Of a stretch of 64,000 bases of DNA, positions 1-64,000 are shown piece after piece (position 1 is the stretch's first letter; the number at the start of each line of letters is the position of its first letter). Where the stretch lies: the NCBI GenBank assembly GCA_964291625.2, contig OZ220089.1:4608001-4672000 (forward strand), in the 5' to 3' direction. The notes beneath the pieces are model-generated. The model made no database searches. It worked only from the letters and a program-made list of their open reading frames with translations, and was not told the origin of the DNA. The position numbers and the translations under genes were made by a program. The DNA is from Candidatus Latescibacterota bacterium. Its GTDB lineage: Bacteria > Latescibacterota > UBA2968 > UBA8231.

Positions 1-549
1 TTCGGCGTACCGGCAGTCGAGGATGAAGTTGCCGTTGTCGGTCACGAAGGGCTGACCCTGCGGGTCCGGCCGGCGCTCGACCTGCGGACCCAGATCCATC
101 AGACGCTTGCGGGCCAGCGTCCAGGCGAAGGGGACGACCTCCACCGGCAGGGGCGACCGCGTGCCGAGGCGGCCGACCCGCTTGGAGGCGTCGACGATGA
201 TGACCACCCGGGCGCTGGCGCCGGCGACGATCTTCTCCCGCAGCAAGGCGCCCCCGAGTCCCTTGATCAGATCGAGGGCGGGATCGACCTCGTCGGCGCC
301 GTCGATGGTCAGATCGACGGCCGGACAGTCCTCGAGGCTGCGGATGTCGAGACCGACCTGCTCCCCGAGGCGGGCGGAGGCGAGGGAAGTGGGCACGCAC
401 CGGACCTCGAGACCCTCCGACCGCGCCCGCTCTCCAAGGGCGCGGATAGCGAAGTCCGCCGTCGAGCCCGTCCCGAGGCCGACCACCATGCCGTCGACCA
501 CGTACTCCACGGCCCGGAGGGCGGCCAGCTCCTTGTCCCGATCGGACAT
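1..549 (-). CDS. rpiA: Ribose-5-phosphate isomerase A (partial, runs off window)
   Basis: Manual translation MSDRDKELAALRAVEYVVDGMVVGLGTGST...DGADEVD...KGLGGALLREK; GGAGG RBS upstream. Confidence 0.93.
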   Translation of the reverse strand, partial: MSDRDKELAALRAVEYVVDGMVVGLGTGSTADFAIRALGERARSEGLEVRCVPTSLASARLGEQVGLDIRSLEDCPAVDLTIDGADEVDPALDLIKGLGGALLREKIVAGASARVVIIVDASKRVGRLGTRSPLPVEVVPFAWTLARKRLMDLGPQVERRPDPQGQPFVTDNGNFILDCRYAE

Positions 550-559
550 CCGTCCTCCC

Positions 560-1027
560 TCAGAGGCGCATGGCGTAATGAATCTGGCGGGCCACTTCCT
601 GGAACCCCACGTCCGGGTAGAAGCGGGCGCCGACCGGGTTCTGCTCCAGGGTCTCGATCCTGACCGCCTCCATCCCCTCGCCGCGCAGGAACTCGATGGC
701 GTGCTCCATCAGTCGGCGGCCGATGCCGCGGCCCTGGTGGGCGGGGTGGACCGCCGTGTTCGGGATGTGGCCGATGCGGGAAGCCCCGTCGATCCGCGTG
801 GTGATGTAGCCGACGATCTCGCCGCCGTCCTCGCAGATGAAGACGCCGCGGCCGTTTTCCCCGGCCACGTCGGCGTCGATGTGGCGCAGCTTGCGGAACC
901 GCCAGTCGCGGCCGCCCATGAGGCCGAACATCCGCTCGATGTTGCGGTCGATCGACACGCTCTCGAAGCAGATGGCGGTGATCTCCTTCAGGCGCTCCAG
1001 GTCGGCGGGTCGGTAGGGACGGATCAT
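560..1027 (-). CDS. GNAT family N-acetyltransferase
   Basis: MIRPYRPAD...AVHPAHQGRGIGRRL (acetyl-CoA motif A)...FYPDVGF; alternative coupled GTG start at 1057. Confidence 0.85.
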   Translation of the reverse strand: MIRPYRPADLERLKEITAICFESVSIDRNIERMFGLMGGRDWRFRKLRHIDADVAGENGRGVFICEDGGEIVGYITTRIDGASRIGHIPNTAVHPAHQGRGIGRRLMEHAIEFLRGEGMEAVRIETLEQNPVGARFYPDVGFQEVARQIHYAMRL

Positions 1028-1053
1028 GCCGACTCCGGGTTCGGGGGCGGAAG

Positions 1054-1713
1054 TCACGGCCCGGCCGACCGGCAGCAACGGAAGCCGATGAGGTCGAGGC
1101 TGTAGCTCTCGTCGAGGAGGCGGCCGTAGCGCGCGTCGGCGCGGGCGTAGTTCGCGCTGTGGAACCAGGACCCCCCGCGGACCACGCGCCATCCGCTCCC
1201 GGCGTCGTACCATCCGTCCGTCCACTCCCACACGTTGCCGATCATGTCGCGGACTCCGTAGTCGTTGCCGCAGCCGTCGTGGGCTCCGCTCGGGGCCGTT
1301 CCCCGGTCGCGCACCCAGGTCCCGTCGGCGCCCAGGAAGGGAGTGTTGCAGCGCTCCGGCTCGAAGTCGGGACCGTAGCCGTAGACGAAGTTCCGGGGAC
1401 CCCGGCAGGCGAGCTCCCACTCGCGCTCCGTGCACAGGCGCAGGCCCCGGGCGGCGCACAGCTCCGAGGCCTCGCGCCAGGTGACGTCCACCCGGGGCAG
1501 CTCTCCCTCCACGTTGGGGTACTCGTAGCGGTCGATCCAGAAGTCGTCGACGCGGACCATCCCGGCCGAGGCGGCGGGCGTTGCGCCCTCATCGGCCCGC
1601 AGGAGGACGGGCAAGGTGGAAAGGAGCAGGGCCAGGGCGGACAGGGCGGCGCCGGCCCGGAGTCCGGAGCAGGCGGCTCCTCCCCGGAGGTTCCCCCGGG
1701 GGGCGCGGCTCAC
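1054..1713 (-). CDS. Formylglycine-generating enzyme (SUMF1/FGE-sulfatase) family protein with N-terminal hydrophobic segment
   Basis: FWIDRYEY, RLCTEREWELAC, DMIGNVWEW, RGGSW, GFRCC motifs; GTGA overlap with the upstream stop. Confidence 0.85.
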   Translation of the reverse strand: MSRAPRGNLRGGAACSGLRAGAALSALALLLSTLPVLLRADEGATPAASAGMVRVDDFWIDRYEYPNVEGELPRVDVTWREASELCAARGLRLCTEREWELACRGPRNFVYGYGPDFEPERCNTPFLGADGTWVRDRGTAPSGAHDGCGNDYGVRDMIGNVWEWTDGWYDAGSGWRVVRGGSWFHSANYARADARYGRLLDESYSLDLIGFRCCRSAGP

Positions 1714-2657
1714 GGCGCGAACTCCACCACGCCGAAGCGGGCGGGATGGTGGAAACCCCTCTGGAAGGTGGGGCTCCAGGCGGTGTACTCCGTCTCCTCG
1801 CGGTAGCGTTCGCCGAGGGGCTCGGACTGCGCCTGCAGCACCCGCAGCTCCCCCTCGAGGCGGGAACGCTCGCCGGGATCGCCGCCCTCGCCGAGGGCTT
1901 CCAGCTTCGCGGCCAGGCTCGCCTCGGCCTCTCCCAGCTCGCGCAGCCGGGCCCGGACCCCGGCGCCGGCGCCGCGCTCGATGCGGTAGAGGTTCAGCCG
2001 CCAGCGGTCGCCGACGCGCGGCTGTCCGCCCCCGGCGATGGTCGGCGCGAAGGCGGTCCAGGGGATGGCGATCTCCACCGTCCACCCGGCATCGACGTCG
2101 GTGCTGTCGTTCACCGTGCCCACCGCCTGGACGGCCGTCTTCAGCCCGAGGATGTCCCAGTCCTTGTCGGAGACCCACTCGGGGTGGATCCGGCCGATGT
2201 GGAGGTCGACGATGGCGTTGAGGGGGTTGACCTCGAGCTCGAGATAGTCGAGGCCGTCGCCGTCGGGATCGATGAAGACCTCGACGACCTCCTCCGACCA
2301 CATGGGGTCGTCTTCCTCGGTGAAGAGGGCCCACATGTCGGGGTCGCGGCAGGCGTAGGCGATGTAGAGGGCCTCGTCGTCCCAGAGCATCCGGGCCCGC
2401 GTGGGACGGGCGATGCGCCCGTAGTCGTTGAGGATGCGGGTGAAGGTGTCGATCTGGGGGGCCGCGGCCCAGTCGAACTCGTCGAGACGGCCGTCGACGG
2501 AGATCTCTGCGCCGGCCTGGCGGATCATGTAGAGGGGGAGGGGGGACTCGCTGAAGACGGCGGGCGGCTCCTCGGCGGCGGCGGCCTCCCGGGCCGCGAA
2601 GCTGGAGGCGATCAGGCCGACGGCGAGGAACCCGGGCAAGGCACGCGGAAGGGACAC
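1710..2657 (-). CDS. Secreted carbohydrate-binding family 9-like protein
   Basis: Signal peptide; VDGRLDE..W, MLWDDEALY, EVFIDP, WTVEIAIPW, WRLNLYR, WSPT..FH.P..FG; AAGGAG RBS before GTG 2657. Confidence 0.8.
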   Translation of the reverse strand: MSLPRALPGFLAVGLIASSFAAREAAAAEEPPAVFSESPLPLYMIRQAGAEISVDGRLDEFDWAAAPQIDTFTRILNDYGRIARPTRARMLWDDEALYIAYACRDPDMWALFTEEDDPMWSEEVVEVFIDPDGDGLDYLELEVNPLNAIVDLHIGRIHPEWVSDKDWDILGLKTAVQAVGTVNDSTDVDAGWTVEIAIPWTAFAPTIAGGGQPRVGDRWRLNLYRIERGAGAGVRARLRELGEAEASLAAKLEALGEGGDPGERSRLEGELRVLQAQSEPLGERYREETEYTAWSPTFQRGFHHPARFGVVEFAP

Positions 2658-2794
2658 GGTCGCTCCTTGGCATGGGGGAGATCCACTCCGGTGGGGCCGC
2701 GGAAAGTTCGGCACGAGACAGGGCACCGGCAACCGGGGCGGAGGCAATCCGGGGATCGCCCCCGCGGGGTCCTGGCGGCGACTCTGCAAGCGGG

Positions 2795-2822
2795 TTGACA
2801 GGGTGCGGCTCGAACCTACCTT
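2795..2822 (+). promoter_or_regulatory. Putative sigma70 promoter of the hrcA operon
   Basis: TTGACA-N16-TACCTT. Confidence 0.55.
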
Positions 2823-2951
2823 CACGAATTCGATCGAGATGGCCTCCCTCCCATACAACCCTCCCACGGTCAGGCCGGCGGTCCCGCCATCCGCCCGGGG
2901 TCCCGCGCCCCCGGGCCACGGAGGGGAATCGCAGGCGGGGACCTGCGCCTC

Positions 2952-3968
2952 TTGCCGGGAGAGCTGCTGACCCCCCGCGAGGAGACGGTCCTCGCGGCCC
3001 TGGTGCGCGTCCACGTCGAGGTCGGCAGCCCCGTGGCCTCGGCCGGACTGCTCGAGCGCGAGAGTCTCGAGGCCAGCCCCGCCACCATCCGCAAGATCCT
3101 GGTCAGCCTCGAGGAGAAGGGCTTCCTCCGGCAGCCCCACACCTCGGCCGGAAGGCTCCCCACGAACAGGGCCTACCGGTTCTACGCCTCCCACGCCCTC
3201 GACGGGCAGGACCTCACGCACATCGGCGTCCTGCGGCGTCAGCTCGAGGCCAGGCTCCAGCAGGTCTCGGCCGACGAGATCCACGGGCAGCTGGCCGGGA
3301 TCATCGGCGACCTGTCGATGCAGCTGGGGCTGGTGCTGGCGCCCGGCTTCGAGCAGGTGCGCCTGCAGCGGCTCGAGCTCATGCGCCTCGCCGAGGGCCG
3401 GCTGCTGCTGGTGGTCTCTCTCGAGACGGGGCCGGTCCAGAGCCTGGTGATCGAGGTCGGCTCCAGCGTCGATCCCGGCGAGGTGGTCGGCGTCTCGACG
3501 CGCCTCAACGAGTGCCTCGCGGGCCTGACCCTGGCCCAGGTGCGCGAGACCGTCCGCGAGCGCTTCGGCGACATGGCCAGGGGGCAGCAGGACCTGCTGC
3601 GCCAGGTGATCGAGCAGCTCGAGTCCATGGCGTCCCCCGCGGGACCCGCCCTGCACGTGGCCGGGGCGCGCCACATCTGCGCTCAGCCGGAGTTCCGGGA
3701 CGCCCTGGACGTGGCGGAGCTGATGGACCTGGTGGAGCACCGCGACGAGCTGGCCGGGCTGCTCTCCGACCGCGAAGGGGTGGTCGTCACCATCGGCGAG
3801 GAGCACGACCCGCAGGGGCTCCGCCTGTGCGGCCTGGTGACGGCGAGCTACGAGGTCAACGGCGCCATCGGCGTCATCGGCGTCATGGGTCCGGCGCGCA
3901 TGCCCTACGACCGCGTCATGGCCCTGGTGAACTACACCGCGTCGCGGGCACCGGAGCTGGTCTCCTGA
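2952..3968 (+). CDS. hrcA: Heat-inducible transcription repressor HrcA
   Basis: PVAS..L, SPATIR, QPHTSAGR.PT..YR, IGVIGVMGP.RM.Y; TTG start uncertain. Confidence 0.93.
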   Translation: MPGELLTPREETVLAALVRVHVEVGSPVASAGLLERESLEASPATIRKILVSLEEKGFLRQPHTSAGRLPTNRAYRFYASHALDGQDLTHIGVLRRQLEARLQQVSADEIHGQLAGIIGDLSMQLGLVLAPGFEQVRLQRLELMRLAEGRLLLVVSLETGPVQSLVIEVGSSVDPGEVVGVSTRLNECLAGLTLAQVRETVRERFGDMARGQQDLLRQVIEQLESMASPAGPALHVAGARHICAQPEFRDALDVAELMDLVEHRDELAGLLSDREGVVVTIGEEHDPQGLRLCGLVTASYEVNGAIGVIGVMGPARMPYDRVMALVNYTASRAPELVS

Positions 3969-4053
3969 AGCCCCGCACTTCCGGGAAGGACCGCTGCATC
4001 CGGCGGTCGGCGCCCCCGTGCGCCGCCGCTGCAACCACCGAGCGCGATCAGCC

Positions 4054-4728
4054 ATGAGTCGAGAAGCGAAGGACCAGCCCGACGAAGAGCCCCACGTCTC
4101 GCCTGAGGCGGAGCCCGAGGCCCCCGGGGTGGAGGCATCGGAGGAAGAGGCGGCGGAGCCGGCCGGGGCGGAGGACGAGACCGGCGGCGAGGCCGGGCCC
4201 ACCGACCTCGAGCGCGCCCTGGCGGAGGCCGAAGAGAGCCAGAACCGCTACCTCAGGACCGCCGCCGAGCTCGACAACTTCCGCAAGCGCACCGTCAGGA
4301 TCCGCTCCGAGACCCGGGACGACACCCTGCGCGACGTGCTCCTGCAGGTGGCGCCCCTCCTCGACAACTTCCGCCGCGCCCTGGGGCAGGAGGCATCCGA
4401 TTCGGCGGCGCTGCGCGAGGGGATCGAGATCATCTTCCGGCAGTTCAACGAAATCCTCTCCGGATACGGTCTCGAGGAGATCGAGGCCGAGGGACAGGCC
4501 TTCGACCCCAACCAGCACGAGGCCATGCTGCAGATGCCCTCCGAGGAACATCCGCCCGGAACGGTGATGCAGGAGATGGAGAAGGGCTACAAGCTCAACG
4601 GCCGCGTGATTCGTCCGTCAAGGGTCCTGGTCAGCACGGCACCGGTCGACGAGGACCCTTCCGGGGCCGGGTCCGGAGGACCGGACGGCGAGGGCGGCCG
4701 CGACGAGGGAGCCGAGGACGAAGGGTAG
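4054..4728 (+). CDS. grpE: Nucleotide exchange factor GrpE
   Basis: [34 protein letters not shown]. Confidence 0.95.
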
Positions 4729-4741
4729 GGGGCGAGACCGA

Positions 4742-5884
4742 ATGGCGAAGCGCGACTACTACGAGGTCCTCGGGCTCGAACGGGACGCGGGTGCGGACCA
4801 GATCAAGAGCGCCTACCGAAGGCTGGCGCTCAAGTACCACCCCGACCGCAATCCGGGCGACGGCGAGGCGGAGGCGAGCTTCAAGGAGGCCTCCGAGGCT
4901 TACGAGGTCCTCAGCGACTCGGAGAAGCGGCAGAAGTACGACAGCTACGGGCACGCCGGCGTGGAGGGCAACTTCGGCAGCGGCGGCTTCCAGTGGTCCG
5001 ACTTCACCCACGCCACCGACGTGGAGGACATCCTCGGCGATTTCTTCGGCGGCATCTTCGGCGGCGGCCGCCGCCGGGCCCGAGGTCCCTCCGGCCCCCC
5101 GAAGGGCCGGGACCTGCGCATCGCCCTCGAGCTCACCCTCGAGGAGGTGGCCACCGGCGCCGAGAAGAAGATCAACCTGACCCGTCAGCAGCGCTGCGGC
5201 GCCTGCGCGGGGAGCGGGGCGGCGGCCGGCTCCGGCGCCAGGACCTGCGGCACCTGCAACGGTGTGGGCCAGGTGCAGCAGGTGTCGCGCTCCTTTTTCG
5301 GACAGTCGGTCACCGTCACCGCCTGCCCCGCCTGCGGCGGCGAAGGCCGGACCGTCGCCGACCCCTGCCCCGAGTGCAGGGGCGAGGGCCGCGTGCGCGA
5401 CTCGTCGACGATCACCGTGCGCATTCCCGCCGGGGTCACCACCGGCAACTACATCCCCCTGCGCGGCCAGGGCGACGCGGGTCCGCGCGGGGGCCCGCCG
5501 GGGGACTGCCTCGTCTTCATCGAGGAGGAGGAGCACGAGCACTTCTCGCGCGAGGGCAACGACATCCTCTTCCGGCTGCCCATCACCATCGGGCAGGCGG
5601 CCCTCGGCGACTCGGTGGCCGTTCCGACCCTCCACGGCGAGGTGCGGATGAAGATCCCCGAGGGCACCCAGTCCGGACATGTCTTCCGGCTCCGGCAGAA
5701 GGGCATTCCCGATGTCGACGGGCGCGGTTGCGGCGACCAGCTCGTCGAGGTTCTGGTCTGGACGCCCACCCATCTGGGCGCCGAGGAGCGGCGTCTGCTC
5801 GAGCAGTTGGAAGAGATCCAGAAGAGCCGCGCCGAGAGCGAGGGCAAGAGTCTCCTCGACCGCATGCTGAGTGCCTTCGGCTGA
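4742..5884 (+). CDS. dnaJ: Chaperone DnaJ
   Basis: J domain with HPD, G/F region, four CxxCxGxG repeats. Confidence 0.97.
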
Positions 5885-5913
5885 GGCCTCGAGGGCTGCC
5901 CACGGGTGTGACG

Positions 5914-6717
5914 ATGGCTTTCCCGCGGACCCTGCCAGAGGACTCCACGACGCTGCCGGGAGTGGCCAACGCGGTGGCCTTCTCCTCCGCCAAGGGGGGT
6001 GTCGGCAAGTCCACCGTGGCCCTCAACGCGGCCCTGGCCCTGTGCGGCCGCGGCGCCCGGGTCGGTCTGCTGGACGCCGACATCTACGGTCCCAGCCTGC
6101 CCGTGCTCACGGGGGTGCGCCAGGAGCCGGAGGTCGGCGACGGCGACCGCATCCGCCCTCTCCAGGCCCACGGCCTGGCCATGATGTCCATGGGCTTCCT
6201 GACCCGTCGGGAGACGCCGGTCATCTGGCGCGGCCCCCTTCTCGGCCAGGCGGTTCAGCAGTTCCTGCAGCAGGTCGAGTGGGGGGAGCTCGACTTCCTC
6301 CTCGTCGACATGCCCCCCGGGACCGGCGACATCGCCCTCACCCTGAGCCAGGTGGTCGCCCTCAGCGGCGCCGTCGTGGTCACCACGCCCCAGGGCGTGG
6401 CCCTCCAGGACGTGGAGCGCGGGATGGCGATGTTCGACAAAGTCGAGGTCGACATCCTCGGGCTGGTGGAGAACATGAGCTGGTACCTCTGCCCCCACTG
6501 CGACGCCCGGCACGAGATCTTCGGCCACGGAGGGGGACGGGAGGCCGCGGAGCGCCTCGAGGTGCCCTTCCTCGGAGAGATCCCTCTCGACGGCGAGATC
6601 CGCGAGGCGGGCGACCGTGGTCAGCCGCTGATGCTGGCCCAGCCGGACTCAGCGCGGGCCCGGGCCTTCGACACCGTCGCCGCCGGCCTGATCCGGATCC
6701 TGGAGAGCCTGTCCTGA
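5914..6717 (+). CDS. apbC: Mrp/NBP35/ApbC Fe-S cluster carrier ATPase
   Basis: KGGVGKS, DADIYGPS, WRGP, DMPPGTGD, ENMS..CPHC. Confidence 0.92.
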   Translation: MAFPRTLPEDSTTLPGVANAVAFSSAKGGVGKSTVALNAALALCGRGARVGLLDADIYGPSLPVLTGVRQEPEVGDGDRIRPLQAHGLAMMSMGFLTRRETPVIWRGPLLGQAVQQFLQQVEWGELDFLLVDMPPGTGDIALTLSQVVALSGAVVVTTPQGVALQDVERGMAMFDKVEVDILGLVENMSWYLCPHCDARHEIFGHGGGREAAERLEVPFLGEIPLDGEIREAGDRGQPLMLAQPDSARARAFDTVAAGLIRILESLS

Positions 6718-7112
6718 TGCGGGACTGGGCGCGCCGACGGTCGATCTGGCTCCTGCCCTTCGGCACCAGCTGCTGCGCCGCCGACCTGGCCGCCCTCTTC
6801 GCTCCTCCCCACGATCTGGGCCGCTTCGGCCTGGGTCTGGTCCACGAGCCCTCCCGGGCCGACGCCATCGTAATCGCCGGCCGCGTCACCCGGACCCTGG
6901 CACCCCACCTCCTGCAGGCCTACCAGTCCATGCCCCGGCCGGCGCGGGCGGTCGCCTTCGGGACCTGCGCCTGCTCCGGCGGGGCCTACGACACCGACGA
7001 GGTAGTCTCCGCCGACGCGGTCATCCCCGTGGACGCCTACGTGCCCGGCTGCCCACCCGAGCCCGGGTCGCTGCGCACGGCGCTGCGGCAACTGGACTGG
7101 TCCGGGTCCTGA
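6717..7112 (+). CDS. Stand-alone NuoB-like (complex I subunit B/PSST family) 4Fe-4S protein
   Basis: FGTSCC, SRAD, GTCACSGG, IPVDAYVPGCPP; TGATG overlap with the mrp stop; 131 aa. Confidence 0.8.
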   Translation: MRDWARRRSIWLLPFGTSCCAADLAALFAPPHDLGRFGLGLVHEPSRADAIVIAGRVTRTLAPHLLQAYQSMPRPARAVAFGTCACSGGAYDTDEVVSADAVIPVDAYVPGCPPEPGSLRTALRQLDWSGS

Positions 7113-7118
7113 GTCGCG

Positions 7119-7997
7119 ATGGCAGCCGAGGCCCGCAGTTGGCACCGGGTCGCGATCGACGTCCCGTCCCGCGCCAGCGACGAGGTGGCGGCCCTCTGCT
7201 TCGAGTTCGGCAGTTGCGGCGTCTACGCCGAGGAGCGGGGGGAGGGGACGCGGCTCCTCGTCTACTTCGAGGGTCCCGCGGACCTCCGCAGGCTGGACCG
7301 TCAGCTGCGGAGCGGCCTTCCGGACGGCCTCTCCGGGGAGTTCCCCATGGCCATGGATGTCCAGCCCGAGCGGGACTGGAGCGAGGGCTGGCGGCGCTTC
7401 TACCGCCCGCAGTGGGCCACCGAGCGGATCGTCGTGCACCCGCCCTGGCTTCCCGTCGACACCGGCCCCGGTCAGATCGCCATCGCCATCGACCCGGCCA
7501 TGGCCTTCGGCACGGGCGGGCACGAATCGACCCAGCTGGCCCTGCGGGCCCTGCAGGAGACGGGCTGCAAGGATCGCCTCTGCCTCGATGTGGGAGCCGG
7601 CAGCGGGGTGCTTTCCATCGCCGCCATCCTCCTCGGGGCCCGCCGGGTGACCGCTGTCGACACCGACCCCGCGGCCGTGGACAACGCGAGGCACAACCTG
7701 CGCCGGAACCTGGGAAGGGATGCCGGCCGGGCGAGGGTGCTCTGCGGCAGCCTGGAGGCGGCTTCGGACCAAGGCTGCCAGGTGGTGGTGGCCAATCTCG
7801 AGAGCCACCTGGTCCGTCCCTTGCTGCCCGCCATCGCCTCTTCCTTGACCGCCGCCGGCGTCGCTCTGTTCTCAGGTCTGGTCGTCAACGAGAGGGCCCG
7901 TTTCGAGGACTGGCTCATCGCCGTTGGCCTGGGCGTCGACGGGAGCTGGACCCGGGGAGAGTGGCTCGCCCTGCGAGCCCGGAGGGAAGGGGGCTGA
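7119..7997 (+). CDS. prmA: Ribosomal protein L11 methyltransferase
   Basis: DW...W, IDPAMAFGTGGHEST, DVGAGSGVL, VVANL. Confidence 0.93.
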   Translation: MAAEARSWHRVAIDVPSRASDEVAALCFEFGSCGVYAEERGEGTRLLVYFEGPADLRRLDRQLRSGLPDGLSGEFPMAMDVQPERDWSEGWRRFYRPQWATERIVVHPPWLPVDTGPGQIAIAIDPAMAFGTGGHESTQLALRALQETGCKDRLCLDVGAGSGVLSIAAILLGARRVTAVDTDPAAVDNARHNLRRNLGRDAGRARVLCGSLEAASDQGCQVVVANLESHLVRPLLPAIASSLTAAGVALFSGLVVNERARFEDWLIAVGLGVDGSWTRGEWLALRARREGG

Positions 7998-8737
7998 TGC
8001 CGGCGTTCCTCGTCGACGCGGCCTCCGTGCGGGACGGGGGCGTGGTGCTGGGGGCGGAGGAGGCCCACCACGTCCGGGTTCGCCGGCACCGCCCCGGCGA
8101 CGAGGTAGACGTCATCGACGGCGAGGGGCAGGGGTACCGCATCCGCATCCAGGCGATCGAGGACGAACGGGTGACGGGCCGGATCGTGGAGCGGAGGCCG
8201 GATCTCGGCGAGAGCCCCGTGCGGCTCCATCTCGTGGCAGCTCTCGTCAAGGGCCTGCGGTTCGACCTGGTGGTCGAGAAAGCCACGGAGGTGGGCGTCG
8301 CCTCCATCACTCCGGTGACGGCGCGGCGCAGCGTGGCCCGGCCCGGGGGGCGCGGAGACCGCTGGCGGCGGTTGGCGCGATCAGCGGCCAAGCAGTGCGG
8401 GCGGAGCCGCGTGCCTCGGGTGAGCGAGCCGGCCCCCCTGCTCGAGGCCGCCGGGGCCATGGCGGCCGACGGCGCCGGGCTCCTGGTGGCCGACCCCGCG
8501 GCGCCCGGCGATCTTCGTTCGGTCTGCGACCCCGGGGTCCGGTCCGCGGCGCTCTTCGTGGGGCCCGAGGGGGGCTTCGCGCCGGAGGAGCTGCACGCCC
8601 TGGGCTCCCTCGGGGCGCGTAGGTTCGCGTGGGGGAATCGAAGGCTTCGCGCCGAGACCGCCGCCGTCGTCCTGTCGGCGATGGTCATCACCGTGATGGA
8701 GTGGCAATGCGAAGAGACTGCAGCATCCTCGTTCTGA
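7997..8737 (+). CDS. rsmE: 16S rRNA m3U1498 methyltransferase
   Basis: KATEVG, AAKQCGR, VGPEGGF, LRAETA; canonical position after prmA. Confidence 0.92.
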
Positions 8738-9162
8738 GCGGTCCCAACCTGAATCTCCTCGGCACCCGGGAGCCCGAGGTCTACGGTTCCCATACCCTCG
8801 CCGGCATCGAGGAGCGGGTGAGGGCCGCCGCCGCAGAGCTGGGCGCCGAGGTCCGCTGCCGGCAATCGAACCACGAGGGCGAGTTGGTCGAGGCCCTGCA
8901 CGAGGCCCGCGGCTGGGCCGATGGTGCCGTCTTCAACCCGGGGGCCTTCACCCACTACAGCCTTGCCCTGCGCGACGCCGTCTCCGCGGCGGGACTGCCC
9001 ACCGTCGAGGTGCACCTGTCCAACGTCCACGGCCGCGAGTCCTTCCGCCGCCGCTCGGTGATCGCCCCCGTCTGCCTCGGCCAGATCGCCGGCTTCGGCC
9101 CGGACAGCTATGTCCTAGGATTGCGGGCGGTGGTGGAACGGGTACGGGCGGAAGACGGCTGA
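8707..9162 (+). CDS. aroQ: Type II 3-dehydroquinate dehydratase
   Basis: [37 protein letters not shown]. Confidence 0.95.
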
Positions 9163-9236
9163 GGGCGGAACCGACCGCCGCCTCCGGAGAGAGAGTCCGC
9201 TTGCCGCAGGGCCGGAGCCCCGGGGGCCGCAGGTCC

Positions 9237-9833
9237 TCAGAAGGCGTGCCGGTAGACGAGTTGGACCGCGGGCTTTCCCGCGGCGTCGAGGGACAGGGTG
9301 GGAAAGACCTTCCGGGTCTTGGTGCGAGGGATCAGGGCCACACCCAGGCAGCCGGCGGCGAGCACGCCCGAGCTCCAGCCCCAGAGCCGAGCCCGGTCGG
9401 CCTTGTCCTCGAGGTCCTGGGCCCGTGCGAGCAGGCCGGCCTGATCTTCCAGACCCGAGTCGTTGGTCCGGTTGATCTGCGCCTCCTCATCACGGGAGGA
9501 GGCGGTGTCGAACTGGAGCCAGGAGATGAGTCCGAGGGCCACGGTCCCGCCGAGGAAGCTGATGTACGGGAACTCCCGGACCTGGACGACGCGGGCCTGG
9601 CTGCCCAGGGAATCGAGGGTGACCACCTTGGAGACTTCGGCAACGTCGAAGGTGTGGATCTCTCCGTCTCCGCTCCGCAGGACGAGGAGATCGTCGTCGC
9701 GATTGAGCAGCTGCCCCATGACCACGGTGCCGTCGGCCAGGTAGATGCGGGCGTCGGGAGCGCCCTGCGCCAGCAGCGCCGCGGGCTGCAGGGCGAGACA
9801 GGTGACCACGATCAGAGAGATCATCGGACGCAT
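9237..9833 (-). CDS. Hypothetical exported/membrane protein
   Basis: GGAGG RBS, signal peptide MRPMISLIVVTCLALQPAALLAQ, two hydrophobic segments, ends VQLVYRHAF. Confidence 0.65.
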   Translation of the reverse strand: MRPMISLIVVTCLALQPAALLAQGAPDARIYLADGTVVMGQLLNRDDDLLVLRSGDGEIHTFDVAEVSKVVTLDSLGSQARVVQVREFPYISFLGGTVALGLISWLQFDTASSRDEEAQINRTNDSGLEDQAGLLARAQDLEDKADRARLWGWSSGVLAAGCLGVALIPRTKTRKVFPTLSLDAAGKPAVQLVYRHAF

Positions 9834-9929
9834 GGCGTGCCTCCCGCGTAAGGTGTTGCACCGCAAGGCGAACTCGTTTCCAACGGCGGTCTTCGGCAAT
9901 ATACGGTTCGCCGTGGGGCCGTCAACGAC

Positions 9930-11099
9930 ATGAGGCTGGACGCGGACTCGATCCCGCGGGCCACGGTGGCGCAGATCGAGGCGGCCCTGGCGGGCGCCGG
10001 CGCCGGCCGGCGGGTCATCGCCCTCCTGGAGCGGGACCCCCGCGCCGGGGTGCGTCGGCTGGCGATGCGCGAGCGGCGGCGCTACCGGGCGCGCATGGCC
10101 GAGAACCGGCGCCGGCGCCGGCTGCGGGATCTCGAGGAGCGCTACTGGCAGGAGGGCCTGTCGCGGGTGGCCGGGGTGGACGAGGTCGGGAGGGGATGCC
10201 TGGCGGGTCCGGTGGTGGCCGCGGCCGTCGTGCTGCCCCCGGAGGCGTCCGGGGCCGTGGAGCTCTTCGACCTCGACGACTCGAAGGTCCTCGACGCCGA
10301 CGCCCGCTCCCGGCTGCGGGACGAGATCCTCGCCCTGGCCCTCTCCTGGGCCGTCGCCCCGGTGGCCGCGGAGGTGATCGACCGGATCAACATCCTCGAG
10401 GCCTCCATGGAGGCGATGCGCATGGCGATCTCGGGCCTCGTGCCGGCCCCGGACCGGGTCCTGGTGGACGGCGCCCGGGCTCCGGGCAGCGGCCTGCCCG
10501 AGACCGCCATCGTCGACGGCGACGCCCGCTCCCTGAGCATCGCCGCCGCCTCGGTGCTGGCCAAGGTGCACCGGGACCGGATGATGGAGGAGCTCCACCC
10601 GCGGTTTCCCGAGTACGGCTTCGACACCAACAAGGGATACGCGAGCCCGGCGCACCGGGAGGCCCTGGCGCGCCACGGTCCCTGCGCGCTCCACCGCCGC
10701 ACGTTCTCGCCCCTGACTCAGCGCGAGCAGCTGAGCCTGGACCTCGGCCCGGACACCGGGCGGGACGGTGAGACCGTCGCCGCCGACTACCTCCTCGAGA
10801 AGGGGTACCGCGTCCTGCACCGCCGCTACCGAGCCTCCGGCGGCGAGATCGATCTCATCGCCGCGGACGGCGACTGCTGTGTCTTCGTCGAGGTCAAGTC
10901 CACCGACCGGGCGTCGGATCGACCGGAGGACCGGGTCCGGCGGGACAAGCGCCGCAAGCTGATCCGCTGTGCCCGTCAGTTCGTGGAGAGATCCGCCGCC
11001 CCGGGGACGGAGTACCGGTTCGACGTCGTCGCCGTCGATCTCTCCGCCCGGACTCCGGCCGTCGAGCACATGGAGGACGCCTTCGACGCCGGGGCCTGA
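9930..11099 (+). CDS. rnhB: Ribonuclease HII fused to a C-terminal YraN (UPF0102) PD-(D/E)XK endonuclease domain
   Basis: GVDEVGRG..AGPV, DDSK, DG, SIAAASVLAKV.RD, NKGY, HRRTF; then GE..A..YL..KGY, GEIDLI, FVEVK, RFDVV in the same frame. Confidence 0.9.
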   Translation: MRLDADSIPRATVAQIEAALAGAGAGRRVIALLERDPRAGVRRLAMRERRRYRARMAENRRRRRLRDLEERYWQEGLSRVAGVDEVGRGCLAGPVVAAAVVLPPEASGAVELFDLDDSKVLDADARSRLRDEILALALSWAVAPVAAEVIDRINILEASMEAMRMAISGLVPAPDRVLVDGARAPGSGLPETAIVDGDARSLSIAAASVLAKVHRDRMMEELHPRFPEYGFDTNKGYASPAHREALARHGPCALHRRTFSPLTQREQLSLDLGPDTGRDGETVAADYLLEKGYRVLHRRYRASGGEIDLIAADGDCCVFVEVKSTDRASDRPEDRVRRDKRRKLIRCARQFVERSAAPGTEYRFDVVAVDLSARTPAVEHMEDAFDAGA

Positions 11100-11114
11100 G
11101 ACGGACCGCCGGTC

Positions 11115-12404
11115 CTACCGCCCCGGTCCTCGGTACACCACCCGTCCGGCCACCACCGTCGCCACCGCCCGTCCGACGAGCTCGGAGCCGGCGAAGGGGG
11201 TGTTGCGCGCCCGGGAGCGGAAGGCGGCGGGGTCGACGGTCCAGCGGCGGGCCGGGTCGATCACCGTGACGTCGCCCGGGTCGCCCTCGGCCAGCCGTCC
11301 GCCGGGCAGACCCAGGATGCGGGCCGGCGCCGCGGACCAGCGATCGACGAGGGCCGGCATGTCGAGCAGGCCGGTCTCCACGAGGGATGCCATCGAGAGT
11401 CCGATGGCCGTCTCCAGCCCGACGATGCCGAAGGCCGCCTCGGGCAGGGGGCAGCTCTTTTCCTCCACCGTGTGCGGCGCGTGATCGGTGGCGATCGTGT
11501 CGACCGTCCCGTCGGCCAGCCCGGCGACGATGGCGGCCACGTCGGCCGCCGAGCGCAGGGGGGGCGCCATCTTCGCCAGCGGTCCCTGGCGGGCCACTTC
11601 CTCATCGGTGAGAATGAAGTGATGGGGCAGCGCTTCGCAGGTCACGGGCAAGCCCTCGGCCTTGGCGGCGCGGACCAGCTCCACCGTTCCCGCGGTGCTG
11701 ATGTGGGCGATGTGCAGGGGCCCGCCGGTCCGGCGGACGAGGTCGATGTCCCGCCGGATCATCTCCTCCTCGCCCGCCGCGGGCATGCCGCGCACGCCCA
11801 GACGGGCGGAGACGGCGCCCTCGTGCATGCAGCCGCCGGCGGTGAGGGACCGCACCTCCTCGTGCGGAAAGAGGGGACGGCCGAGCCGCCGAGCCTCATC
11901 GAGGGCGGCGCACATGAGACCCTCCTCCTCCACCGGGTCGCCGTCGTCGGAGAACGCCACCGCCCCGGCCTCTGCCATCTCCGCGAGGGGGGCCAGCTCC
12001 CGGCCGGCCCGGCCCAGGGTGATCGACCCGATGGCGTGGACCCGGACGCGGGCGTCCCGCGCGGCGCGCCCGGCGAGGTCGCGCACCCGGTCGGCGGAGT
12101 CCGGCGGCGGCTCGGTGTTCGGCATGGCGGCGACAGCGGTGAAGCCGCCCGCGGCGGCGGCGGTGGTGCCGGAGGCGATCGTCTCCTTGTGCTCGAACCC
12201 CGGCTCGCGCAGGTGCACGTGAGAGTCGATGAAGCCCGGGCAGACGATCAGCCCCGCCGCGTCGAGGACCTCCGCTCCCGGCGCTGCCCGGTCGGCGACC
12301 CGGCCTCTGGAGATGATCAGATCGCCCACGGTGTCGACGCCGCGGGCGGGGTCGACGACGTGTCCACCCCGCAGGATCAGGTCCCCCCCGGTCTCTCCCC
12401 TCAT
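11115..12404 (-). CDS. pyrC: Dihydroorotase (type I)
   Basis: DSHVHLREPG, MPNT.P, FSDDG, HIAHIS, K..PPLR, ATDHAPH. Confidence 0.93.
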   Translation of the reverse strand: MRGETGGDLILRGGHVVDPARGVDTVGDLIISRGRVADRAAPGAEVLDAAGLIVCPGFIDSHVHLREPGFEHKETIASGTTAAAAGGFTAVAAMPNTEPPPDSADRVRDLAGRAARDARVRVHAIGSITLGRAGRELAPLAEMAEAGAVAFSDDGDPVEEEGLMCAALDEARRLGRPLFPHEEVRSLTAGGCMHEGAVSARLGVRGMPAAGEEEMIRRDIDLVRRTGGPLHIAHISTAGTVELVRAAKAEGLPVTCEALPHHFILTDEEVARQGPLAKMAPPLRSAADVAAIVAGLADGTVDTIATDHAPHTVEEKSCPLPEAAFGIVGLETAIGLSMASLVETGLLDMPALVDRWSAAPARILGLPGGRLAEGDPGDVTVIDPARRWTVDPAAFRSRARNTPFAGSELVGRAVATVVAGRVVYRGPGR

Positions 12405-14125
12405 TCTCTTCCTTCCTCTGCCTGCCGCAGGCCGCGTAGAAAGCCGCAGGCTTCGGCAGGAGTCATCCACGGCGGCACCGTCCACCCGCGGCGCCTCAGG
12501 GCGACGGCGAGCTGCAGGGCGCCGGGCAGCTCCACGGGATGCTCCGGGTCCGGGGAAGCGCTGATCCGGTCGAGGGTTTGCCGGGTGTCGCCGTGCCACC
12601 GCACCCGTCCGGCGTCCAGACAGGTGATGCGGCCGCAGAGCTCCGCCACGAGGTCCATGTCGTGGCTGATCAGAACCAGCCCGTGGCCGCCGGCGGCGAG
12701 TTCCGTGAGCAGCGCCGCGATTCTCTCCCGGTTGCCGCGGTCGAGCCCGGCGGTGGGCTCGTCCAGGACCAGGATGGAGGGACGGATGGAGAGCACGCCG
12801 GCGATCGCCGCCCGCCGCCGCTCCCCGCCGCTGAGGCCCAGGGGAGGCCGGGAACCGAACTCCGGGGCGGGCAGGCCCACGGCGTCGAGCGCGGCGAGGG
12901 CCCGCCGTTGCGATTCGGCTTCGTCATGGCCGTGGTTCCGCGGGCCGAAGGCGACGTCCTCCTGCACCGTCTCCTCGAAGAGCTGGGTCTCGGGGAACTG
13001 GAAGACCAGCCCCACCTCCCGGCGCACGGCGGCCGCGTCGCCCGTGCGCCATATGTCGCTGCCGTCGAGCAGGACCTGCCCGATCGTCGGCCGCAGCAGC
13101 CCGTTCAGGTGCTGCGCCAGGGTGGTCTTGCCCGAACCACCGGGGCCCAGCAGGCCGGTGATCAGGCCGCCGGGGACCTCCAGGTCGACCCCTTGGAGAG
13201 CCGCCACCGGCGTCGGCAGACCGCCGCGGTAGGTGTGTCCCACCTGCCGTGCGGACAGCCGGCTCGGAGCGGCTTCGGAATCGCCCGAGGTGGGAGCTTC
13301 CGGATGGTGACCGTGGGCGGAGAAGCGGTCCGTCAGCCAGCCGGCGAGTCCCTCCAGATCCAGGGCGTCGGCAGCACTCCCTCCCGCCGCTTCGGCGGCC
13401 TCGGCGGCAAAGGGCGCGGAGAGGCCGATCCGGCGCAGCCGGGAGCCGCCGGAAAACACCTTGGACGGCGGGCCGTCCTCCAGGATCCGGCCCTCGCACA
13501 GGACCAGGAGGCGCCCGGCCTCGGCCGCCTCCTCCGGAGACTGGGTGATCTGCAGGAGGGTCAGGCCGTGTCGGCGCCAGAGCCGGGCCATGGTCTCGAT
13601 CAGTCCCCGGCGGCTCCCCGGGTCCAGCAGAGCCGTGGGCTCATCCAACACGAGGTAGCGGGGCCGCACGGCCACGGCCGAGGCGACGGCGAGCCGCTGG
13701 CGCTCTCCGCCCGACAGCAGATGGGGCGGGTGGTTCCGGTAGACTTCGAGGTTGAACTCCCGCAGGACCTCCTCCACCCGGCGCCGCATGGCCCCCGGCT
13801 CGACGCCGTGGTTCTCCAGTCCGAAGGCGATCTCGGACTCGACCGTCGGTGCCACGAGCTGGTCGTCCGGATGCTGGAAGACCATCGCCACCCGGCGCCG
13901 GATCTCCGGGAGGTGGGCCTCCTCCGCCGTGGACAGACCGTCGACGCTGACGGTGCCCGAGGTCGGCCGTTGAAAGGCGTTGAGGGTGCGGGCGAGGGTG
14001 GTCTTTCCGGAGCCGTTCGGACCCATGAGCGCCACCCACTCGCCCTGGGCCACCTCCAAGTCGACGCCACGCAGGGCCTGGATGCCGCCGGGGTGCTCGA
14101 CGGAGAGGGCTCGAGTACGGATCAT
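12401..14125 (-). CDS. Fused tandem ECF-type ABC ATPase (EcfA1-EcfA2)
   Basis: Two cassettes: GPNGSGKT/FQHPD.Q/LSGGE/LDEP and GPGGSGKT/FQFPE.QLF/LSGGE/LDEP. Confidence 0.88.
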   Translation of the reverse strand: MIRTRALSVEHPGGIQALRGVDLEVAQGEWVALMGPNGSGKTTLARTLNAFQRPTSGTVSVDGLSTAEEAHLPEIRRRVAMVFQHPDDQLVAPTVESEIAFGLENHGVEPGAMRRRVEEVLREFNLEVYRNHPPHLLSGGERQRLAVASAVAVRPRYLVLDEPTALLDPGSRRGLIETMARLWRRHGLTLLQITQSPEEAAEAGRLLVLCEGRILEDGPPSKVFSGGSRLRRIGLSAPFAAEAAEAAGGSAADALDLEGLAGWLTDRFSAHGHHPEAPTSGDSEAAPSRLSARQVGHTYRGGLPTPVAALQGVDLEVPGGLITGLLGPGGSGKTTLAQHLNGLLRPTIGQVLLDGSDIWRTGDAAAVRREVGLVFQFPETQLFEETVQEDVAFGPRNHGHDEAESQRRALAALDAVGLPAPEFGSRPPLGLSGGERRRAAIAGVLSIRPSILVLDEPTAGLDRGNRERIAALLTELAAGGHGLVLISHDMDLVAELCGRITCLDAGRVRWHGDTRQTLDRISASPDPEHPVELPGALQLAVALRRRGWTVPPWMTPAEACGFLRGLRQAEEGRE

Positions 14126-14265
14126 CGCCCGGGAGTGGAGGATGCGTTGCCCCGGCAACTGCGGGGGGTTACCTTCGAAATCCTGCTCATAAGGGCGCCT
14201 GTTCTCCGGCGCCAGTCAAGTGACGCATCGCGGCCGGTGACGGCCGCCAAGCCTGAGAGGCTGCT

Positions 14266-15108
14266 TTGATCCGATCCCTCCTCGCGAGCTTCCGGCGCTC
14301 GCTGGTGCTGGCCGCCGCGCTGTCCATCGGCTGCGCCGACGACGACGACCGCCCGCAGATCACGGGGCCCGAGTTGCCCGCCGCGGAGGGGCGTCTCTAC
14401 CGGATCCAGGAGGTCACCTTTCCCACGGTCGACGAGATCCCCGTGGCGGCCTCCTACGTCCGCGCCGGCGAGGAGACCCGGCCCGTGGTGATCCTCATCC
14501 ACGGCCTCGGAGATCCCCTCGCCCGCCTGGAGTGGGTGCTGTCCGATCGATTTCCGGCGATCCTGGAGGCCGGCTACCACGCCCTGGCCATCGACTTGCG
14601 AGGCCACGGGGAGACCCCCCTGCCCGACGACGGCCGTCCAGCCGGGCAGCTGACCTACGCCGATCTCGAGGAGATGCACCTGGAGGTAGGTGCCGCCATC
14701 AACTGGCTGCGAGGCCAGCCCACGGCGGACAAGGCCCGCATCGGTGTCATCGGCGTCGGCCTCGGCGCCAGTGTTGCCTTCGTGAGCATGGGGGCCTTCG
14801 CCGACGACCTTCGCGCCGGCGTCGCCCTGTCCCCGGGGTTCTGGGATCCCGACCTGCAGCCTGTCGTCATCGGCGGGGGCATCTCACCCTTCGCACCCCA
14901 CACCATTCTCTACCTGGTGGGGGGCGCGGATACCCTGACCCTCGGCGACACCGTCATCAATCTGTGGGAGTGGGCCTCCGTCCTGGCTGAGAACACGCCG
15001 GAGTCGGGCCTGCACATCGTCGAGGAGAGCCCCGCCCACGGCTTCGAGCTGCTGAACACGCCGGGGGTCATGCAGCGGATCCTCGACTGGCTTCAGGCGC
15101 ACCTGTAG
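14266..15108 (+). CDS. Alpha/beta-hydrolase-fold lipoprotein
   Basis: Lipobox LSIGC; LIHGLG, DLRGHGE, RIGVIGVGLGA, HG near the C-terminus. Confidence 0.75.
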   Translation: MIRSLLASFRRSLVLAAALSIGCADDDDRPQITGPELPAAEGRLYRIQEVTFPTVDEIPVAASYVRAGEETRPVVILIHGLGDPLARLEWVLSDRFPAILEAGYHALAIDLRGHGETPLPDDGRPAGQLTYADLEEMHLEVGAAINWLRGQPTADKARIGVIGVGLGASVAFVSMGAFADDLRAGVALSPGFWDPDLQPVVIGGGISPFAPHTILYLVGGADTLTLGDTVINLWEWASVLAENTPESGLHIVEESPAHGFELLNTPGVMQRILDWLQAHL

Positions 15109-15142
15109 CAGAGGCCGCCTCCGGGCGCCGACGGTCCTCCAG

Positions 15143-15832
15143 TTGGCGGGCAAGGTCGCGGTCATCATCCCTGCCCGCAACGAGCAGGACGCCATCCTCC
15201 GCGTCCTGGCCGACATCCCGCCCGCAACCGCAGACGACGTCATCGTCGTCGACAACGACTCCGCGGACGCAACCGCTCAGAGGGCCGCCGAGTGGGGCGC
15301 CCGCGTCGTCCACGAACCGCGAAGGGGGTACGGGCAGGCGTGCCTGGCCGGGATCGCCGCGCTGCATCCGGAGACCGAGATCGTCGTCTTCCTCGATGGC
15401 GACTACAGCGATTACCCCGGGGAGATGGTGGATCTCCTCGAGCCGCTGCGGGCGGGCCAGGCCGACTTCGTCGTCGGCTCACGGGTCCTCGGCCGGCGGG
15501 AGCCCGGGGCGATGCTGCCCCAGGCCCGCTTCGGCAACGCCCTGGCCACCGTCCTGATCCGCTGGCTGTACGGTGTATCGTACACCGATCTCGGGCCCTT
15601 CCGGGCGATCCGGCGGGAAACCCTCGAGCGCATCGGCATGTCCGACCGCGATTTCGGCTGGACCGTCGAGATGCAGGTCAAGGCGGCGCGTCTCGGGGTG
15701 GCCGCCGTCGAGGTGCCGGTCAGCTACCGGCGCCGACTGGCCGGTGCCTCGAAGGTCACCGGGACTCTGGCAGGGACGGTACGGGCCGGGTGGAAGATCC
15801 TGGGCACGATCTTCCTCCACGCCCGTCGGTGA
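15143..15832 (+). CDS. Glycosyltransferase family 2 protein
   Basis: IIPARNE, VVDN.S.D.T, GYG.AC, FLDGD, TDLGPFR, WTVEMQ. Confidence 0.9.
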   Translation: MAGKVAVIIPARNEQDAILRVLADIPPATADDVIVVDNDSADATAQRAAEWGARVVHEPRRGYGQACLAGIAALHPETEIVVFLDGDYSDYPGEMVDLLEPLRAGQADFVVGSRVLGRREPGAMLPQARFGNALATVLIRWLYGVSYTDLGPFRAIRRETLERIGMSDRDFGWTVEMQVKAARLGVAAVEVPVSYRRRLAGASKVTGTLAGTVRAGWKILGTIFLHARR

Positions 15833-15849
15833 GCCGTGCGGAGGCTGTC

Positions 15850-15878
15850 TTGACCCCCTTTCCGACCACCCGTAGCTT
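15850..15878 (+). promoter_or_regulatory. Putative sigma70 promoter upstream of queA
   Basis: TTGACC-N17-TAGCTT. Confidence 0.45.
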
Positions 15879-15903
15879 GCCGCGTCCCGGAGCAAGCCCC
15901 CCC

Positions 15904-16962
15904 ATGCGCCTCGAAGACCTCGACTTCGACCTGCCCGAGGGGCTCGTAGCCCAGTACCCTTCCTCCCGCCGCGACGCATCGCGCCTGCTGGCCATCGATC
16001 GGGATGGCGGCAGCCGGCGCCATCTCCTCTTCCGACAGATTCCCGACCTGCTGTGCCCCGAGGACGTCCTCGTCGTCAACCAGAGCCGGGTGGTGGCCGC
16101 CCGCCTCAACGGACGCAAGGCGAGGACGGGGGGGCGCGTTCAGATCCTGCTCCTCGGCCGCGAGGAGGAGTGCTGGCTGGCCATGGCCCGGCCCCTGAGG
16201 GGACTGGCGCCGGGGGACCGCATCGACCTCGACGGCTCGCAGGAGTCCCTGGAAGTGGTCGGGCGGGTCGAGGACAGGATCCGCGTGCGTCTGCCCCGGG
16301 CGGGGGCAGGGGCGCCCGAGGACGATCCCACCGGTTTCAAGGTCCTCCTGCCGCTGCTGGAGCGGGCCGGCGAGGTGCCGCTGCCTCCCTACATCCGCAG
16401 GGAGGGCGAGCCCCTGGACCGGGACCGCTACCAGACCGTCTACGCCCGTGACCCGGGATCGATCGCCGCCCCCACGGCCGGACTGCACTTCACGGGCGAG
16501 CTGCTGGAACGCATCCGGTCGCTGGGTGTGGCGGTGGCGCACCTCGTCCTCCACGTCGGCCCCGGGACCTTCGAGACCATCCGCTGCGCCGACCCGCGGC
16601 GCCACCGCGTGGCGGCGGAGTACTACCGTCTGCCCGTCCAGACGGCCGAGGAGGTGAACCGGCGCCGCCGGGCGGGAGGCCGGGCGATCGCCGTGGGCAC
16701 CACGGCGGTGCGCGTCCTCGAGTCCGCCTGGGACGGCCGCGGCCTGCGGGCGGGAGAGGGCTGGACTGACCTCGTCATCAAACCTCCCCACCACTTCCGG
16801 GCGGTGGACGCCCTGATCACCAACTTCCACCGGCCGCGATCCAGCCTTCTCATGCTGGCCGCCGCCTTTGCCGGCCGCCACCGGCTGCTGGACGCCTACG
16901 CCGAAGCGGTGCGCAAGGAGTATCGCTTCCACAGCTATGGCGATGCCATGTTCATCGCCTGA
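15904..16962 (+). CDS. queA: S-adenosylmethionine:tRNA ribosyltransferase-isomerase
   Basis: PLPPYI, YQTVYA, GSIAAPTAGLHF, HVGPGTF, TNFH, YRFHSYGDAM. Confidence 0.96.
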   Translation: MRLEDLDFDLPEGLVAQYPSSRRDASRLLAIDRDGGSRRHLLFRQIPDLLCPEDVLVVNQSRVVAARLNGRKARTGGRVQILLLGREEECWLAMARPLRGLAPGDRIDLDGSQESLEVVGRVEDRIRVRLPRAGAGAPEDDPTGFKVLLPLLERAGEVPLPPYIRREGEPLDRDRYQTVYARDPGSIAAPTAGLHFTGELLERIRSLGVAVAHLVLHVGPGTFETIRCADPRRHRVAAEYYRLPVQTAEEVNRRRRAGGRAIAVGTTAVRVLESAWDGRGLRAGEGWTDLVIKPPHHFRAVDALITNFHRPRSSLLMLAAAFAGRHRLLDAYAEAVRKEYRFHSYGDAMFIA

Positions 16963-16963
16963 C

Positions 16964-18093
16964 ATGGCGACGGCCGCCGCCATCGTCCCCGCTGCCGGCC
17001 GGGGCCTCCGCATGGGCGAGGGGCCGGCCAAGCAGTACCGGCTGCTGGGCGGGCGCCCGATCCTCTGGCACACCCTGGCGCGCCTGCAGGCCAGCCCGAG
17101 GATCCGTCGGATCATCGCGGCCATCCACGGCGATGACGAGGAGCGCTTCGGGTGCATCTCCTCCGATCCCCTCCTCGACAAGCTCCAGGCTCCGGTCCTC
17201 GGCGGTTCCACGCGGTCGGAGTCGGTGCGGGCGGGGTTGGAGGCCCTCGGCGGCGAAGAGCTCGTCCTCGTGCACGACGCCGTGCGGCCGTGGGTGTCGA
17301 CGGACCTGATCGAGCGCATCGCGGCGGTGGCGGAGGAACACGGGGCCGCGGTGCCCGTCCTGCCGGTGACGGAGACGATCAAGGTCGTCGACGGCGGCCG
17401 GGTCCTGGAGTCCCCGGACCGCAGCCGTCTCTTCCGGGCCCAGACCCCCAGGGTTTCCGCCGCTCCCTGCTGGATGCGGCCTTTCGATCCCCCGCGCCGG
17501 GGCCGCAGCCGACGGACGAAGCCTCCATGCTGGAGCGGGCGGGGATCCCGGTGCACGTGGTGCGAGGAGAAGAGGCGAACGTGAAGATCACCCACCCCGA
17601 GGATCTCCGGATCGCCGCCGAGATGCGCACCGGGATCGGTTACGACGTGCACGCCTTCGCCGCCGGCCGGCCGCTGGTCCTCGGCGGCGTCACCATCCGG
17701 TCCGACCGGGGACTCCTGGGTCACTCGGACGCGGACGTCCTCACCCATGCCGTCATCGACGCCCTCCTGGGAGCCGCCGGCCTGGGGGACATCGGCCGCC
17801 TCTTCCCCGACGAAGACCCGGAGTACGAGGGCATATCCAGCCTCGTCCTGCTCGCCAGGGTGCGGGATCGCCTGCGGGCGGTGGCGGCGGAGGTCGTCAA
17901 CGTCGATGCCGTGGTCATGGCGCAGGCGCCGAAGCTGGCCCGCCACGCCGGCGCCATGGCCGAGGCCCTCGCCGGCGCCCTGGGGATCGATCCCGGCCGG
18001 ATCAGCGTCAAGGCGACGACCACCGAGCGTCTCGGGTTCGTCGGCCGGCAGGAGGGGATGGCGGCGCAGGCCGTGGCCTCGGTGCGGCTCTGA
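16964..18093 (+). CDS. ispDF: Bifunctional IspD/IspF with an apparent 1-nt frameshift in the C run at 17445-17449
   Basis: AAG.G.RM, KQY, HDAVRP, QTP| then QGF...KITHPEDL continuing into [28 protein letters not shown] in the shifted frame. Confidence 0.88.
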
Positions 18094-18096
18094 CCC

Positions 18097-18741
18097 GTGG
18101 GGGAGTATTTCGAGCAGCTGGTGCAGCGGATCGGGGAGCTCCCGGCGCCCTGGGCCTATGCCGCCCTGGGCCTGAGCGCCTTCCTCGAGAACGTGCTGCC
18201 GCCGGTTCCGGGCGACATGGTGGTCGTGTTCTCCGCCTACCTGGCCGGCCGGGGGGTGCTCTCCTGGGTCCCGGTCTACGCCGTGACCTGCCTGGGGGGA
18301 ACGGCGGGGTTCCTGGTCATGTACGCCATCGGCCGGTCCCAGGGCCGCGGGATTCTCCATGGCGGCGGCTGGCGCGCCCGGGTATTCCCGGAGCGGCGGA
18401 TGCAGCGGGCGTCCCGGTGGCTGCAGCGCTACGGCGCCTGGCTCGTCCTCGGCAATCGGTTTCTCAGCGGCGTAAGGTCGGTCATCGCCATCAGCGCGGG
18501 CTTCGGGGGGCTGGGCTGGCCCACGGTGGCGGGGCTGGGCATGGTGAGCATGCTCCTGTGGAACGGCCTTCTCCTGTACGCGGGGATGGCCCTCGGGGAG
18601 AACTGGGACCGGGTCTCGGAGCTGCTTGCCCGGTACAACCGGGGGATGATGGTCCTGCTGGCCGCCGCCGCGGCCCTGGCCGGGCTACGCGTGTGGCTGC
18701 GGCGTCGTTCCATCATTGACAATCGGAACCGTTCGGGATAG
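18097..18741 (+). CDS. DedA family membrane protein
   Basis: [19 protein letters not shown] motifs; hydrophobic. Confidence 0.88.
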
Positions 18742-18744
18742 CTT
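18716..18744 (+). promoter_or_regulatory. Putative sigma70 promoter of the rplM operon, inside the dedA 3' end
   Basis: TTGACA-N17-TAGCTT. Confidence 0.6.
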
Positions 18745-18818
18745 CACATGTTCCTTTCGAATTGCCGCGAGCAGCTGTCGCGCCTCCAATGCCGGGCTCT
18801 CAAAAGGTGGATCCGGAG

Positions 18819-19253
18819 TTGACGACACGGACCTATTCCCCGAAAGGGGCCGAGATCGAGAACCGCTGGTACCTGGTCGATGCCGAGGGCAAGACCCTCG
18901 GCCGACTGGCGACCCGGATCGCCCACTACCTGCGCGGCAAGCACAAGCCCGCCTATACGCCTCACCACGATATGGGAGACCACATCGTGGTCATCAACGC
19001 CGAGAAGATCCGCGTCACGGGCAACAAGGCCGAGCAGAAGGTCTACTACCGGCACACCGGCTATCCCGGCGGCATCCGCACCACCAGCTTCGCCCAGATG
19101 ATGGAGAAGCACCCGGAGCGCATTCTGCGCACGGCCGTCAGAGGCATGCTGCCCCGCACGCCCCTCGGCCGGCGCATGTTCAAGAAACTGAGGGTCTACG
19201 TCGGCGGCGAGCACGGCCACGGGGCCCAGCAACCCGAAGTGCTCGACCTCTAG
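18819..19253 (+). CDS. rplM: 50S ribosomal protein L13
   Basis: WYLVDA, LGRLAT, GKHKP.YTP, HTGYPGG, GMLP; TTG start. Confidence 0.96.
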
Positions 19254-19274
19254 GTCGGAACGCGTCGAGGAATC

Positions 19275-19670
19275 ATGGCTGAGGAACACAGGTTCGAAGC
19301 GACAGGACGCCGCAAGACCTCCGTGGCGAGAGTGCGGTTGCACCCCGGGTCCGGGCAGATCCTGATCAACGGCCGCCGCGTCGAGGACTACCTGAGGCGC
19401 GACGCTCTCGAGATGATCATGGTCCAGCCCTTGCAGGTGACGGAATCGCGTGACAAGTTCGACATCCACATCAGCAGCCAGGGCGGCGGCCTGCGCGGTC
19501 AGGCAGGCGCCATGTCCCTCGGAATCGCCCGTGCCCTGGTGGCGTACGACCCCACCATGCGGACGACCCTGAAGAAGGCCGGCTTCCTGACTCGCGATCC
19601 CCGCGAGAAGGAACGCAAGAAGTACGGACTCGCCGGCGCCCGAAAGCGCTTCCAGTTCTCCAAGAGATAG
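19275..19670 (+). CDS. rpsI: 30S ribosomal protein S9
   Basis: TGRRKTSVARV, GGG..GQ, ERKKYG, QFSKR. Confidence 0.98.
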   Translation: MAEEHRFEATGRRKTSVARVRLHPGSGQILINGRRVEDYLRRDALEMIMVQPLQVTESRDKFDIHISSQGGGLRGQAGAMSLGIARALVAYDPTMRTTLKKAGFLTRDPREKERKKYGLAGARKRFQFSKR

Positions 19671-19729
19671 GCGCGCCGCCGGCGAGCCGGGTGGAAGCCT
19701 CAACCAGCTCCCCAGGAGACGACTCCTCC

Positions 19730-20488
19730 ATGACAGAAGTGAGCCTCCGCGATCTGCTCGAGGCGGGCACCCATTTCGGCCACCAGACCCGCCGCTGGGA
19801 TCCGAAGATGAAGCCCTTCATCTTCACCGAGCGCAACGGCATCCACATCGTCGATCTCAACAAGACGGTAAAGCGCCTCCAAGAGGCCACCGACGCCGTG
19901 CGCCGCACGGCGCAGCAGGGGCGGGCGGTGCTCTTCGTCGGCACCAAGAAGCAGGCCGTGGACGTCATCCGGTCCGAGGCCGAGCGCTGCGGCATGTTCT
20001 ACGTCACCGAGCGCTGGCTCGGCGGCATGCTGACCAACTGGCAGACGATCCGGCAGAACATCCGCCACCTGGACCACCTCGACCGCATCGCCGGCGACGG
20101 CACCTACGAGAAGCTCAAGAAGAAGGAGGTCCTGCTCCTGGAGAAGGAGCGGACCCGGATGGTCAGGACCCTGGAAGGGATCCGCAGAATGAACGGCATT
20201 CCGGGGCTCATCTACATCATCGACATCCGCAAGGAGCGGCTGGCCATGGCCGAGGCGCGCAAGCTCGGCATCCCCTCCGTGGCGATCGTCGACACCAACT
20301 GCGACCCCGAGGCGGTGACATACCCCGTGCCGGGGAACGACGATGCCATCCGTTCGATCGAGCTCATCACGCGCGCCGTGGCTGACGCGGTCATCGAGGG
20401 GAGCGCCGCCGCCGACAAGGGCCGGGGCGCCCGTACCGAAGAAGACGAGCCGGCCGCAGCGCCCGCCGAAGCCGCGACCTCCGCCTGA
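19730..20488 (+). CDS. rpsB: 30S ribosomal protein S2
   Basis: AGTHFGHQ, RWLGGMLTN, DTNCDP, PGNDDA. Confidence 0.97.
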   Translation: MTEVSLRDLLEAGTHFGHQTRRWDPKMKPFIFTERNGIHIVDLNKTVKRLQEATDAVRRTAQQGRAVLFVGTKKQAVDVIRSEAERCGMFYVTERWLGGMLTNWQTIRQNIRHLDHLDRIAGDGTYEKLKKKEVLLLEKERTRMVRTLEGIRRMNGIPGLIYIIDIRKERLAMAEARKLGIPSVAIVDTNCDPEAVTYPVPGNDDAIRSIELITRAVADAVIEGSAAADKGRGARTEEDEPAAAPAEAATSA

Positions 20489-20526
20489 GGGGCGTCCGGA
20501 GACCTGGAAGGGAGGCAGGAACAACC

Positions 20527-21126
<600 letters not shown>

Positions 21127-21159
21127 GTCCGGAGCCTGCCGTCGACGGCGCCCGATGAC

Positions 21160-21720
21160 ATGCTAGAAGAGATCTTCGACGAGGTTCGGCAGGCGATGGA
21201 AAACGCCATCGCCGCCCTGTTGCGGGATCTCGCCGGCATCCGCACGGGTCGCGCCACCGTCTCCCTTCTGGACGGGATCCGGATCGACTACTACGGCACG
21301 CCCACACCCCTGAACCAACTCGCCTCCATCAGCGCCCCGGAGCCGCGCCTGCTCACCGTCCGGCCCTACGAGCAGAGCCTCATCGATCCCGTTGAGAAGG
21401 CGATTCGCGCCGAGGCCTCTCTTGGCCTCAATCCCAGCAACGACGGCCAGATCATCCGCCTGCCGATCCCCGAGCTGACCGAGGAGCGCCGGATCCAGTT
21501 GACCCGGGTCGCCCGAAACCGGGCCGAGGAGGGGCGGGTGGCCGTGCGCCACGCCCGTCGGGACGGGCTGGACCTGATCGACGAGGCCAGGAAAGAGGGG
21601 GAGATTTCCGAGGACGAGGCGAGGCAGGGCCACGCCCGCATCCAGACCCTTACCGACGACTTCGTCAAGAAGGTGGACGAGACCATCAGGAACAAAGAGA
21701 CGGAGATCATGGAGGTCTGA
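21160..21720 (+). CDS. frr: Ribosome recycling factor
   Basis: IRTGRA, YYG.PTPL, LNPSNDG, P.LTEERR. Confidence 0.97.
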   Translation: MLEEIFDEVRQAMENAIAALLRDLAGIRTGRATVSLLDGIRIDYYGTPTPLNQLASISAPEPRLLTVRPYEQSLIDPVEKAIRAEASLGLNPSNDGQIIRLPIPELTEERRIQLTRVARNRAEEGRVAVRHARRDGLDLIDEARKEGEISEDEARQGHARIQTLTDDFVKKVDETIRNKETEIMEV

Positions 21721-21745
21721 CCTGAGCATGTCCTCGGCGGTCCCC

Positions 21746-21777
21746 GGGCGATGCGGCACCGCCGCGTCGCCCTTTTT
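21746..21777 (+). terminator. Intrinsic terminator after frr
   Basis: GGGCGATGCGGC-ACC-GCCGCGTCGCCC (12-bp stem) followed by TTTTT. Confidence 0.7.
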
Positions 21778-21930
21778 GCGCTCGCTGGTGAGGACTGATG
21801 TGCTCGGGGAGACCGCATGGCTCGCGATGAACGGGACCAGAGACAGCCTGAGGAGTGACGCGCAGGACGAAGGCAGCCACTGCGCGCTTTCGAGGCTCCC
21901 GAGAGTTGCAGCAGGCGAGGCCGCGTCGCC

Positions 21931-22815
21931 GTGATCGCCCCTCTCCTGCGCTCTGCGAGGCCCCGGCAGTGGGTGAAGAACCTGTTCGTTCTCGCCGCTC
22001 TCGTGTTCTCGGGGCACCTCCTGGATGCGGACTTCGCGCTCAACGCCCTGGCGGCGGCCCTGGCCTTCCTGCTCAGCAGCGCCTCCGTGTACCTGATCAA
22101 CGACGTGGCGGACGCGCATCGTGACCGGCTGCATCCGCAGAAGGCCCGGCGCCCCGTGGCCAGCGGCGCTCTCCCTCCCCGAGTGGCCGTCGGGGCGGCG
22201 GCGGTGCTCCTGGTGGGGAGCCTCGCGGGATCCTGGTTCCTGCAGCCCGCTTTCGCCGCCGTCATCGCCATCTACGCGGCCCTCAACCTCGCCTACTCCC
22301 TCGGGCTCAAGGACGCCTTCCTGGTGGACATTCTGATCGTGGCCGCCGGGTTCTTCCTCCGGGCCATGGGCGGCGCCGTGGCCATCGACGTGGCCATCTC
22401 CACCTGGTTCATCCTCTGCACCTGCACCCTCACTCTGTTCCTGGCCGCCGGCAAACGCCGCGGCGAGCTCGACCTGTTGCGGGAGGAGGCCGCCGGTCAT
22501 CGACCGGCCCTGGCGGCGTACGGGATCCCCTTCCTCGACCAGGTCATCGGAGTGCTGGCGTCGGCGACCATCGTCTGCTACGCCTTGTACGCAACCGGAG
22601 TCGGCGAGGGGGGACTCTCCGCCGGTCACCGGATGCAATGGACGATCCCCCTGGTGCTCTACGGGGTGCTGCGCTACCTCTATCTCGTTCACCGCAACGA
22701 GGCTGGAGCGGATCCGACGGCCCTGCTGTGGCACGACCGGCCCCTGCAGCTGGCCCTGGCCCTGTGGGCGGGACTTAGCCTGGCCCTGCTGTATGGAGTG
22801 GAACCGGCCGGATGA
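21931..22815 (+). CDS. UbiA-family prenyltransferase (decaprenyl-phosphate phosphoribosyltransferase-like)
   Basis: RPRQWVKN, YLINDVAD...DRLHP.K..RP.ASG, KRR.E, DPT. Confidence 0.88.
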   Translation: MIAPLLRSARPRQWVKNLFVLAALVFSGHLLDADFALNALAAALAFLLSSASVYLINDVADAHRDRLHPQKARRPVASGALPPRVAVGAAAVLLVGSLAGSWFLQPAFAAVIAIYAALNLAYSLGLKDAFLVDILIVAAGFFLRAMGGAVAIDVAISTWFILCTCTLTLFLAAGKRRGELDLLREEAAGHRPALAAYGIPFLDQVIGVLASATIVCYALYATGVGEGGLSAGHRMQWTIPLVLYGVLRYLYLVHRNEAGADPTALLWHDRPLQLALALWAGLSLALLYGVEPAG

Positions 22816-22831
22816 AGGCCTCCGGGCTCCC

Positions 22832-22860
22832 TTGACGGCCCGTCCACGGCTCGTCAGAAT
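22832..22860 (+). promoter_or_regulatory. Putative promoter of cfa
   Basis: TTGACG-N17-CAGAAT. Confidence 0.4.
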
Positions 22861-22944
22861 CAGGTGGCCGGCGCGCGGGATCGACCCGGTCCGGCCCCAT
22901 GCGACGCCAGCCGTTTTGTCGGCGCTAGGTGCGCCGTTGCCGCC

Positions 22945-24126
22945 ATGAACGCTGACGATCCCAACGAGCAGTCCCCTCCGGGACGGGTTTCGGCAGATCC
23001 GAGGCCCCTCCTCTCCCGCCTCAACCCCCGTCGATTCGTCATCGGCCGGCTGGCCACGGTCGATGTCGGCGTCGACGGCAGGCGGGACTGGGACCTGCAG
23101 GTGCACGATGACCGGTTCTACGGCCGGTTGCTGCGTGCGGGCTCATTGGGGATGGGCGAGAGCTACATGGACGGCTGGTGGGACTGCCGCCGCCTCGACG
23201 AGATGATCCACCGGATCCTGCGGGGAGGTCTGAAGGAGAGCGCCAGAAGCTGGTCCCGCGTCGGTGCCAGCCTGCGGGCTTCCTTCGTCAACCTGCAAAG
23301 CGTCTCCCGCGCCTTTCAGGTCGGGCAGCGCCACTACGACATCGGCGAGGACCTGTTCCGGCGCATGCTCGACCAGCGCATGATCTACAGCTGTGCGTAC
23401 TGGAATGAGGCCGATGATCTCGACGCCGCCCAGGAGGCAAAGCTCGACCTCATCTGCCGGAAGCTGGGTCTGCGGCCGGGCATGAAGGTGCTCGACATCG
23501 GCTGTGGCTGGGGGGGGACGCTGCAGTATGCCGCCGAGCGCTACGGCGTCGAAGGCGTGGGCGTCACTATCTCACGGGACCAGGCGGAGCATGCGCGCCG
23601 GCGGTGCGACGGTCTGCCGATCGAGATCCGGCTTCAGGACTACCGCGAGTTGGAGGGGCCCTTCGATCGCGTCCTGTCCGTGGGCATGTTCGAGCACGTG
23701 GGCGTGAGGAACTACCGGGTCTTCATGCAGGTCGTGCGCCGCTGTCTCGCTACGGACGGGCTGTTCCTGTTGCACACCATCGGCAGCAACCGTTCCAACC
23801 TGGCCGGCGACGTCTGGATCGACCGCTACATCTTTCCGAATGCGAAGCTGCCTTCCGTCCGACAGATCGCCGAGGCGGCGGAGGGTCTGTTCGTACTCGA
23901 GGACTGGCACAACATCGGCGCCAACTACGATCCCACCCTGATGGCCTGGCACGCCAACCTCGAGCCCCGGTGGGACGAGATTCCGCACTACGACGAACGG
24001 TTCAGACGGATGTGGCGCTACTACCTGCTCGCCTGCGCGGGGTCCTTCCGGGCGCGGCGGAACCAGGTGTGGCAGATCGTCCTGTCCCCGGGGGGCGTGA
24101 CCAGCGGGTACCGGGGGCAACGCTGA
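22945..24126 (+). CDS. cfa: Cyclopropane-fatty-acyl-phospholipid synthase
   Basis: GESYMDGWW, HYDIG, YSCAYW, LDIGCGWG, SVGMFEHVG, YIFP, RMWRYYL. Confidence 0.93.
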   Translation: MNADDPNEQSPPGRVSADPRPLLSRLNPRRFVIGRLATVDVGVDGRRDWDLQVHDDRFYGRLLRAGSLGMGESYMDGWWDCRRLDEMIHRILRGGLKESARSWSRVGASLRASFVNLQSVSRAFQVGQRHYDIGEDLFRRMLDQRMIYSCAYWNEADDLDAAQEAKLDLICRKLGLRPGMKVLDIGCGWGGTLQYAAERYGVEGVGVTISRDQAEHARRRCDGLPIEIRLQDYRELEGPFDRVLSVGMFEHVGVRNYRVFMQVVRRCLATDGLFLLHTIGSNRSNLAGDVWIDRYIFPNAKLPSVRQIAEAAEGLFVLEDWHNIGANYDPTLMAWHANLEPRWDEIPHYDERFRRMWRYYLLACAGSFRARRNQVWQIVLSPGGVTSGYRGQR

Positions 24127-24165
24127 GCCGCGACGGTCCCCTGTCGCCGATGCGAGGCCTGGGAG

Positions 24166-24241
24166 TGGTGGAGCAGATCGGGATCGAACCGACGACCTCA
24201 GGCTTGCAAAGCCCGCGCTCTCCCAACTGAGCTACTGCCCC
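24166..24241 (-). tRNA. tRNA-Ala(UGC)
   Basis: 76-nt cloverleaf GGGGCAG...TTTGCAA...GTTCGA...CTCCACCA; G3:U70 Ala identity pair; encoded CCA. Confidence 0.97.
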
Positions 24242-24375
24242 GTCCGGCTTGCCGCATTCGACAATAGCCATGGGTGCAAAGAGCGTCAATCGTGGACGAT
24301 TAGCCGGGACGCCGGGACGAACGGAGGTTCGCATGCGGGGGCCAGGCCTGACTTGCCGCGCCCCCGCGGCGCTCC

Positions 24376-24801
24376 TCAGGCCGCCAGTTCGAGCTCTTCG
24401 CCCTCCTCCTCCGCGACCTCCTCGGCCACGTCCTGAACGTCTCCGTTGACGGCGGAAGCGCGCTCGAGGATCTGCAGGTTGCGCACCTGCACCTCGACGA
24501 TGGTGTGGGAGTTCTCCTCCTCGTCCCGCCAACTGTTGCTCTTCAGGCGTCCGCTGAGGAACACGGGGGTGCCCTTGTGCAGTCGGTCGGCCATGCGCTC
24601 GGCGAGCTGCCCCCACATGACGATCTGGAAGAACGAGGCCTCGTCCTGCCACTCGTCGTTGCGGTCGCGGTAGGCGCGGTTGACGGCGATCCGAGCCGTG
24701 AGCCGGCCGAACCCGCCTTCGGTGATTCGGAACTCCGGATCCTGCGTCAACCGGCCGGCAAGGGCAACCTGGTTGATGGACGGCATCTTCAAGTCGGACA
24801 T
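24376..24801 (-). CDS. ssb: Single-stranded DNA-binding protein
   Basis: INQVALAGRLTQDPE, IAVNR, W...AE, KG..V...GRL...W; GGAGG RBS. Confidence 0.9.
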   Translation of the reverse strand: MSDLKMPSINQVALAGRLTQDPEFRITEGGFGRLTARIAVNRAYRDRNDEWQDEASFFQIVMWGQLAERMADRLHKGTPVFLSGRLKSNSWRDEEENSHTIVEVQVRNLQILERASAVNGDVQDVAEEVAEEEGEELELAA

Positions 24802-25075
24802 GACATCCTCCAAGTGGTGGTGGTGGGGACAGGTCGAGCGGGGCCGACCCGTGAACGGACCCTGGTGATGCACGACTCGTGCCAGGGCGGGTCGACGGTT
24901 CCATCTCGTTGGACCGCAGTCGACTGCGACCTCACGCTCCCGGCCGGGGGGGCGGGCGTGCGTGTGGCCTGACGGTGACGGCCCCGGGAACCGTGGCACC
25001 CGCTGGCATCTGCGGGGGACGCAGCCGTCATGCGGTCCGATTGTCCCGTACCAAGCCGCTCGTTAGATTCCGCCC

Positions 25076-27163
25076 GTGACCGCCGACTCCCCATCTTCTG
25101 TCCGCCCCAACCGTCTTTCCCGCGAGACCAGTCCCTACCTGCAGCAGCATGCCCACAACCCCGTGGACTGGTTCCCATGGGGGGATGAGGCCCTGGATCT
25201 GGCCCGGCGGCAGGATCGGCCGATCCTGTTGTCGGTGGGATACTCCGCCTGCCACTGGTGCCACGTGATGGAACGCGAGTCCTTCGAGAACGCGGCCATC
25301 GCGGCCCTGATGAACCGGCACTTCGTCAACATCAAGGTCGACCGCGAGGAGCGTCCCGAGGTCGACGAGATCTACATGGCGGCGGTGCAGGCCATGACCG
25401 GCAGCGGCGGCTGGCCCATGACCGTCTTCCTCACCCCCGACCTGCGGCCGTTCTTCGGCGGCACCTACTTCCCCCCCGACGACCGCTACGGGCGCCCCGG
25501 ATTCGGCCGGGTTCTGGAGGCCGTGGCGGCGCATTACAGCGATCACCGGGACCGCGTCGAGGAGAGGGCCGCCGAGCTGCGCCGGTTCCTGGTGCAGAAC
25601 GCGGCTCCACTGGCACGGTCCGGGGCGATCGCCGATGGCCTCGTGGAGGCCGCCGCCCGCCAGCTGGTGCGAGATCACGACGAGACCCATGGAGGGTTCA
25701 GCAACCAGGGCCCCAAGTTCCCCAACAGCGGCGGGCTCTCCCTGCTCCTGCGCCACTGGAGCGACGGTGGCGGGGGGGCGGCCCTGGAGACCGCCGCCCA
25801 CACCCTGACGCGGATGGCTCGCGGCGGCATCTACGACCACCTCGGCGGCGGTTTCCACCGCTATTCCGTCGACGAGCGCTGGCTCGTACCGCACTTCGAG
25901 AAGATGCTCTACGACAATGCGCTGCTGGTGCCGGTCTACCTCGATGCCTGGCAGGCCACGGGAACCGATCTCTACGAGTGCGTCGCCCGCGAGACCCTGG
26001 ACTACGTGATCCGGGAGATGACCACGCCGGAGGGGGGGTACTGCGCGACCCAGGACGCCGACTCGGAGGGCGAGGAGGGCCGGTTCTTCGTGTGGACGCC
26101 GGAGCAGGTGGAGGAGGTGATCGAGGACGAGGAGACGGCGCGCCTGTTCTGCCGTACGTACGACGTGACGCCGGAAGGCAACTTCGAGGGCCGCAGCATC
26201 CTCCATCTCTCCTCCGAGCCCGGGGAGCTGGCCCGCTTCCTCGGTGTCGATCCACAGCGGCTGGCGTCGTCCACTTCGGCGGCCAGGGCTGCCTTGTTCG
26301 AGGCGCGCCGGCGGCGGGTGGCCCCGGACCGGGACGACAAGGTGATCGCCTCGTGGAACGGCCTGATGATCGGAGCCATGGCCCGCGGCGCCCAGGTCCT
26401 GGGGGAGCCGGCCTATCTGGCCTCGGCGCGCCGGGCGGCTCGCTTCGTCCTCGACGGCATGGTCCCGGAGGGCCGGCTGCTGCACGTCTACAAGGATGGC
26501 GAGGCCCGCATCGCCGCCTGCCAGGACGACTATGCCGCCCTGGTGGCCGGCCTCGTGGACCTCTACGAGGCGACCTTCGAGGCGGGCTGGCTCCTCGAGG
26601 CCACCACCCTCGCGAGGGCGATGATCGAACGCTTCTGGGATCCCGACGAGGGCGGGTTCTTCTTCGTCGACGCCGGCCGCGGAGACCTCCTCGTACGCAC
26701 GAAGAACCCCTTCGATGGAGCGACCCCGGCCGGCAATTCGCTGGCGGTCCTGGCCCTTCTGCGCCTGGGCACCCTCACCGGCGAGGCCGACTTTCTCCGC
26801 TGTGCCGAGGAGACCCTGCACCTCTATGGCCGGCTCCTCGAGCGGTCTCCCGGGGCCTGTCCCTTCATGGCCTGCGCCCTGCACCAGTACCGCCGGGGCG
26901 CCGTGGAGGTCACGGTGGTAGGCGCGGAAGAGTCCCGCCGGCCCTTCGTCGAGGCCGCCAACCGGCCGTACCTGCCGACACGCGTGCTATCGGGAGGAGC
27001 CGGGGTCGCAGCCCCGGCGGAGGCCGTGGTCCCGGCCCTGGCCGAGCGCCGCCCCGGCGCCGCGGGGGAGGCCCGTGCCTACGTCTGCCGCGATTCGGTC
27101 TGCTCTGCTCCCGTGGAGGACGTGACCGAACTCACTCGCCTCCTCGCCGGGGAAGATGGCTGA
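25076..27163 (+). CDS. Thioredoxin domain-containing protein (DUF255/YyaL family)
   Basis: [39 protein letters not shown]. Confidence 0.92.
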
Positions 27164-28109
27164 GGGCAGGGTCGCCACCTCGATCCTCGACACGGTCGGG
27201 GACACGCCCATGGTGCCCCTGCGCCGCATGGTACCGCGCGGGAGCGCCAGGATCCTGTGCAAGCTGGAGGCCCTCAACCCGGCTGGCAGCGTGAAGGACC
27301 GCATCGGTCTGAGCATGATCCGCGCCGCCGAGGGCGACGGACGCCTCAGGCCGGGCATGAGGATCGTGGAGCCCACCAGCGGCAACACGGGGATCGCCCT
27401 CGCCATGGTTGCAGCCGCCCTCGGGTACGACCTCGTGCTGACCATGCCCGACCACATGAGCGAGGAGCGCATCTCGGTGATGGCGGCGTACGGGGCCCGA
27501 ATCGAGCTGACGCCCGCCGAGCAGGACATGGCGGGAGCCATCGACCGGGCCGAGGAGATCGTCGCCGCCGATCCCGCGGGCTCCTTCATGCCGCAGCAGT
27601 TCGGCAATCCCGCCAACCCGGAGGTGCACAGACGAACGACGGCTCGGGAGATTCTGCAGGCTCTGGGCGGCCGGATCGACGCCTTCGTCGCCGGTGTCGG
27701 GACGGGGGGCACCATCAGTGGTGTCGGCGGCGTCCTCCGCGAGGAGCTGGGACCGGCGCTGCGGATCGTGGCTGTCGAGCCCGCTCGCTCCCCCGTGCTG
27801 TCCGGGGGCGAGGCGGGGGTCCACGGCATCCAGGGGATCGGCGCCGGGTTCGTGCCGGAGGTGCTCGATCGCTCGGTGATCGACGAGGTGATCGCCGTCG
27901 AGGACGAGGAGGCCTTTCTCCACACCCGGCGCCTGGCGCGCGAGGAAGGTCTGCTCGTGGGCCCCTCCTCCGGAGCCAATGTCGCCACGGCGCTGAGGGT
28001 GGGGCTCGAGCTGGGAGAGGGGGCCGCCGTGGTCACCGTGCTGTGCGACACGGGATTCCGCTATTTCAGCGTCGACGGCTTCGCCGGCGAGTCCGGCGGC
28101 ACGGGGTGA
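27156..28109 (+). CDS. cysK: Cysteine synthase A
   Basis: [28 protein letters not shown]. Confidence 0.92.
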
Positions 28110-28118
28110 GGGCTCGCG

Positions 28119-28159
28119 TTGACACTCCCGCGGGGGCTGGTTACATTCGCGAGAGTCAA
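28119..28159 (+). promoter_or_regulatory. Putative promoter and operator of the MerR-iscA-iscS unit
   Basis: TTGACA-N17-TACATT; palindromic CCCGCGGG in the spacer; flanking imperfect inverted repeat TTGACACTC...GAGAGTCAA. Confidence 0.55.
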
Positions 28160-28194
28160 ATAGAAACAACCTCTTGGCAGTCCCTGAACCCACA

Positions 28195-28656
28195 ATGCAG
28201 ATCGGTGACTTGGCCGCGCGCGCAGGTGTCTCAACGCGGACCCTCCGCTACTACGAGGAGCTCGGGATCATCGAGCCCGTGGCGCGGACCAACGGCGGCT
28301 TCAGGAGGTACGGCGCCGACCAGTTGCGCCGGTTGCAGATCATCCAGGGCCTCAAGGCTCTGGGTTTCGAGCTCGAGCAGGTGCGCCGGTTGTTCTCCGT
28401 GCGTGAGACGGCCGAGACCGGCGGCGACCTGGCATGTCAGATGATCGGTTTGCTCCAGGGTCAGCAGGAGGAGATCGACCGACGGATCGCCCAGTACCAG
28501 GAGATGAGGGAGCGGAACCTGCGCGGTATCGAAGTGCTGCGCGGATGTCTCCTCTGCGAGATACCGGTCTTCGAGCGTGACTGCCAGAACTGCGAGACCT
28601 ACCGATGTCACGAGGATGTCCCCGACCTCGTGGAGTACGCCATCTTCCGACGCTGA
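28195..28656 (+). CDS. MerR-family transcriptional regulator with Cys-rich C-terminus
   Basis: MQIGDLA..GVS.RTLRYYEE.G, R.Y, LGF.L; C-terminal CLLC-x8-CQNC-x4-CH. Confidence 0.9.
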   Translation: MQIGDLAARAGVSTRTLRYYEELGIIEPVARTNGGFRRYGADQLRRLQIIQGLKALGFELEQVRRLFSVRETAETGGDLACQMIGLLQGQQEEIDRRIAQYQEMRERNLRGIEVLRGCLLCEIPVFERDCQNCETYRCHEDVPDLVEYAIFRR

Positions 28657-28688
28657 GTACAACGTCGCCTGCCTCTCTGCCCAAGCCG

Positions 28689-29012
28689 ATGATCACCGTT
28701 TCCGACGAAGCCGCTGAGAAGATCCGGAACCTTCTGGACAGGGAGGGATCCCCGGGGCGCGGCCTGCGCGTGGCGGTCCGGGGAGGCGGGTGCTCCGGCT
28801 TTCAGTACCAGCTCGATTTCGAAGAGGCGGCCGGCGACATGGACCAGGTCGTCGAGTCAAACGGTGTCCGCATCTTCGTCGATCCCAAGAGCAGCCTCTA
28901 CCTCAACGGTGTCATCCTGCGTTACGACGACGGTCTGATGGGGGCAGGTTTCCAGGTGGAGAACCCCAACGCCCGGACCACCTGCGGCTGTGGCGAGTCC
29001 TTCTCCGTCTGA
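28689..29012 (+). CDS. iscA: A-type Fe-S carrier (IscA/ErpA/HesB family)
   Basis: GGGCSG.QY, NPNA..TCGCGESF. Confidence 0.93.
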   Translation: MITVSDEAAEKIRNLLDREGSPGRGLRVAVRGGGCSGFQYQLDFEEAAGDMDQVVESNGVRIFVDPKSSLYLNGVILRYDDGLMGAGFQVENPNARTTCGCGESFSV

Positions 29013-30195
29013 CCTGCCCCCGGGCGGGCCTTCCCGGCACATACCCTACCTCGACAATCTGGCCACCACGCCCGTGGACCCGCGCGTCCTGAAGGCGATG
29101 TGGCCGTACTTCACCACTCACTTCGGCAATCCTTCCAGCAGGACCCACGCCTACGGCTGGGGGGCGACGGAGGCCGTCGACCGGGCCCGCGCCCAGGTGG
29201 CCGCCCTGATCGGCGCCGCTCCCCGCGAGATCCTCTTCACCAGCGGCGCCACCGAGGCCAACAACCTGGCCATCAAGGGTGTGGCCGAGGCCAACCGGGA
29301 CCGCGGCGACCACCTCGTGACCTGCGTCACGGAACATCGAGCCGTGCTCGATGTCTTCGCCGCCCTGGAGCGCCGCGGCTTCCGGGTGACCCGTCTGCCC
29401 GTCGACAGCGCCGGAAGCGTCGATCTCGAGCGGTTGGAGGAGGCCCTCGCCGAGGAGCCGGTGCTGCTCTCCCTGATGGCCGCCAACAACGAGATCGGCA
29501 CCCTGCAGCCGCTGGAGGAGATCGGGCGCCTGGTGGCGGCCAGCGGTGTCATCTGGCACTGCGACGCCGCCCAGGCCGTCGGCAAGGTGCCGGTGGACGT
29601 CGCCGGTCTTCCCGTCGACCTGCTGTCGATGTCGGCCCACAAGCTCTACGGACCGAAGGGGCAGGGCGCGCTCTTCGTCCGCCGCCGGAAGCCGCCTCTG
29701 CGCCTGACCCCGCTCATCGAAGGAGGAGGGCAGGAGCGCGGATTGCGTTCCGGTACCCTGAACGTCCCCGGGATCGTCGGCCTCGGCGAGGCCTGCCGCC
29801 TGGGCGGCGAGGAGATGTCCACCGATGCCGCGCGCATCGGGGCCCTGCGCGACGATCTGGAGTCGCGGCTCCTCGATGGCCTTGCGGGACAGGTCCGCCG
29901 CAACGGTGACCCGCGCAGACGCCTGCCGGGCGCGCTGAGCGTCTCCTTCGCCGGCATCCACGGGAGCGATCTGCTGCTGGCTCTGCGGGACCTGGCCGTC
30001 TCCGCGGGCTCGGCGTGCTCTTCCGGTAGCGGCGAGCCGTCCCACGTGCTCAAGGCGATCGGGTGTGACGACGCCACGTCGGCCGCGACGCTGCGCTTCG
30101 GCATCGGACGCTTCAACACGGCCGGCGACATCGACCTTGCGGCGCGCCGCACCGTCCACGAGGCCCGGCGTCTCGCCACGCCTTCTCTCGCCTGA
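28990..30195 (+). CDS. iscS: Cysteine desulfurase (IscS/NifS type)
   Basis: YLDN.ATT, FGNPSS, FTSGATE, SAHKLYGPKG, RSGT, S.GSACSS; start uncertain. Confidence 0.92.
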   Translation: MASPSPSDLPPGGPSRHIPYLDNLATTPVDPRVLKAMWPYFTTHFGNPSSRTHAYGWGATEAVDRARAQVAALIGAAPREILFTSGATEANNLAIKGVAEANRDRGDHLVTCVTEHRAVLDVFAALERRGFRVTRLPVDSAGSVDLERLEEALAEEPVLLSLMAANNEIGTLQPLEEIGRLVAASGVIWHCDAAQAVGKVPVDVAGLPVDLLSMSAHKLYGPKGQGALFVRRRKPPLRLTPLIEGGGQERGLRSGTLNVPGIVGLGEACRLGGEEMSTDAARIGALRDDLESRLLDGLAGQVRRNGDPRRRLPGALSVSFAGIHGSDLLLALRDLAVSAGSACSSGSGEPSHVLKAIGCDDATSAATLRFGIGRFNTAGDIDLAARRTVHEARRLATPSLA

Positions 30196-30202
30196 GACGG
30201 TC

Positions 30203-30230
30203 TTGCGGGAAGCGGGGTGGTCCCTAGCTT
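30203..30230 (+). promoter_or_regulatory. Possible promoter upstream of the moeB-like gene
   Basis: TTGCGG-N16-TAGCTT, same -10 as the rplM and queA candidates. Confidence 0.3.
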
Positions 30231-30271
30231 CTTGGCCGACGAGTACACCAAACAGGATGGAGAAGACCAGA

Positions 30272-31462
30272 ATGGCTCTCACTTCGAGCCAGCTCCTCGA
30301 AGAGGTCAAGAAGTCGATCACCGAGGTCACCGCCGAGGAGGTCAAGCGGTCCCTGAACAGCGGTGAGATCCGGCACGTCGTCGACGTGCGCGAACGCGAC
30401 GAGGTCATGGACGGCTACATCCCCGGCTCGCACCTCATCCCCCGGGGATTCCTCGAGCTCAACGTCGAGGAGGAGGTCACCCTGGACCGGGAGGAGCCGA
30501 TCGTCCTCTACTGCGCCGGCGGCAACCGCTCGGCCCTGGCCGCGCGCGACCTCGTGGCCATGGGCTATGCCCGGGTGAGTTCCATGGTCGGCGGCATCAA
30601 GGGGTGGAAGGACGCGGGATACGGCATCGAGCAGGACGGCCTCCTGTCCGACGAGGACCTGCAGCGCTACTCGCGGCACATCATCCTGCCCGAGGTCGGC
30701 GAGCGCGGCCAGCAGGAGCTGCTCAAGGCGAAGGTGCTCCTCATCGGGGCCGGAGGCCTCGGCTGCCCGACGGCCCTCTACCTGGCCGCGGCCGGGGTCG
30801 GCACCGTCGGCCTGGTCGACGCCGATGTCGTCGACCGGAGCAACCTGCAGCGGCAGGTCCTCTTCGGGGAAGACGTTCTCGGCCAGCCGAAAGTCGAGGC
30901 CGCCCGCGACCGGCTGCTGAAGCTGAACCCCGGCATCCGCGTTGAGGCCCACCAGGAGCTCATGACCTCCGCCAATGCCATGGACCTCATCGGCGGCTAC
31001 GACATCATCGTCAACGGCTGTGACAACTTCCCCACGCGGTACCTGGTCAACGACGCGGCCGTCATCTCCGGCAAGCCGGTCGTCGACGGCAGCATCTTCC
31101 GCTTCGAGGGTCAGGCGACGGTCTACCACCCCGCCGCGGGCGGACCCTGCTACCGCTGCCTCTATCCCGAACCGCCGCCTCCCGGCGAGGTGCCCAGTTG
31201 CGCCGAAGGCGGAGTTCTCGGCGTGCTGCCCGGAACCGTCGCCATGATCCAGGCCACGGAGGTCGTCAAGCTCGTCATCGGACAGGGCTCCCCCCTCGTG
31301 GGCCGGTTGATCCTGTACGACGCCCTCGACATGAGGTTCCGCGAGATGAAGCTGCGCCGGAACGCGGCCTGCCCCGTGTGCGGCGACGACCCCACCGTCA
31401 AGGAGCTGATCGACTACGACCAGTTCTGCGGTCTCCCGGGCCACAGCGAGGCGGCTGGCTGA
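30272..31462 (+). CDS. moeB: Rhodanese-MoeB/ThiF adenylyltransferase (MoeZ-like, N-terminal rhodanese)
   Basis: YCAGGNRS rhodanese loop; RYSRH, GAGGLG, SNLQRQ, CYRC, CPVC. Confidence 0.9.
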   Translation: MALTSSQLLEEVKKSITEVTAEEVKRSLNSGEIRHVVDVRERDEVMDGYIPGSHLIPRGFLELNVEEEVTLDREEPIVLYCAGGNRSALAARDLVAMGYARVSSMVGGIKGWKDAGYGIEQDGLLSDEDLQRYSRHIILPEVGERGQQELLKAKVLLIGAGGLGCPTALYLAAAGVGTVGLVDADVVDRSNLQRQVLFGEDVLGQPKVEAARDRLLKLNPGIRVEAHQELMTSANAMDLIGGYDIIVNGCDNFPTRYLVNDAAVISGKPVVDGSIFRFEGQATVYHPAAGGPCYRCLYPEPPPPGEVPSCAEGGVLGVLPGTVAMIQATEVVKLVIGQGSPLVGRLILYDALDMRFREMKLRRNAACPVCGDDPTVKELIDYDQFCGLPGHSEAAG

Positions 31463-31489
31463 GGCATCGGCCGCCTCGGCCGCCTTCCG

Positions 31490-32104
31490 ATGATCATGGC
31501 GCCGCCCGCCGGCGTCGACTCCCTCCTCATCGGTCTCGACGAGGAGACCGGCCAGGATCCGGTTCTCGACCTGGCGGCGCAGTTCGGAAACCCCCGCCCC
31601 GTGGAGCTCGAGCTCGGGATCGGCAAGGGGCGCTTTCTCCTCGACGCCGCCCTGCGCAACCCGGGGGTGAACTACATCGGTGTTGAGCAGGCGTCGAAGT
31701 ACCTTCGCCTCGCCCATGCCAGGGCCCTGCGCCGGGGCTGCGCCAACCTCCGCTTCGTCCACGGTGACGCCAGGGAGTTTGTCGAGTTCTTCCTCGCCGC
31801 CGCCTCGATCAGCGCCATTCACGTCTATTTCCCCGACCCGTGGCCGAAGAAACGGCATCACAAGCGGCGGCTGCTCGACGAGGCCTTTCTCGTGGAGGCG
31901 GAGAGAATCCTCATCCCCGGCGGGCGGCTCTGGATCGCAACCGACCACGATGGCTACTTCGAAGCGATCCTCGAGGCCCTCGACCCGTTCAACAGCCTCC
32001 TGCTTCCCGTGGAGGCGGTTTGGGAAGGCGCGACCACGAACTACGAGGACAAGTTCGTGGGCCAGGGCCGACCGATCCACCGCCGCGTCCTCGAGAAGCC
32101 CTGA
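31490..32104 (+). CDS. trmB: tRNA (guanine-N7)-methyltransferase
   Basis: ELGIGKG, FPDPWPKKRH.KRR, ATD, TNYE.K. Confidence 0.92.
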   Translation: MIMAPPAGVDSLLIGLDEETGQDPVLDLAAQFGNPRPVELELGIGKGRFLLDAALRNPGVNYIGVEQASKYLRLAHARALRRGCANLRFVHGDAREFVEFFLAAASISAIHVYFPDPWPKKRHHKRRLLDEAFLVEAERILIPGGRLWIATDHDGYFEAILEALDPFNSLLLPVEAVWEGATTNYEDKFVGQGRPIHRRVLEKP

Positions 32105-32249
32105 CCGCCGGCCAACCCTCTCCCGCGCGCCTCTGCCCCGGGCGTCCGAGGAGGGCGGGATAATCCCTCCCGTATCCTGGCTCAACTGAATAATTAACAG
32201 CAAGTTAGATTCTCCCACGGGGGACTGCCCCGCGGGGTCGGATTTGTTC

Positions 32250-32279
32250 TTGACATACCCTGCGTGGGGAAGGTATACT
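32250..32279 (+). promoter_or_regulatory. dcw (mra) promoter
   Basis: TTGACA-N18-TATACT in an AT-richer intergenic region. Confidence 0.7.
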
Positions 32280-32287
32280 ATGCCGGG

Positions 32288-32318
32288 GTGGAAAATGGTG
32301 TAATGTGGAGCTTAATGG
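32288..32318 (+). promoter_or_regulatory. Putative MraZ-binding repeats
   Basis: (A/G)TGG at 32295, 32305 and 32315 (10-bp period) plus GTGG at 32288, resembling GTGG-N6 MraZ boxes. Confidence 0.6.
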
Positions 32319-32350
32319 TTCTTCCGGTTCAATGACCTTCGAGGAGCCCC

Positions 32351-32794
32351 GTGAGCGCTCAATTCCTTGGAGAGTACGAGGTCCCCGTCGACGACAAGGG
32401 CCGGATCTTCCTGCCCGCCGAGTTGCGGCGGAATCTCGAGCCGGAGGCGGACGACACCTTCGTGGTCATTCGGGGCCTGGACGGGTGCCTCACCGGGCAT
32501 CCACGCAACCTGTGGGCCCAGATCGCGGAGAAGATGCTCCAGCTGCCATGGAAGGAGCAGCGGGTCAGACTGTATACGCGGGCCCTCCTGTCCCAGGCGA
32601 CCGAGGTGAGACTCGACCGCCAGGGGCGTGCGTCTCTTCCGAAGAAGCTCCTGGACCGGGCCGGGATCGGCGACCGTCTGGTCGTCATCGGGGCCCTGGA
32701 ACATCTCGAGTTCTGGGAGCCGGAGGCTTGGCAGGGATACCTGTCCCAGGCCGAGCCGACCTTGGAGGAAGTGGCCGAGACGCTGGATCTGTGA
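32351..32794 (+). CDS. mraZ: Transcriptional regulator MraZ
   Basis: D.KGR and D.QGR repeats, first gene of the dcw cluster. Confidence 0.95.
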   Translation: MSAQFLGEYEVPVDDKGRIFLPAELRRNLEPEADDTFVVIRGLDGCLTGHPRNLWAQIAEKMLQLPWKEQRVRLYTRALLSQATEVRLDRQGRASLPKKLLDRAGIGDRLVVIGALEHLEFWEPEAWQGYLSQAEPTLEEVAETLDL

Positions 32795-33760
32795 GTGGCC
32801 TACCACGTGCCGGTCATGGTCGAGGAGGTCGTCACCGGGTTGGCAACGGACCCCTCAGGGGTCTATGTGGACGCAACGGCCGGGGGGGGAGGGCACGCGG
32901 AGGCCCTTCTTCGGGCTCTCGGAGAGAGGGGGCACCTGCTGGTATGCGATCGGGATGCAGCGGCTGTGAACGAGGCGGGCCGCCGGCTCGATCCGTACCG
33001 CGGACGGGTGACCTTTCTCCAGTGCGCGTTTTCCTCCCTCGGCCGGTCGGTGGCCCCACTCCTGGATCGCCTGGAGCGATCCGGAGTGGACGGGGTGCTC
33101 TTCGACCTGGGGGTCAGCTCCCACCAGATCGACGAGCCTGGGCGCGGATTCAGCTATCACCAGGACGGTCCCCTGGACATGCGCATGGACCGAGGAGCCG
33201 GAGAGCCCGCGGACCAACTGCTGGCGCGGGTCCGCGAGGCCGACCTGGTGGAGTTGATCAGAAGAAATGGTGAGGAACGGCAGGCGAGGCGCATCGCGCG
33301 TTCCATCTGCCGTTCCAGGGACGAAGGCCGCATGCAGACGACGGCGCAACTGGCCCGGGCGATCGAATCGACGCGCCCGGAACGACCGACCAAGACCCTC
33401 GCACGGGTGTTCCAGGCCCTGCGAATCGCCGTCAACGACGAGCTGACCGAGCTCGAGAAGGGGCTCCGGGCGGCCGTCGATCTGCTCGCACCGGGCGGCC
33501 GGCTCGCCGTCATCGCTTACCACTCCCTGGAGGACCGGATCGTCAAGCACAGGATGGGCAGCCTGATAAGGGGCTGTGTCTGCCCGCCGGATCTGCCCGC
33601 CTGTGCGTGCGGACGCAGGCCGACGTTCCTGCGCATCGGCCCGCCCCGCCGGCCCGGCGCCGAGGAGCAGGCCGCCAATTCCCGGTCCCGGAGCGCCACC
33701 CTGCGCCTCTTCGAGAAGGTCCCTCGTGTCTCCGGAGGCACCGGAGGAGCCGTCCGGTGA
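32795..33760 (+). CDS. rsmH: 16S rRNA m4C1402 methyltransferase
   Basis: HVPVM, DAT.GGGGH, DLGVSS.Q, PLDMRM, FQALRIAVN.EL, HSLEDR. Confidence 0.96.
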   Translation: MAYHVPVMVEEVVTGLATDPSGVYVDATAGGGGHAEALLRALGERGHLLVCDRDAAAVNEAGRRLDPYRGRVTFLQCAFSSLGRSVAPLLDRLERSGVDGVLFDLGVSSHQIDEPGRGFSYHQDGPLDMRMDRGAGEPADQLLARVREADLVELIRRNGEERQARRIARSICRSRDEGRMQTTAQLARAIESTRPERPTKTLARVFQALRIAVNDELTELEKGLRAAVDLLAPGGRLAVIAYHSLEDRIVKHRMGSLIRGCVCPPDLPACACGRRPTFLRIGPPRRPGAEEQAANSRSRSATLRLFEKVPRVSGGTGGAVR

Positions 33761-34047
33761 GGGCCTGGTTTCAGGGCGACTGGGTCCGGGCGCTGACCGT
33801 GCTCGCCATGGCGGCGGCGACGACGGCCTACGTGTGGATCAAGGTGCAGATCTCGGAACTGGCGCGCGCCTCCGAGGCGGCAGGGACCAGGGCCCAGGAA
33901 CTGGTGGTGGAGAGCTCCCGCCTCGAGGCCTCCCTCGACCGGGCGAGCCGGTCGAGCCTGCTGCGACAGCGGGCCGAAGGCGAGCTCGGAATGACCTATC
34001 CGGACCCGGGAGCCACGGTCGACCTCCTGGTCAGGGCATCGCGATGA
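33757..34047 (+). CDS. ftsL: Cell division protein FtsL-like
   Basis: 96 aa, one TM helix plus coiled coil, ends A..ELGM.YP; lies between rsmH and ftsI with 4-nt overlaps. Confidence 0.75.
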   Translation: MRAWFQGDWVRALTVLAMAAATTAYVWIKVQISELARASEAAGTRAQELVVESSRLEASLDRASRSSLLRQRAEGELGMTYPDPGATVDLLVRASR

Positions 34048-36098
34048 CGAGCCGCGGCTCCCACGACGACGAACGCCGCCCCTTTGCCCTCGGCCGCCAC
34101 CGCCTGCGGTGGGTCCTGCTCGCCGGAGGTCTGATCTGGTCTCTCATCGGCTTGAGGCTTGTGCAGTTGCAGGCGATCGACCACGGCACCTACCAGCTGC
34201 GCGCCCGCAACCAGCATCAGCGGCAGATCCCGCTGAGCGCACGGCGCGGGGCCATCCTCGATCGCCGGGGCCGCGAGCTGGCATTCGACGTCACCGCCGT
34301 CTCCTTCTACTGCCGGCCCGCACAGGTCCGCGATCCCGACGCGGTGATGGCCCACTTCATGCGGTTTGGCCGACGCTCCGTCGACGCGGTGTCCCAGCTG
34401 ATCAGCGGCGGGCACCCCTTCGTCTATCTCCTCCGTCAGGTCGACGGTGAGCGGCTCCACCAGGTCCGCCAGAAGACCTTCGAAGGGGTGTACGAGCAAC
34501 TGGAGGTCCGCCGTCACTATCCCTACGGCCGCTTGGCCGGACAGCTCCTGGGGTTCACCGACATCGAGAACCGGGGCAAGGAGGGGACGGAGCTGGCCTT
34601 AGACGAGATCCTGGCCGAACGGGCCGGGTCCGCCCGATCCTACGTCGACGGCCTGGGGAACGTTCTTCCCGAGCGTTCGCAGCCGACCGCCGCCCCTCGG
34701 CACGGCGCCAGCGTCCATCTGACCATCGACGCCGCCATCCAGGAAATCCTGGAGGAAGAGCTGGCCCGCACCGTGGCTGAGACCCGGGCCGAGGGAGCCC
34801 TCGGCATCATCGTCGATCCACGGTCCGGGGAGATCCTGGCCATGGCCGGCATTCCCCTCTTCGATCCGAACGATCCGGGCGGAGTCCCCGCCAACCACCG
34901 CCGGAACCGTCTGGTCACCGATCCCTTCGAGCCAGGGTCGATCATCAAGCCCATCACCATGGCGGCCGTCCTCGATGCGGACCCGAGGGTCCTCGAGAGG
35001 AAGGTCTACTGCGAGCAGGGCGCCTACGCCCTGTCCATGGGGGACGTCATCCGGGACGTCAAGCCCCACGGCTGGCTGACACCGGCCGACGTGGTCGCCC
35101 AGTCGAGCAACATCGGGGTGATCAAGCTCGCCCAGGGGCTGGATCGGTCGAGCTACTACCAGTCCCTGCGCAGCTTCGGCTTCGGGACCCGGACCGGGAT
35201 CGGCCTTCCGGCGGAGAGCGCCGGGCTGTTGCGGCACGCCCGCGACTGGTCCAACCGCTCCCTGGAGACGATCTCCATCGGCCAGGAGATCAGCGTCACC
35301 GCGGTGCAGATGGTGCAGGCCTTCGGCGCCATCGCCAACGGGGGCATGCTGATGGCGCCGAAGGTGATCCAGGAGGTCCGGGATCCCGCGGGACAGATCC
35401 TGCGGCGGGAGGAACCGAAGCCCGTGCGCCGGGTCCTCTCCTCCAGAACCGCCTCGGTCCTCAAGGGAATGTTGCGGCGGGTGGTCAGCGACGGAACGGG
35501 GCGCAACGCGGCCATCGAAGGGGTCCAGGTGGCGGGCAAGACGGGGACCGCGCAACGCGCCCTTCCGGGGGGCGGCGGCTACGCCCAGGGCGAGTACATC
35601 GCTTCCTTCATCGGCTTCCTTCCGGCTACCGGGCAACCGCGCTACCTCTGCCTGGTCTCCGTGGAGAACCCGCGGCTCGGGAAGTGGGGGGGCGTCGTGG
35701 CGGCGCCCGCCTTCCGGCGCACCATGGAACGGATCCTCGTCCTCGACGGATCGCTGGCACCCGGCGGCATCCGGCCGGGCGCCCTGGCCGACGCCGCGAC
35801 CGAGGTCCCAGGCGAGGTCATGCCCGATTTCAGGGGGCTGGACGTGCCCCGGGTCAGGGTCCAGGCCCGCCGCCGGGATCTCAACCTCCGCTTCGAGGGC
35901 TCCGGCCCGATCGTGGTCGGCCAGGAGCCGGCGCCCAGGTCGCGCCGCACGGAGGCGGACATCCTGTGCCGTCTCGGCAGCCGGGCCGACCTGCTGGCCC
36001 TGGGGCTGCCCGAGGCGCCAATGCGCCAAGCCGTGCTGGTGCGCAAGCTGCAGGGCCCGCAGCTGGTGGCCCTCGCGCCGGGGGAGGGCGGGAGGTGA
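34044..36098 (+). CDS. ftsI: Peptidoglycan transpeptidase FtsI/PBP3 with PASTA-like C-terminus
   Basis: RG.I.DR, EPGSIIKP (SxxK), SSN, KTGT. Confidence 0.93.
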   Translation: MTSRGSHDDERRPFALGRHRLRWVLLAGGLIWSLIGLRLVQLQAIDHGTYQLRARNQHQRQIPLSARRGAILDRRGRELAFDVTAVSFYCRPAQVRDPDAVMAHFMRFGRRSVDAVSQLISGGHPFVYLLRQVDGERLHQVRQKTFEGVYEQLEVRRHYPYGRLAGQLLGFTDIENRGKEGTELALDEILAERAGSARSYVDGLGNVLPERSQPTAAPRHGASVHLTIDAAIQEILEEELARTVAETRAEGALGIIVDPRSGEILAMAGIPLFDPNDPGGVPANHRRNRLVTDPFEPGSIIKPITMAAVLDADPRVLERKVYCEQGAYALSMGDVIRDVKPHGWLTPADVVAQSSNIGVIKLAQGLDRSSYYQSLRSFGFGTRTGIGLPAESAGLLRHARDWSNRSLETISIGQEISVTAVQMVQAFGAIANGGMLMAPKVIQEVRDPAGQILRREEPKPVRRVLSSRTASVLKGMLRRVVSDGTGRNAAIEGVQVAGKTGTAQRALPGGGGYAQGEYIASFIGFLPATGQPRYLCLVSVENPRLGKWGGVVAAPAFRRTMERILVLDGSLAPGGIRPGALADAATEVPGEVMPDFRGLDVPRVRVQARRRDLNLRFEGSGPIVVGQEPAPRSRRTEADILCRLGSRADLLALGLPEAPMRQAVLVRKLQGPQLVALAPGEGGR

Positions 36099-37546
36099 AG
36101 CTTCGCGACCTGATCGGCGCGATCCGGCCCGTCCACATCGGCGGATCCCTCGACGTGGAGATCGAATCGGTCGTCTCCGATTCGCGCCGGGCCGGCCCCG
36201 GAGCCCTGTTCGTGGCCGTTCGCGGCGGACAGGAGATCGACCGCCATTGTTTCGTCGATGATGCCCTCGCCCGCGGGGCTTCGGCGGTAGTGGTCGAGGA
36301 GGACGATGAGAGTCTGCCGTCGGCACGTATCCGCGTCGACGACTGCCGCCAGGCCCTGGCAGCCCTCGCGGCCCGGCTGCACGGCTGTCCGGCCCGATCC
36401 TTCCGGTGGCGCGTCGGGGTTACCGGAACCAACGGCAAGTCGACGACTGCCCTGCTTGTGCGCCACGTCCTGGAGGCCGCAGGGGCGCGCAGCGCCTACA
36501 TCGGGACCCTGGGATTCTCCTGCGGCGAAGGCATGGAGAGCCTCGACAACACCACGCCCGAGGCCGACCGGCTGCAGGCCCTGCTCGCCAGGGCCCGTGA
36601 CGCCGGATGCGACGCTCTGGTCATGGAGGTCTCCTCCCACGGTCTGGCTCTCCGCCGCGTCGACGGGATCGACTACTCGGTGGCCGTGTTTACCAATCTC
36701 ACGCGTGACCACCTCGACTTCCACGGCACCGAGGAGGACTACCTGGCGGCCAAGGCGACTCTCTTCCGGGGTCTCGGCCAGGGAGGGGCGGCGGTGGTGA
36801 ACGCCGATGATCCCCACGCTCCGGAGGTGGCGGCAAGCACTTCGGCCCGGGTGCTCACCTACGGCGAGAGGGGAGAGGACGTACGTCTCGCCAGCTTCGA
36901 CACCCGAGCGGGCTCCACCACCCTTCTGAAGCTGGAGACGCCGGCCGGAGAGTGGTCGGTGGAGACCAGCCTGGCGGGCCGGTTCAACCGCTGCAACGTG
37001 ATGGCCGCCGTCTGCACCGGCGTCGCCCTGGGGATCGATGCCGACGCCGTGCGGTCGGGAATCGCCGCCGTGTCCCAAGTGCCGGGCCGCTTCGAACGCC
37101 TGGACGAGGGCCAGCCCTTCGAAGTCATCGTCGACTACGCTCACACGCCCGCCGGTCTCGACACGGTGCTGCGCACCGCCAGGGAGTTGACGCGGGGCCG
37201 GCTTCTTTGCCTTTTTGGCTGTGGTGGCGACCGCGACAAGGGCAAGCGGCCTCTCATGGGGCGCGTCGCCGAGGATCTGGCCGATCTCGTCTTCCTCACC
37301 TCCGACAACCCGCGGGGGGAGCCGCCCGAGGAGATCATCGATCAGATCGTCGCCGGCATGCGCGAAGCCGACTCCGCCGTGGTTTGTCCGGATCGGCGCG
37401 CCGCCATCGATGCAGCCCTGCAAGAGGCCGGCGATGGGGACGTGGTGGTGGTGGCGGGCAAGGGGGACGAACCGTACCAGATCCTGGCCGACGGACCCAC
37501 CGACTTCGACGACCGCCAGGTCGTGCGCCAGGTGCTTCGCAAGTAA
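36095..37546 (+). CDS. murE: UDP-MurNAc-tripeptide synthetase (mDAP type)
   Basis: TGTNGKST, NTTP, MEVSSH, DHLDFH, DYAHTP, DNPR. Confidence 0.96.
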   Translation: MKLRDLIGAIRPVHIGGSLDVEIESVVSDSRRAGPGALFVAVRGGQEIDRHCFVDDALARGASAVVVEEDDESLPSARIRVDDCRQALAALAARLHGCPARSFRWRVGVTGTNGKSTTALLVRHVLEAAGARSAYIGTLGFSCGEGMESLDNTTPEADRLQALLARARDAGCDALVMEVSSHGLALRRVDGIDYSVAVFTNLTRDHLDFHGTEEDYLAAKATLFRGLGQGGAAVVNADDPHAPEVAASTSARVLTYGERGEDVRLASFDTRAGSTTLLKLETPAGEWSVETSLAGRFNRCNVMAAVCTGVALGIDADAVRSGIAAVSQVPGRFERLDEGQPFEVIVDYAHTPAGLDTVLRTARELTRGRLLCLFGCGGDRDKGKRPLMGRVAEDLADLVFLTSDNPRGEPPEEIIDQIVAGMREADSAVVCPDRRAAIDAALQEAGDGDVVVVAGKGDEPYQILADGPTDFDDRQVVRQVLRK

Positions 37547-38931
37547 TGTGGCGCGACATCCACATCGAGGAGGTCCGCACCTGGACGAGGGCGGAGTGGA
37601 GAGGAGGGGAGGATCTCAGGGGGCGGCTGGCGACGGGTGTCTCCACCGACACTCGAACCCTCGAGCCCGGCGAGATCTTCGTGGCCCTGGCGGGCGAGCG
37701 CTTCGATGGCCACGACCACGTCTCCGAGGCCTTCGAGAGGGGCGCGAGTTCGGCCATCGTCGATCGCCGGCGGGTGGATGGTCTCCGGTTGACGGGGCCG
37801 GCCAGGGCGGCTTGTCTGATGGTCGTGGATTCTCCGGTGCGGGCCCTGGGCCGGATGGCCCGCCACTACCGCCGGCGATTCGACCTGCCCGTGGTCGCCA
37901 TCACCGGCTCGTCCGGGAAAACGACGGTCAAGGAGATGGTCGCCGCGGTCCTCGGACGGCGGTTCCGGGTCCTGAAGACACCGGAGAACGAGAACAGCGA
38001 GATCGGTGTGCCCCGGGCCCTGCTGAGACTGTCGGCGGATCACTCCGCCGCGGTCCTCGAGCTCGCGGCGAGGCGGGTGGGGGACATCGAGTATCTGTGC
38101 CGGGTCGTGCAGCCTACGGTCGGGGTTCTGCTGAACATCGGCGCGGCGCACGCCGGTATATTTGGATCTGTAGAGAGAGTGGCCAAGGCCAAAGGGGAGC
38201 TCCTGGACGAAATCGTGGATGAGTCTTACGTGGCTCTCGTAAACGCCGACGACTGTGTCATTGCCAGGGAGGCTAAGAGGACAAAGGGGAGACTCCTTGG
38301 CTTCGGTTGGCGGCGTGAGAGCCATTTCAGTGGGGAGGGACTCTTCCTCGACCAGGAGGGCTGCGGCCACTTCTCTCTACAGAAAACCTCCTTCGATCTC
38401 CGCATCCCGGGGCGGCACAATGCGCACAACGCACTGGCGGCCATCGCATGTGCGCGCATGTGCGGCGTGCCCCTGGGGGAAGCCAGCGCCGCCCTGGGTG
38501 GGTTCCAGCCACTGCACATGCGCTCGGCCATTCTGCAGAGACGGGGAGTGCGGGTGATCGACGACTGTTACAACGCCAACCCCGGCTCGGTCCGGGCCGC
38601 CCTGGATCTGACGGCGGAGATCCCCGTCAAAGGCCGCCGGGTGGCCGTCCTCGGGGACATGATGGAGCTCGGCGAGGCGAGCGAATCCCTTCACGAGGGA
38701 ATCGGCCGCCACGCCGCAGACCGAGTCGATGTTCTGCTGGGCACCGGTTCCCAGAGCGTGTACACGGTGCGTGCGGCCCGGGAGGCGGGGCTGGACCCGC
38801 GCCGGGCTCTTCACTTCGAGGACCGGGGCGAGCTGATCCACCATCTGGAGCAGGAGGTTTCCGAAGGCGATCTGGTTCTCGTCAAGGGCTCTCGCGGCAT
38901 GGCCCTCGAATCGGTCGTCGAGGCTTTGTAG
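37546..38931 (+). CDS. murF: UDP-MurNAc-tripeptide:D-Ala-D-Ala ligase
   Basis: DTR, FDGH, ITGSSGKTTVK, DCYNANP.S, LGDMMELG, KGSRG. Confidence 0.94.
   Translation: MWRDIHIEEVRTWTRAEWRGGEDLRGRLATGVSTDTRTLEPGEIFVALAGERFDGHDHVSEAFERGASSAIVDRRRVDGLRLTGPARAACLMVVDSPVRALGRMARHYRRRFDLPVVAITGSSGKTTVKEMVAAVLGRRFRVLKTPENENSEIGVPRALLRLSADHSAAVLELAARRVGDIEYLCRVVQPTVGVLLNIGAAHAGIFGSVERVAKAKGELLDEIVDESYVALVNADDCVIAREAKRTKGRLLGFGWRRESHFSGEGLFLDQEGCGHFSLQKTSFDLRIPGRHNAHNALAAIACARMCGVPLGEASAALGGFQPLHMRSAILQRRGVRVIDDCYNANPGSVRAALDLTAEIPVKGRRVAVLGDMMELGEASESLHEGIGRHAADRVDVLLGTGSQSVYTVRAAREAGLDPRRALHFEDRGELIHHLEQEVSEGDLVLVKGSRGMALESVVEAL
38167..38383 (+). ncRNA. Candidate structured RNA (long rod) embedded in the murF coding sequence
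   Basis: Nested complementary segments found by eye; outermost is 18 Watson-Crick bp (38167-38184 with 38365-38383); no family recognised. Confidence 0.6.
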
Positions 38932-39081
38932 ATTCCGTCTCCCGGGCCCTGCCGCCGTCCCCTCGGCGGCGCCGTTTGACAGGCAGTCCCCGCGCCATCC
39001 CCTGGCGCGGCCCGAGGTTGGTATCACCCTCCCCCGGCGCGTGGTTTCGCGCCCCCCTTTGTCCTGACGCTGGCTCGAGTC

Positions 39082-40284
39082 ATGCCGGACGCCTCGCAAC
39101 GTGCAGCTCGCCACGTTCTCCTGATCGCCACGATGCTCGTCGGCATCGGCGTCGTCATGGTGTACAGCTCCAGCTCGGCCCTGGCGGGAGCGAAGTTCGA
39201 GAACAGCGGATTCTTCCTTCAGCGCCAGCTGATGAGGGCCGCCTTCGGCCTGATCATGATGCTCCTCCTCTCGCGGGTGCCCCTCTCTCTGTGGCGTCTG
39301 CTGGCGCGGCCCCTGCTCCTGGTGGGCATCCTGCTCCTCGTCCTGGTGCTCATCCTGGGCGAGGGCCGGGGGGCGCAGCGCTGGCTTCCCTTCGGGCTGC
39401 CCTCCCTCGCCACCCTGTCCTTCCAGCCTTCCGAGTTCGTCAAGCTCGTCCTCGTCCTCTACCTGGCAGACGTGCTGGCACGGAAGCAAAGCGACATGGG
39501 CGACTGGAGACTGGGCCTGGCCCCCCGGCTCGCGGTGATCTCTGTCGTTCAGGTCCTGATCGTCCTGCAGCCCGACCTCGGCACGGCCCTGGCCATCAGC
39601 GCCATCTCCATGGTCATCCTCTGGCTCGGCGGGGCGGGCACCTCCCACCTGGCCCTGGTGGCCTCAGGGGCCGGCTTGGTGGCGGGCTGGTCGGTGCTGT
39701 CCTCGCCCTACCAGCTCGAGCGCGTGCGGACCTTCCTCGTGGGAGCGGATCCGCAGGGGGCCGGCTTCCAGGTGGACCAGGCGCTGCTGGCTCTCGGCAG
39801 CGGGGGCTGGCTCGGCGTCGGCCTCGGCAACAGCATGCAGAAGCACTACCTGCCAGAGCCACATACCGACTTCGTCTTCGCCTTCGTCGGCGAGGAACTC
39901 GGCTTGCTCGGCGCCCTGAGCATCATCTGCCTCTTCGTGGCCCTGTCCGTCCACGGCTACCGGATCGCCACGAGGGCCGCCACCTTCCACGGATTCCTCG
40001 TGGCCTCCGGGATCACGGTGATGGTGGGGACCTACGCTCTGCTCAACGTCGCCGTGGCAACCGGCCTCATGCCGACCACGGGACTGCCCCTGCCCTTCGT
40101 CAGCTACGGCGGATCCTCGCTGCTGCTGAACCTGAGCGGCATCGGCCTTCTCGCCGCCGTGGCCCGCGAGAAGGTACCGGCCGCGTCGACGGCCTGGCGC
40201 CGGCGCGGAGAGCTGTCGCGGCCCCATCCACCAGGCACCGATGACTACTGGGTCCCACGCCCGGCACCGGCGGGCAGCCAATGA
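39082..40284 (+). CDS. ftsW: SEDS peptidoglycan glycosyltransferase FtsW
   Basis: MVYSSS, GAQRW, FQPSEF.K, QPDLGT, LPEPHTDF, GLPLPFVSYGGSS. Confidence 0.95.
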   Translation: MPDASQRAARHVLLIATMLVGIGVVMVYSSSSALAGAKFENSGFFLQRQLMRAAFGLIMMLLLSRVPLSLWRLLARPLLLVGILLLVLVLILGEGRGAQRWLPFGLPSLATLSFQPSEFVKLVLVLYLADVLARKQSDMGDWRLGLAPRLAVISVVQVLIVLQPDLGTALAISAISMVILWLGGAGTSHLALVASGAGLVAGWSVLSSPYQLERVRTFLVGADPQGAGFQVDQALLALGSGGWLGVGLGNSMQKHYLPEPHTDFVFAFVGEELGLLGALSIICLFVALSVHGYRIATRAATFHGFLVASGITVMVGTYALLNVAVATGLMPTTGLPLPFVSYGGSSLLLNLSGIGLLAAVAREKVPAASTAWRRRGELSRPHPPGTDDYWVPRPAPAGSQ

Positions 40285-41687
40285 GAATGCCTCTTCGGGA
40301 CCGCGGAGCCCGTGCCGGAGAACCTCTCGGGGCGGGGGTGAAGCGAGTGCACATGGTCGGCATAGGCGGCGCCGGCATGGAGGCCCTGGCACGGCTCCTG
40401 GTCGATCTCGGCTACCGGGTGAGCGGTTCCGACGCGGCCGCTGGCCCCGGGGTCACCGACCTCCAGCAGTCGGGTGTTCCCGTGCGCGTCGGCCACCACG
40501 CATCGCAGGTCGAGGGCGCCGATCTCCTCGTGTACTCCTCGGCCGTGGACGAGGAGAACTGCGAGCGCCGGGCCGCGGCGCGTCTGGGGATCGAGCAGTG
40601 GTCGAGGGCCCGCGCCCTGGGCGCCGTGAGCCGCACCTGCTATACGGTGGCCGTGGCCGGCACTCACGGCAAGACGACGACGGCTTCCCTGATTGTCGGT
40701 GCCCTGCGCTGCGCGGGGCACGAGCCCCGGGTCGCCATCGGCGGCTGGATGGGGGGGCGTCCGCAACCGACGGCCCGGTCCGGAGACCTGCTGGTGGTCG
40801 AGGCGGACGAATATCGCCGCGCCTTCCACGAACTCGAGCCCTGGATCTCGGTGGTCACCAACATCGAGATGGAGCACGTCGACTGCTTTGACGGCCGCGA
40901 CGACCTCGTCGAGGCCTTCGGCGTCTTCCTCTCCCGGTGCCGGCGCGGGGGCGGCGTCGCCGTCAATGGCGACGACGAGCTTTGCCGGGCGGCGGCTGTG
41001 CGGTCGCGGGCGGACGCGTCCCTGACCTTCGGTTTCGGACCCTCCTGCCAGGTGCGCGCCGAAGCCCTGGCGCCGACGGGCACGGGATCGGCCTTCGCCG
41101 TCCACCTGGACGGAGAGCGTCGGCCGGTCGACCTGGGCGTCCCGGGGAGGCATAATGTCAGCAACGCCCTGGCGGCCATCGCCGCGACCCGCCTGATGGG
41201 CCTGGCCTGGGAGCCGGTCTCCTCGGCCCTGCGCCGCTTCACCGGGGTGGATCGGCGCTACCAGTCCCGGGGGGAGGTGGAGGGGGTGGCCATCGTCGAC
41301 GACTACGCGCACCATCCGACGGAGGTCTCGGCCACGGTGGCGACGGCAGCGGCGACCGGGAGAAGGGTGACCGCCGTTTTTCAGCCCCACACCTACTCCC
41401 GTACGCGCCACTTCCACGAGGCGTTTGCCGAGTCCCTGCTCAACGCCCACAGGGTGTGCGTGACCTCCGTCTACGCGGCCCGGGAAAGCCCGGATCTGGG
41501 GGACGAGGGGGATGTCATCGTCGACGATCTGCGGCGCCTGGGACACCATCGGGCGCGCTTCGTGGCCGAGGCCGACCTCGCCCTGTCCCGCTCCCTGGCG
41601 GAGTGCGCCGCCGGTGACCTTCTCCTGGTGATGGGGGCCGGGGACATCGGCGACCACCTCGGGGACCTTCTGGAGGGTACGGCCTGA
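40281..41687 (+). CDS. murC: UDP-MurNAc:L-alanine ligase
   Basis: GIGGAGM, VSGSD, AGTHGKTTT, EADE, DDYAHHPTE, FQPH, MGAGDI; start uncertain. Confidence 0.95.
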   Translation: MRMPLRDRGARAGEPLGAGVKRVHMVGIGGAGMEALARLLVDLGYRVSGSDAAAGPGVTDLQQSGVPVRVGHHASQVEGADLLVYSSAVDEENCERRAAARLGIEQWSRARALGAVSRTCYTVAVAGTHGKTTTASLIVGALRCAGHEPRVAIGGWMGGRPQPTARSGDLLVVEADEYRRAFHELEPWISVVTNIEMEHVDCFDGRDDLVEAFGVFLSRCRRGGGVAVNGDDELCRAAAVRSRADASLTFGFGPSCQVRAEALAPTGTGSAFAVHLDGERRPVDLGVPGRHNVSNALAAIAATRLMGLAWEPVSSALRRFTGVDRRYQSRGEVEGVAIVDDYAHHPTEVSATVATAAATGRRVTAVFQPHTYSRTRHFHEAFAESLLNAHRVCVTSVYAARESPDLGDEGDVIVDDLRRLGHHRARFVAEADLALSRSLAECAAGDLLLVMGAGDIGDHLGDLLEGTA

Positions 41688-41688
41688 G

Positions 41689-42558
41689 ATGACGCCGCGG
41701 AAGAAGGCCGGGCAGGCCGGAGTGCCCATGGCCTCCCCGGCCGGGGCTCCGGGACACCGGTGGCGGCGGCCTGTGCTGGCGGCGGGCCTGGCGGCGGTGA
41801 CGGCTCTGACTCTCGGCATCCAGGGAGCGCAGTCGACGCCGATGGAGTCTCCCTTCCGCGTCGACATCCTCGAGGTGCGCGGCCTCCGCCTGCTGCACGG
41901 GGACATGATTCTCGCTGCCAGCGGCATCGCGGCGGGGGCGGAACTCTTCGACATCGACCCGGACCGGCTGGCCGAGCGTCTCAGGCGCCTGGTGTGGGTG
42001 CGAGAGGCGCGGGTGGTGCGCAGGCCTCCGGACCGCCTGATCGTCCATCTCGAGGAACGCCGCCGGACCGCCTGGGTCGATTGGCGCGGCGTCCAGTACG
42101 GCCTCGACCCGGAAGGGGTCCTGCTGCCGCCCGAGCGACTGCCCGCGGAGAGCATCGCGGATCTCGATCTGCCGGTGTTGCGGGTACGCTCCCTGGTCGC
42201 CGGGGGGGACACGGTGAGGCCGGGGAAGGTAGTGACCGACAGCACCGCCCTCCGATTGCTGGGGTGGCTGGGTGAGGCCTCGGAGCAGGCTCCCGACCTG
42301 GCCTCGGAGATCTCCCAGCTCACCGACTTCGATGGTCTCAGCCTGGGGATGCGGCTGGTGGCCGACGGGCTCGAGGTCCGGGTCCCTCCAGACCGAGTGG
42401 AGGAGCGGATGGCCGTTCTGCGGGAAGTCCTCAAGCGCGTCTACCGGGAGGTTCCAAACCCCTCCTACGTCGATCTGAGGTTTGCGGGCCAGGCCGTCGT
42501 CGGCTCGCACAAAGAGGCAAGGAACCCAATGGGCGGTGCCCACCACAGGAAGAGATGA
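41689..42558 (+). CDS. ftsQ: Cell division protein FtsQ/DivIB
   Basis: TM plus POTRA (WV..A.V.R..PD.L...L.ER) and C-terminal YVDLRF. Confidence 0.88.
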   Translation: MTPRKKAGQAGVPMASPAGAPGHRWRRPVLAAGLAAVTALTLGIQGAQSTPMESPFRVDILEVRGLRLLHGDMILAASGIAAGAELFDIDPDRLAERLRRLVWVREARVVRRPPDRLIVHLEERRRTAWVDWRGVQYGLDPEGVLLPPERLPAESIADLDLPVLRVRSLVAGGDTVRPGKVVTDSTALRLLGWLGEASEQAPDLASEISQLTDFDGLSLGMRLVADGLEVRVPPDRVEERMAVLREVLKRVYREVPNPSYVDLRFAGQAVVGSHKEARNPMGGAHHRKR

Positions 42559-42595
42559 CGAGAGCAGAAACCAACAACCGAAGGAGAGCAGGAAC

Positions 42596-43705
42596 ATGAC
42601 TTTCGAGATCATCGACTTCGAGCGCTGCGCGAACATCAAGGTCGTCGGTGTCGGAGGCGCCGGCGGCAACGCCATCAACCGGATGGTGGCCTCGGGTATG
42701 CGCGGCGTGGAATTCGTCGCCGTCAACACGGACAGCCAGGACCTCGAGGCGTCGGCGGCGGATGTCGGCATCTGCATCGGCGAGAGCGTCACTCGAGGCC
42801 TGGGTGCCGGCGCCAAACCAGAGATCGGACGCGCCTCGATCGAAGAGGACCGCGACAGGGTCGCCGAGAGGCTGCAGGACACCGACCTGGTGTTCATCAC
42901 GGCGGGGATGGGAGGGGGTACGGGGACCGGGGCGGCGCCGATAGCCGCCCAGATCGCCAAGGAACTGGGCTCCCTCACCGTGGGAATCGTGACCGAGCCC
43001 TTCCACTTCGAGGGTCTTCCCCGGATGCGCAATGCCCAGGCGGGCATCTCGGAGTTGCAGGAGCACGTGGACACGCTGATCGTGATCAAGAACGAGCGCC
43101 TCCTGTCGATCGTCTCTCGGGACACCACTCTGGAGGAGGCCTTCAACCAGGCCGACGAAGTGCTGTTGCAGGCCACCCGGGGCATCGCCGATCTGATCAC
43201 CATCCCCGGCATGATCAACCTCGACTTCAACGATGTGAGGACGGTGATCACCGAAGGCGGCGACGCGATCATCGCCGTCGGCGCCCACCAGGGGGAGAAC
43301 CGGGCCGTGGAGGCGGCCAAGAAAGCGATCAAGAGCCCCCTCATAGGGGAGATCTCCATCAACGGCGCCCGCGGAGCGCTGATCAACATCACCGCCGGCT
43401 CGAGCCTCACCCTCTTCGAGGCCAACGAAGCGGCGCAGATCATCCAGGAGGCCGCGGGCAGCGAGGCCAACATCATCTTCGGGACGGTGATCGACCCGGC
43501 CATCGAGGACGAGATGCGGGTCACCGTCATCGCCACCGGCTTCCACCTCAACCAGCGGCCCACGCACTTCGATCCCGAGCCGGCCGCACCCCAGGCCCGC
43601 CCGCAGCGCGGCCAGGCCCCTCAGCCGGAGGCGGAGGCGGGGGCGGGGGCTTCCGAGTGGGGCGACCTCGACTACCCGGCCGTCCTGAGGCGTCGAATGG
43701 CCTGA
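42596..43705 (+). CDS. ftsZ: Cell division protein FtsZ
   Basis: GGGTGTG tubulin signature, INLDFND, C-terminal DLDYPAVLRR; AAGGAG RBS. Confidence 0.98.
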   Translation: MTFEIIDFERCANIKVVGVGGAGGNAINRMVASGMRGVEFVAVNTDSQDLEASAADVGICIGESVTRGLGAGAKPEIGRASIEEDRDRVAERLQDTDLVFITAGMGGGTGTGAAPIAAQIAKELGSLTVGIVTEPFHFEGLPRMRNAQAGISELQEHVDTLIVIKNERLLSIVSRDTTLEEAFNQADEVLLQATRGIADLITIPGMINLDFNDVRTVITEGGDAIIAVGAHQGENRAVEAAKKAIKSPLIGEISINGARGALINITAGSSLTLFEANEAAQIIQEAAGSEANIIFGTVIDPAIEDEMRVTVIATGFHLNQRPTHFDPEPAAPQARPQRGQAPQPEAEAGAGASEWGDLDYPAVLRRRMA

Positions 43706-43806
43706 TTGCATCCCCCGGCGGTTTGCGCCGCCGTCTGGCCGGAGCTATTATCGGTTTTCGTAACTCCTTGACCAGTGTGAGCTTACCAACCTGGGGCATT
43801 CACGAG

Positions 43807-44259
43807 ATGGATGTGCGCGTCGGCATAATCATGGGAAGCCGCTCCGATGAGCCGGTGATGGCCAAGGCCAGCGTCCTGCTCGAGGAGCTCGGCATCGGCT
43901 CCGAGACCGTGGTCAGTTCAGCCCACCGCAACCCGGAGCGCACCGCCGCCTGGGCGCAAGATGCGGCCGGGCGCGGTCTCAGGGTGCTCATCGCCGGCGC
44001 AGGCATGGCGGCGGCTCTCCCGGGTGTGGTGGCCGCGCACACGACCCTGCCCGTGGTCGGCGTACCCATCGCCTCCGGCGCGCTCAACGGCGTCGATGCC
44101 CTGTACGCCATCGTGCAGATGCCGCCGGGTGTCCCGGTGGCCACGGTGGGAATCGACAATGCCCGCAACGCCGCCCTCCTGGCGGCGCAGATCCTCGCCC
44201 TCGAAGACCGGGCGGTCGCCGACGCCCTGACTCGCTACCGGGAGCAGTGGAACGCGTAG
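43807..44259 (+). CDS. purE: N5-CAIR mutase
   Basis: IMGS.SD, SAHR.P, AALPG, VQMPPGVPVATV. Confidence 0.96.
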   Translation: MDVRVGIIMGSRSDEPVMAKASVLLEELGIGSETVVSSAHRNPERTAAWAQDAAGRGLRVLIAGAGMAAALPGVVAAHTTLPVVGVPIASGALNGVDALYAIVQMPPGVPVATVGIDNARNAALLAAQILALEDRAVADALTRYREQWNA

Positions 44260-44321
44260 TGCCGGGGCCGCGCCCAGCCGTCCGCCGAGACCTGCGGATC
44301 CGGCGGCGCGGCCGGTCCGAG

Positions 44322-44351
44322 CAGGAATACCGACAGGAATACCGAAAGGAA
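44322..44351. repeat. 12-bp tandem direct repeat upstream of kptA
   Basis: CAGGAATACCGA twice followed by AAGGAA. Confidence 0.8.
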
Positions 44352-44361
44352 CGCATGCCCC

Positions 44362-45198
44362 GTGCCTGACCGAAGACGCATCTCCAAGCTCCTCTCCCTC
44401 ATCCTCCGCCATCATCCCGACGAGTTCGGGCTGAACATGGACGAGTACGGATACATGCCTCTCGACGAGGTGGTGGAGGCCGTGCAGCAGCGCTACTCCG
44501 CCGTCGAGGAGGAGGACATCCGCGACCTCATCGATACCTCCCGCCAGCGGCGTTTCGAGATCGTCGACGATCGCATCCGCGCCCTCTACGGCCACACTTT
44601 CTACGTCGAGATGGACGGGGAGCCGATGGATCCTCCCGAGAGCCTGTTCCTGTGCGTCTCGGCGGCCCAGGTGCGGCGCATGAGGGAGGAAGGTATCCGC
44701 TCCGAGGACCGCTCCTACCTGCACCTGTCCCCCACCCGCGAGATCGCCGAGTCGCGCGCCGGAGCGGTGACCGACCCTTGTGTCGTCGAGGTCCATGCCG
44801 AGGCCGCGGCGCGCGAGGCCGAAGTGGAGTTCTGGGACCGCGGAGAGGTCGTGCTGACGCGGCAGACGATCGCCACCGAGTTCGTCGGAGAGGCCATCGA
44901 GATCGAGGCCCCCCCGGCCGTCGACGGGGGACGTGAGTCCCGCGGAGGCCGGCGCGGACGGCGCGGACGCGACGGCCGGGGCAGGGGGGAGCGCTCAGGG
45001 GGCGACTCCGGGCAGGGGCAGCGTCCCCCGCGGGAGCGTCCCCCCGCGGACCGGGCGCCCGTGTCAGGCAGCCCGGCCCCTCGCCGGGAGGCGCCGATGC
45101 TGACGGCCCCGGTACGGGGCAACGGCGAGGCCCCCGGGCGGCAGGAGATCAGCTACGGCCGCCGCCCGAAATTCGAGCAGGGGTCCGGGCGGCGCTGA
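44362..45198 (+). CDS. kptA: RNA 2'-phosphotransferase Tpt1/KptA family protein with Arg/Gly-rich tail
   Basis: SKLLSLILRH.P, RFE, IRA.YGH, R..LHLS. Confidence 0.8.
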   Translation: MPDRRRISKLLSLILRHHPDEFGLNMDEYGYMPLDEVVEAVQQRYSAVEEEDIRDLIDTSRQRRFEIVDDRIRALYGHTFYVEMDGEPMDPPESLFLCVSAAQVRRMREEGIRSEDRSYLHLSPTREIAESRAGAVTDPCVVEVHAEAAAREAEVEFWDRGEVVLTRQTIATEFVGEAIEIEAPPAVDGGRESRGGRRGRRGRDGRGRGERSGGDSGQGQRPPRERPPADRAPVSGSPAPRREAPMLTAPVRGNGEAPGRQEISYGRRPKFEQGSGRR

Positions 45199-45418
45199 GG
45201 CTCGCGGGCAGCCCCGTCCGCCGCCTCCGGCCCTTGGGCCGGACCGTCCCGCCCGGCCCCCGAGGGCCCTTCTGCCAGACAGCCTCCCTCGCCCGGCCGG
45301 GCGACGGTGATTCCGAAGCCCCTTCCGGCCCTCCTGAGGAGGGCCGTCCCGGCGGGTTGCCCCGGGGCGCCCGGTGGTGGAGGTTCACTGCCAAGGACGC
45401 TCGAACCGGGAGGGGACC

Positions 45419-45757
45419 GTGAAGAAGATCGAGGCCTACATCAAGCCCTTCAAGCTGGACGATGTGAAGACGGCGCTGGCCGAGGTCGGCGTGCAGGGGA
45501 TGTCGGTGAGCGAGGTGCGGGGTTTCGGCCGGCAGAGGGGGCACAGCGAAGTCTATCGCGGCGCCGAGTACACGGTCGATTTCATGCCCAAGATCAAAAT
45601 CGAGGTCATCCTCTCTCCGGAGAACCTTCAGGAGGCGGTGGAGGCCATCCTCGAAGGGGCCCGGACCGGACAGGTGGGCGATGGCAAGATCGTGGTCTCC
45701 GATCTACAGGAGGTGATCCGCATCCGCACGGGTGAATCGGGCGAGAACGCGGTGTAG
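45419..45757 (+). CDS. glnB: Nitrogen regulatory protein P-II
   Basis: 112 aa; KPFKL, GFGRQ.G, YRGAEY, TG..GDGKI, RIRTGE. Confidence 0.95.
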
Positions 45758-45759
45758 CC

Positions 45760-48700
45760 GTGGGCGACCCCCTCGGCCTGGCGCGCGCCATCCTCCGAGC
45801 CGAGCCGGGGGCCGCGGCGCTGCTCGGCGAGTCGGGATTCAGGGACCCGGCGTCGGCGGCCCGGTCCCTCGAGCGGCTCTGCCGTCCGGCGGCCGAGCCG
45901 CCGATGCCCGCCGGAGTGCTGGCGGCCATCCTAGCCTCCGGGCGGCCCGGCCGGGCCTTGCATGGCATGGAGCGCTTCGTGGAGGCCTCCGGTGCCCGCG
46001 CCGAGCTCTACCGCCGCCTGGACGCGTCCACCCCCCTGCGCGAGGGGCTCGCCCGCATCCTCGCCCACAGCTCCTTCCTCACCGATCTCCTGGTTCGCAG
46101 CCCCGAACATCTCCACTGGCTGTTCGAGGAGACACCCCACTTGACCGGGCCGCTGGCCGCGGCCGAGCTGAGGGCCCGACAACAGCAATCCCTCCGGGGC
46201 CTCGAGGGGTCCGCCTGGGAGGCCGCCCTGCGCCGCTTCCACGGTCGCGAGCTGCTGCGTATCGGCACGGCCGAGATCCTCGGCTGCAAGGACGTCTCCC
46301 AAGTGGGGCGGGAACTCTCGGAGCTCGCCGACGTCACCGTGGAGGCCGTCCTCGATCACCAGGCGCGGTCCCTTCACCGGAGCCACGGCCGCCCTTCGAC
46401 CGAGCGCGGACGCCCGTCCCCTTTCTGCGTCGTCGGCCTGGGCAAATACGGCGGCCTGGAGCTGAACTTCAGTTCCGACATCGATCTGCTGTTCCTGTAC
46501 GAAGAGGACGGCAGGGTGGTGGACTCGAGGGGCGTCCAGGGGATCGCCAACGGCGTGTTCTTCGACCGCCTGGCCGAGGGGCTGATCCAGGTGCTCACCG
46601 AGGTGACGCCTGAAGGCTTCCTCTATCGGGTGGACATGCGGCTGCGGCCCGAGGGGGAGCGCGGCCCCCTGACCCGCTCCCTGCGCAGCTACTGGATCTA
46701 CTACGAGAGCCGCGGCGAGTTGTGGGAGCGGCAGATGCTGATCAAGGCGAGGCGCGCAGCCGGCTCCTCCGGGCTCTGGCGGCGTTTTCGCGACATGCTG
46801 GTTCCCTTCGTCTATCCCGCCCACTTCACGGTCTCCCCGAGCGAGGAGATCCGGCGGATCAAGGAGCGCATCGAGGCCGAGGCGCGGAACCGGCCGGAAG
46901 GAGGGAACAACATCAAGCTCCAGCCCGGGGGGATCCGCGATATCGAGTTCGCGGTGCAGTGCCTGCAGCTTCTCCACGGCCGGCGAAGCGAGCGCACCCG
47001 GGCCGCCGGCACCCTGCCCTCCATCGAGAGGCTGCGGCAGGCGGGGGCTCTCTCGGCCGGGGAGGCCCGGGCCCTCGGCCAGGCCTACCGCTTCCTGCGG
47101 CGCCTGGAGAACCTGCTGCAGATCGACTCCGGCCGACCGACCTACACCGTCCCGGAGGACGGGTCGGAGCCGGCCGAGGCGCTGAGGGACCGGCTGCAAC
47201 TCGGCGGCCGGAGCCTGTCGTCGTCGGTCGCCTCCCACCTGTCGGCGGTGCGGGGGGTGTACGAGTCCGTCTTCGGAAGCGCCCGGGGGCCGGCGTCGGA
47301 CCCCGGCGCCGAGGACCCCCGGTGGCTTCTCGATGCGCCGGCCGGTTCGGAAGGCGTCCGGCGGTCGTTGGAAGCCGCCGGGTTCCGCCAGGTCGAGACC
47401 GCCCACCGGCTCCTTCGGCAGCTGGGGGGGCCCCCGTTGACCTCCTCGGGGCTCGACAACCTGAAGGAGCTGCTGGTCCCGCTCCTGCCCCAGCTGGCGG
47501 CCACACCCGACCCGGACGGGGCTCTCCTCCGGTTCGTCGGCGTCATCGAGGCCTATGGGGCGCCCGGGGCCTTCTACGGAATGGCTCTCGCCCACCCGCG
47601 GTTCCTGGCCATGCTGGTCACGATCTGCGGCCGGAGCGCGCTCCTGGCGGGGCTGCTGCAGCGCGATCCGGGGCTGCTCGACGAGTTGGTCGGGCTCGAC
47701 TTCAGCGGCCGGATGCCGCGCCTCGAACGGGAGACCCGCGTCGATCTCTCGCGGCTGCGGCGGTACCGCAACAACGCCCTCCTGCGGATCGGCACGGACG
47801 ACCTGCTGGGACTCACTCCGAGCGAGGAGACCTTCCTGCGGATCAGCGATCTGGCCGACGAGGTGGTCTCGGCCGTGGTCGACGACGCCCTGACGGCGGT
47901 CGCCCGCCGGCGGGGCCGGCCCCACAGCGGCCGCCGTCTGGACCGGGACGCCCGGTTCGCCTGCTTTGCCGGCGGCAAGGCGGGTGGTCGGGAGCTGGAC
48001 TTCGCCTCGGATCTCGACCTGTTCTTTCTCTACGAGGGGGAGGGGCGAACCGGCCGGGGAGTCGACAACGCCGAGTACTTCGACGCCGTCGTCCGGCAGG
48101 TCATCCAGGTCCTGGGCGAGGGACTCTTCGAGGTCGACGCACGACTTCGGCCCGAGGGCCGGAGAGCGCCGGTGGTCATCAGCCTGCCCGCCTACCGCAA
48201 ATACCTGCGCACCCGTGCCTCCACGTGGGAGCGTCTCGCCCTTTCCCGGGCCCGCCACATCGCCGGGGACCGGGATCTGGGGCGGCGGGTCCTCCGGGCC
48301 GTGGACGCCTTCGTGTACGGCACTCCCCTGACCCCGGGGATGGTCGACGAGATCGCCGGCATACGGCGCCGGATGCAGCCGAAGGCGGCCTCGGGCCGGG
48401 GGCCTGTCCTCGATGTCAAGCGGGGTCCCGGCGGAATTGTGGATGCGGAGTTTATTGCCCAGATTCTGCTGCTCCATCACGGGGCCCGCCAGCGCGACCT
48501 GAGGGACACGAGCACCCCTGTCGTCCTGGAGCGGCTGATCGCCGCCGGGCTCCTCGATGGCCAGGAGGGCGGCGCCCTGCTGGCCGCCTACGAGCGGCTG
48601 CGGCAGCTTCAGAAGGCCCTGCGCCTCGGCGAGGGGCACTCCAGCCATGTCCTGCCGGCCGACCCCGCGGCGGCCGGGATCCTCGCCCGGGCCATGGGCG

Positions 48701-48834
48701 CGGGCAGCGCCGACGCCCTCGCCGAAGAGGTAACCGACCTGATGGGGCAGACCCGGCGGCTCTTCGACCAGATCGTGGACGGAGTGCGAACCGAGTCGGC
48801 CCGCCGGACCGTGGAAAGGCCAGACCCCGCATGA
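45760..48834 (+). CDS. glnE: Glutamine synthetase adenylyltransferase/deadenylase
   Basis: Two nucleotidyltransferase domains (GKYGG.ELNFSSDIDL; GKAGG.ELDFASDLDL), VD.RLRP.G, WER, GGI.D.EF. Confidence 0.9.
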   Translation: MGDPLGLARAILRAEPGAAALLGESGFRDPASAARSLERLCRPAAEPPMPAGVLAAILASGRPGRALHGMERFVEASGARAELYRRLDASTPLREGLARILAHSSFLTDLLVRSPEHLHWLFEETPHLTGPLAAAELRARQQQSLRGLEGSAWEAALRRFHGRELLRIGTAEILGCKDVSQVGRELSELADVTVEAVLDHQARSLHRSHGRPSTERGRPSPFCVVGLGKYGGLELNFSSDIDLLFLYEEDGRVVDSRGVQGIANGVFFDRLAEGLIQVLTEVTPEGFLYRVDMRLRPEGERGPLTRSLRSYWIYYESRGELWERQMLIKARRAAGSSGLWRRFRDMLVPFVYPAHFTVSPSEEIRRIKERIEAEARNRPEGGNNIKLQPGGIRDIEFAVQCLQLLHGRRSERTRAAGTLPSIERLRQAGALSAGEARALGQAYRFLRRLENLLQIDSGRPTYTVPEDGSEPAEALRDRLQLGGRSLSSSVASHLSAVRGVYESVFGSARGPASDPGAEDPRWLLDAPAGSEGVRRSLEAAGFRQVETAHRLLRQLGGPPLTSSGLDNLKELLVPLLPQLAATPDPDGALLRFVGVIEAYGAPGAFYGMALAHPRFLAMLVTICGRSALLAGLLQRDPGLLDELVGLDFSGRMPRLERETRVDLSRLRRYRNNALLRIGTDDLLGLTPSEETFLRISDLADEVVSAVVDDALTAVARRRGRPHSGRRLDRDARFACFAGGKAGGRELDFASDLDLFFLYEGEGRTGRGVDNAEYFDAVVRQVIQVLGEGLFEVDARLRPEGRRAPVVISLPAYRKYLRTRASTWERLALSRARHIAGDRDLGRRVLRAVDAFVYGTPLTPGMVDEIAGIRRRMQPKAASGRGPVLDVKRGPGGIVDAEFIAQILLLHHGARQRDLRDTSTPVVLERLIAAGLLDGQEGGALLAAYERLRQLQKALRLGEGHSSHVLPADPAAAGILARAMGAGSADALAEEVTDLMGQTRRLFDQIVDGVRTESARRTVERPDPA

Positions 48835-49808
48835 CCCAGAGCCAACCCTCCAGCGCCGTCCATCGGCTGCTGCCTCCGGCGGCGGCGGCGGCCCGTATCC
48901 TCATGGGCCTGCTCTTCGTCGTGGCCGGGGCCGCCAAGTCCCTGGACCCCGTCGTGTTCTACTGGGAGGCGGTCTCCTACCTCGAGCTCGTCGACATCGG
49001 CAGGGAGGCATGGCCCCGGATCGGAACGATCGCCCTGGTCCTGGCTCCTCTCGAGGTTCTGGTGGGCGTCGCCCTCCTCATCGGCTGGCGCCCCCGCTTC
49101 ACCCTGCCCGCGGCCACTGGCCTGATGGTGTTGTTCCTGGCGGTCACCGGCCTGGCCTGGTACCAGCAGGCCAACATCGACTGCGGCTGTTTCGGCACTC
49201 TGATCAAGCGCACCCCGGGCGAGGCCTTCATCGAGGACGCCGTCATGCTGGGCCTGCTGCTGGCGGCCTGGCGCTGGGGGACGGAGCGCTGGTCGGCCGC
49301 CGCGTGGAGAGGTTCCACGTCCCTGGTCCTCGGGGCGGGGGCCTTGGTGGGGGCCGTGGTGTTGCTCAAGTTCGCCCCCGAGTCCGACCGGGTGGCCAGC
49401 TCCGACCTCAAGCCCGGCGTGAGGCTCACCGGGATCGAGCTCACCGGCGCCGAGGGGATCGACCTGAGTGAGGGGCGCTACCTGGTGGAGCTGTTCAGCC
49501 CTCGGTGCGGCCGATGCAAGAGTGCCGTGCCCAAGCTCAACCACTGGGCCGACACCCCCGGGGTGCCCACGATCGTAGCCCTGAACGAGTACCCCCCGGA
49601 GGACGACTCACTGAAGGACTTCATCCGCCAGACGCGTCCGCGGTTCGAGGTCGCCTCCATCTCCAGCTCCGACTGGATGCGCCTCACCTGGCGCCACGGC
49701 TGGCCGCGTCTGGCCTACGTCGAGGATGGCGTCATCCAGCGTGTCTGGGAGTACGACCAGATGCCGTCGGCAGCCCAGTTGGCCCGCCTGGGCGGGGGTG
49801 GAGAATGA
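48831..49808 (+). CDS. MauE/DoxX membrane protein with C-terminal thioredoxin-like domain
   Basis: TM helices, DCGCFG, later SPRCGRC and WP; ATGA overlap with glnE. Confidence 0.78.
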   Translation: MTQSQPSSAVHRLLPPAAAAARILMGLLFVVAGAAKSLDPVVFYWEAVSYLELVDIGREAWPRIGTIALVLAPLEVLVGVALLIGWRPRFTLPAATGLMVLFLAVTGLAWYQQANIDCGCFGTLIKRTPGEAFIEDAVMLGLLLAAWRWGTERWSAAAWRGSTSLVLGAGALVGAVVLLKFAPESDRVASSDLKPGVRLTGIELTGAEGIDLSEGRYLVELFSPRCGRCKSAVPKLNHWADTPGVPTIVALNEYPPEDDSLKDFIRQTRPRFEVASISSSDWMRLTWRHGWPRLAYVEDGVIQRVWEYDQMPSAAQLARLGGGGE

Positions 49809-49866
49809 GCCGGCCTGAATGGCGCGAGTTCCGAGTGACCTTGGACGGACGACCGGGAGAGCTGAG

Positions 49867-51152
49867 ATGACGACGACGGCGGTGCAACTGGCGGTTCACG
49901 GAGGCCCGAGGACGCTGACGGCCGACGTGGGAGACCTCTTCACGTGGCCCATCGTCACGGAAGAGGACGAAGCGGCGGTCCTGGAGGTCCTGCGCCGGGG
50001 GGCGATGTCGGGGACCGATGTGACCCACCTCTTCGAGGCGGAGCTGGCCGACTGGTTCGCGGCGGAGCACGTCCTGTGTCACAACACCGGGACCTCCGCC
50101 ATCCACGCCGCCCTGTGGGCCGCTGGCGTGGGCCGGGGCGACGAGGTCATCAGCCAGAGCATGACCTTCTGGGGCTCGAGCCTGCAGCTCTACTCCCTCG
50201 GCGCGACCGTCGTCTTCGCCGAGATGGACCCTCTCACCCTCACCCTCGACCCGGACGACATCGAGCACCGGATCACCGAGCGCACCAAGGCGATCCTGCC
50301 CGTCCACTACTGCGGGCACCCCACCGACATGGACCCCATCCTGGAAATCGCCCGAAAGCACGGCCTCCGGGTCGTGGAGGATGTGTCCCATGCCCAGGGA
50401 GGGCTTTACAAGGGGCGGCTCCTGGGGACGATCGGCGACGTGGGAGCCATGTCGATCATGTCCGGCAAGTCCCTGGCCTGCGGCGAGGGGGGTTCCTGGT
50501 CACCGACGACGAGGAGATCTACGAGAGGGCCGCCGCCTTCGGCCACTACGAACGCACCTCGCGGCTGGGGCATCCGGAGCTGAAGCCGCTGGCCGGCCTG
50601 CCCCTCGGCGGCTGCAAGTACCGCATGCACCAGTTGTCCTCCGCCGTGGGCCGCGTCCAGCTCCGGCACTACCGAGACCGCATCGAGATCATCCAGGAGG
50701 CGATGAACCACTTCTGGGACCGTCTCGAGGGAACCCCGGGGATCCGCCCCCACCGCCCGGCCGTCGGCTCCGGCAGCACCATGGGCGGCTGGTACGCCGC
50801 AAGGGGTCTCTACCTTCCCGAGGAACTCGGGGGTCTTCCGGTGGCCGCCTTCTGCAAGGCGGTGAGCGCCGAGATCGAGGGGGGCGGATTCAGCGTCTCA
50901 CCAGGAGCCAACATCCTGCTGCACCTGCATCCCGTGCTCAACGAGGCCGACGTGTACGGCGACGGCAAGCCGACACGGATCGCCTTTGCCGACCGCGACC
51001 TGCGCCAGCCGCAAGGGAGCCTGCCGGTGACCGAGAGCCTGCCCGCCCGCTGCTACTCCATCCCCTGGTTCAAGCACAACCGGACCGAGGTGATCGATCA
51101 GTTCGCCGACGCCTTCCGCAAGGTCGCCGAGAACGCGGACCAGTTGGCGTGA
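49867..51152 (+). CDS. DegT/DnrJ/EryC1/StrS PLP aminotransferase with an apparent frameshift in the G run at 50487-50492
   Basis: GVG.GDEVI, TKAILPVH, EDVSHA.G, S..SGK...GEGG| then FLVTDD...KYRM in the shifted frame. Confidence 0.85.
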
Positions 51153-51976
51153 CCGGGGCGAAGGACGGTCCCCTCGGCGCCCGCCTCTTCGGGTACGGGA
51201 TCCTCTACCGCGCCCGCCTGAGGGGCGAGGACGCCTCCGCCGCCTGCGATCCGCTGCCCGCGGACCCGGTCGAAGAAGCACGGGCCCTGGCCGATGAGTT
51301 GCGCTGCCACCTGGAGGGTGGTACCTCCGGCACGGGCGAGACCCAGGACGAAGTCGGCCTCTCCGTGCCCTTCGGACGCTGTGGCATCGACGGCCGTCCT
51401 CTCGAGCACGTCCGCCTGTACCACGCGGCCCGGGCCTTCGTCGACGTCCTGACCCCGCGGGCGGCGGCTTCCCGGCCGGTAGAGGAGGGCCGTGCGGTTC
51501 TCGTCTCCCCCGGGTCGGTGGTGCGCTTCCGCGCCGTTCCGCGGCCCGGACACCGCGTGCTGGTGGCATTCCAGACCGAGGACCGCACACCGCTCCACGG
51601 GCATGCGGCGCCGCTGACGAGAGCGGGGGAGCCGCCTCCCGCAGCGGCGGAGGAGCGCCTGCGCCGAACCACCGAGGCCTTCGCGGAGCTGTGGAAGTCG
51701 GACCGGCGATCCGGCCTCGAGTCCTTCTTCAGCGGGATGGCCGCGGCCGTCGCGGAAGACCCCCGGGTCGAGGCCGCGCGCCAGGCCGCGCGGGCCTCCG
51801 GCAGCTACGGGGCGGGCGCCGATCCGGCCCTCTTCGATCGCGCCCAGGCTCTGCTGACCCCCGGCGTCCTGGAGCGGATCGCCGGCGGGGAGGAACCGCT
51901 GTTCCGGTTTCCCGGCATGTTCGGCGCCGTGGCGCCCTTGTTTCCGCTCCTCGACGGAGGGGTTGGCGGCCCCTGA
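51149..51976 (+). CDS. Hypothetical protein, possibly cupin-like
   Basis: GTGA-coupled to the DegT stop; beta-rich HVRLYH...VLVSPGSVVRF segment. Confidence 0.5.
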   Translation: MTGAKDGPLGARLFGYGILYRARLRGEDASAACDPLPADPVEEARALADELRCHLEGGTSGTGETQDEVGLSVPFGRCGIDGRPLEHVRLYHAARAFVDVLTPRAAASRPVEEGRAVLVSPGSVVRFRAVPRPGHRVLVAFQTEDRTPLHGHAAPLTRAGEPPPAAAEERLRRTTEAFAELWKSDRRSGLESFFSGMAAAVAEDPRVEAARQAARASGSYGAGADPALFDRAQALLTPGVLERIAGGEEPLFRFPGMFGAVAPLFPLLDGGVGGP

Positions 51977-51992
51977 AGGAAAGAGGCATGAG

Positions 51993-52715
51993 ATGGCACA
52001 GGGACTGAAGGACAAGATCCGCTCCGGGCAGCGGACCATCGGGTTCAGCGCTCCGGTGACGGCTACCGTCGAGCAGCTGACGCGGGCCCGGGAGGAACAC
52101 GGTCCGTACGACTTCGTGGCCACGGACAGCCAGCACTCCCCCTTGAGCGAGCCCGCCCTCGTCGAGTTCTGCGACCGCGCCGACGAGGCCGGCCTCCCCG
52201 TGCGCCTGCGCATCAAGCACACGAGCCACACCTGCCTGATCGGCAACCTCCTCGACCTCGGGCCCACCGGCATCGAGGTGCCCCAGGTAGAGAGCCTGGA
52301 GACGGCGCGCGAGGCCGAGGAGAGCATGTACTACCCGCCGCGAGGCAGGCGCAGCGTCGGGGGCGGGGCCCGCCGCCGGGTGCAGGACTTCGCCGACAGT
52401 CGGGAGTACGCGGACTGGTGGAACGAGAACGGCGTCCTCTGGCTCCAGATCGAATCCCTGAATGCCGTCCTCCACGCCCACAGCTTCGCCCTGCCCGGCG
52501 TCGACTGCTTCTCCTTCGGGCCCACGGACCTGACTTTCGACATCGAGACCCATCCCAACCCCCCGTACCGCCGGCTGGAGGACTGCGTGGAGGCGGTGGC
52601 GCGCAGCGTCGAGGGCTCGCAGACGGCGCTGTGCTACCGCAACGGCACCCCCGACACCCGCCGGCACTGGGCCGATCTGGGGGTATCGGTCTTCCTCGAG
52701 CGGTCCCCGGTCTGA
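51993..52715 (+). CDS. HpcH/HpaI aldolase family protein
   Basis: DSQHSP, LDLG..GI.VPQV, YPPRG.RS, QIES, GPTDL. Confidence 0.85.
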   Translation: MAQGLKDKIRSGQRTIGFSAPVTATVEQLTRAREEHGPYDFVATDSQHSPLSEPALVEFCDRADEAGLPVRLRIKHTSHTCLIGNLLDLGPTGIEVPQVESLETAREAEESMYYPPRGRRSVGGGARRRVQDFADSREYADWWNENGVLWLQIESLNAVLHAHSFALPGVDCFSFGPTDLTFDIETHPNPPYRRLEDCVEAVARSVEGSQTALCYRNGTPDTRRHWADLGVSVFLERSPV

Positions 52716-52746
52716 GGGCCCTTGCCCGAGCATGGGGAGAGCTGTC

Positions 52747-53379
52747 ATGACCCGTCGTCACCGGAGTCTCCTCGCCGCGGCGCTGGCATGTTGCGCCGGT
52801 TCGGCCGTCCCTTCGCAGTCGGACGTGGGGGCCTTCATCGCCGTCGTCGAGTTCGACGACGCGGCGAACCTGCAGACGGCCCCGGGATTCGGTCTGCGCT
52901 GGGGGCGGTCGAGCGGGACCCTTGGCGCCGAGACCTCCCTGATGGTCTCACGCCCCGACCGCAAGGTGGCGACGGGTCTCTTCAGCACCAGCGAGTCGGC
53001 CACGGCCATCTTCTACGAAGGGCGGCTCTTACTCAACCTGCCGGCGGGCACGATCCGGCCCTTCCTCAGCGCCGGGTACGGAGCGGTCACCATCCTGCCC
53101 GGAGATCTCGAGAGTCCCCTTGCCAGCGAAGACGACCGGCAGACGCTGGCGTCGCTCTCGGAGATCGAGACCAGCCACGCCTTCTCGTACGGAGTCGGAA
53201 CTCGCTGGTCTCTCGACGATCGCCTCGACATCCGCCTCGATCTGCGCCAGTACCAGGTGTTCTCCGTCACCGGTGCCGTGGTGGAGAGGGTGGCGGGGGA
53301 GGCCGCCGGCGCCCTCGTGCAGCGGCAGGGCCGGGTCACCAACGGAGAGTTGTCGGCGGGCATCCTGTTCCGCTTGTGA
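52747..53379 (+). CDS. Outer-membrane beta-barrel protein (small, 8-strand-like)
   Basis: Signal peptide, RPFLSAGYG, YGVG, IRLDLRQY, terminal GILFRL. Confidence 0.7.
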   Translation: MTRRHRSLLAAALACCAGSAVPSQSDVGAFIAVVEFDDAANLQTAPGFGLRWGRSSGTLGAETSLMVSRPDRKVATGLFSTSESATAIFYEGRLLLNLPAGTIRPFLSAGYGAVTILPGDLESPLASEDDRQTLASLSEIETSHAFSYGVGTRWSLDDRLDIRLDLRQYQVFSVTGAVVERVAGEAAGALVQRQGRVTNGELSAGILFRL

Positions 53380-53433
53380 CCGCGCCGGCGTGCACCGAGG
53401 GCAGGCCTGGCACGGGATGACACGGAGGCTCAG

Positions 53434-54066
53434 ATGAAGAAGCGATCAGGAGGGCTGGCGCAGTGCGTCGTGTGGGCGGCCTGGCTGGCCGCCGCCTGCG
53501 GCCAGAACTACAGCGACAAGCCGGCCGCCGAGGCCCTGGCGGAGAGGAACCTGACCCCCCTCGAGGAGCTGCCCTCCGCCTCTCCTCCGGAGGCGGGAGA
53601 GTCGCCGGTCCAGACCCTGGACGGCGGGGTGACGATCCGGGTCCCGGAGTCCTGGCAGCGGGTGCCGCCGAGCAGTTCAATGCGAATCGCGGAGTACGCC
53701 GCTCCTTTCCCCGAGGGAGGCGAGGGGGCGACCCTGGCGGTCTTCAAGGGGAACATGGGCACCGTCGACGCCAACGTGCGGCGCTGGTTCGGCCAGTTCA
53801 GCCAGCCCGACGGCAGCCCCGCCCGGGGCCGAAGCTGGACCGTGGAGACCGAGGGCGGACTGCGGGCGACGATGGTGGACGTGAGCGGCACCTTCCGCGA
53901 CGGCATGGGCATGGGCGATGCCCCTGTCCGCGAGGGATACCGCATGCTCGGCGCCATCCTCGGGGCCGGAGGCACCACCTGGTATCTCAAGTTCACCGGG
54001 CCCGCCGGGGCCGTGTCGGCCCACGAGGAGGGATTCGACAGCCTGGTGCGCAGCATGAGGAACTGA
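53434..54066 (+). CDS. Hypothetical lipoprotein
   Basis: GGAGG RBS, lipobox LAAAC, VP..W, NVRRW.GQF, WYLKFTGP. Confidence 0.7.
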   Translation: MKKRSGGLAQCVVWAAWLAAACGQNYSDKPAAEALAERNLTPLEELPSASPPEAGESPVQTLDGGVTIRVPESWQRVPPSSSMRIAEYAAPFPEGGEGATLAVFKGNMGTVDANVRRWFGQFSQPDGSPARGRSWTVETEGGLRATMVDVSGTFRDGMGMGDAPVREGYRMLGAILGAGGTTWYLKFTGPAGAVSAHEEGFDSLVRSMRN

Positions 54067-54068
54067 TC

Positions 54069-54917
54069 ATGGACGGGTACACGCATCTGGAGGACGAGTT
54101 CGGCGATGTCGTCGGCAAGGCCCGCCGCGGCCAGGAACGGTCCGTGCAGGAGGTGGCGGAGAGGACGGGGATCGCCGCCGCGGACCTCGAGCGCCTCGAG
54201 GTCTGCGAGTGGATTCCCGACGGGAGGGTCGTGGAGAGACTCGCCGACGCCCTCTCCCTCCACGGCGGCAGGCTGCGGGCCAGCGCCGAGGCCGCCTACT
54301 TTCCCGCCAATCCCCTGGGCGTGCCGGGGGAGGCCCTCGACGTGAGGATGCTGATACTCGGCGACGACTTCCTGATGAACGGCTACGTCGCCGCCTGCCG
54401 CCGCACCGGCGAGGCGGCCATCGTCGATCCCGGGTTCCAGGGGGACCGGCTGCTGGCGGCGGCGGCGCAGTCGGGGGCGCGGGTGAGGCAGGTCTGGCTC
54501 ACCCACGGCCATGCCGATCACGTGGGCGATCTGCCCCTCGTCCTCGGCGCCACGGGCGCCAGCGCCGCCATCGGCGCGGAGGACCTCGCCCTCACCGGGG
54601 GCCTGGCAGCAAGGATCGAGGGGCGACTGGAGCCGGGGGGCCGCGTCGCTCTCGGCGAGCAGAGCTTCACCGTGGCGCGCACACCGGGGCACACCCCCGG
54701 CGGCGTGTCGCTGATCCACGAGCAGGCCGCCTTCGTCGGCGACGCCCTCTTCGCCGGGTCTCTCGGCGGGACCCGGCGGCGGGTGGACTACGACGGGCAG
54801 CGCCGGGCGGTGCGGCGCGAGCTGCTGTCGCTGCCGCCAGAGACCATCCTCTACCCCGGGCACGGTCCGGCGACCACCGTGGAAGAGGAACGGCGGAACA
54901 ACCCGTTCTTCGACTAG
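54069..54917 (+). CDS. MBL-fold metallo-hydrolase (glyoxalase II-like) with N-terminal XRE-type HTH
   Basis: LEDEFGD..GKARRG...VA..TGI helix-turn-helix; THGHADH, PGHT, GDALF, PGHG, NPF. Confidence 0.85.
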   Translation: MDGYTHLEDEFGDVVGKARRGQERSVQEVAERTGIAAADLERLEVCEWIPDGRVVERLADALSLHGGRLRASAEAAYFPANPLGVPGEALDVRMLILGDDFLMNGYVAACRRTGEAAIVDPGFQGDRLLAAAAQSGARVRQVWLTHGHADHVGDLPLVLGATGASAAIGAEDLALTGGLAARIEGRLEPGGRVALGEQSFTVARTPGHTPGGVSLIHEQAAFVGDALFAGSLGGTRRRVDYDGQRRAVRRELLSLPPETILYPGHGPATTVEEERRNNPFFD

Positions 54918-55726
54918 CCCCCGCCCGGCGGCTGGCGGTTCAGCCTCCAGTCGTACTCCACGAAGTCGATGGGGACCTCCCCGGCCGAACGCAGGGTCCG
55001 GGCCTGCTCCCGGGGCAGGTAGAGGAGCAGGTAGTCGAGGAGGGTGGGGTCCGAAGGCGGGTCTTTCAGACGATGGCGAGGGAACCACTCCACGAAGTCC
55101 GCTCCGTACCAGTCCATGATGCTCGACAGGCGGAGACGGCCATCTTCCAGCTTCAGGTGCGCCGGATCCAGGGCGAAGCGTCGAGTCTGGCGTTCCAGGT
55201 GCTCGTCGAGATCCGCGGCGGCGTAGGCCCGGGAATCCAGGGCGGGGCAGCTCACGGCGGCGCAGTTGACGGCGAAGTGGATGCGCGGATCCCGGTAGCG
55301 GGGCCGGATGATGGTGTGCTCGATCTCGTCGAGGCTCAGGGAATCCCCGCCGGCGACGAACCGGCGGACCCGGAAGAAACCCTCGAGCCCGCCCTCGGCC
55401 TCCTCGACGCTGTCGATGGGGAGGGAATCGAGGACACCGCGCAGCACGAAGGCGTTGTAGGCGTTGATCCAGTAGGCGAGAGCGTCCGCCTCGGAGGGGA
55501 AACGCTCGGGGCCGCTCTCCGGGCTGCAGGCGGCGAGAGCTGCGAGGTAGCGGTCGAGGCGGTGAGGGTTCCGGGCCAGGCCGGAATAGTCGACCCGGCC
55601 GCGGTCGTCGACCCGGTCCGCCAGCAGGCTGTCCAGCAGGCCATGCGAAAAGGGCTCGACGTCGGCTCGGGCCGGGATGGCCAGGAGCAGCAGTCCGGCC
55701 ACGGTGCGGGCACCTGCGTATGTCAT
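54914..55726 (-). CDS. DUF547 domain protein (secreted)
   Basis: G.VDY, AYWINAYNA, SLDEIEH, DPRIHFAVNCAA.SCP, YDW.LN. Confidence 0.9.
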   Translation of the reverse strand: MTYAGARTVAGLLLLAIPARADVEPFSHGLLDSLLADRVDDRGRVDYSGLARNPHRLDRYLAALAACSPESGPERFPSEADALAYWINAYNAFVLRGVLDSLPIDSVEEAEGGLEGFFRVRRFVAGGDSLSLDEIEHTIIRPRYRDPRIHFAVNCAAVSCPALDSRAYAAADLDEHLERQTRRFALDPAHLKLEDGRLRLSSIMDWYGADFVEWFPRHRLKDPPSDPTLLDYLLLYLPREQARTLRSAGEVPIDFVEYDWRLNRQPPGGG

Positions 55727-55815
55727 GGGCGGAATCCCCTCCGGAGGCGGTGTCGGCGGCCCGTCAACAGCCGCCAAGGATCGGTCAGGGGGCGGCCGAG
55801 CGCCATCCTCCACCC

Positions 55816-58002
55816 ATGACGCCGAGCGCGTCGATTCGGTTGCGCGGGGTCCGCGAAGCCACGCTGGCCGGGGCGGACGTGACGATCCCCCTGGGCCGGA
55901 TCGTCTGTCTCTCGGGAGCCATGGGCGCAGGCGTGGAGGCCCTGGCCCACCGGGTCCTGCTGGCCGAGAGCCGGCGTCGCTACCTGTTGTCCATGTCTCC
56001 CTTCGAGCGGGCGCGACTCGGCGGTGTCGGGGTGGCCGCGGCGGTCGACGATATCGAGGGACTGCCGCCTGCCCAGGCCCTGCCCGCCCCGGCAGGCGAG
56101 CAGACCGTGGGTACGCGGTTGCACCTGCCCGGCGATCTCTCCAGGCTCGTCCGCGGCCTCTCGGAGATCCGCTGCACCGGCTGCGGAGGCCGCTGCGCCT
56201 CCCTGGACGAAGAGGGGGTCGCCGGCCTGCTGGAGGAGTGTTTCCCCGGCCAGACGGTCTGGTTCGTGGCGCCGGTGGAGCTGGAGGACGCCGCAGCCCG
56301 GCCCGGGGTTATCGACGAGCTGGCCCGCGCCGGGTTCCGCCGTCTGCGCATCGGGACCCGTCTCCACCGACTCGACGAGGTCGACGAGCAAACCCTCCCG
56401 GGGGGGGGCCTCGAGGTCGTCGTCGATCGCCTCGCGCCCGGGGCGGCGCGGACCCGGGCCCGCGTGGGGGAGGCGGTGCGCAACGCCCGGGCCCTCGCCG
56501 GCGGCGCGAGTCTGCTCGTCGGCGAGGAGGACGGCCTGGAGGTCTGGACGGGGACGCGCCTGACCTGCGGACGCTGCGGAGCCGAGTCCGAGGAGCCGGA
56601 CTGGGAGCGGGTGATCGGCGGGGAGGAGGACGGCCGCCAGCCCATCGAGCTGAAGGGCCGGCCCCTCGGCGACTGGGCCCGGGAGGCGCGGCTCCGGCAG
56701 GTGGCCGATCTGGCGGAGGAGGCGGAGCCGAGCTGGCCCGAGCCGGCCGGCCGCCTGTTGCGAGCCCTTGCAGGGGCCGTCGATCTCGGACTGGAAGAGC
56801 TTCCCCTGGCCAGGCCCGTGGCCGACCTGTCCCACGGGGAGCAGCTGCTCCTGGGACTGGCCGCCGCCCTTGCCGATGGCCTGAGCGGCATCCTGCATGT
56901 GGTGCTGTCCCCGCCTTCCGCCGTCGATCCGTCGACGCGCGACAGGGCGGTCTGCGGGCTACGCCGTCTCGTGGAGCGCGGAAACTCGGTGGTGGTCGTC
57001 GATGGCCATCCAACCGCGGGCGAGTGGGCCGACGAGGTGATCCACATCGGTCCCGTGCCCTCGGGTCCGGCCGCGGCGGTCCGGGGGGCCGTCCGCCCGC
57101 CCGCCGCCCATGGGGCACTGGATCTGGTGGTGGAGGAGGCGCCCTCCGGGTGCGATCCGGGTCCGGTGCCGCCGGGGCCGGAGCTGTGCCTCCCTCTGGG
57201 TCGGCTGGCGCTGCTCGCCGGCCCCACCGGCTCGGGAAAGACCGCCCTCCTTCGCCTGATCGGCAGGGCCCTGTCTCCCGGGCGGGGTGTCCCGGTGCGG
57301 CCGGTTCGGGCGCCGGCGGTGCGGCGCTGCGTCGACATCGGCGCCGAGGCTCGCTCGCCGGCGGGGGAGCAGGCCGTGCTCATGGACCGGCTCGGTGCCA
57401 TGCGCCCCCTGGCGCGGCTGCTGGCCCGGGGGCCGGCGGCCAGGGAGCTCGGTCTCGAGCCCCGGAGCTTTCTCCTCCATCGGCCGGGCGGCCGCTGCAG
57501 CCACTGCGAGGGGGCCGGCGTGGTGCGGCACCGGCTGGAGGTGATGGAGGACTTCGCCGCCACCTGCCCCCGTTGCGAGGGCCGGCGTTTCGGCGAAGAG
57601 GTCCTTCAGGTCACCGGGCGAGGCGTGAACGTGGCGGAGGTCCTGGCCATGACCGTCGAGGAGGGCGCCGCCCACTTCAGGAGGGAGCGCGGCGTGCACG
57701 ACCCCCTCGCGGCGGCGGTACGCAACGGTCTGGCCGGGCGCCGGCTGGGGGAGGGGGTCGACGGGCTCGAAGAGGCGGAGCGTCTGCTGGCCCGGCTCGC
57801 CTGCCACGCGGTGAGGGCGCGGGAGGACGAGCTGCTCCTGTTCGATCGTCCCTCGGCGGGTTGCCGGCCGGAGACGGCGGCGAGGGTTGCCGAGGCCTTG
57901 CTGGCCATCGCCTCCCGAGGGGTCAGCATCCTGGTGGCCGATGCCTCGGGGGATCTCGAGGCCGTGGCGGACTCCGTGGCAAGGCTCCCGGGGGCTCCTT
58001 GA
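55816..58002 (+). CDS. Degenerate UvrA-like protein
   Basis: UvrA layout (AESRRRY, VDDIEGL.PA, VVVDRL, GGRC..CEG.G, CP.CEGRRF, VL.MTV.E) with eroded ABC motifs. Confidence 0.78.
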   Translation: MTPSASIRLRGVREATLAGADVTIPLGRIVCLSGAMGAGVEALAHRVLLAESRRRYLLSMSPFERARLGGVGVAAAVDDIEGLPPAQALPAPAGEQTVGTRLHLPGDLSRLVRGLSEIRCTGCGGRCASLDEEGVAGLLEECFPGQTVWFVAPVELEDAAARPGVIDELARAGFRRLRIGTRLHRLDEVDEQTLPGGGLEVVVDRLAPGAARTRARVGEAVRNARALAGGASLLVGEEDGLEVWTGTRLTCGRCGAESEEPDWERVIGGEEDGRQPIELKGRPLGDWAREARLRQVADLAEEAEPSWPEPAGRLLRALAGAVDLGLEELPLARPVADLSHGEQLLLGLAAALADGLSGILHVVLSPPSAVDPSTRDRAVCGLRRLVERGNSVVVVDGHPTAGEWADEVIHIGPVPSGPAAAVRGAVRPPAAHGALDLVVEEAPSGCDPGPVPPGPELCLPLGRLALLAGPTGSGKTALLRLIGRALSPGRGVPVRPVRAPAVRRCVDIGAEARSPAGEQAVLMDRLGAMRPLARLLARGPAARELGLEPRSFLLHRPGGRCSHCEGAGVVRHRLEVMEDFAATCPRCEGRRFGEEVLQVTGRGVNVAEVLAMTVEEGAAHFRRERGVHDPLAAAVRNGLAGRRLGEGVDGLEEAERLLARLACHAVRAREDELLLFDRPSAGCRPETAARVAEALLAIASRGVSILVADASGDLEAVADSVARLPGAP

Positions 58003-58026
58003 CGCTTGGAGGGGGCGCCGTACATT
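57999..58026 (+). promoter_or_regulatory. Putative promoter of the CBS-korAB operon
   Basis: TTGACG-N16-TACATT followed by a T-rich stretch. Confidence 0.5.
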
Positions 58027-58047
58027 CTTGCGGTTGTTGATTTTACC

Positions 58048-58085
58048 GTCGATCCCCCCTCGGACTGTCGATCCCCCCTGGGACT
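58048..58085. repeat. 19-bp tandem repeat in the leader
   Basis: GTCGATCCCCCCTCGGACT then GTCGATCCCCCCTGGGACT (one mismatch). Confidence 0.85.
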
Positions 58086-58086
58086 G

Positions 58087-58557
58087 ATGAATCTGGTCGA
58101 AGACCTGCGCGACGAGCGGATCTCCCACCTCGATCTGAGCGGATCCGTTCAGGTTTCGGGCGATCCCGCGGTTGCCGAAGTCCTGGCCGCCATGCGCGAA
58201 GCCCGGGCGAGCGCGGCTCTCATCGTGGGGGACGAGGGCCGTCTCGAAGGGATCTTCACCGAACGGGACGTCCTCCTGAAGGTGGCCGACGCCCCGGCCC
58301 GCCTGAAGGTCCCCGTGCGCGAGCTCATGACGCCCGACCCGCAGACCGTCTCTCCCGACGATACAGCCGGCCACGCCCTGCACTTCATGCGCGCGGGACA
58401 CTACCGCAACGTACCCGTCCTCGACGCCGATGGCCGCGTGGTGGGAAATCTCAGCCAGCACGGCATCATCCGTTTCCTCACCGATCACTTTCCCCGTGAG
58501 GTCTACAACCTCCCTCCCGATCCGGAGTTGATTGCGCGCACCCGGGAGGGAGCCTGA
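58087..58557 (+). CDS. CBS-pair protein
   Basis: GIFTERD, LMTPDP, YRNVPV; ends REGA. Confidence 0.88.
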   Translation: MNLVEDLRDERISHLDLSGSVQVSGDPAVAEVLAAMREARASAALIVGDEGRLEGIFTERDVLLKVADAPARLKVPVRELMTPDPQTVSPDDTAGHALHFMRAGHYRNVPVLDADGRVVGNLSQHGIIRFLTDHFPREVYNLPPDPELIARTREGA

Positions 58558-58613
58558 CAACCCGTGGCTCCCCAAGGCCCGCGAACCATCCCCGCCCAGC
58601 AGGAGGACCTTTG

Positions 58614-60485
58614 ATGACCGAGACGCCGGCCGCCGAGCCGTCCGCCGTGCGTGACGCGACCACGCGCCGACACGATTCCGTCGTCATCCGCTTCTCGGGC
58701 GACTCCGGTGACGGCATGCAGCTCACCGGGGACCAGTTCACCAACACCTCCGCCGTCCTGGGCAACGACGTGTCGACGTTTCCGGACTTTCCCGCCGAGA
58801 TCCGGGCTCCGGCCGGGACCATTCCCGGGCTGTCCGGGTTCCAGGTCAACTTCTCATCCACCGAGATCTACACCGCCGGCGACGAGCCCCAGGTGCTGGT
58901 GGCCATGAACCCGGCGGCCATCACGGCCAATCTCGAGGATCTGCGGCCCGGAGGGGTAATCATCGTCAACGAGGACGCCTTCACGCGCAACAACCTGCGC
59001 AAGGCGGGGTACGCCTCCTCCCCCCTCGACGACGACAGCCTGCGCGGATACGAGGTGCATCGCGTTCCCCTCACCACCCTGACGCGCAACGCGCTGGCGG
59101 ACGTGGAGGGGATGACGACGCAGCAGAAGGACCTGTGCAAGAACGCCTTCGCCCTGGGGCTGGCGTTCTGGCTCTTCGACCGTCCCCTCGAGACAACGCT
59201 GAACTTCTACGAGAAGAAGTTCGCCAAGCGCCCCCAGGTGGTGGAGGCCAACACCCGGGCCCTGAAGGCGGGATACGCCTTCGGAGAGACGTCGGAGGCG
59301 TTCTCGGGGCGCATGCAGGTGCCGAGCCGCACCGAGGTCGAGGCCGGGACCTACCGCCGGATCACCGGCAACGAGGCAGTCGTCCTCGGCCTCGCGGCGG
59401 CGGCCCACAAGGCGGGCAAGCCGCTGTTCTACGGCAGCTACCCCATCACCCCGGCGAGCCCGATCCTCGAGGGCCTGGCCGCCCTCAAGTCCTTCGACGT
59501 GCGCACCTTCCAGGCGGAGGACGAGATCGCCGCCATCGGCTCGGTCATCGGCGCCGCCTTCGGCGGAGCCTTGGCCGCTACCGCCTCCAGCGGGCCCGGC
59601 ATCGCCCTGAAGAGCGAAGGGATCAACCTCGCCGTGGTCCTCGAGCTGCCCATGGTGATCGTCAACGTGCAGCGCGGCGGCCCGAGCACGGGTCTGCCCA
59701 CCAAGACCGAGCAGGCGGACCTGCTCGAGGTGCTCTTCGGGCGCAACGGCGAGAGTCCGATGCCCGTCCTGGCGGCGGCGACCTCGGCCGATTGCTTCGA
59801 CCTGACCATCGAGGCCTGCCGGATCGCGGTCCGCCACATGACGCCGGTCTTCCTCCTGTCCGACGGCTACCTGGCCAACAACTCCGAGCCTTGGAGGATC
59901 CCCGACGTCGATTCCATCCCCCCCATCGAGGCCGCCCATCGGACCGACCCCGACGGATACCAGCCCTACATGCGCGATCCCCATACCCTCGCCCGGCCGT
60001 GGGTGCTGCCGGGGACCCCGGGGCTGGAGCACCGGATCGGGGGTCTCGGCAAGCAGGACGGCAGCGGCAACGTCTCCTACGACCCCGAGGACCACGAGGA
60101 GATCGTCCGCATCCGCGCCGACAAGGTGGCCCGCGTGGCCGACTCCATCCCCGAGGCGGAGGTCTTCGGCCCCGATCAGGGCGACCTGCTGGTCATCGGG
60201 TGGGGCGGGACCTTCGGGGCCATCCGGGCGGCGACGGAGCACATGCAGCAGCAGGGCCGGTCCGTGGCCAGCCTTCACCTGCGCCACCTGAACCCTTTTC
60301 CGAGGAACCTGGGCAACGTCATCGGCCGCTACCGTCAGGTGCTGGTGCCCGAGCTCAACATGGGGCAGCTGGCGATGCTGCTCCAGGCCCGGTTCCCGGT
60401 GCGGGTGGTGAGCCTCAACAAGGTTCAGGGGCAGCCCTTCAAGATCCGTGAGATCTCCGACAAGATCCGGTCGATCCTCGACTGA
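58614..60485 (+). CDS. korA: 2-oxoacid:ferredoxin oxidoreductase alpha subunit (gamma-alpha fusion)
   Basis: GDSGDGMQLTG, YPITP, QAEDE, QRGGPSTG.PTK. Confidence 0.93.
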   Translation: MTETPAAEPSAVRDATTRRHDSVVIRFSGDSGDGMQLTGDQFTNTSAVLGNDVSTFPDFPAEIRAPAGTIPGLSGFQVNFSSTEIYTAGDEPQVLVAMNPAAITANLEDLRPGGVIIVNEDAFTRNNLRKAGYASSPLDDDSLRGYEVHRVPLTTLTRNALADVEGMTTQQKDLCKNAFALGLAFWLFDRPLETTLNFYEKKFAKRPQVVEANTRALKAGYAFGETSEAFSGRMQVPSRTEVEAGTYRRITGNEAVVLGLAAAAHKAGKPLFYGSYPITPASPILEGLAALKSFDVRTFQAEDEIAAIGSVIGAAFGGALAATASSGPGIALKSEGINLAVVLELPMVIVNVQRGGPSTGLPTKTEQADLLEVLFGRNGESPMPVLAAATSADCFDLTIEACRIAVRHMTPVFLLSDGYLANNSEPWRIPDVDSIPPIEAAHRTDPDGYQPYMRDPHTLARPWVLPGTPGLEHRIGGLGKQDGSGNVSYDPEDHEEIVRIRADKVARVADSIPEAEVFGPDQGDLLVIGWGGTFGAIRAATEHMQQQGRSVASLHLRHLNPFPRNLGNVIGRYRQVLVPELNMGQLAMLLQARFPVRVVSLNKVQGQPFKIREISDKIRSILD

Positions 60486-60506
60486 CGAACCCGGCGGAGC
60501 CAGCAG

Positions 60507-61523
<1,017 letters not shown>

Positions 61524-61529
61524 CCCCCC

Positions 61530-62075
61530 ATGATGGAGGCCGCCTCCCAAGTCGCCTTGTGCCCGGCCTGTGGGCACTCCAACATGGCAGGGACGGACCC
61601 GTGCGAGGAGTGCGGCCAGAGCCTCGTCGCCCCCGCGGAGGTCGAGGAGGGGGAGTCCTCGATCCTGCTGCAACCGCTTCTGAGCCTCAACCCCCGCCTT
61701 CCCGAGAGCGTCGAGCGCCACACCTCGCTGGCAGAGGCGATCTCGCGGCTCAAGGGCCGCAACGTGGGCTGCGTGCTGGTCACCAACCCCGGCGGCGAGC
61801 TCGTGGGGATCTTCACCGAGCGCGACGTGCTCTACCGCGTGGCCGGCCTGATCGAGAACCTGGAGGCGGTGCCGGTGGAGAGCCTGATGACGCCCGGACC
61901 GACGGCGCTGAAGCCCTCCGACCCGGTCAGCCGCGCCCTCCACATGATGGCGGTCCACGGCTTCCGCCATGTGCCGCTGGTGGACGAGGACGGGTGCCCC
62001 GTGGGATTCATCTCCCTGCGGGACATCCTCATCTTCATGGAAGAGAACTTCACGCGCCCCGGGGACGATCGCTGA
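61530..62075 (+). CDS. CBS-pair protein with N-terminal zinc ribbon
   Basis: CPAC-x9-CEEC, GIFTERD, FRHVPLV. Confidence 0.88.
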   Translation: MMEAASQVALCPACGHSNMAGTDPCEECGQSLVAPAEVEEGESSILLQPLLSLNPRLPESVERHTSLAEAISRLKGRNVGCVLVTNPGGELVGIFTERDVLYRVAGLIENLEAVPVESLMTPGPTALKPSDPVSRALHMMAVHGFRHVPLVDEDGCPVGFISLRDILIFMEENFTRPGDDR

Positions 62076-62106
62076 GCGTGTCCCCGCGGGGCGAGGGGAG
62101 CAGCCC

Positions 62107-62577
62107 ATGAGGCGGATATCAGGCTTTGCCGCCGCCCTCGGCCTTCTCTTCGGGGCCCTTCCGGCGGCCTCGGAGCTCGCCGACGTCGAGCTGGACAAGC
62201 CCAGGACCGTAACCCAGAGGGAGTGGCTCAGCCTGCGCCTGCAGGTGCTCGGGCTGCAGGTCTCCTATCCCGCCTACCGCGTCGGGCTCGAGCTCGCCGA
62301 GGGCAACAAGGTGCGCTTCGTCCTGTGGATAAGCACCCCCATGGCGGAGCATCTCCAGGAGTCCGGCCGCCGGGAGTCGGCGCGCCTCCTCAGCTACCAT
62401 GCCGAGGGCATTCGCACCCGGGTGGAAGAGATGCTCGAAGCGGACTTCCCGAGCCTGTGGAAGGGCTACCAGGAGCGCTCCGACTTCGGCGGGGAATTCA
62501 TGGCTCCGGGCGACGAGGTGGAGGATCCGCCTCAGCGCTGGGCGCGCTGGCACAAGGGCGCCTTTCGCTGGGACTGA
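62107..62577 (+). CDS. Hypothetical exported protein
   Basis: GGAG RBS, signal peptide MRRISGFAAALGLLFGALPAAS, typical codon usage. Confidence 0.65.
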   Translation: MRRISGFAAALGLLFGALPAASELADVELDKPRTVTQREWLSLRLQVLGLQVSYPAYRVGLELAEGNKVRFVLWISTPMAEHLQESGRRESARLLSYHAEGIRTRVEEMLEADFPSLWKGYQERSDFGGEFMAPGDEVEDPPQRWARWHKGAFRWD

Positions 62578-62592
62578 AGGCCCTCCGACCCC

Positions 62593-62829
62593 TCACTCGG
62601 GGTCGCGAGTCGATCCGATGCCCTCCACCGATTCGGCCAGGGTGATCGTCTTGTCGATCACCGGCCTCTCGGTGGTGATGATCCAGCCCTCGATCGTCTC
62701 TCCGAAGACGACGATCTGCTTCGGCGCCGCCTCGATCAATCCCGCCTTGCCGCCGTGCCGCTCCCGGTCGACGCAGAAGAAGGTGTGACGGCGGGTCACG
62801 CCTCTCTCTTCGATCTCGGTCCCTGACAT
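62593..62829 (-). CDS. Small hypothetical protein (78 aa)
   Basis: Starts 2 nt after the hemE stop with a GGAGAG RBS; strong GC3 bias. Confidence 0.6.
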   Translation of the reverse strand: MSGTEIEERGVTRRHTFFCVDRERHGGKAGLIEAAPKQIVVFGETIEGWIITTERPVIDKTITLAESVEGIGSTRDPE

Positions 62830-62831
62830 TC

Positions 62832-63896
62832 TCAGCTCTCCCGGCCGTATCCCTGAACCGTCTCGACCAGCCGGACCACGCTGGCGTACGGGGTCTCCGG
62901 ATGGACCCCGTGGCCCAGGTTGAACAGGTGAGGGTACCCCTCCGTGGTCCGCAGCAGCCGGCCGACCTCCTCCTCCACCCGGTCGGGGTGGGCGAAGAGC
63001 CGCGCCGGGTCGAGGTTTCCCTGCAGGGGGATCCGGCCCTCCCAGCGACGGAACAGGGCGCCCAGGTCGGTGCGCCAGTCCAGGGAGAGGACATCCGCGC
63101 CGACCCGGTCGAGGGCGTCGACGAGGTGGGCGGAGTGGTTGGCGTAGTAGATGGCCGGCACGCCAAGGGCGTCGAGGTGGCGGAAGATGCGCTGTAGACG
63201 GGGGAGGACGACGGACTCGAAGTCGGCCAGCGACAGGCTCCCCACCCAGGTGTCGAACAACTGCAGGGCCTGGGCGCCGGCGCGGACCTGCATGGACAGG
63301 TAGTCGATGCTCACCTCGGTGAGCCTGTCGAGCAGGCCCAGGGCGGTGGACGGGTCGCCGTGCAGCAGCCGCCGGTAGCCGGTGAACTCCCGCGAGCGGG
63401 GCCCGCCCTCGGCCATGTAGGTGGCCAGGGTGAAAGGCGCCCCCGCGAATCCGATCAGGGGGATCCCGGGGGGGAGCCGCTGGCGCACGCGGCCGATCGT
63501 CTCGGCCACGTGGCCGAGGTCGCGCTCCGAGTCGATCTCCCGCAGCCGTGCCAGGTCCGCCGCGCCGGCCACGTGGTACTCGAGGATCGGAGCAGGCGAG
63601 AAGGTGACGGCGCAGCCCATGGGATCGACGGGCGTGAAGATGTCGGCGAAGAGGATGGCGGCATCGACGCCGAGGAGCTCGATCGGCATGAGGGTTACGT
63701 CGGCGGCCACCGCGGGATCCCGGAACATGGCCTCCATCGAGCCGATGCGCTTCTTGAGTTCGCGGTACGGGGACAGGATGCGTCCGGCCTGACGCATGAG
63801 CCAGACGGGCCGCCGGGAGCCGGCGCGTCCGCGGCAGGCGGCGAGAAACAGGGGCTCTTCGGCGGGCGCTTCGAGGCTCGGGGAGGGGAGGGTCAA
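62832..63896 (-). CDS. hemE: Uroporphyrinogen decarboxylase
   Basis: PVWLMRQAGR, DAAILF.DI, GAPFTLATY, QGNLDP, NLGHG. Confidence 0.95.
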   Translation of the reverse strand: MTLPSPSLEAPAEEPLFLAACRGRAGSRRPVWLMRQAGRILSPYRELKKRIGSMEAMFRDPAVAADVTLMPIELLGVDAAILFADIFTPVDPMGCAVTFSPAPILEYHVAGAADLARLREIDSERDLGHVAETIGRVRQRLPPGIPLIGFAGAPFTLATYMAEGGPRSREFTGYRRLLHGDPSTALGLLDRLTEVSIDYLSMQVRAGAQALQLFDTWVGSLSLADFESVVLPRLQRIFRHLDALGVPAIYYANHSAHLVDALDRVGADVLSLDWRTDLGALFRRWEGRIPLQGNLDPARLFAHPDRVEEEVGRLLRTTEGYPHLFNLGHGVHPETPYASVVRLVETVQGYGRES

Positions 63897-63912
63897 CGCG
63901 CCGGCCGGAGGA

Positions 63913-64000
63913 TCACTTCCCGGGCTCGATCATCCACTCGGGAAGGGTGATGCGGTAGCGGCAGACATCCTCCTGGGGCGCCAGGCGGATGCCCTCCGCC
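63913..64000 (-). CDS. 3' end of an unidentified gene (partial)
   Basis: Open frame ...AEGIRLAPQEDVCRYRITLPEWMIEPGK* with typical codons, ending 16 nt before hemE. Confidence 0.45.
   Translation of the reverse strand, partial: AEGIRLAPQEDVCRYRITLPEWMIEPGK

Follow-up and report, generated by a model that had tools for sequence, protein, structure and literature searches.

The window, a stretch of 64,000 nucleotides, carries on its plus strand (37546..38931) a murF coding sequence of 461 amino acids, as judged from the open reading frame and its start, Pfam and alignment to PDB entries. The Pfam Mur_ligase N, M and C domains are all present, and the protein aligns with the solved MurF 4cvk_A at an E value of 1.5e-81. 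Codons 208-280 of this gene also hold a rod-shaped RNA element of 217 nt (38167..38383, plus strand), whose extent was determined by minimum free energy (MFE) folding, shuffles, a covariance model and the limits of synonymous constraint. The rod lies wholly within the murF reading frame, on the sense strand, and the alignment to 4cvk_A runs through its segment with indels of only 1-4 amino acids. Across 38150-38400 the GC content falls from about 0.70 to 0.54-0.59, and at third codon positions it is 0.68 in the rod versus 0.84 outside. The first-pass annotation of this DNA had described the segment as rich in rare codons, which holds for TCT (3 of 73 codons in the rod versus 2 of 388 outside), GTA (2 versus 0) and CTA (1 versus 0), but not for ATA and TTT, which are located just upstream of the rod.

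All nested helices proposed in that annotation, together with the purine-rich loop of 21 nt (38272-92) that they enclose, were recovered in place. RNAfold returned the same rod, with about 80 nested pairs and a free energy of -113.2 kcal/mol versus -81.8 +/- 4.8 for 200 dinucleotide shuffles, none of which folded as well (z -6.49). The strongly negative z-score that had been expected against codon-preserving shuffles was also obtained: permutation of synonymous codons within the segment gave -82.6 +/- 4.8 versus -112.0 for the native sequence (z -6.18; 0/300), and resampling of codons from the rest of murF gave -91.8 +/- 5.3 versus the same native value (z -3.81; 0/300). The minus strand of the rod reached -95.2, 17 kcal/mol worse than the plus strand. 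Among 774 isolated low-GC dips in the genome the rod ranked first with 77 nested pairs, followed by dips with 70, 68, 67 and 66. A genome scan for exact 8-mer inverted repeats returned 12 GC-rich regions and missed the murF rod itself; it was therefore considered insensitive and discarded.

The rod is closed by a stem between TCTGTAGAGAGAGTGGCC (38167..38184) and GGCCACTTCTCTCTACAGA (38365..38383), in which a single base of the 3' arm is bulged. In the covariation analysis this helix 1 comprises 21 pairs, of which 7 show changes on both sides, and 95.6% of its cells are paired; in the RNAfold structure the closing helices stack some 22 pairs. A bulge of 9 nt follows at 38191..38199, AAAGGGGAG (motif 1), which is unpaired in both the MFE and the consensus structure. 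Its codons supply K-G-E in the AKGE motif of MurF; within it AAAGGGGA is shared without change by 43 of 43 representatives, and the final G is nearly invariant. Next to the bulge, CTCCTGG (38200..38206) pairs with CCAGGAG (38352-38358); 99.1% of the cells of this helix 2 are paired, and three of its seven pairs have changed on both sides (e.g., CG in 63 and UA in 19). The 5' arm of the middle helices (38217..38255; helices 4-8 of the covariation analysis) consists of GGA.GAGTC, GTGGCTCTCG, CGCCG and CGACTG and is partnered by 38304-38347. Here the lineages differ, GGCTCTCG/TGAGAGCC being replaced by GACTATCT/AGATATGTC. The apical stem GCCAGGGAG/CTCCTTGGC (38263..38301; helix 9) closes the 21-nt loop, the 3' part of which (38283-38292) reads AAAGGGGAG(A) and constitutes motif 2, with AAGGGGAG invariant in 43/43 representatives. 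Motif 3, GTGGGGAGGGACTC (38330..38343), has its GGGAG bulged on the 3' arm, while in the RNAfold structure its GGACTC pairs with GAGTCT; GTGGGGAGGG is again the same in all 43 representatives, and the variant GGGGAGAGGCTC occurs in genus g14. The rod thus exposes three unpaired tracts, in the 5' bulge, the apical loop and the 3' bulge, with the shared core (A)AAGGGGAG. As the 3' end of the 16S rRNA reads ...CACCTCCTTTCT, these GGGGAG tracts look like Shine-Dalgarno sequences of this organism.

A covariance model built for the rod (R1), which scores 227.7 bits at the window locus, identified the element in 109 of the 114 genomes sampled from the same class and in the window's own genome. Each genome carries one full-length rod, the exceptions being one with two fragments at contig ends (G126) and one with an extra weak match (G123); in the window's own genome both blastn and the covariance model found a single copy. 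All 150 pattern-selected loci, 80/80 from genomes and 70/70 from metagenomes, lie within murF on the sense strand. In other classes of the phylum the MurF segment has equal length and lacks the rod, with family f9, from another class, keeping the apical hairpin alone. Synonymous-codon identity amounts to 0.66-0.88 in the rod versus 0.29-0.55 outside, and its profile rises at about 38167 and falls at about 38385, i.e., at the ends of the rod. Where the amino acid is the same, the fraction of identical codons inside versus outside was 0.93 versus 0.40 for L014, 0.89 versus 0.35 for L020 and 0.67 versus 0.38 for L030. This constraint on the nucleotides makes MurF residues 208-280 more conserved within the class than the remainder of the enzyme. 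Distances inside and outside the element are correlated (Spearman 0.86), indicating vertical descent.

The pairing itself is under selection. In the consensus structure 94.9% of cells are paired, and changes on both sides were observed at 23 of 55 pairs, versus 10.5 +/- 1.4 in shuffles (0/500 reached 23) and 6-11 in slid controls; homologues folded singly yielded the same rod from different middle sequences. Paired positions contain 647 G-U cells versus 53 A-C cells, demonstrating that the folded molecule is the sense RNA, and the G-U wobbles thus favor the plus strand, as had been noted from the window sequence. The earlier proposal that synonymous sites were shaped for an RNA-level function of this strand is supported by four independent tests, namely the synonymous constraint confined to the rod, the compensatory changes, the G-U asymmetry and, in one run, a very large local excess in the depth of RNA contigs.

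The RNA evidence consists of assembled contigs of metatranscriptome runs, which cannot show starts, ends, strand or level. In run X2, contigs within the rod had a k-mer depth of at least 20,871, and up to 75,720 when summed at 38263, values that refer to contigs only and to one run of one study. Neighboring depths in this run were 21.2 for a contig over 37875-38208 and 6-8 downstream. One deep contig of 108 nt (38179..38286, plus strand, depth 20,871) matches the window with 0 differences and spans the region between the bulge of the closing stem and the apical loop. A second deep species corresponds to a g14-like variant of the rod. Loose ends at 38179 and 38286/7, which at both contig borders look like what we take to be sequencing adapter, point to recurrent fragment ends, although contigs cannot show the ends of RNAs. 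In run X1 a contig of 1679 nt passes straight across 37300-38460, and the local excess is only 1.6-3.4-fold. Run X3 displayed an excess of about 7-fold, which derives partly from other species matching the conserved stretch. Across runs X3-X16, 10-18% of murF words were present; as the relatives in X3 and X4 match the conserved stretch only, word shares of this small size do not indicate a discrete RNA. Some murF stretches were without contig cover in X2 and X4, to which no weight was given as evidence.

A separate promoter is not apparent for the rod. The TATATT box that had been pointed out just before the first paired base is present at 38157-62; however, it is not conserved in relatives, has no usably spaced -35 element and did not yield a promoter in the consensus scan. 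Within 37900-38600, searches for sigma-70 promoters and intrinsic terminators returned none of either. Inspection by eye reveals a promoter of the sigma-70 kind upstream of the dcw cluster. As no conserved promoter or terminator flanks the rod, it would be copied together with the rest of the dcw/murF transcript. Sequences complementary to the loop motifs showed no enrichment in the genome (6 observed versus 11 expected, 18 versus 32, 4 versus 5, and 16 versus 59), and no target is therefore proposed. A blastn search of the rod against phages and plasmids found no match.

The comparison to known RNA families was similarly negative. A search of 37500-39000 with Rfam 15 at E <= 10 returned four matches with E values of 1.3-5, all far below gathering scores; three lie outside the rod, among them a chance-level match to PrrB_RsmZ, and IRES_mnt reaches only the last 6 bases of the rod. 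The rod thus has no match to 6S, SRP or any other Rfam model in this region, and the 6S-like size that had been suggested does not extend to the architecture, since the MFE and consensus structures contain only one-sided bulges and small internal loops and lack a large two-sided central bubble. The 6S model (RF00013) gave no match in the window's own genome (E <= 1), in any of the 114 sampled genomes of the rod-bearing class or in any of 29 genomes from f5-f10, f13 and f14, families without the rod. Across 151 genomes of the phylum its only matches, all sub-threshold, were in f11 and f12 (6 of 7 genomes). As the positive control recovered 6S in only 4-5 of 14 known genomes, this absence means little, and since 6S is undetected with and without the rod, the two distributions are not complementary. 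An SRP RNA was rejected, as the canonical small SRP RNA sits elsewhere in the genome. CsrB/RsmZ-type sponges are abundant RNAs with repeated GGA-containing purine motifs in the loops of many small hairpins. The purine loop motifs of the rod are alike in containing GGA, but there are three on one rod; a search of the genome (95% complete) with PF02599 detected no CsrA, and a CsrA/RsmA-sequestering RNA was rejected on this ground.

The closest parallel is FtsO, an ORF-internal sRNA encoded within ftsI of E. coli. Its wobble identity amounts to 91% versus 67%, its reads exceed those of the mRNA by orders of magnitude, processing generates its 5' end, and it sponges RybB with Hfq via an unstructured seed (PMC7815308). 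As far as that report describes it, FtsO resembles the murF rod in occupying the sense strand of an essential coding sequence of the dcw cluster, in the extra conservation of wobble positions and in probably being processed rather than having its own promoter; an RNA signal well beyond that of the host mRNA may be a further common feature, suggested for the rod by the X2 contigs. Unlike FtsO, to which it has no sequence relation, the rod resides in another gene and another phylum and is a 217-nt structure of about 80 pairs with covariation and class-wide conservation. The rod is best read as a new stable RNA internal to an ORF, as FtsO is, that probably arises by processing of the dcw transcript. 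The full reading, in which the sequence has a dual use, specifying MurF residues 208-280 and a 217-nt sense-RNA rod that is under class-wide selection and acts as an ORF-internal stable RNA, has in our estimate an even chance of being correct. The element would be transcribed within the dcw/murF message and be set free by, or simply survive, the cutting and trimming of that message; its long helix would shield it from nucleases and so let it build up to levels well beyond those of the mRNA. Its working surface may then be formed by the three invariant purine tracts, which are single-stranded and could bind a protein or base-pair with CUCC(U)UU-type sequences such as those of the 16S rRNA 3' tail or of other RNAs. 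In a more specific and rather unlikely version, the rod would be an abundant housekeeping regulator arising from coding sequence, in which three Shine-Dalgarno mimics titrate 30S subunits (or another global factor), thereby tying dcw output to translation capacity. In that case f9, with its apical hairpin alone, would mark a step on the way to the rod or a step in its decay.

Ribosomes translating murF must open the rod, so that it could also act in cis, with the accumulated fragment as a by-product. A cis-acting mRNA element, i.e., an RNase III-type cleavage site, an exonuclease barrier or a ribosome pause site that sets the stability or stoichiometry of the dcw message, is the strongest competitor, though we consider it doubtful. 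The rod would then form on poorly translated murF/dcw transcripts, and the abundant fragment would be a nuclease-resistant remnant. Consistent with this, no promoter or terminator is conserved, the constraint stops exactly at the helix ends, about 22 stacked pairs close the element, the deep contig starts opposite the bulge of the closing stem (38179) and stops in the apical loop, and the rod never occurs outside murF. RNase III sites within E. coli coding regions have been reported (PMC5371410). Hairpins in coding regions that are cleaved by RNase III are short and show little conservation, and they are not known to build up. The rod shares with them a long imperfect double strand within an mRNA that could direct cleavage and mRNA control, and differs in its invariant loops and class-wide occurrence. 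However, a pure cleavage or barrier signal needs shape and not the letter-for-letter invariance of three unpaired GGGGAG tracts; for two of these tracts, MurF residues conserved in other classes offer no explanation. In addition, an excess of three orders of magnitude with two co-occurring species exceeds most decay remnants, and the abundance in X2 favors a stable RNA species.

For a stable RNA, a divergent 6S-type molecule hidden in murF and binding the RNA polymerase holoenzyme would share the size near 200 nt, the hairpin of 5' and 3' arms and the high abundance, here seen in one metatranscriptome, and Rfam 6S is without a match at E <= 1 in the own genome and without one in the 114 sampled class genomes. 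Yet RF00013 does not match the region even at E <= 10 in the 1.5-kb search, the candidate bubble region pairs almost fully in most lineages, so that an open central bubble is lacking, the rod is inside a coding sequence, and 6S likewise goes undetected in the 29 genomes without it; we regard this origin as improbable. The local GC dip, the atypical codons and the palindromic shape could instead reflect a cause at the level of DNA or population, such as a cruciform or protein-binding DNA site, an insertion of the RPE/MITE type or recent recombinational spread. Rickettsia palindromic elements and in-frame MITE-like palindromes are multi-copy insertions that add residues and are read through as protein. 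The rod is likewise a palindromic sequence read through as protein but is present once in the genome, has not lengthened MurF compared with other classes or PDB entries and is codon-for-codon homologous to ordinary MurF, and a mobile element of this type was rejected on the grounds of copy number and unchanged protein length. As G-U exceeds A-C 12 to 1, which fits a one-strand RNA and not DNA, phages and plasmids show no match and divergence inside the element tracks that outside, this explanation is largely refuted and has only a very small chance of being right. Protein-level constraint or an overlapping reading frame, with the hairpin incidental, is refuted: although motif 1 encodes the universal AKGE motif, the residues at motifs 2 and 3 differ in MurF of other classes, the constraint falls on synonymous sites, covariation follows the pairing, and stops occur in all five other frames in at least 80 of 83 sequences.

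To our knowledge, searches for structured bacterial RNAs cover almost only intergenic DNA. The discussion section of a genome-language-model preprint states that structured RNAs embedded in coding sequences cannot be modelled (10.64898/2026.09.22.753630). Literature searches on noncoding RNAs in Latescibacteria and on 6S in Latescibacterota returned no papers, and none of the papers listed for murF RNA structure and small RNAs, or for structured RNAs and synonymous constraint within bacterial coding sequence, described the rod. A structured RNA that covaries, is conserved throughout the class and may be very abundant is located in one of the best-known essential genes, and as an ORF-internal stable RNA it would extend the single well-studied precedent, FtsO, to a larger, highly structured molecule in an uncultured phylum, again within the dcw cluster. 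MurF residues 208-280 represent a case of an RNA shaping a protein. The rod also provides a unique nucleotide marker for the class and calls for caution in codon-based selection tests and in codon optimization of murF.

The murF gene of the window (37546-38931) encodes a protein of 461 residues with three Mur ligase domains (Pfam), which aligns over its full length with the solved MurF 4cvk_A (E 1.5e-81). It lies in a cluster of dcw type, together with a PBP transpeptidase gene (33576-36098), a Mur ligase gene in the murE position (35684-37546), an FtsW/RodA-family gene (39082-40284), a second Mur ligase gene (40281-41687) and ftsQ (41689-42558). The usual followers of murF, mraY, murD and murG, were not among the ORFs scanned between murF and ftsQ (38931-42558); the Pfam scan covered five ORFs in all. 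Upstream of the first dcw genes, TTGACA and TATACT with an 18-nt spacer (32250-32279) are likely, as judged from their sequence, to form the cluster promoter; the low-GC gap around them (32103-32470) has no unusual structure (fold z -0.29).

Within murF, a stretch of 217 nt (38167-38383, + strand) is predicted to form a single rod, which occupies codons 208-280 (204-280 for the whole extent of the finding). Each helix listed by the first-pass annotation was found in place, and RNAfold returned the same rod, made up of a singly bulged 18-bp closing stem, a GGCC/GGCU helix, a bulge of 9 nt (AAAGGGGAG), a CTCCTGG/CCAGGAG helix, several middle helices and an apical stem that closes a 21-nt purine-rich loop. 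Its MFE of -113.2 kcal/mol compares with -81.8 +/- 4.8 in dinucleotide shuffles (z -6.49; none of 200 as good), and the reverse strand folds worse by 17 kcal/mol. The fold also stood out when the protein was held fixed, both with synonymous codons permuted (z -6.18; 0/300) and with codons resampled from the rest of murF (z -3.81; 0/300). GC drops from about 0.70 to 0.54-0.59 over the segment, and GC3 is 0.68 inside versus 0.84 outside. No other of the 774 isolated low-GC dips of the 5.9-Mb genome has an unbranched hairpin as long as the rod (77 nested pairs, 228 nt); the hairpins that follow have 70, 68, 67 and 66 pairs. These runners-up (G000, C2:83682-83899, C1:1510373-1510578, C1:2988145-2988330 and C1:3953717-3953907; MFE -75 to -85) each lie in a long open frame and are far weaker.

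To follow the segment in relatives, 41 genomes (the window's own and 40 others) were searched; murF was present in 39, and the 30 best loci entered a protein-guided codon alignment. MurF identity falls to 49-68% overall, while the nucleotides of the rod, third positions included, are near constant. Where the amino acid is shared, the fraction of identical codons inside versus outside the rod was 0.93 versus 0.40 for a locus of the same genus (L014), 0.89 versus 0.35 within the family (L020) and 0.67 versus 0.38 within the class (L030). A sliding synonymous profile of 16 representatives ran at 0.29-0.55 along the gene, rose to 0.66-0.88 over about 38167-38377 and was back at 0.46 at 38389; its steps fall at the rod limits, so the constraint coincides with the helix. 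Both analyses thus bear out the initial proposal that synonymous sites here were shaped for an RNA-level function. The constraint is absent upstream and downstream of the rod, where a promoter and a terminator would be positioned. Distances inside and outside the element are correlated (Spearman 0.86, 435 pairs), as expected for vertical descent with purifying selection and at odds with a recently spread segment.

The pairing itself is supported by compensatory changes, for which the first-pass annotation had proposed a test. RNAalifold on 30 sequences gave 45 pairs, ten of which vary on both sides, and homologues folded singly formed the same rod, also where the middle sequence differs: the middle helices GGCTCTCG/TGAGAGCC and CGCCGACGACTG/CGGTTGGCGGCG of the window's family are replaced in families f2 and f4 of the class by GACTATCT/AGATATGTC and CTCGATGACC/GGTATCGAG, respectively. 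An alignment of 87 sequences (83 distinct) was made with a covariance model of the rod (R1; 217 positions, 55 pairs, 43 representatives). Standard pairs occupy 94.9% of cells in this alignment, with a covariation score of 0.237 versus 0.178, and 23 of the 55 pairs vary on both sides, compared with 10.5 +/- 1.4 in column shuffles (0/500 reach 23) and 6-11 with partners slid by 1-3 columns; as the alignment was fitted to a model whose structure came from the window's own fold, these figures lean towards that structure. Neither the codon alignment nor the folds of single sequences has this bias, and both agree with the structure. The helices vary little because of dual coding, as a pair can be restored only if both of the codons involved tolerate a change. 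G-U and U-G cells (647) far outnumber A-C and C-A cells (53), so the + strand preference of the wobbles noted earlier is upheld and the folded molecule is RNA with the sense of murF rather than DNA or an antisense transcript. An overlapping gene was excluded: the murF frame is the sole open one in all 83 sequences, and each of the five others is stopped in at least 80.

An exact two-block alignment pattern matched 92 stretches in 185,579 species genomes, and all 80 loci retrieved from these lay in murF on the sense strand (two that run off the locus edge were excluded from later alignments). Most of the records bear the title Candidatus Latescibacterota; the rest are Gemmatimonadota, Gemmatimonadaceae, one Handelsmanbacteria and one Planctomycetota. 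Both Latescibacterota and Gemmatimonadaceae occur as titles for loci with a MurF 94-98% identical to that of the window, so the labels are inconsistent and do not demonstrate a span over several phyla. One element-bearing MAG (among L039-L118) is titled Gemmatimonas phototrophica. In the window's phylum the strict pattern occurred in 95 of 168 genomes, all of the window's class (f1 45/75, f2 25/31, f3 3/3, f4 21/22 and the window's own genome), and in none of 36 phylum genomes outside it. R1, applied to a sample of 151 genomes, matched 61/63, 27/30, 2/2 and 19/19 in f1 to f4; three of the five genomes missed (G014, G016, G099) also gave no murF match. In genera that the strict pattern missed, the element takes variant forms: GGGGAGAGGCTC in g14, and a loop shorter by 6 nt in g30. 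Searched with the exact pattern, metagenome contigs added 70 stretches, 70/70 in murF; phage and plasmid collections gave no match.

Five genomes of other classes (f5, f6, f7, f10, f14) have neither the rod nor nucleotide conservation in this MurF segment, which is 240 nt long, the same length, in all but f6 (237 nt); the fold z, computed for f7 alone, was -1.7. By this sequence comparison, the element arose within codons that were already present rather than by insertion. Both f9 genomes (L145:1478-1696, -; L146:1536-1754, +) match R1 at 80-81 bits and keep the apical hairpin CAAGGAG...AAAGGGGAGACUCCUUG, including motif 2 (AAAGGGGAGACUCCUUG) letter for letter; their rod is weak (MFE -61 and -64, z -1.9 and -2.9) and motif 3, the purine tract of the 3' bulge, is lost. 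This form could be a stage in the element's origin or a decayed form. Weak R1 matches in f11 and f12 are coding-driven, without a rod. In G126, contigs C8 and C115 (1-70 each) both start inside the element (model positions 78-147), where the palindrome seems to break the assembly. A second R1 match in G123 (C3:955180-955303; L149:1181-1304, -; 25 bits), outside murF by tblastn, is probably due to chance.

Part of murF occurs in fifteen RNA-labelled runs, four of which (X1-X4) were compared with 37300-39200 at 80% likeness; being assembled contigs, they are blind to ends, strand and level, and give depth as one mean per contig. In the metatranscriptome X2, a 108-nt contig identical to the window (38179-38286) has a depth of 20,871, and summed depth is 75,720 at 38263 and 18,642 at 38306. 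A 405-nt contig (38260-38661) has a mean depth of 2,562, compared with 21.2 for a contig at 37875-38208 and 6-8 for downstream contigs. Loose ends at 38268 and 38308 belong to a g14-type variant; a second species' element is thus also very deep, which argues against a single amplified molecule. Those at 38179 and 38286/7 resemble sequencing adapter, in which case many short inserts would share these ends, one opposite the closing-stem bulge and one in the apical loop. X3 (depth 57-63 versus about 8) is raised in part by relatives matching the conserved stretch alone, X1 has 22-45 versus 13 with a 1,679-nt contig running through the rod, and the polyA run X4 covers 38065-38397 only, at depth 3-7. 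Support for abundance of the rod RNA accordingly comes from a single run in one study.

ORF-internal sRNAs are a known, very small class. The closest precedent is FtsO, described as an sRNA within E. coli ftsI that sponges RybB, with a wobble identity of 91% versus 67%, reads orders of magnitude over the mRNA and a 5' end generated by processing (PMC7815308). From this analogy and the anatomy of the element, there is about an even chance that the rod is an ORF-internal stable RNA. In this reading it is made as part of the dcw message, would escape nucleases owing to its helix, and would act through three invariant unpaired (A)AAGGGGAG tracts in the 5' bulge, apical loop and 3' bulge. These could pair with the 16S 3' tail (CACCTCCTTTCT) over seven positions, one a wobble; a search for targets or partners found none, complements of the loop motifs not being enriched in the genome. 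Neither a sigma-70-like promoter nor an intrinsic terminator was found in 37900-38600, and the TATATT box suspected initially is not conserved in relatives. A purely cis role, as nuclease entry site, decay barrier or pause site with the fragment as its remnant, appears rather unlikely. Read as an ORF-internal sRNA, the rod is a new family, unusual in size, structure and conservation depth and from an uncultured phylum; our literature search (murF RNA structure, Latescibacterota ncRNA/6S, coding-embedded RNA) returned no published description.

Other identities were rejected. Rfam gave four chance-level matches, none centred on the rod, the genome's SRP RNA lies elsewhere, a mobile palindrome does not agree with a single-copy element that adds no length, and CsrA, needed for a conventional CsrA sponge, was not found in the genome. 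The 6S-like size noted in the first-pass annotation does not extend to a recognisable 6S RNA, as there is no model match, no two-sided central bubble and no distribution complementary to the phylum's 6S matches; a 6S-like role is very improbable. Within the phylum, Rfam 6S matches were confined to f11 and f12, where full-length matches in six of seven genomes (L139-L144; 22.7-43.2 bits, cut-off 46.4) probably represent true, divergent 6S RNAs.
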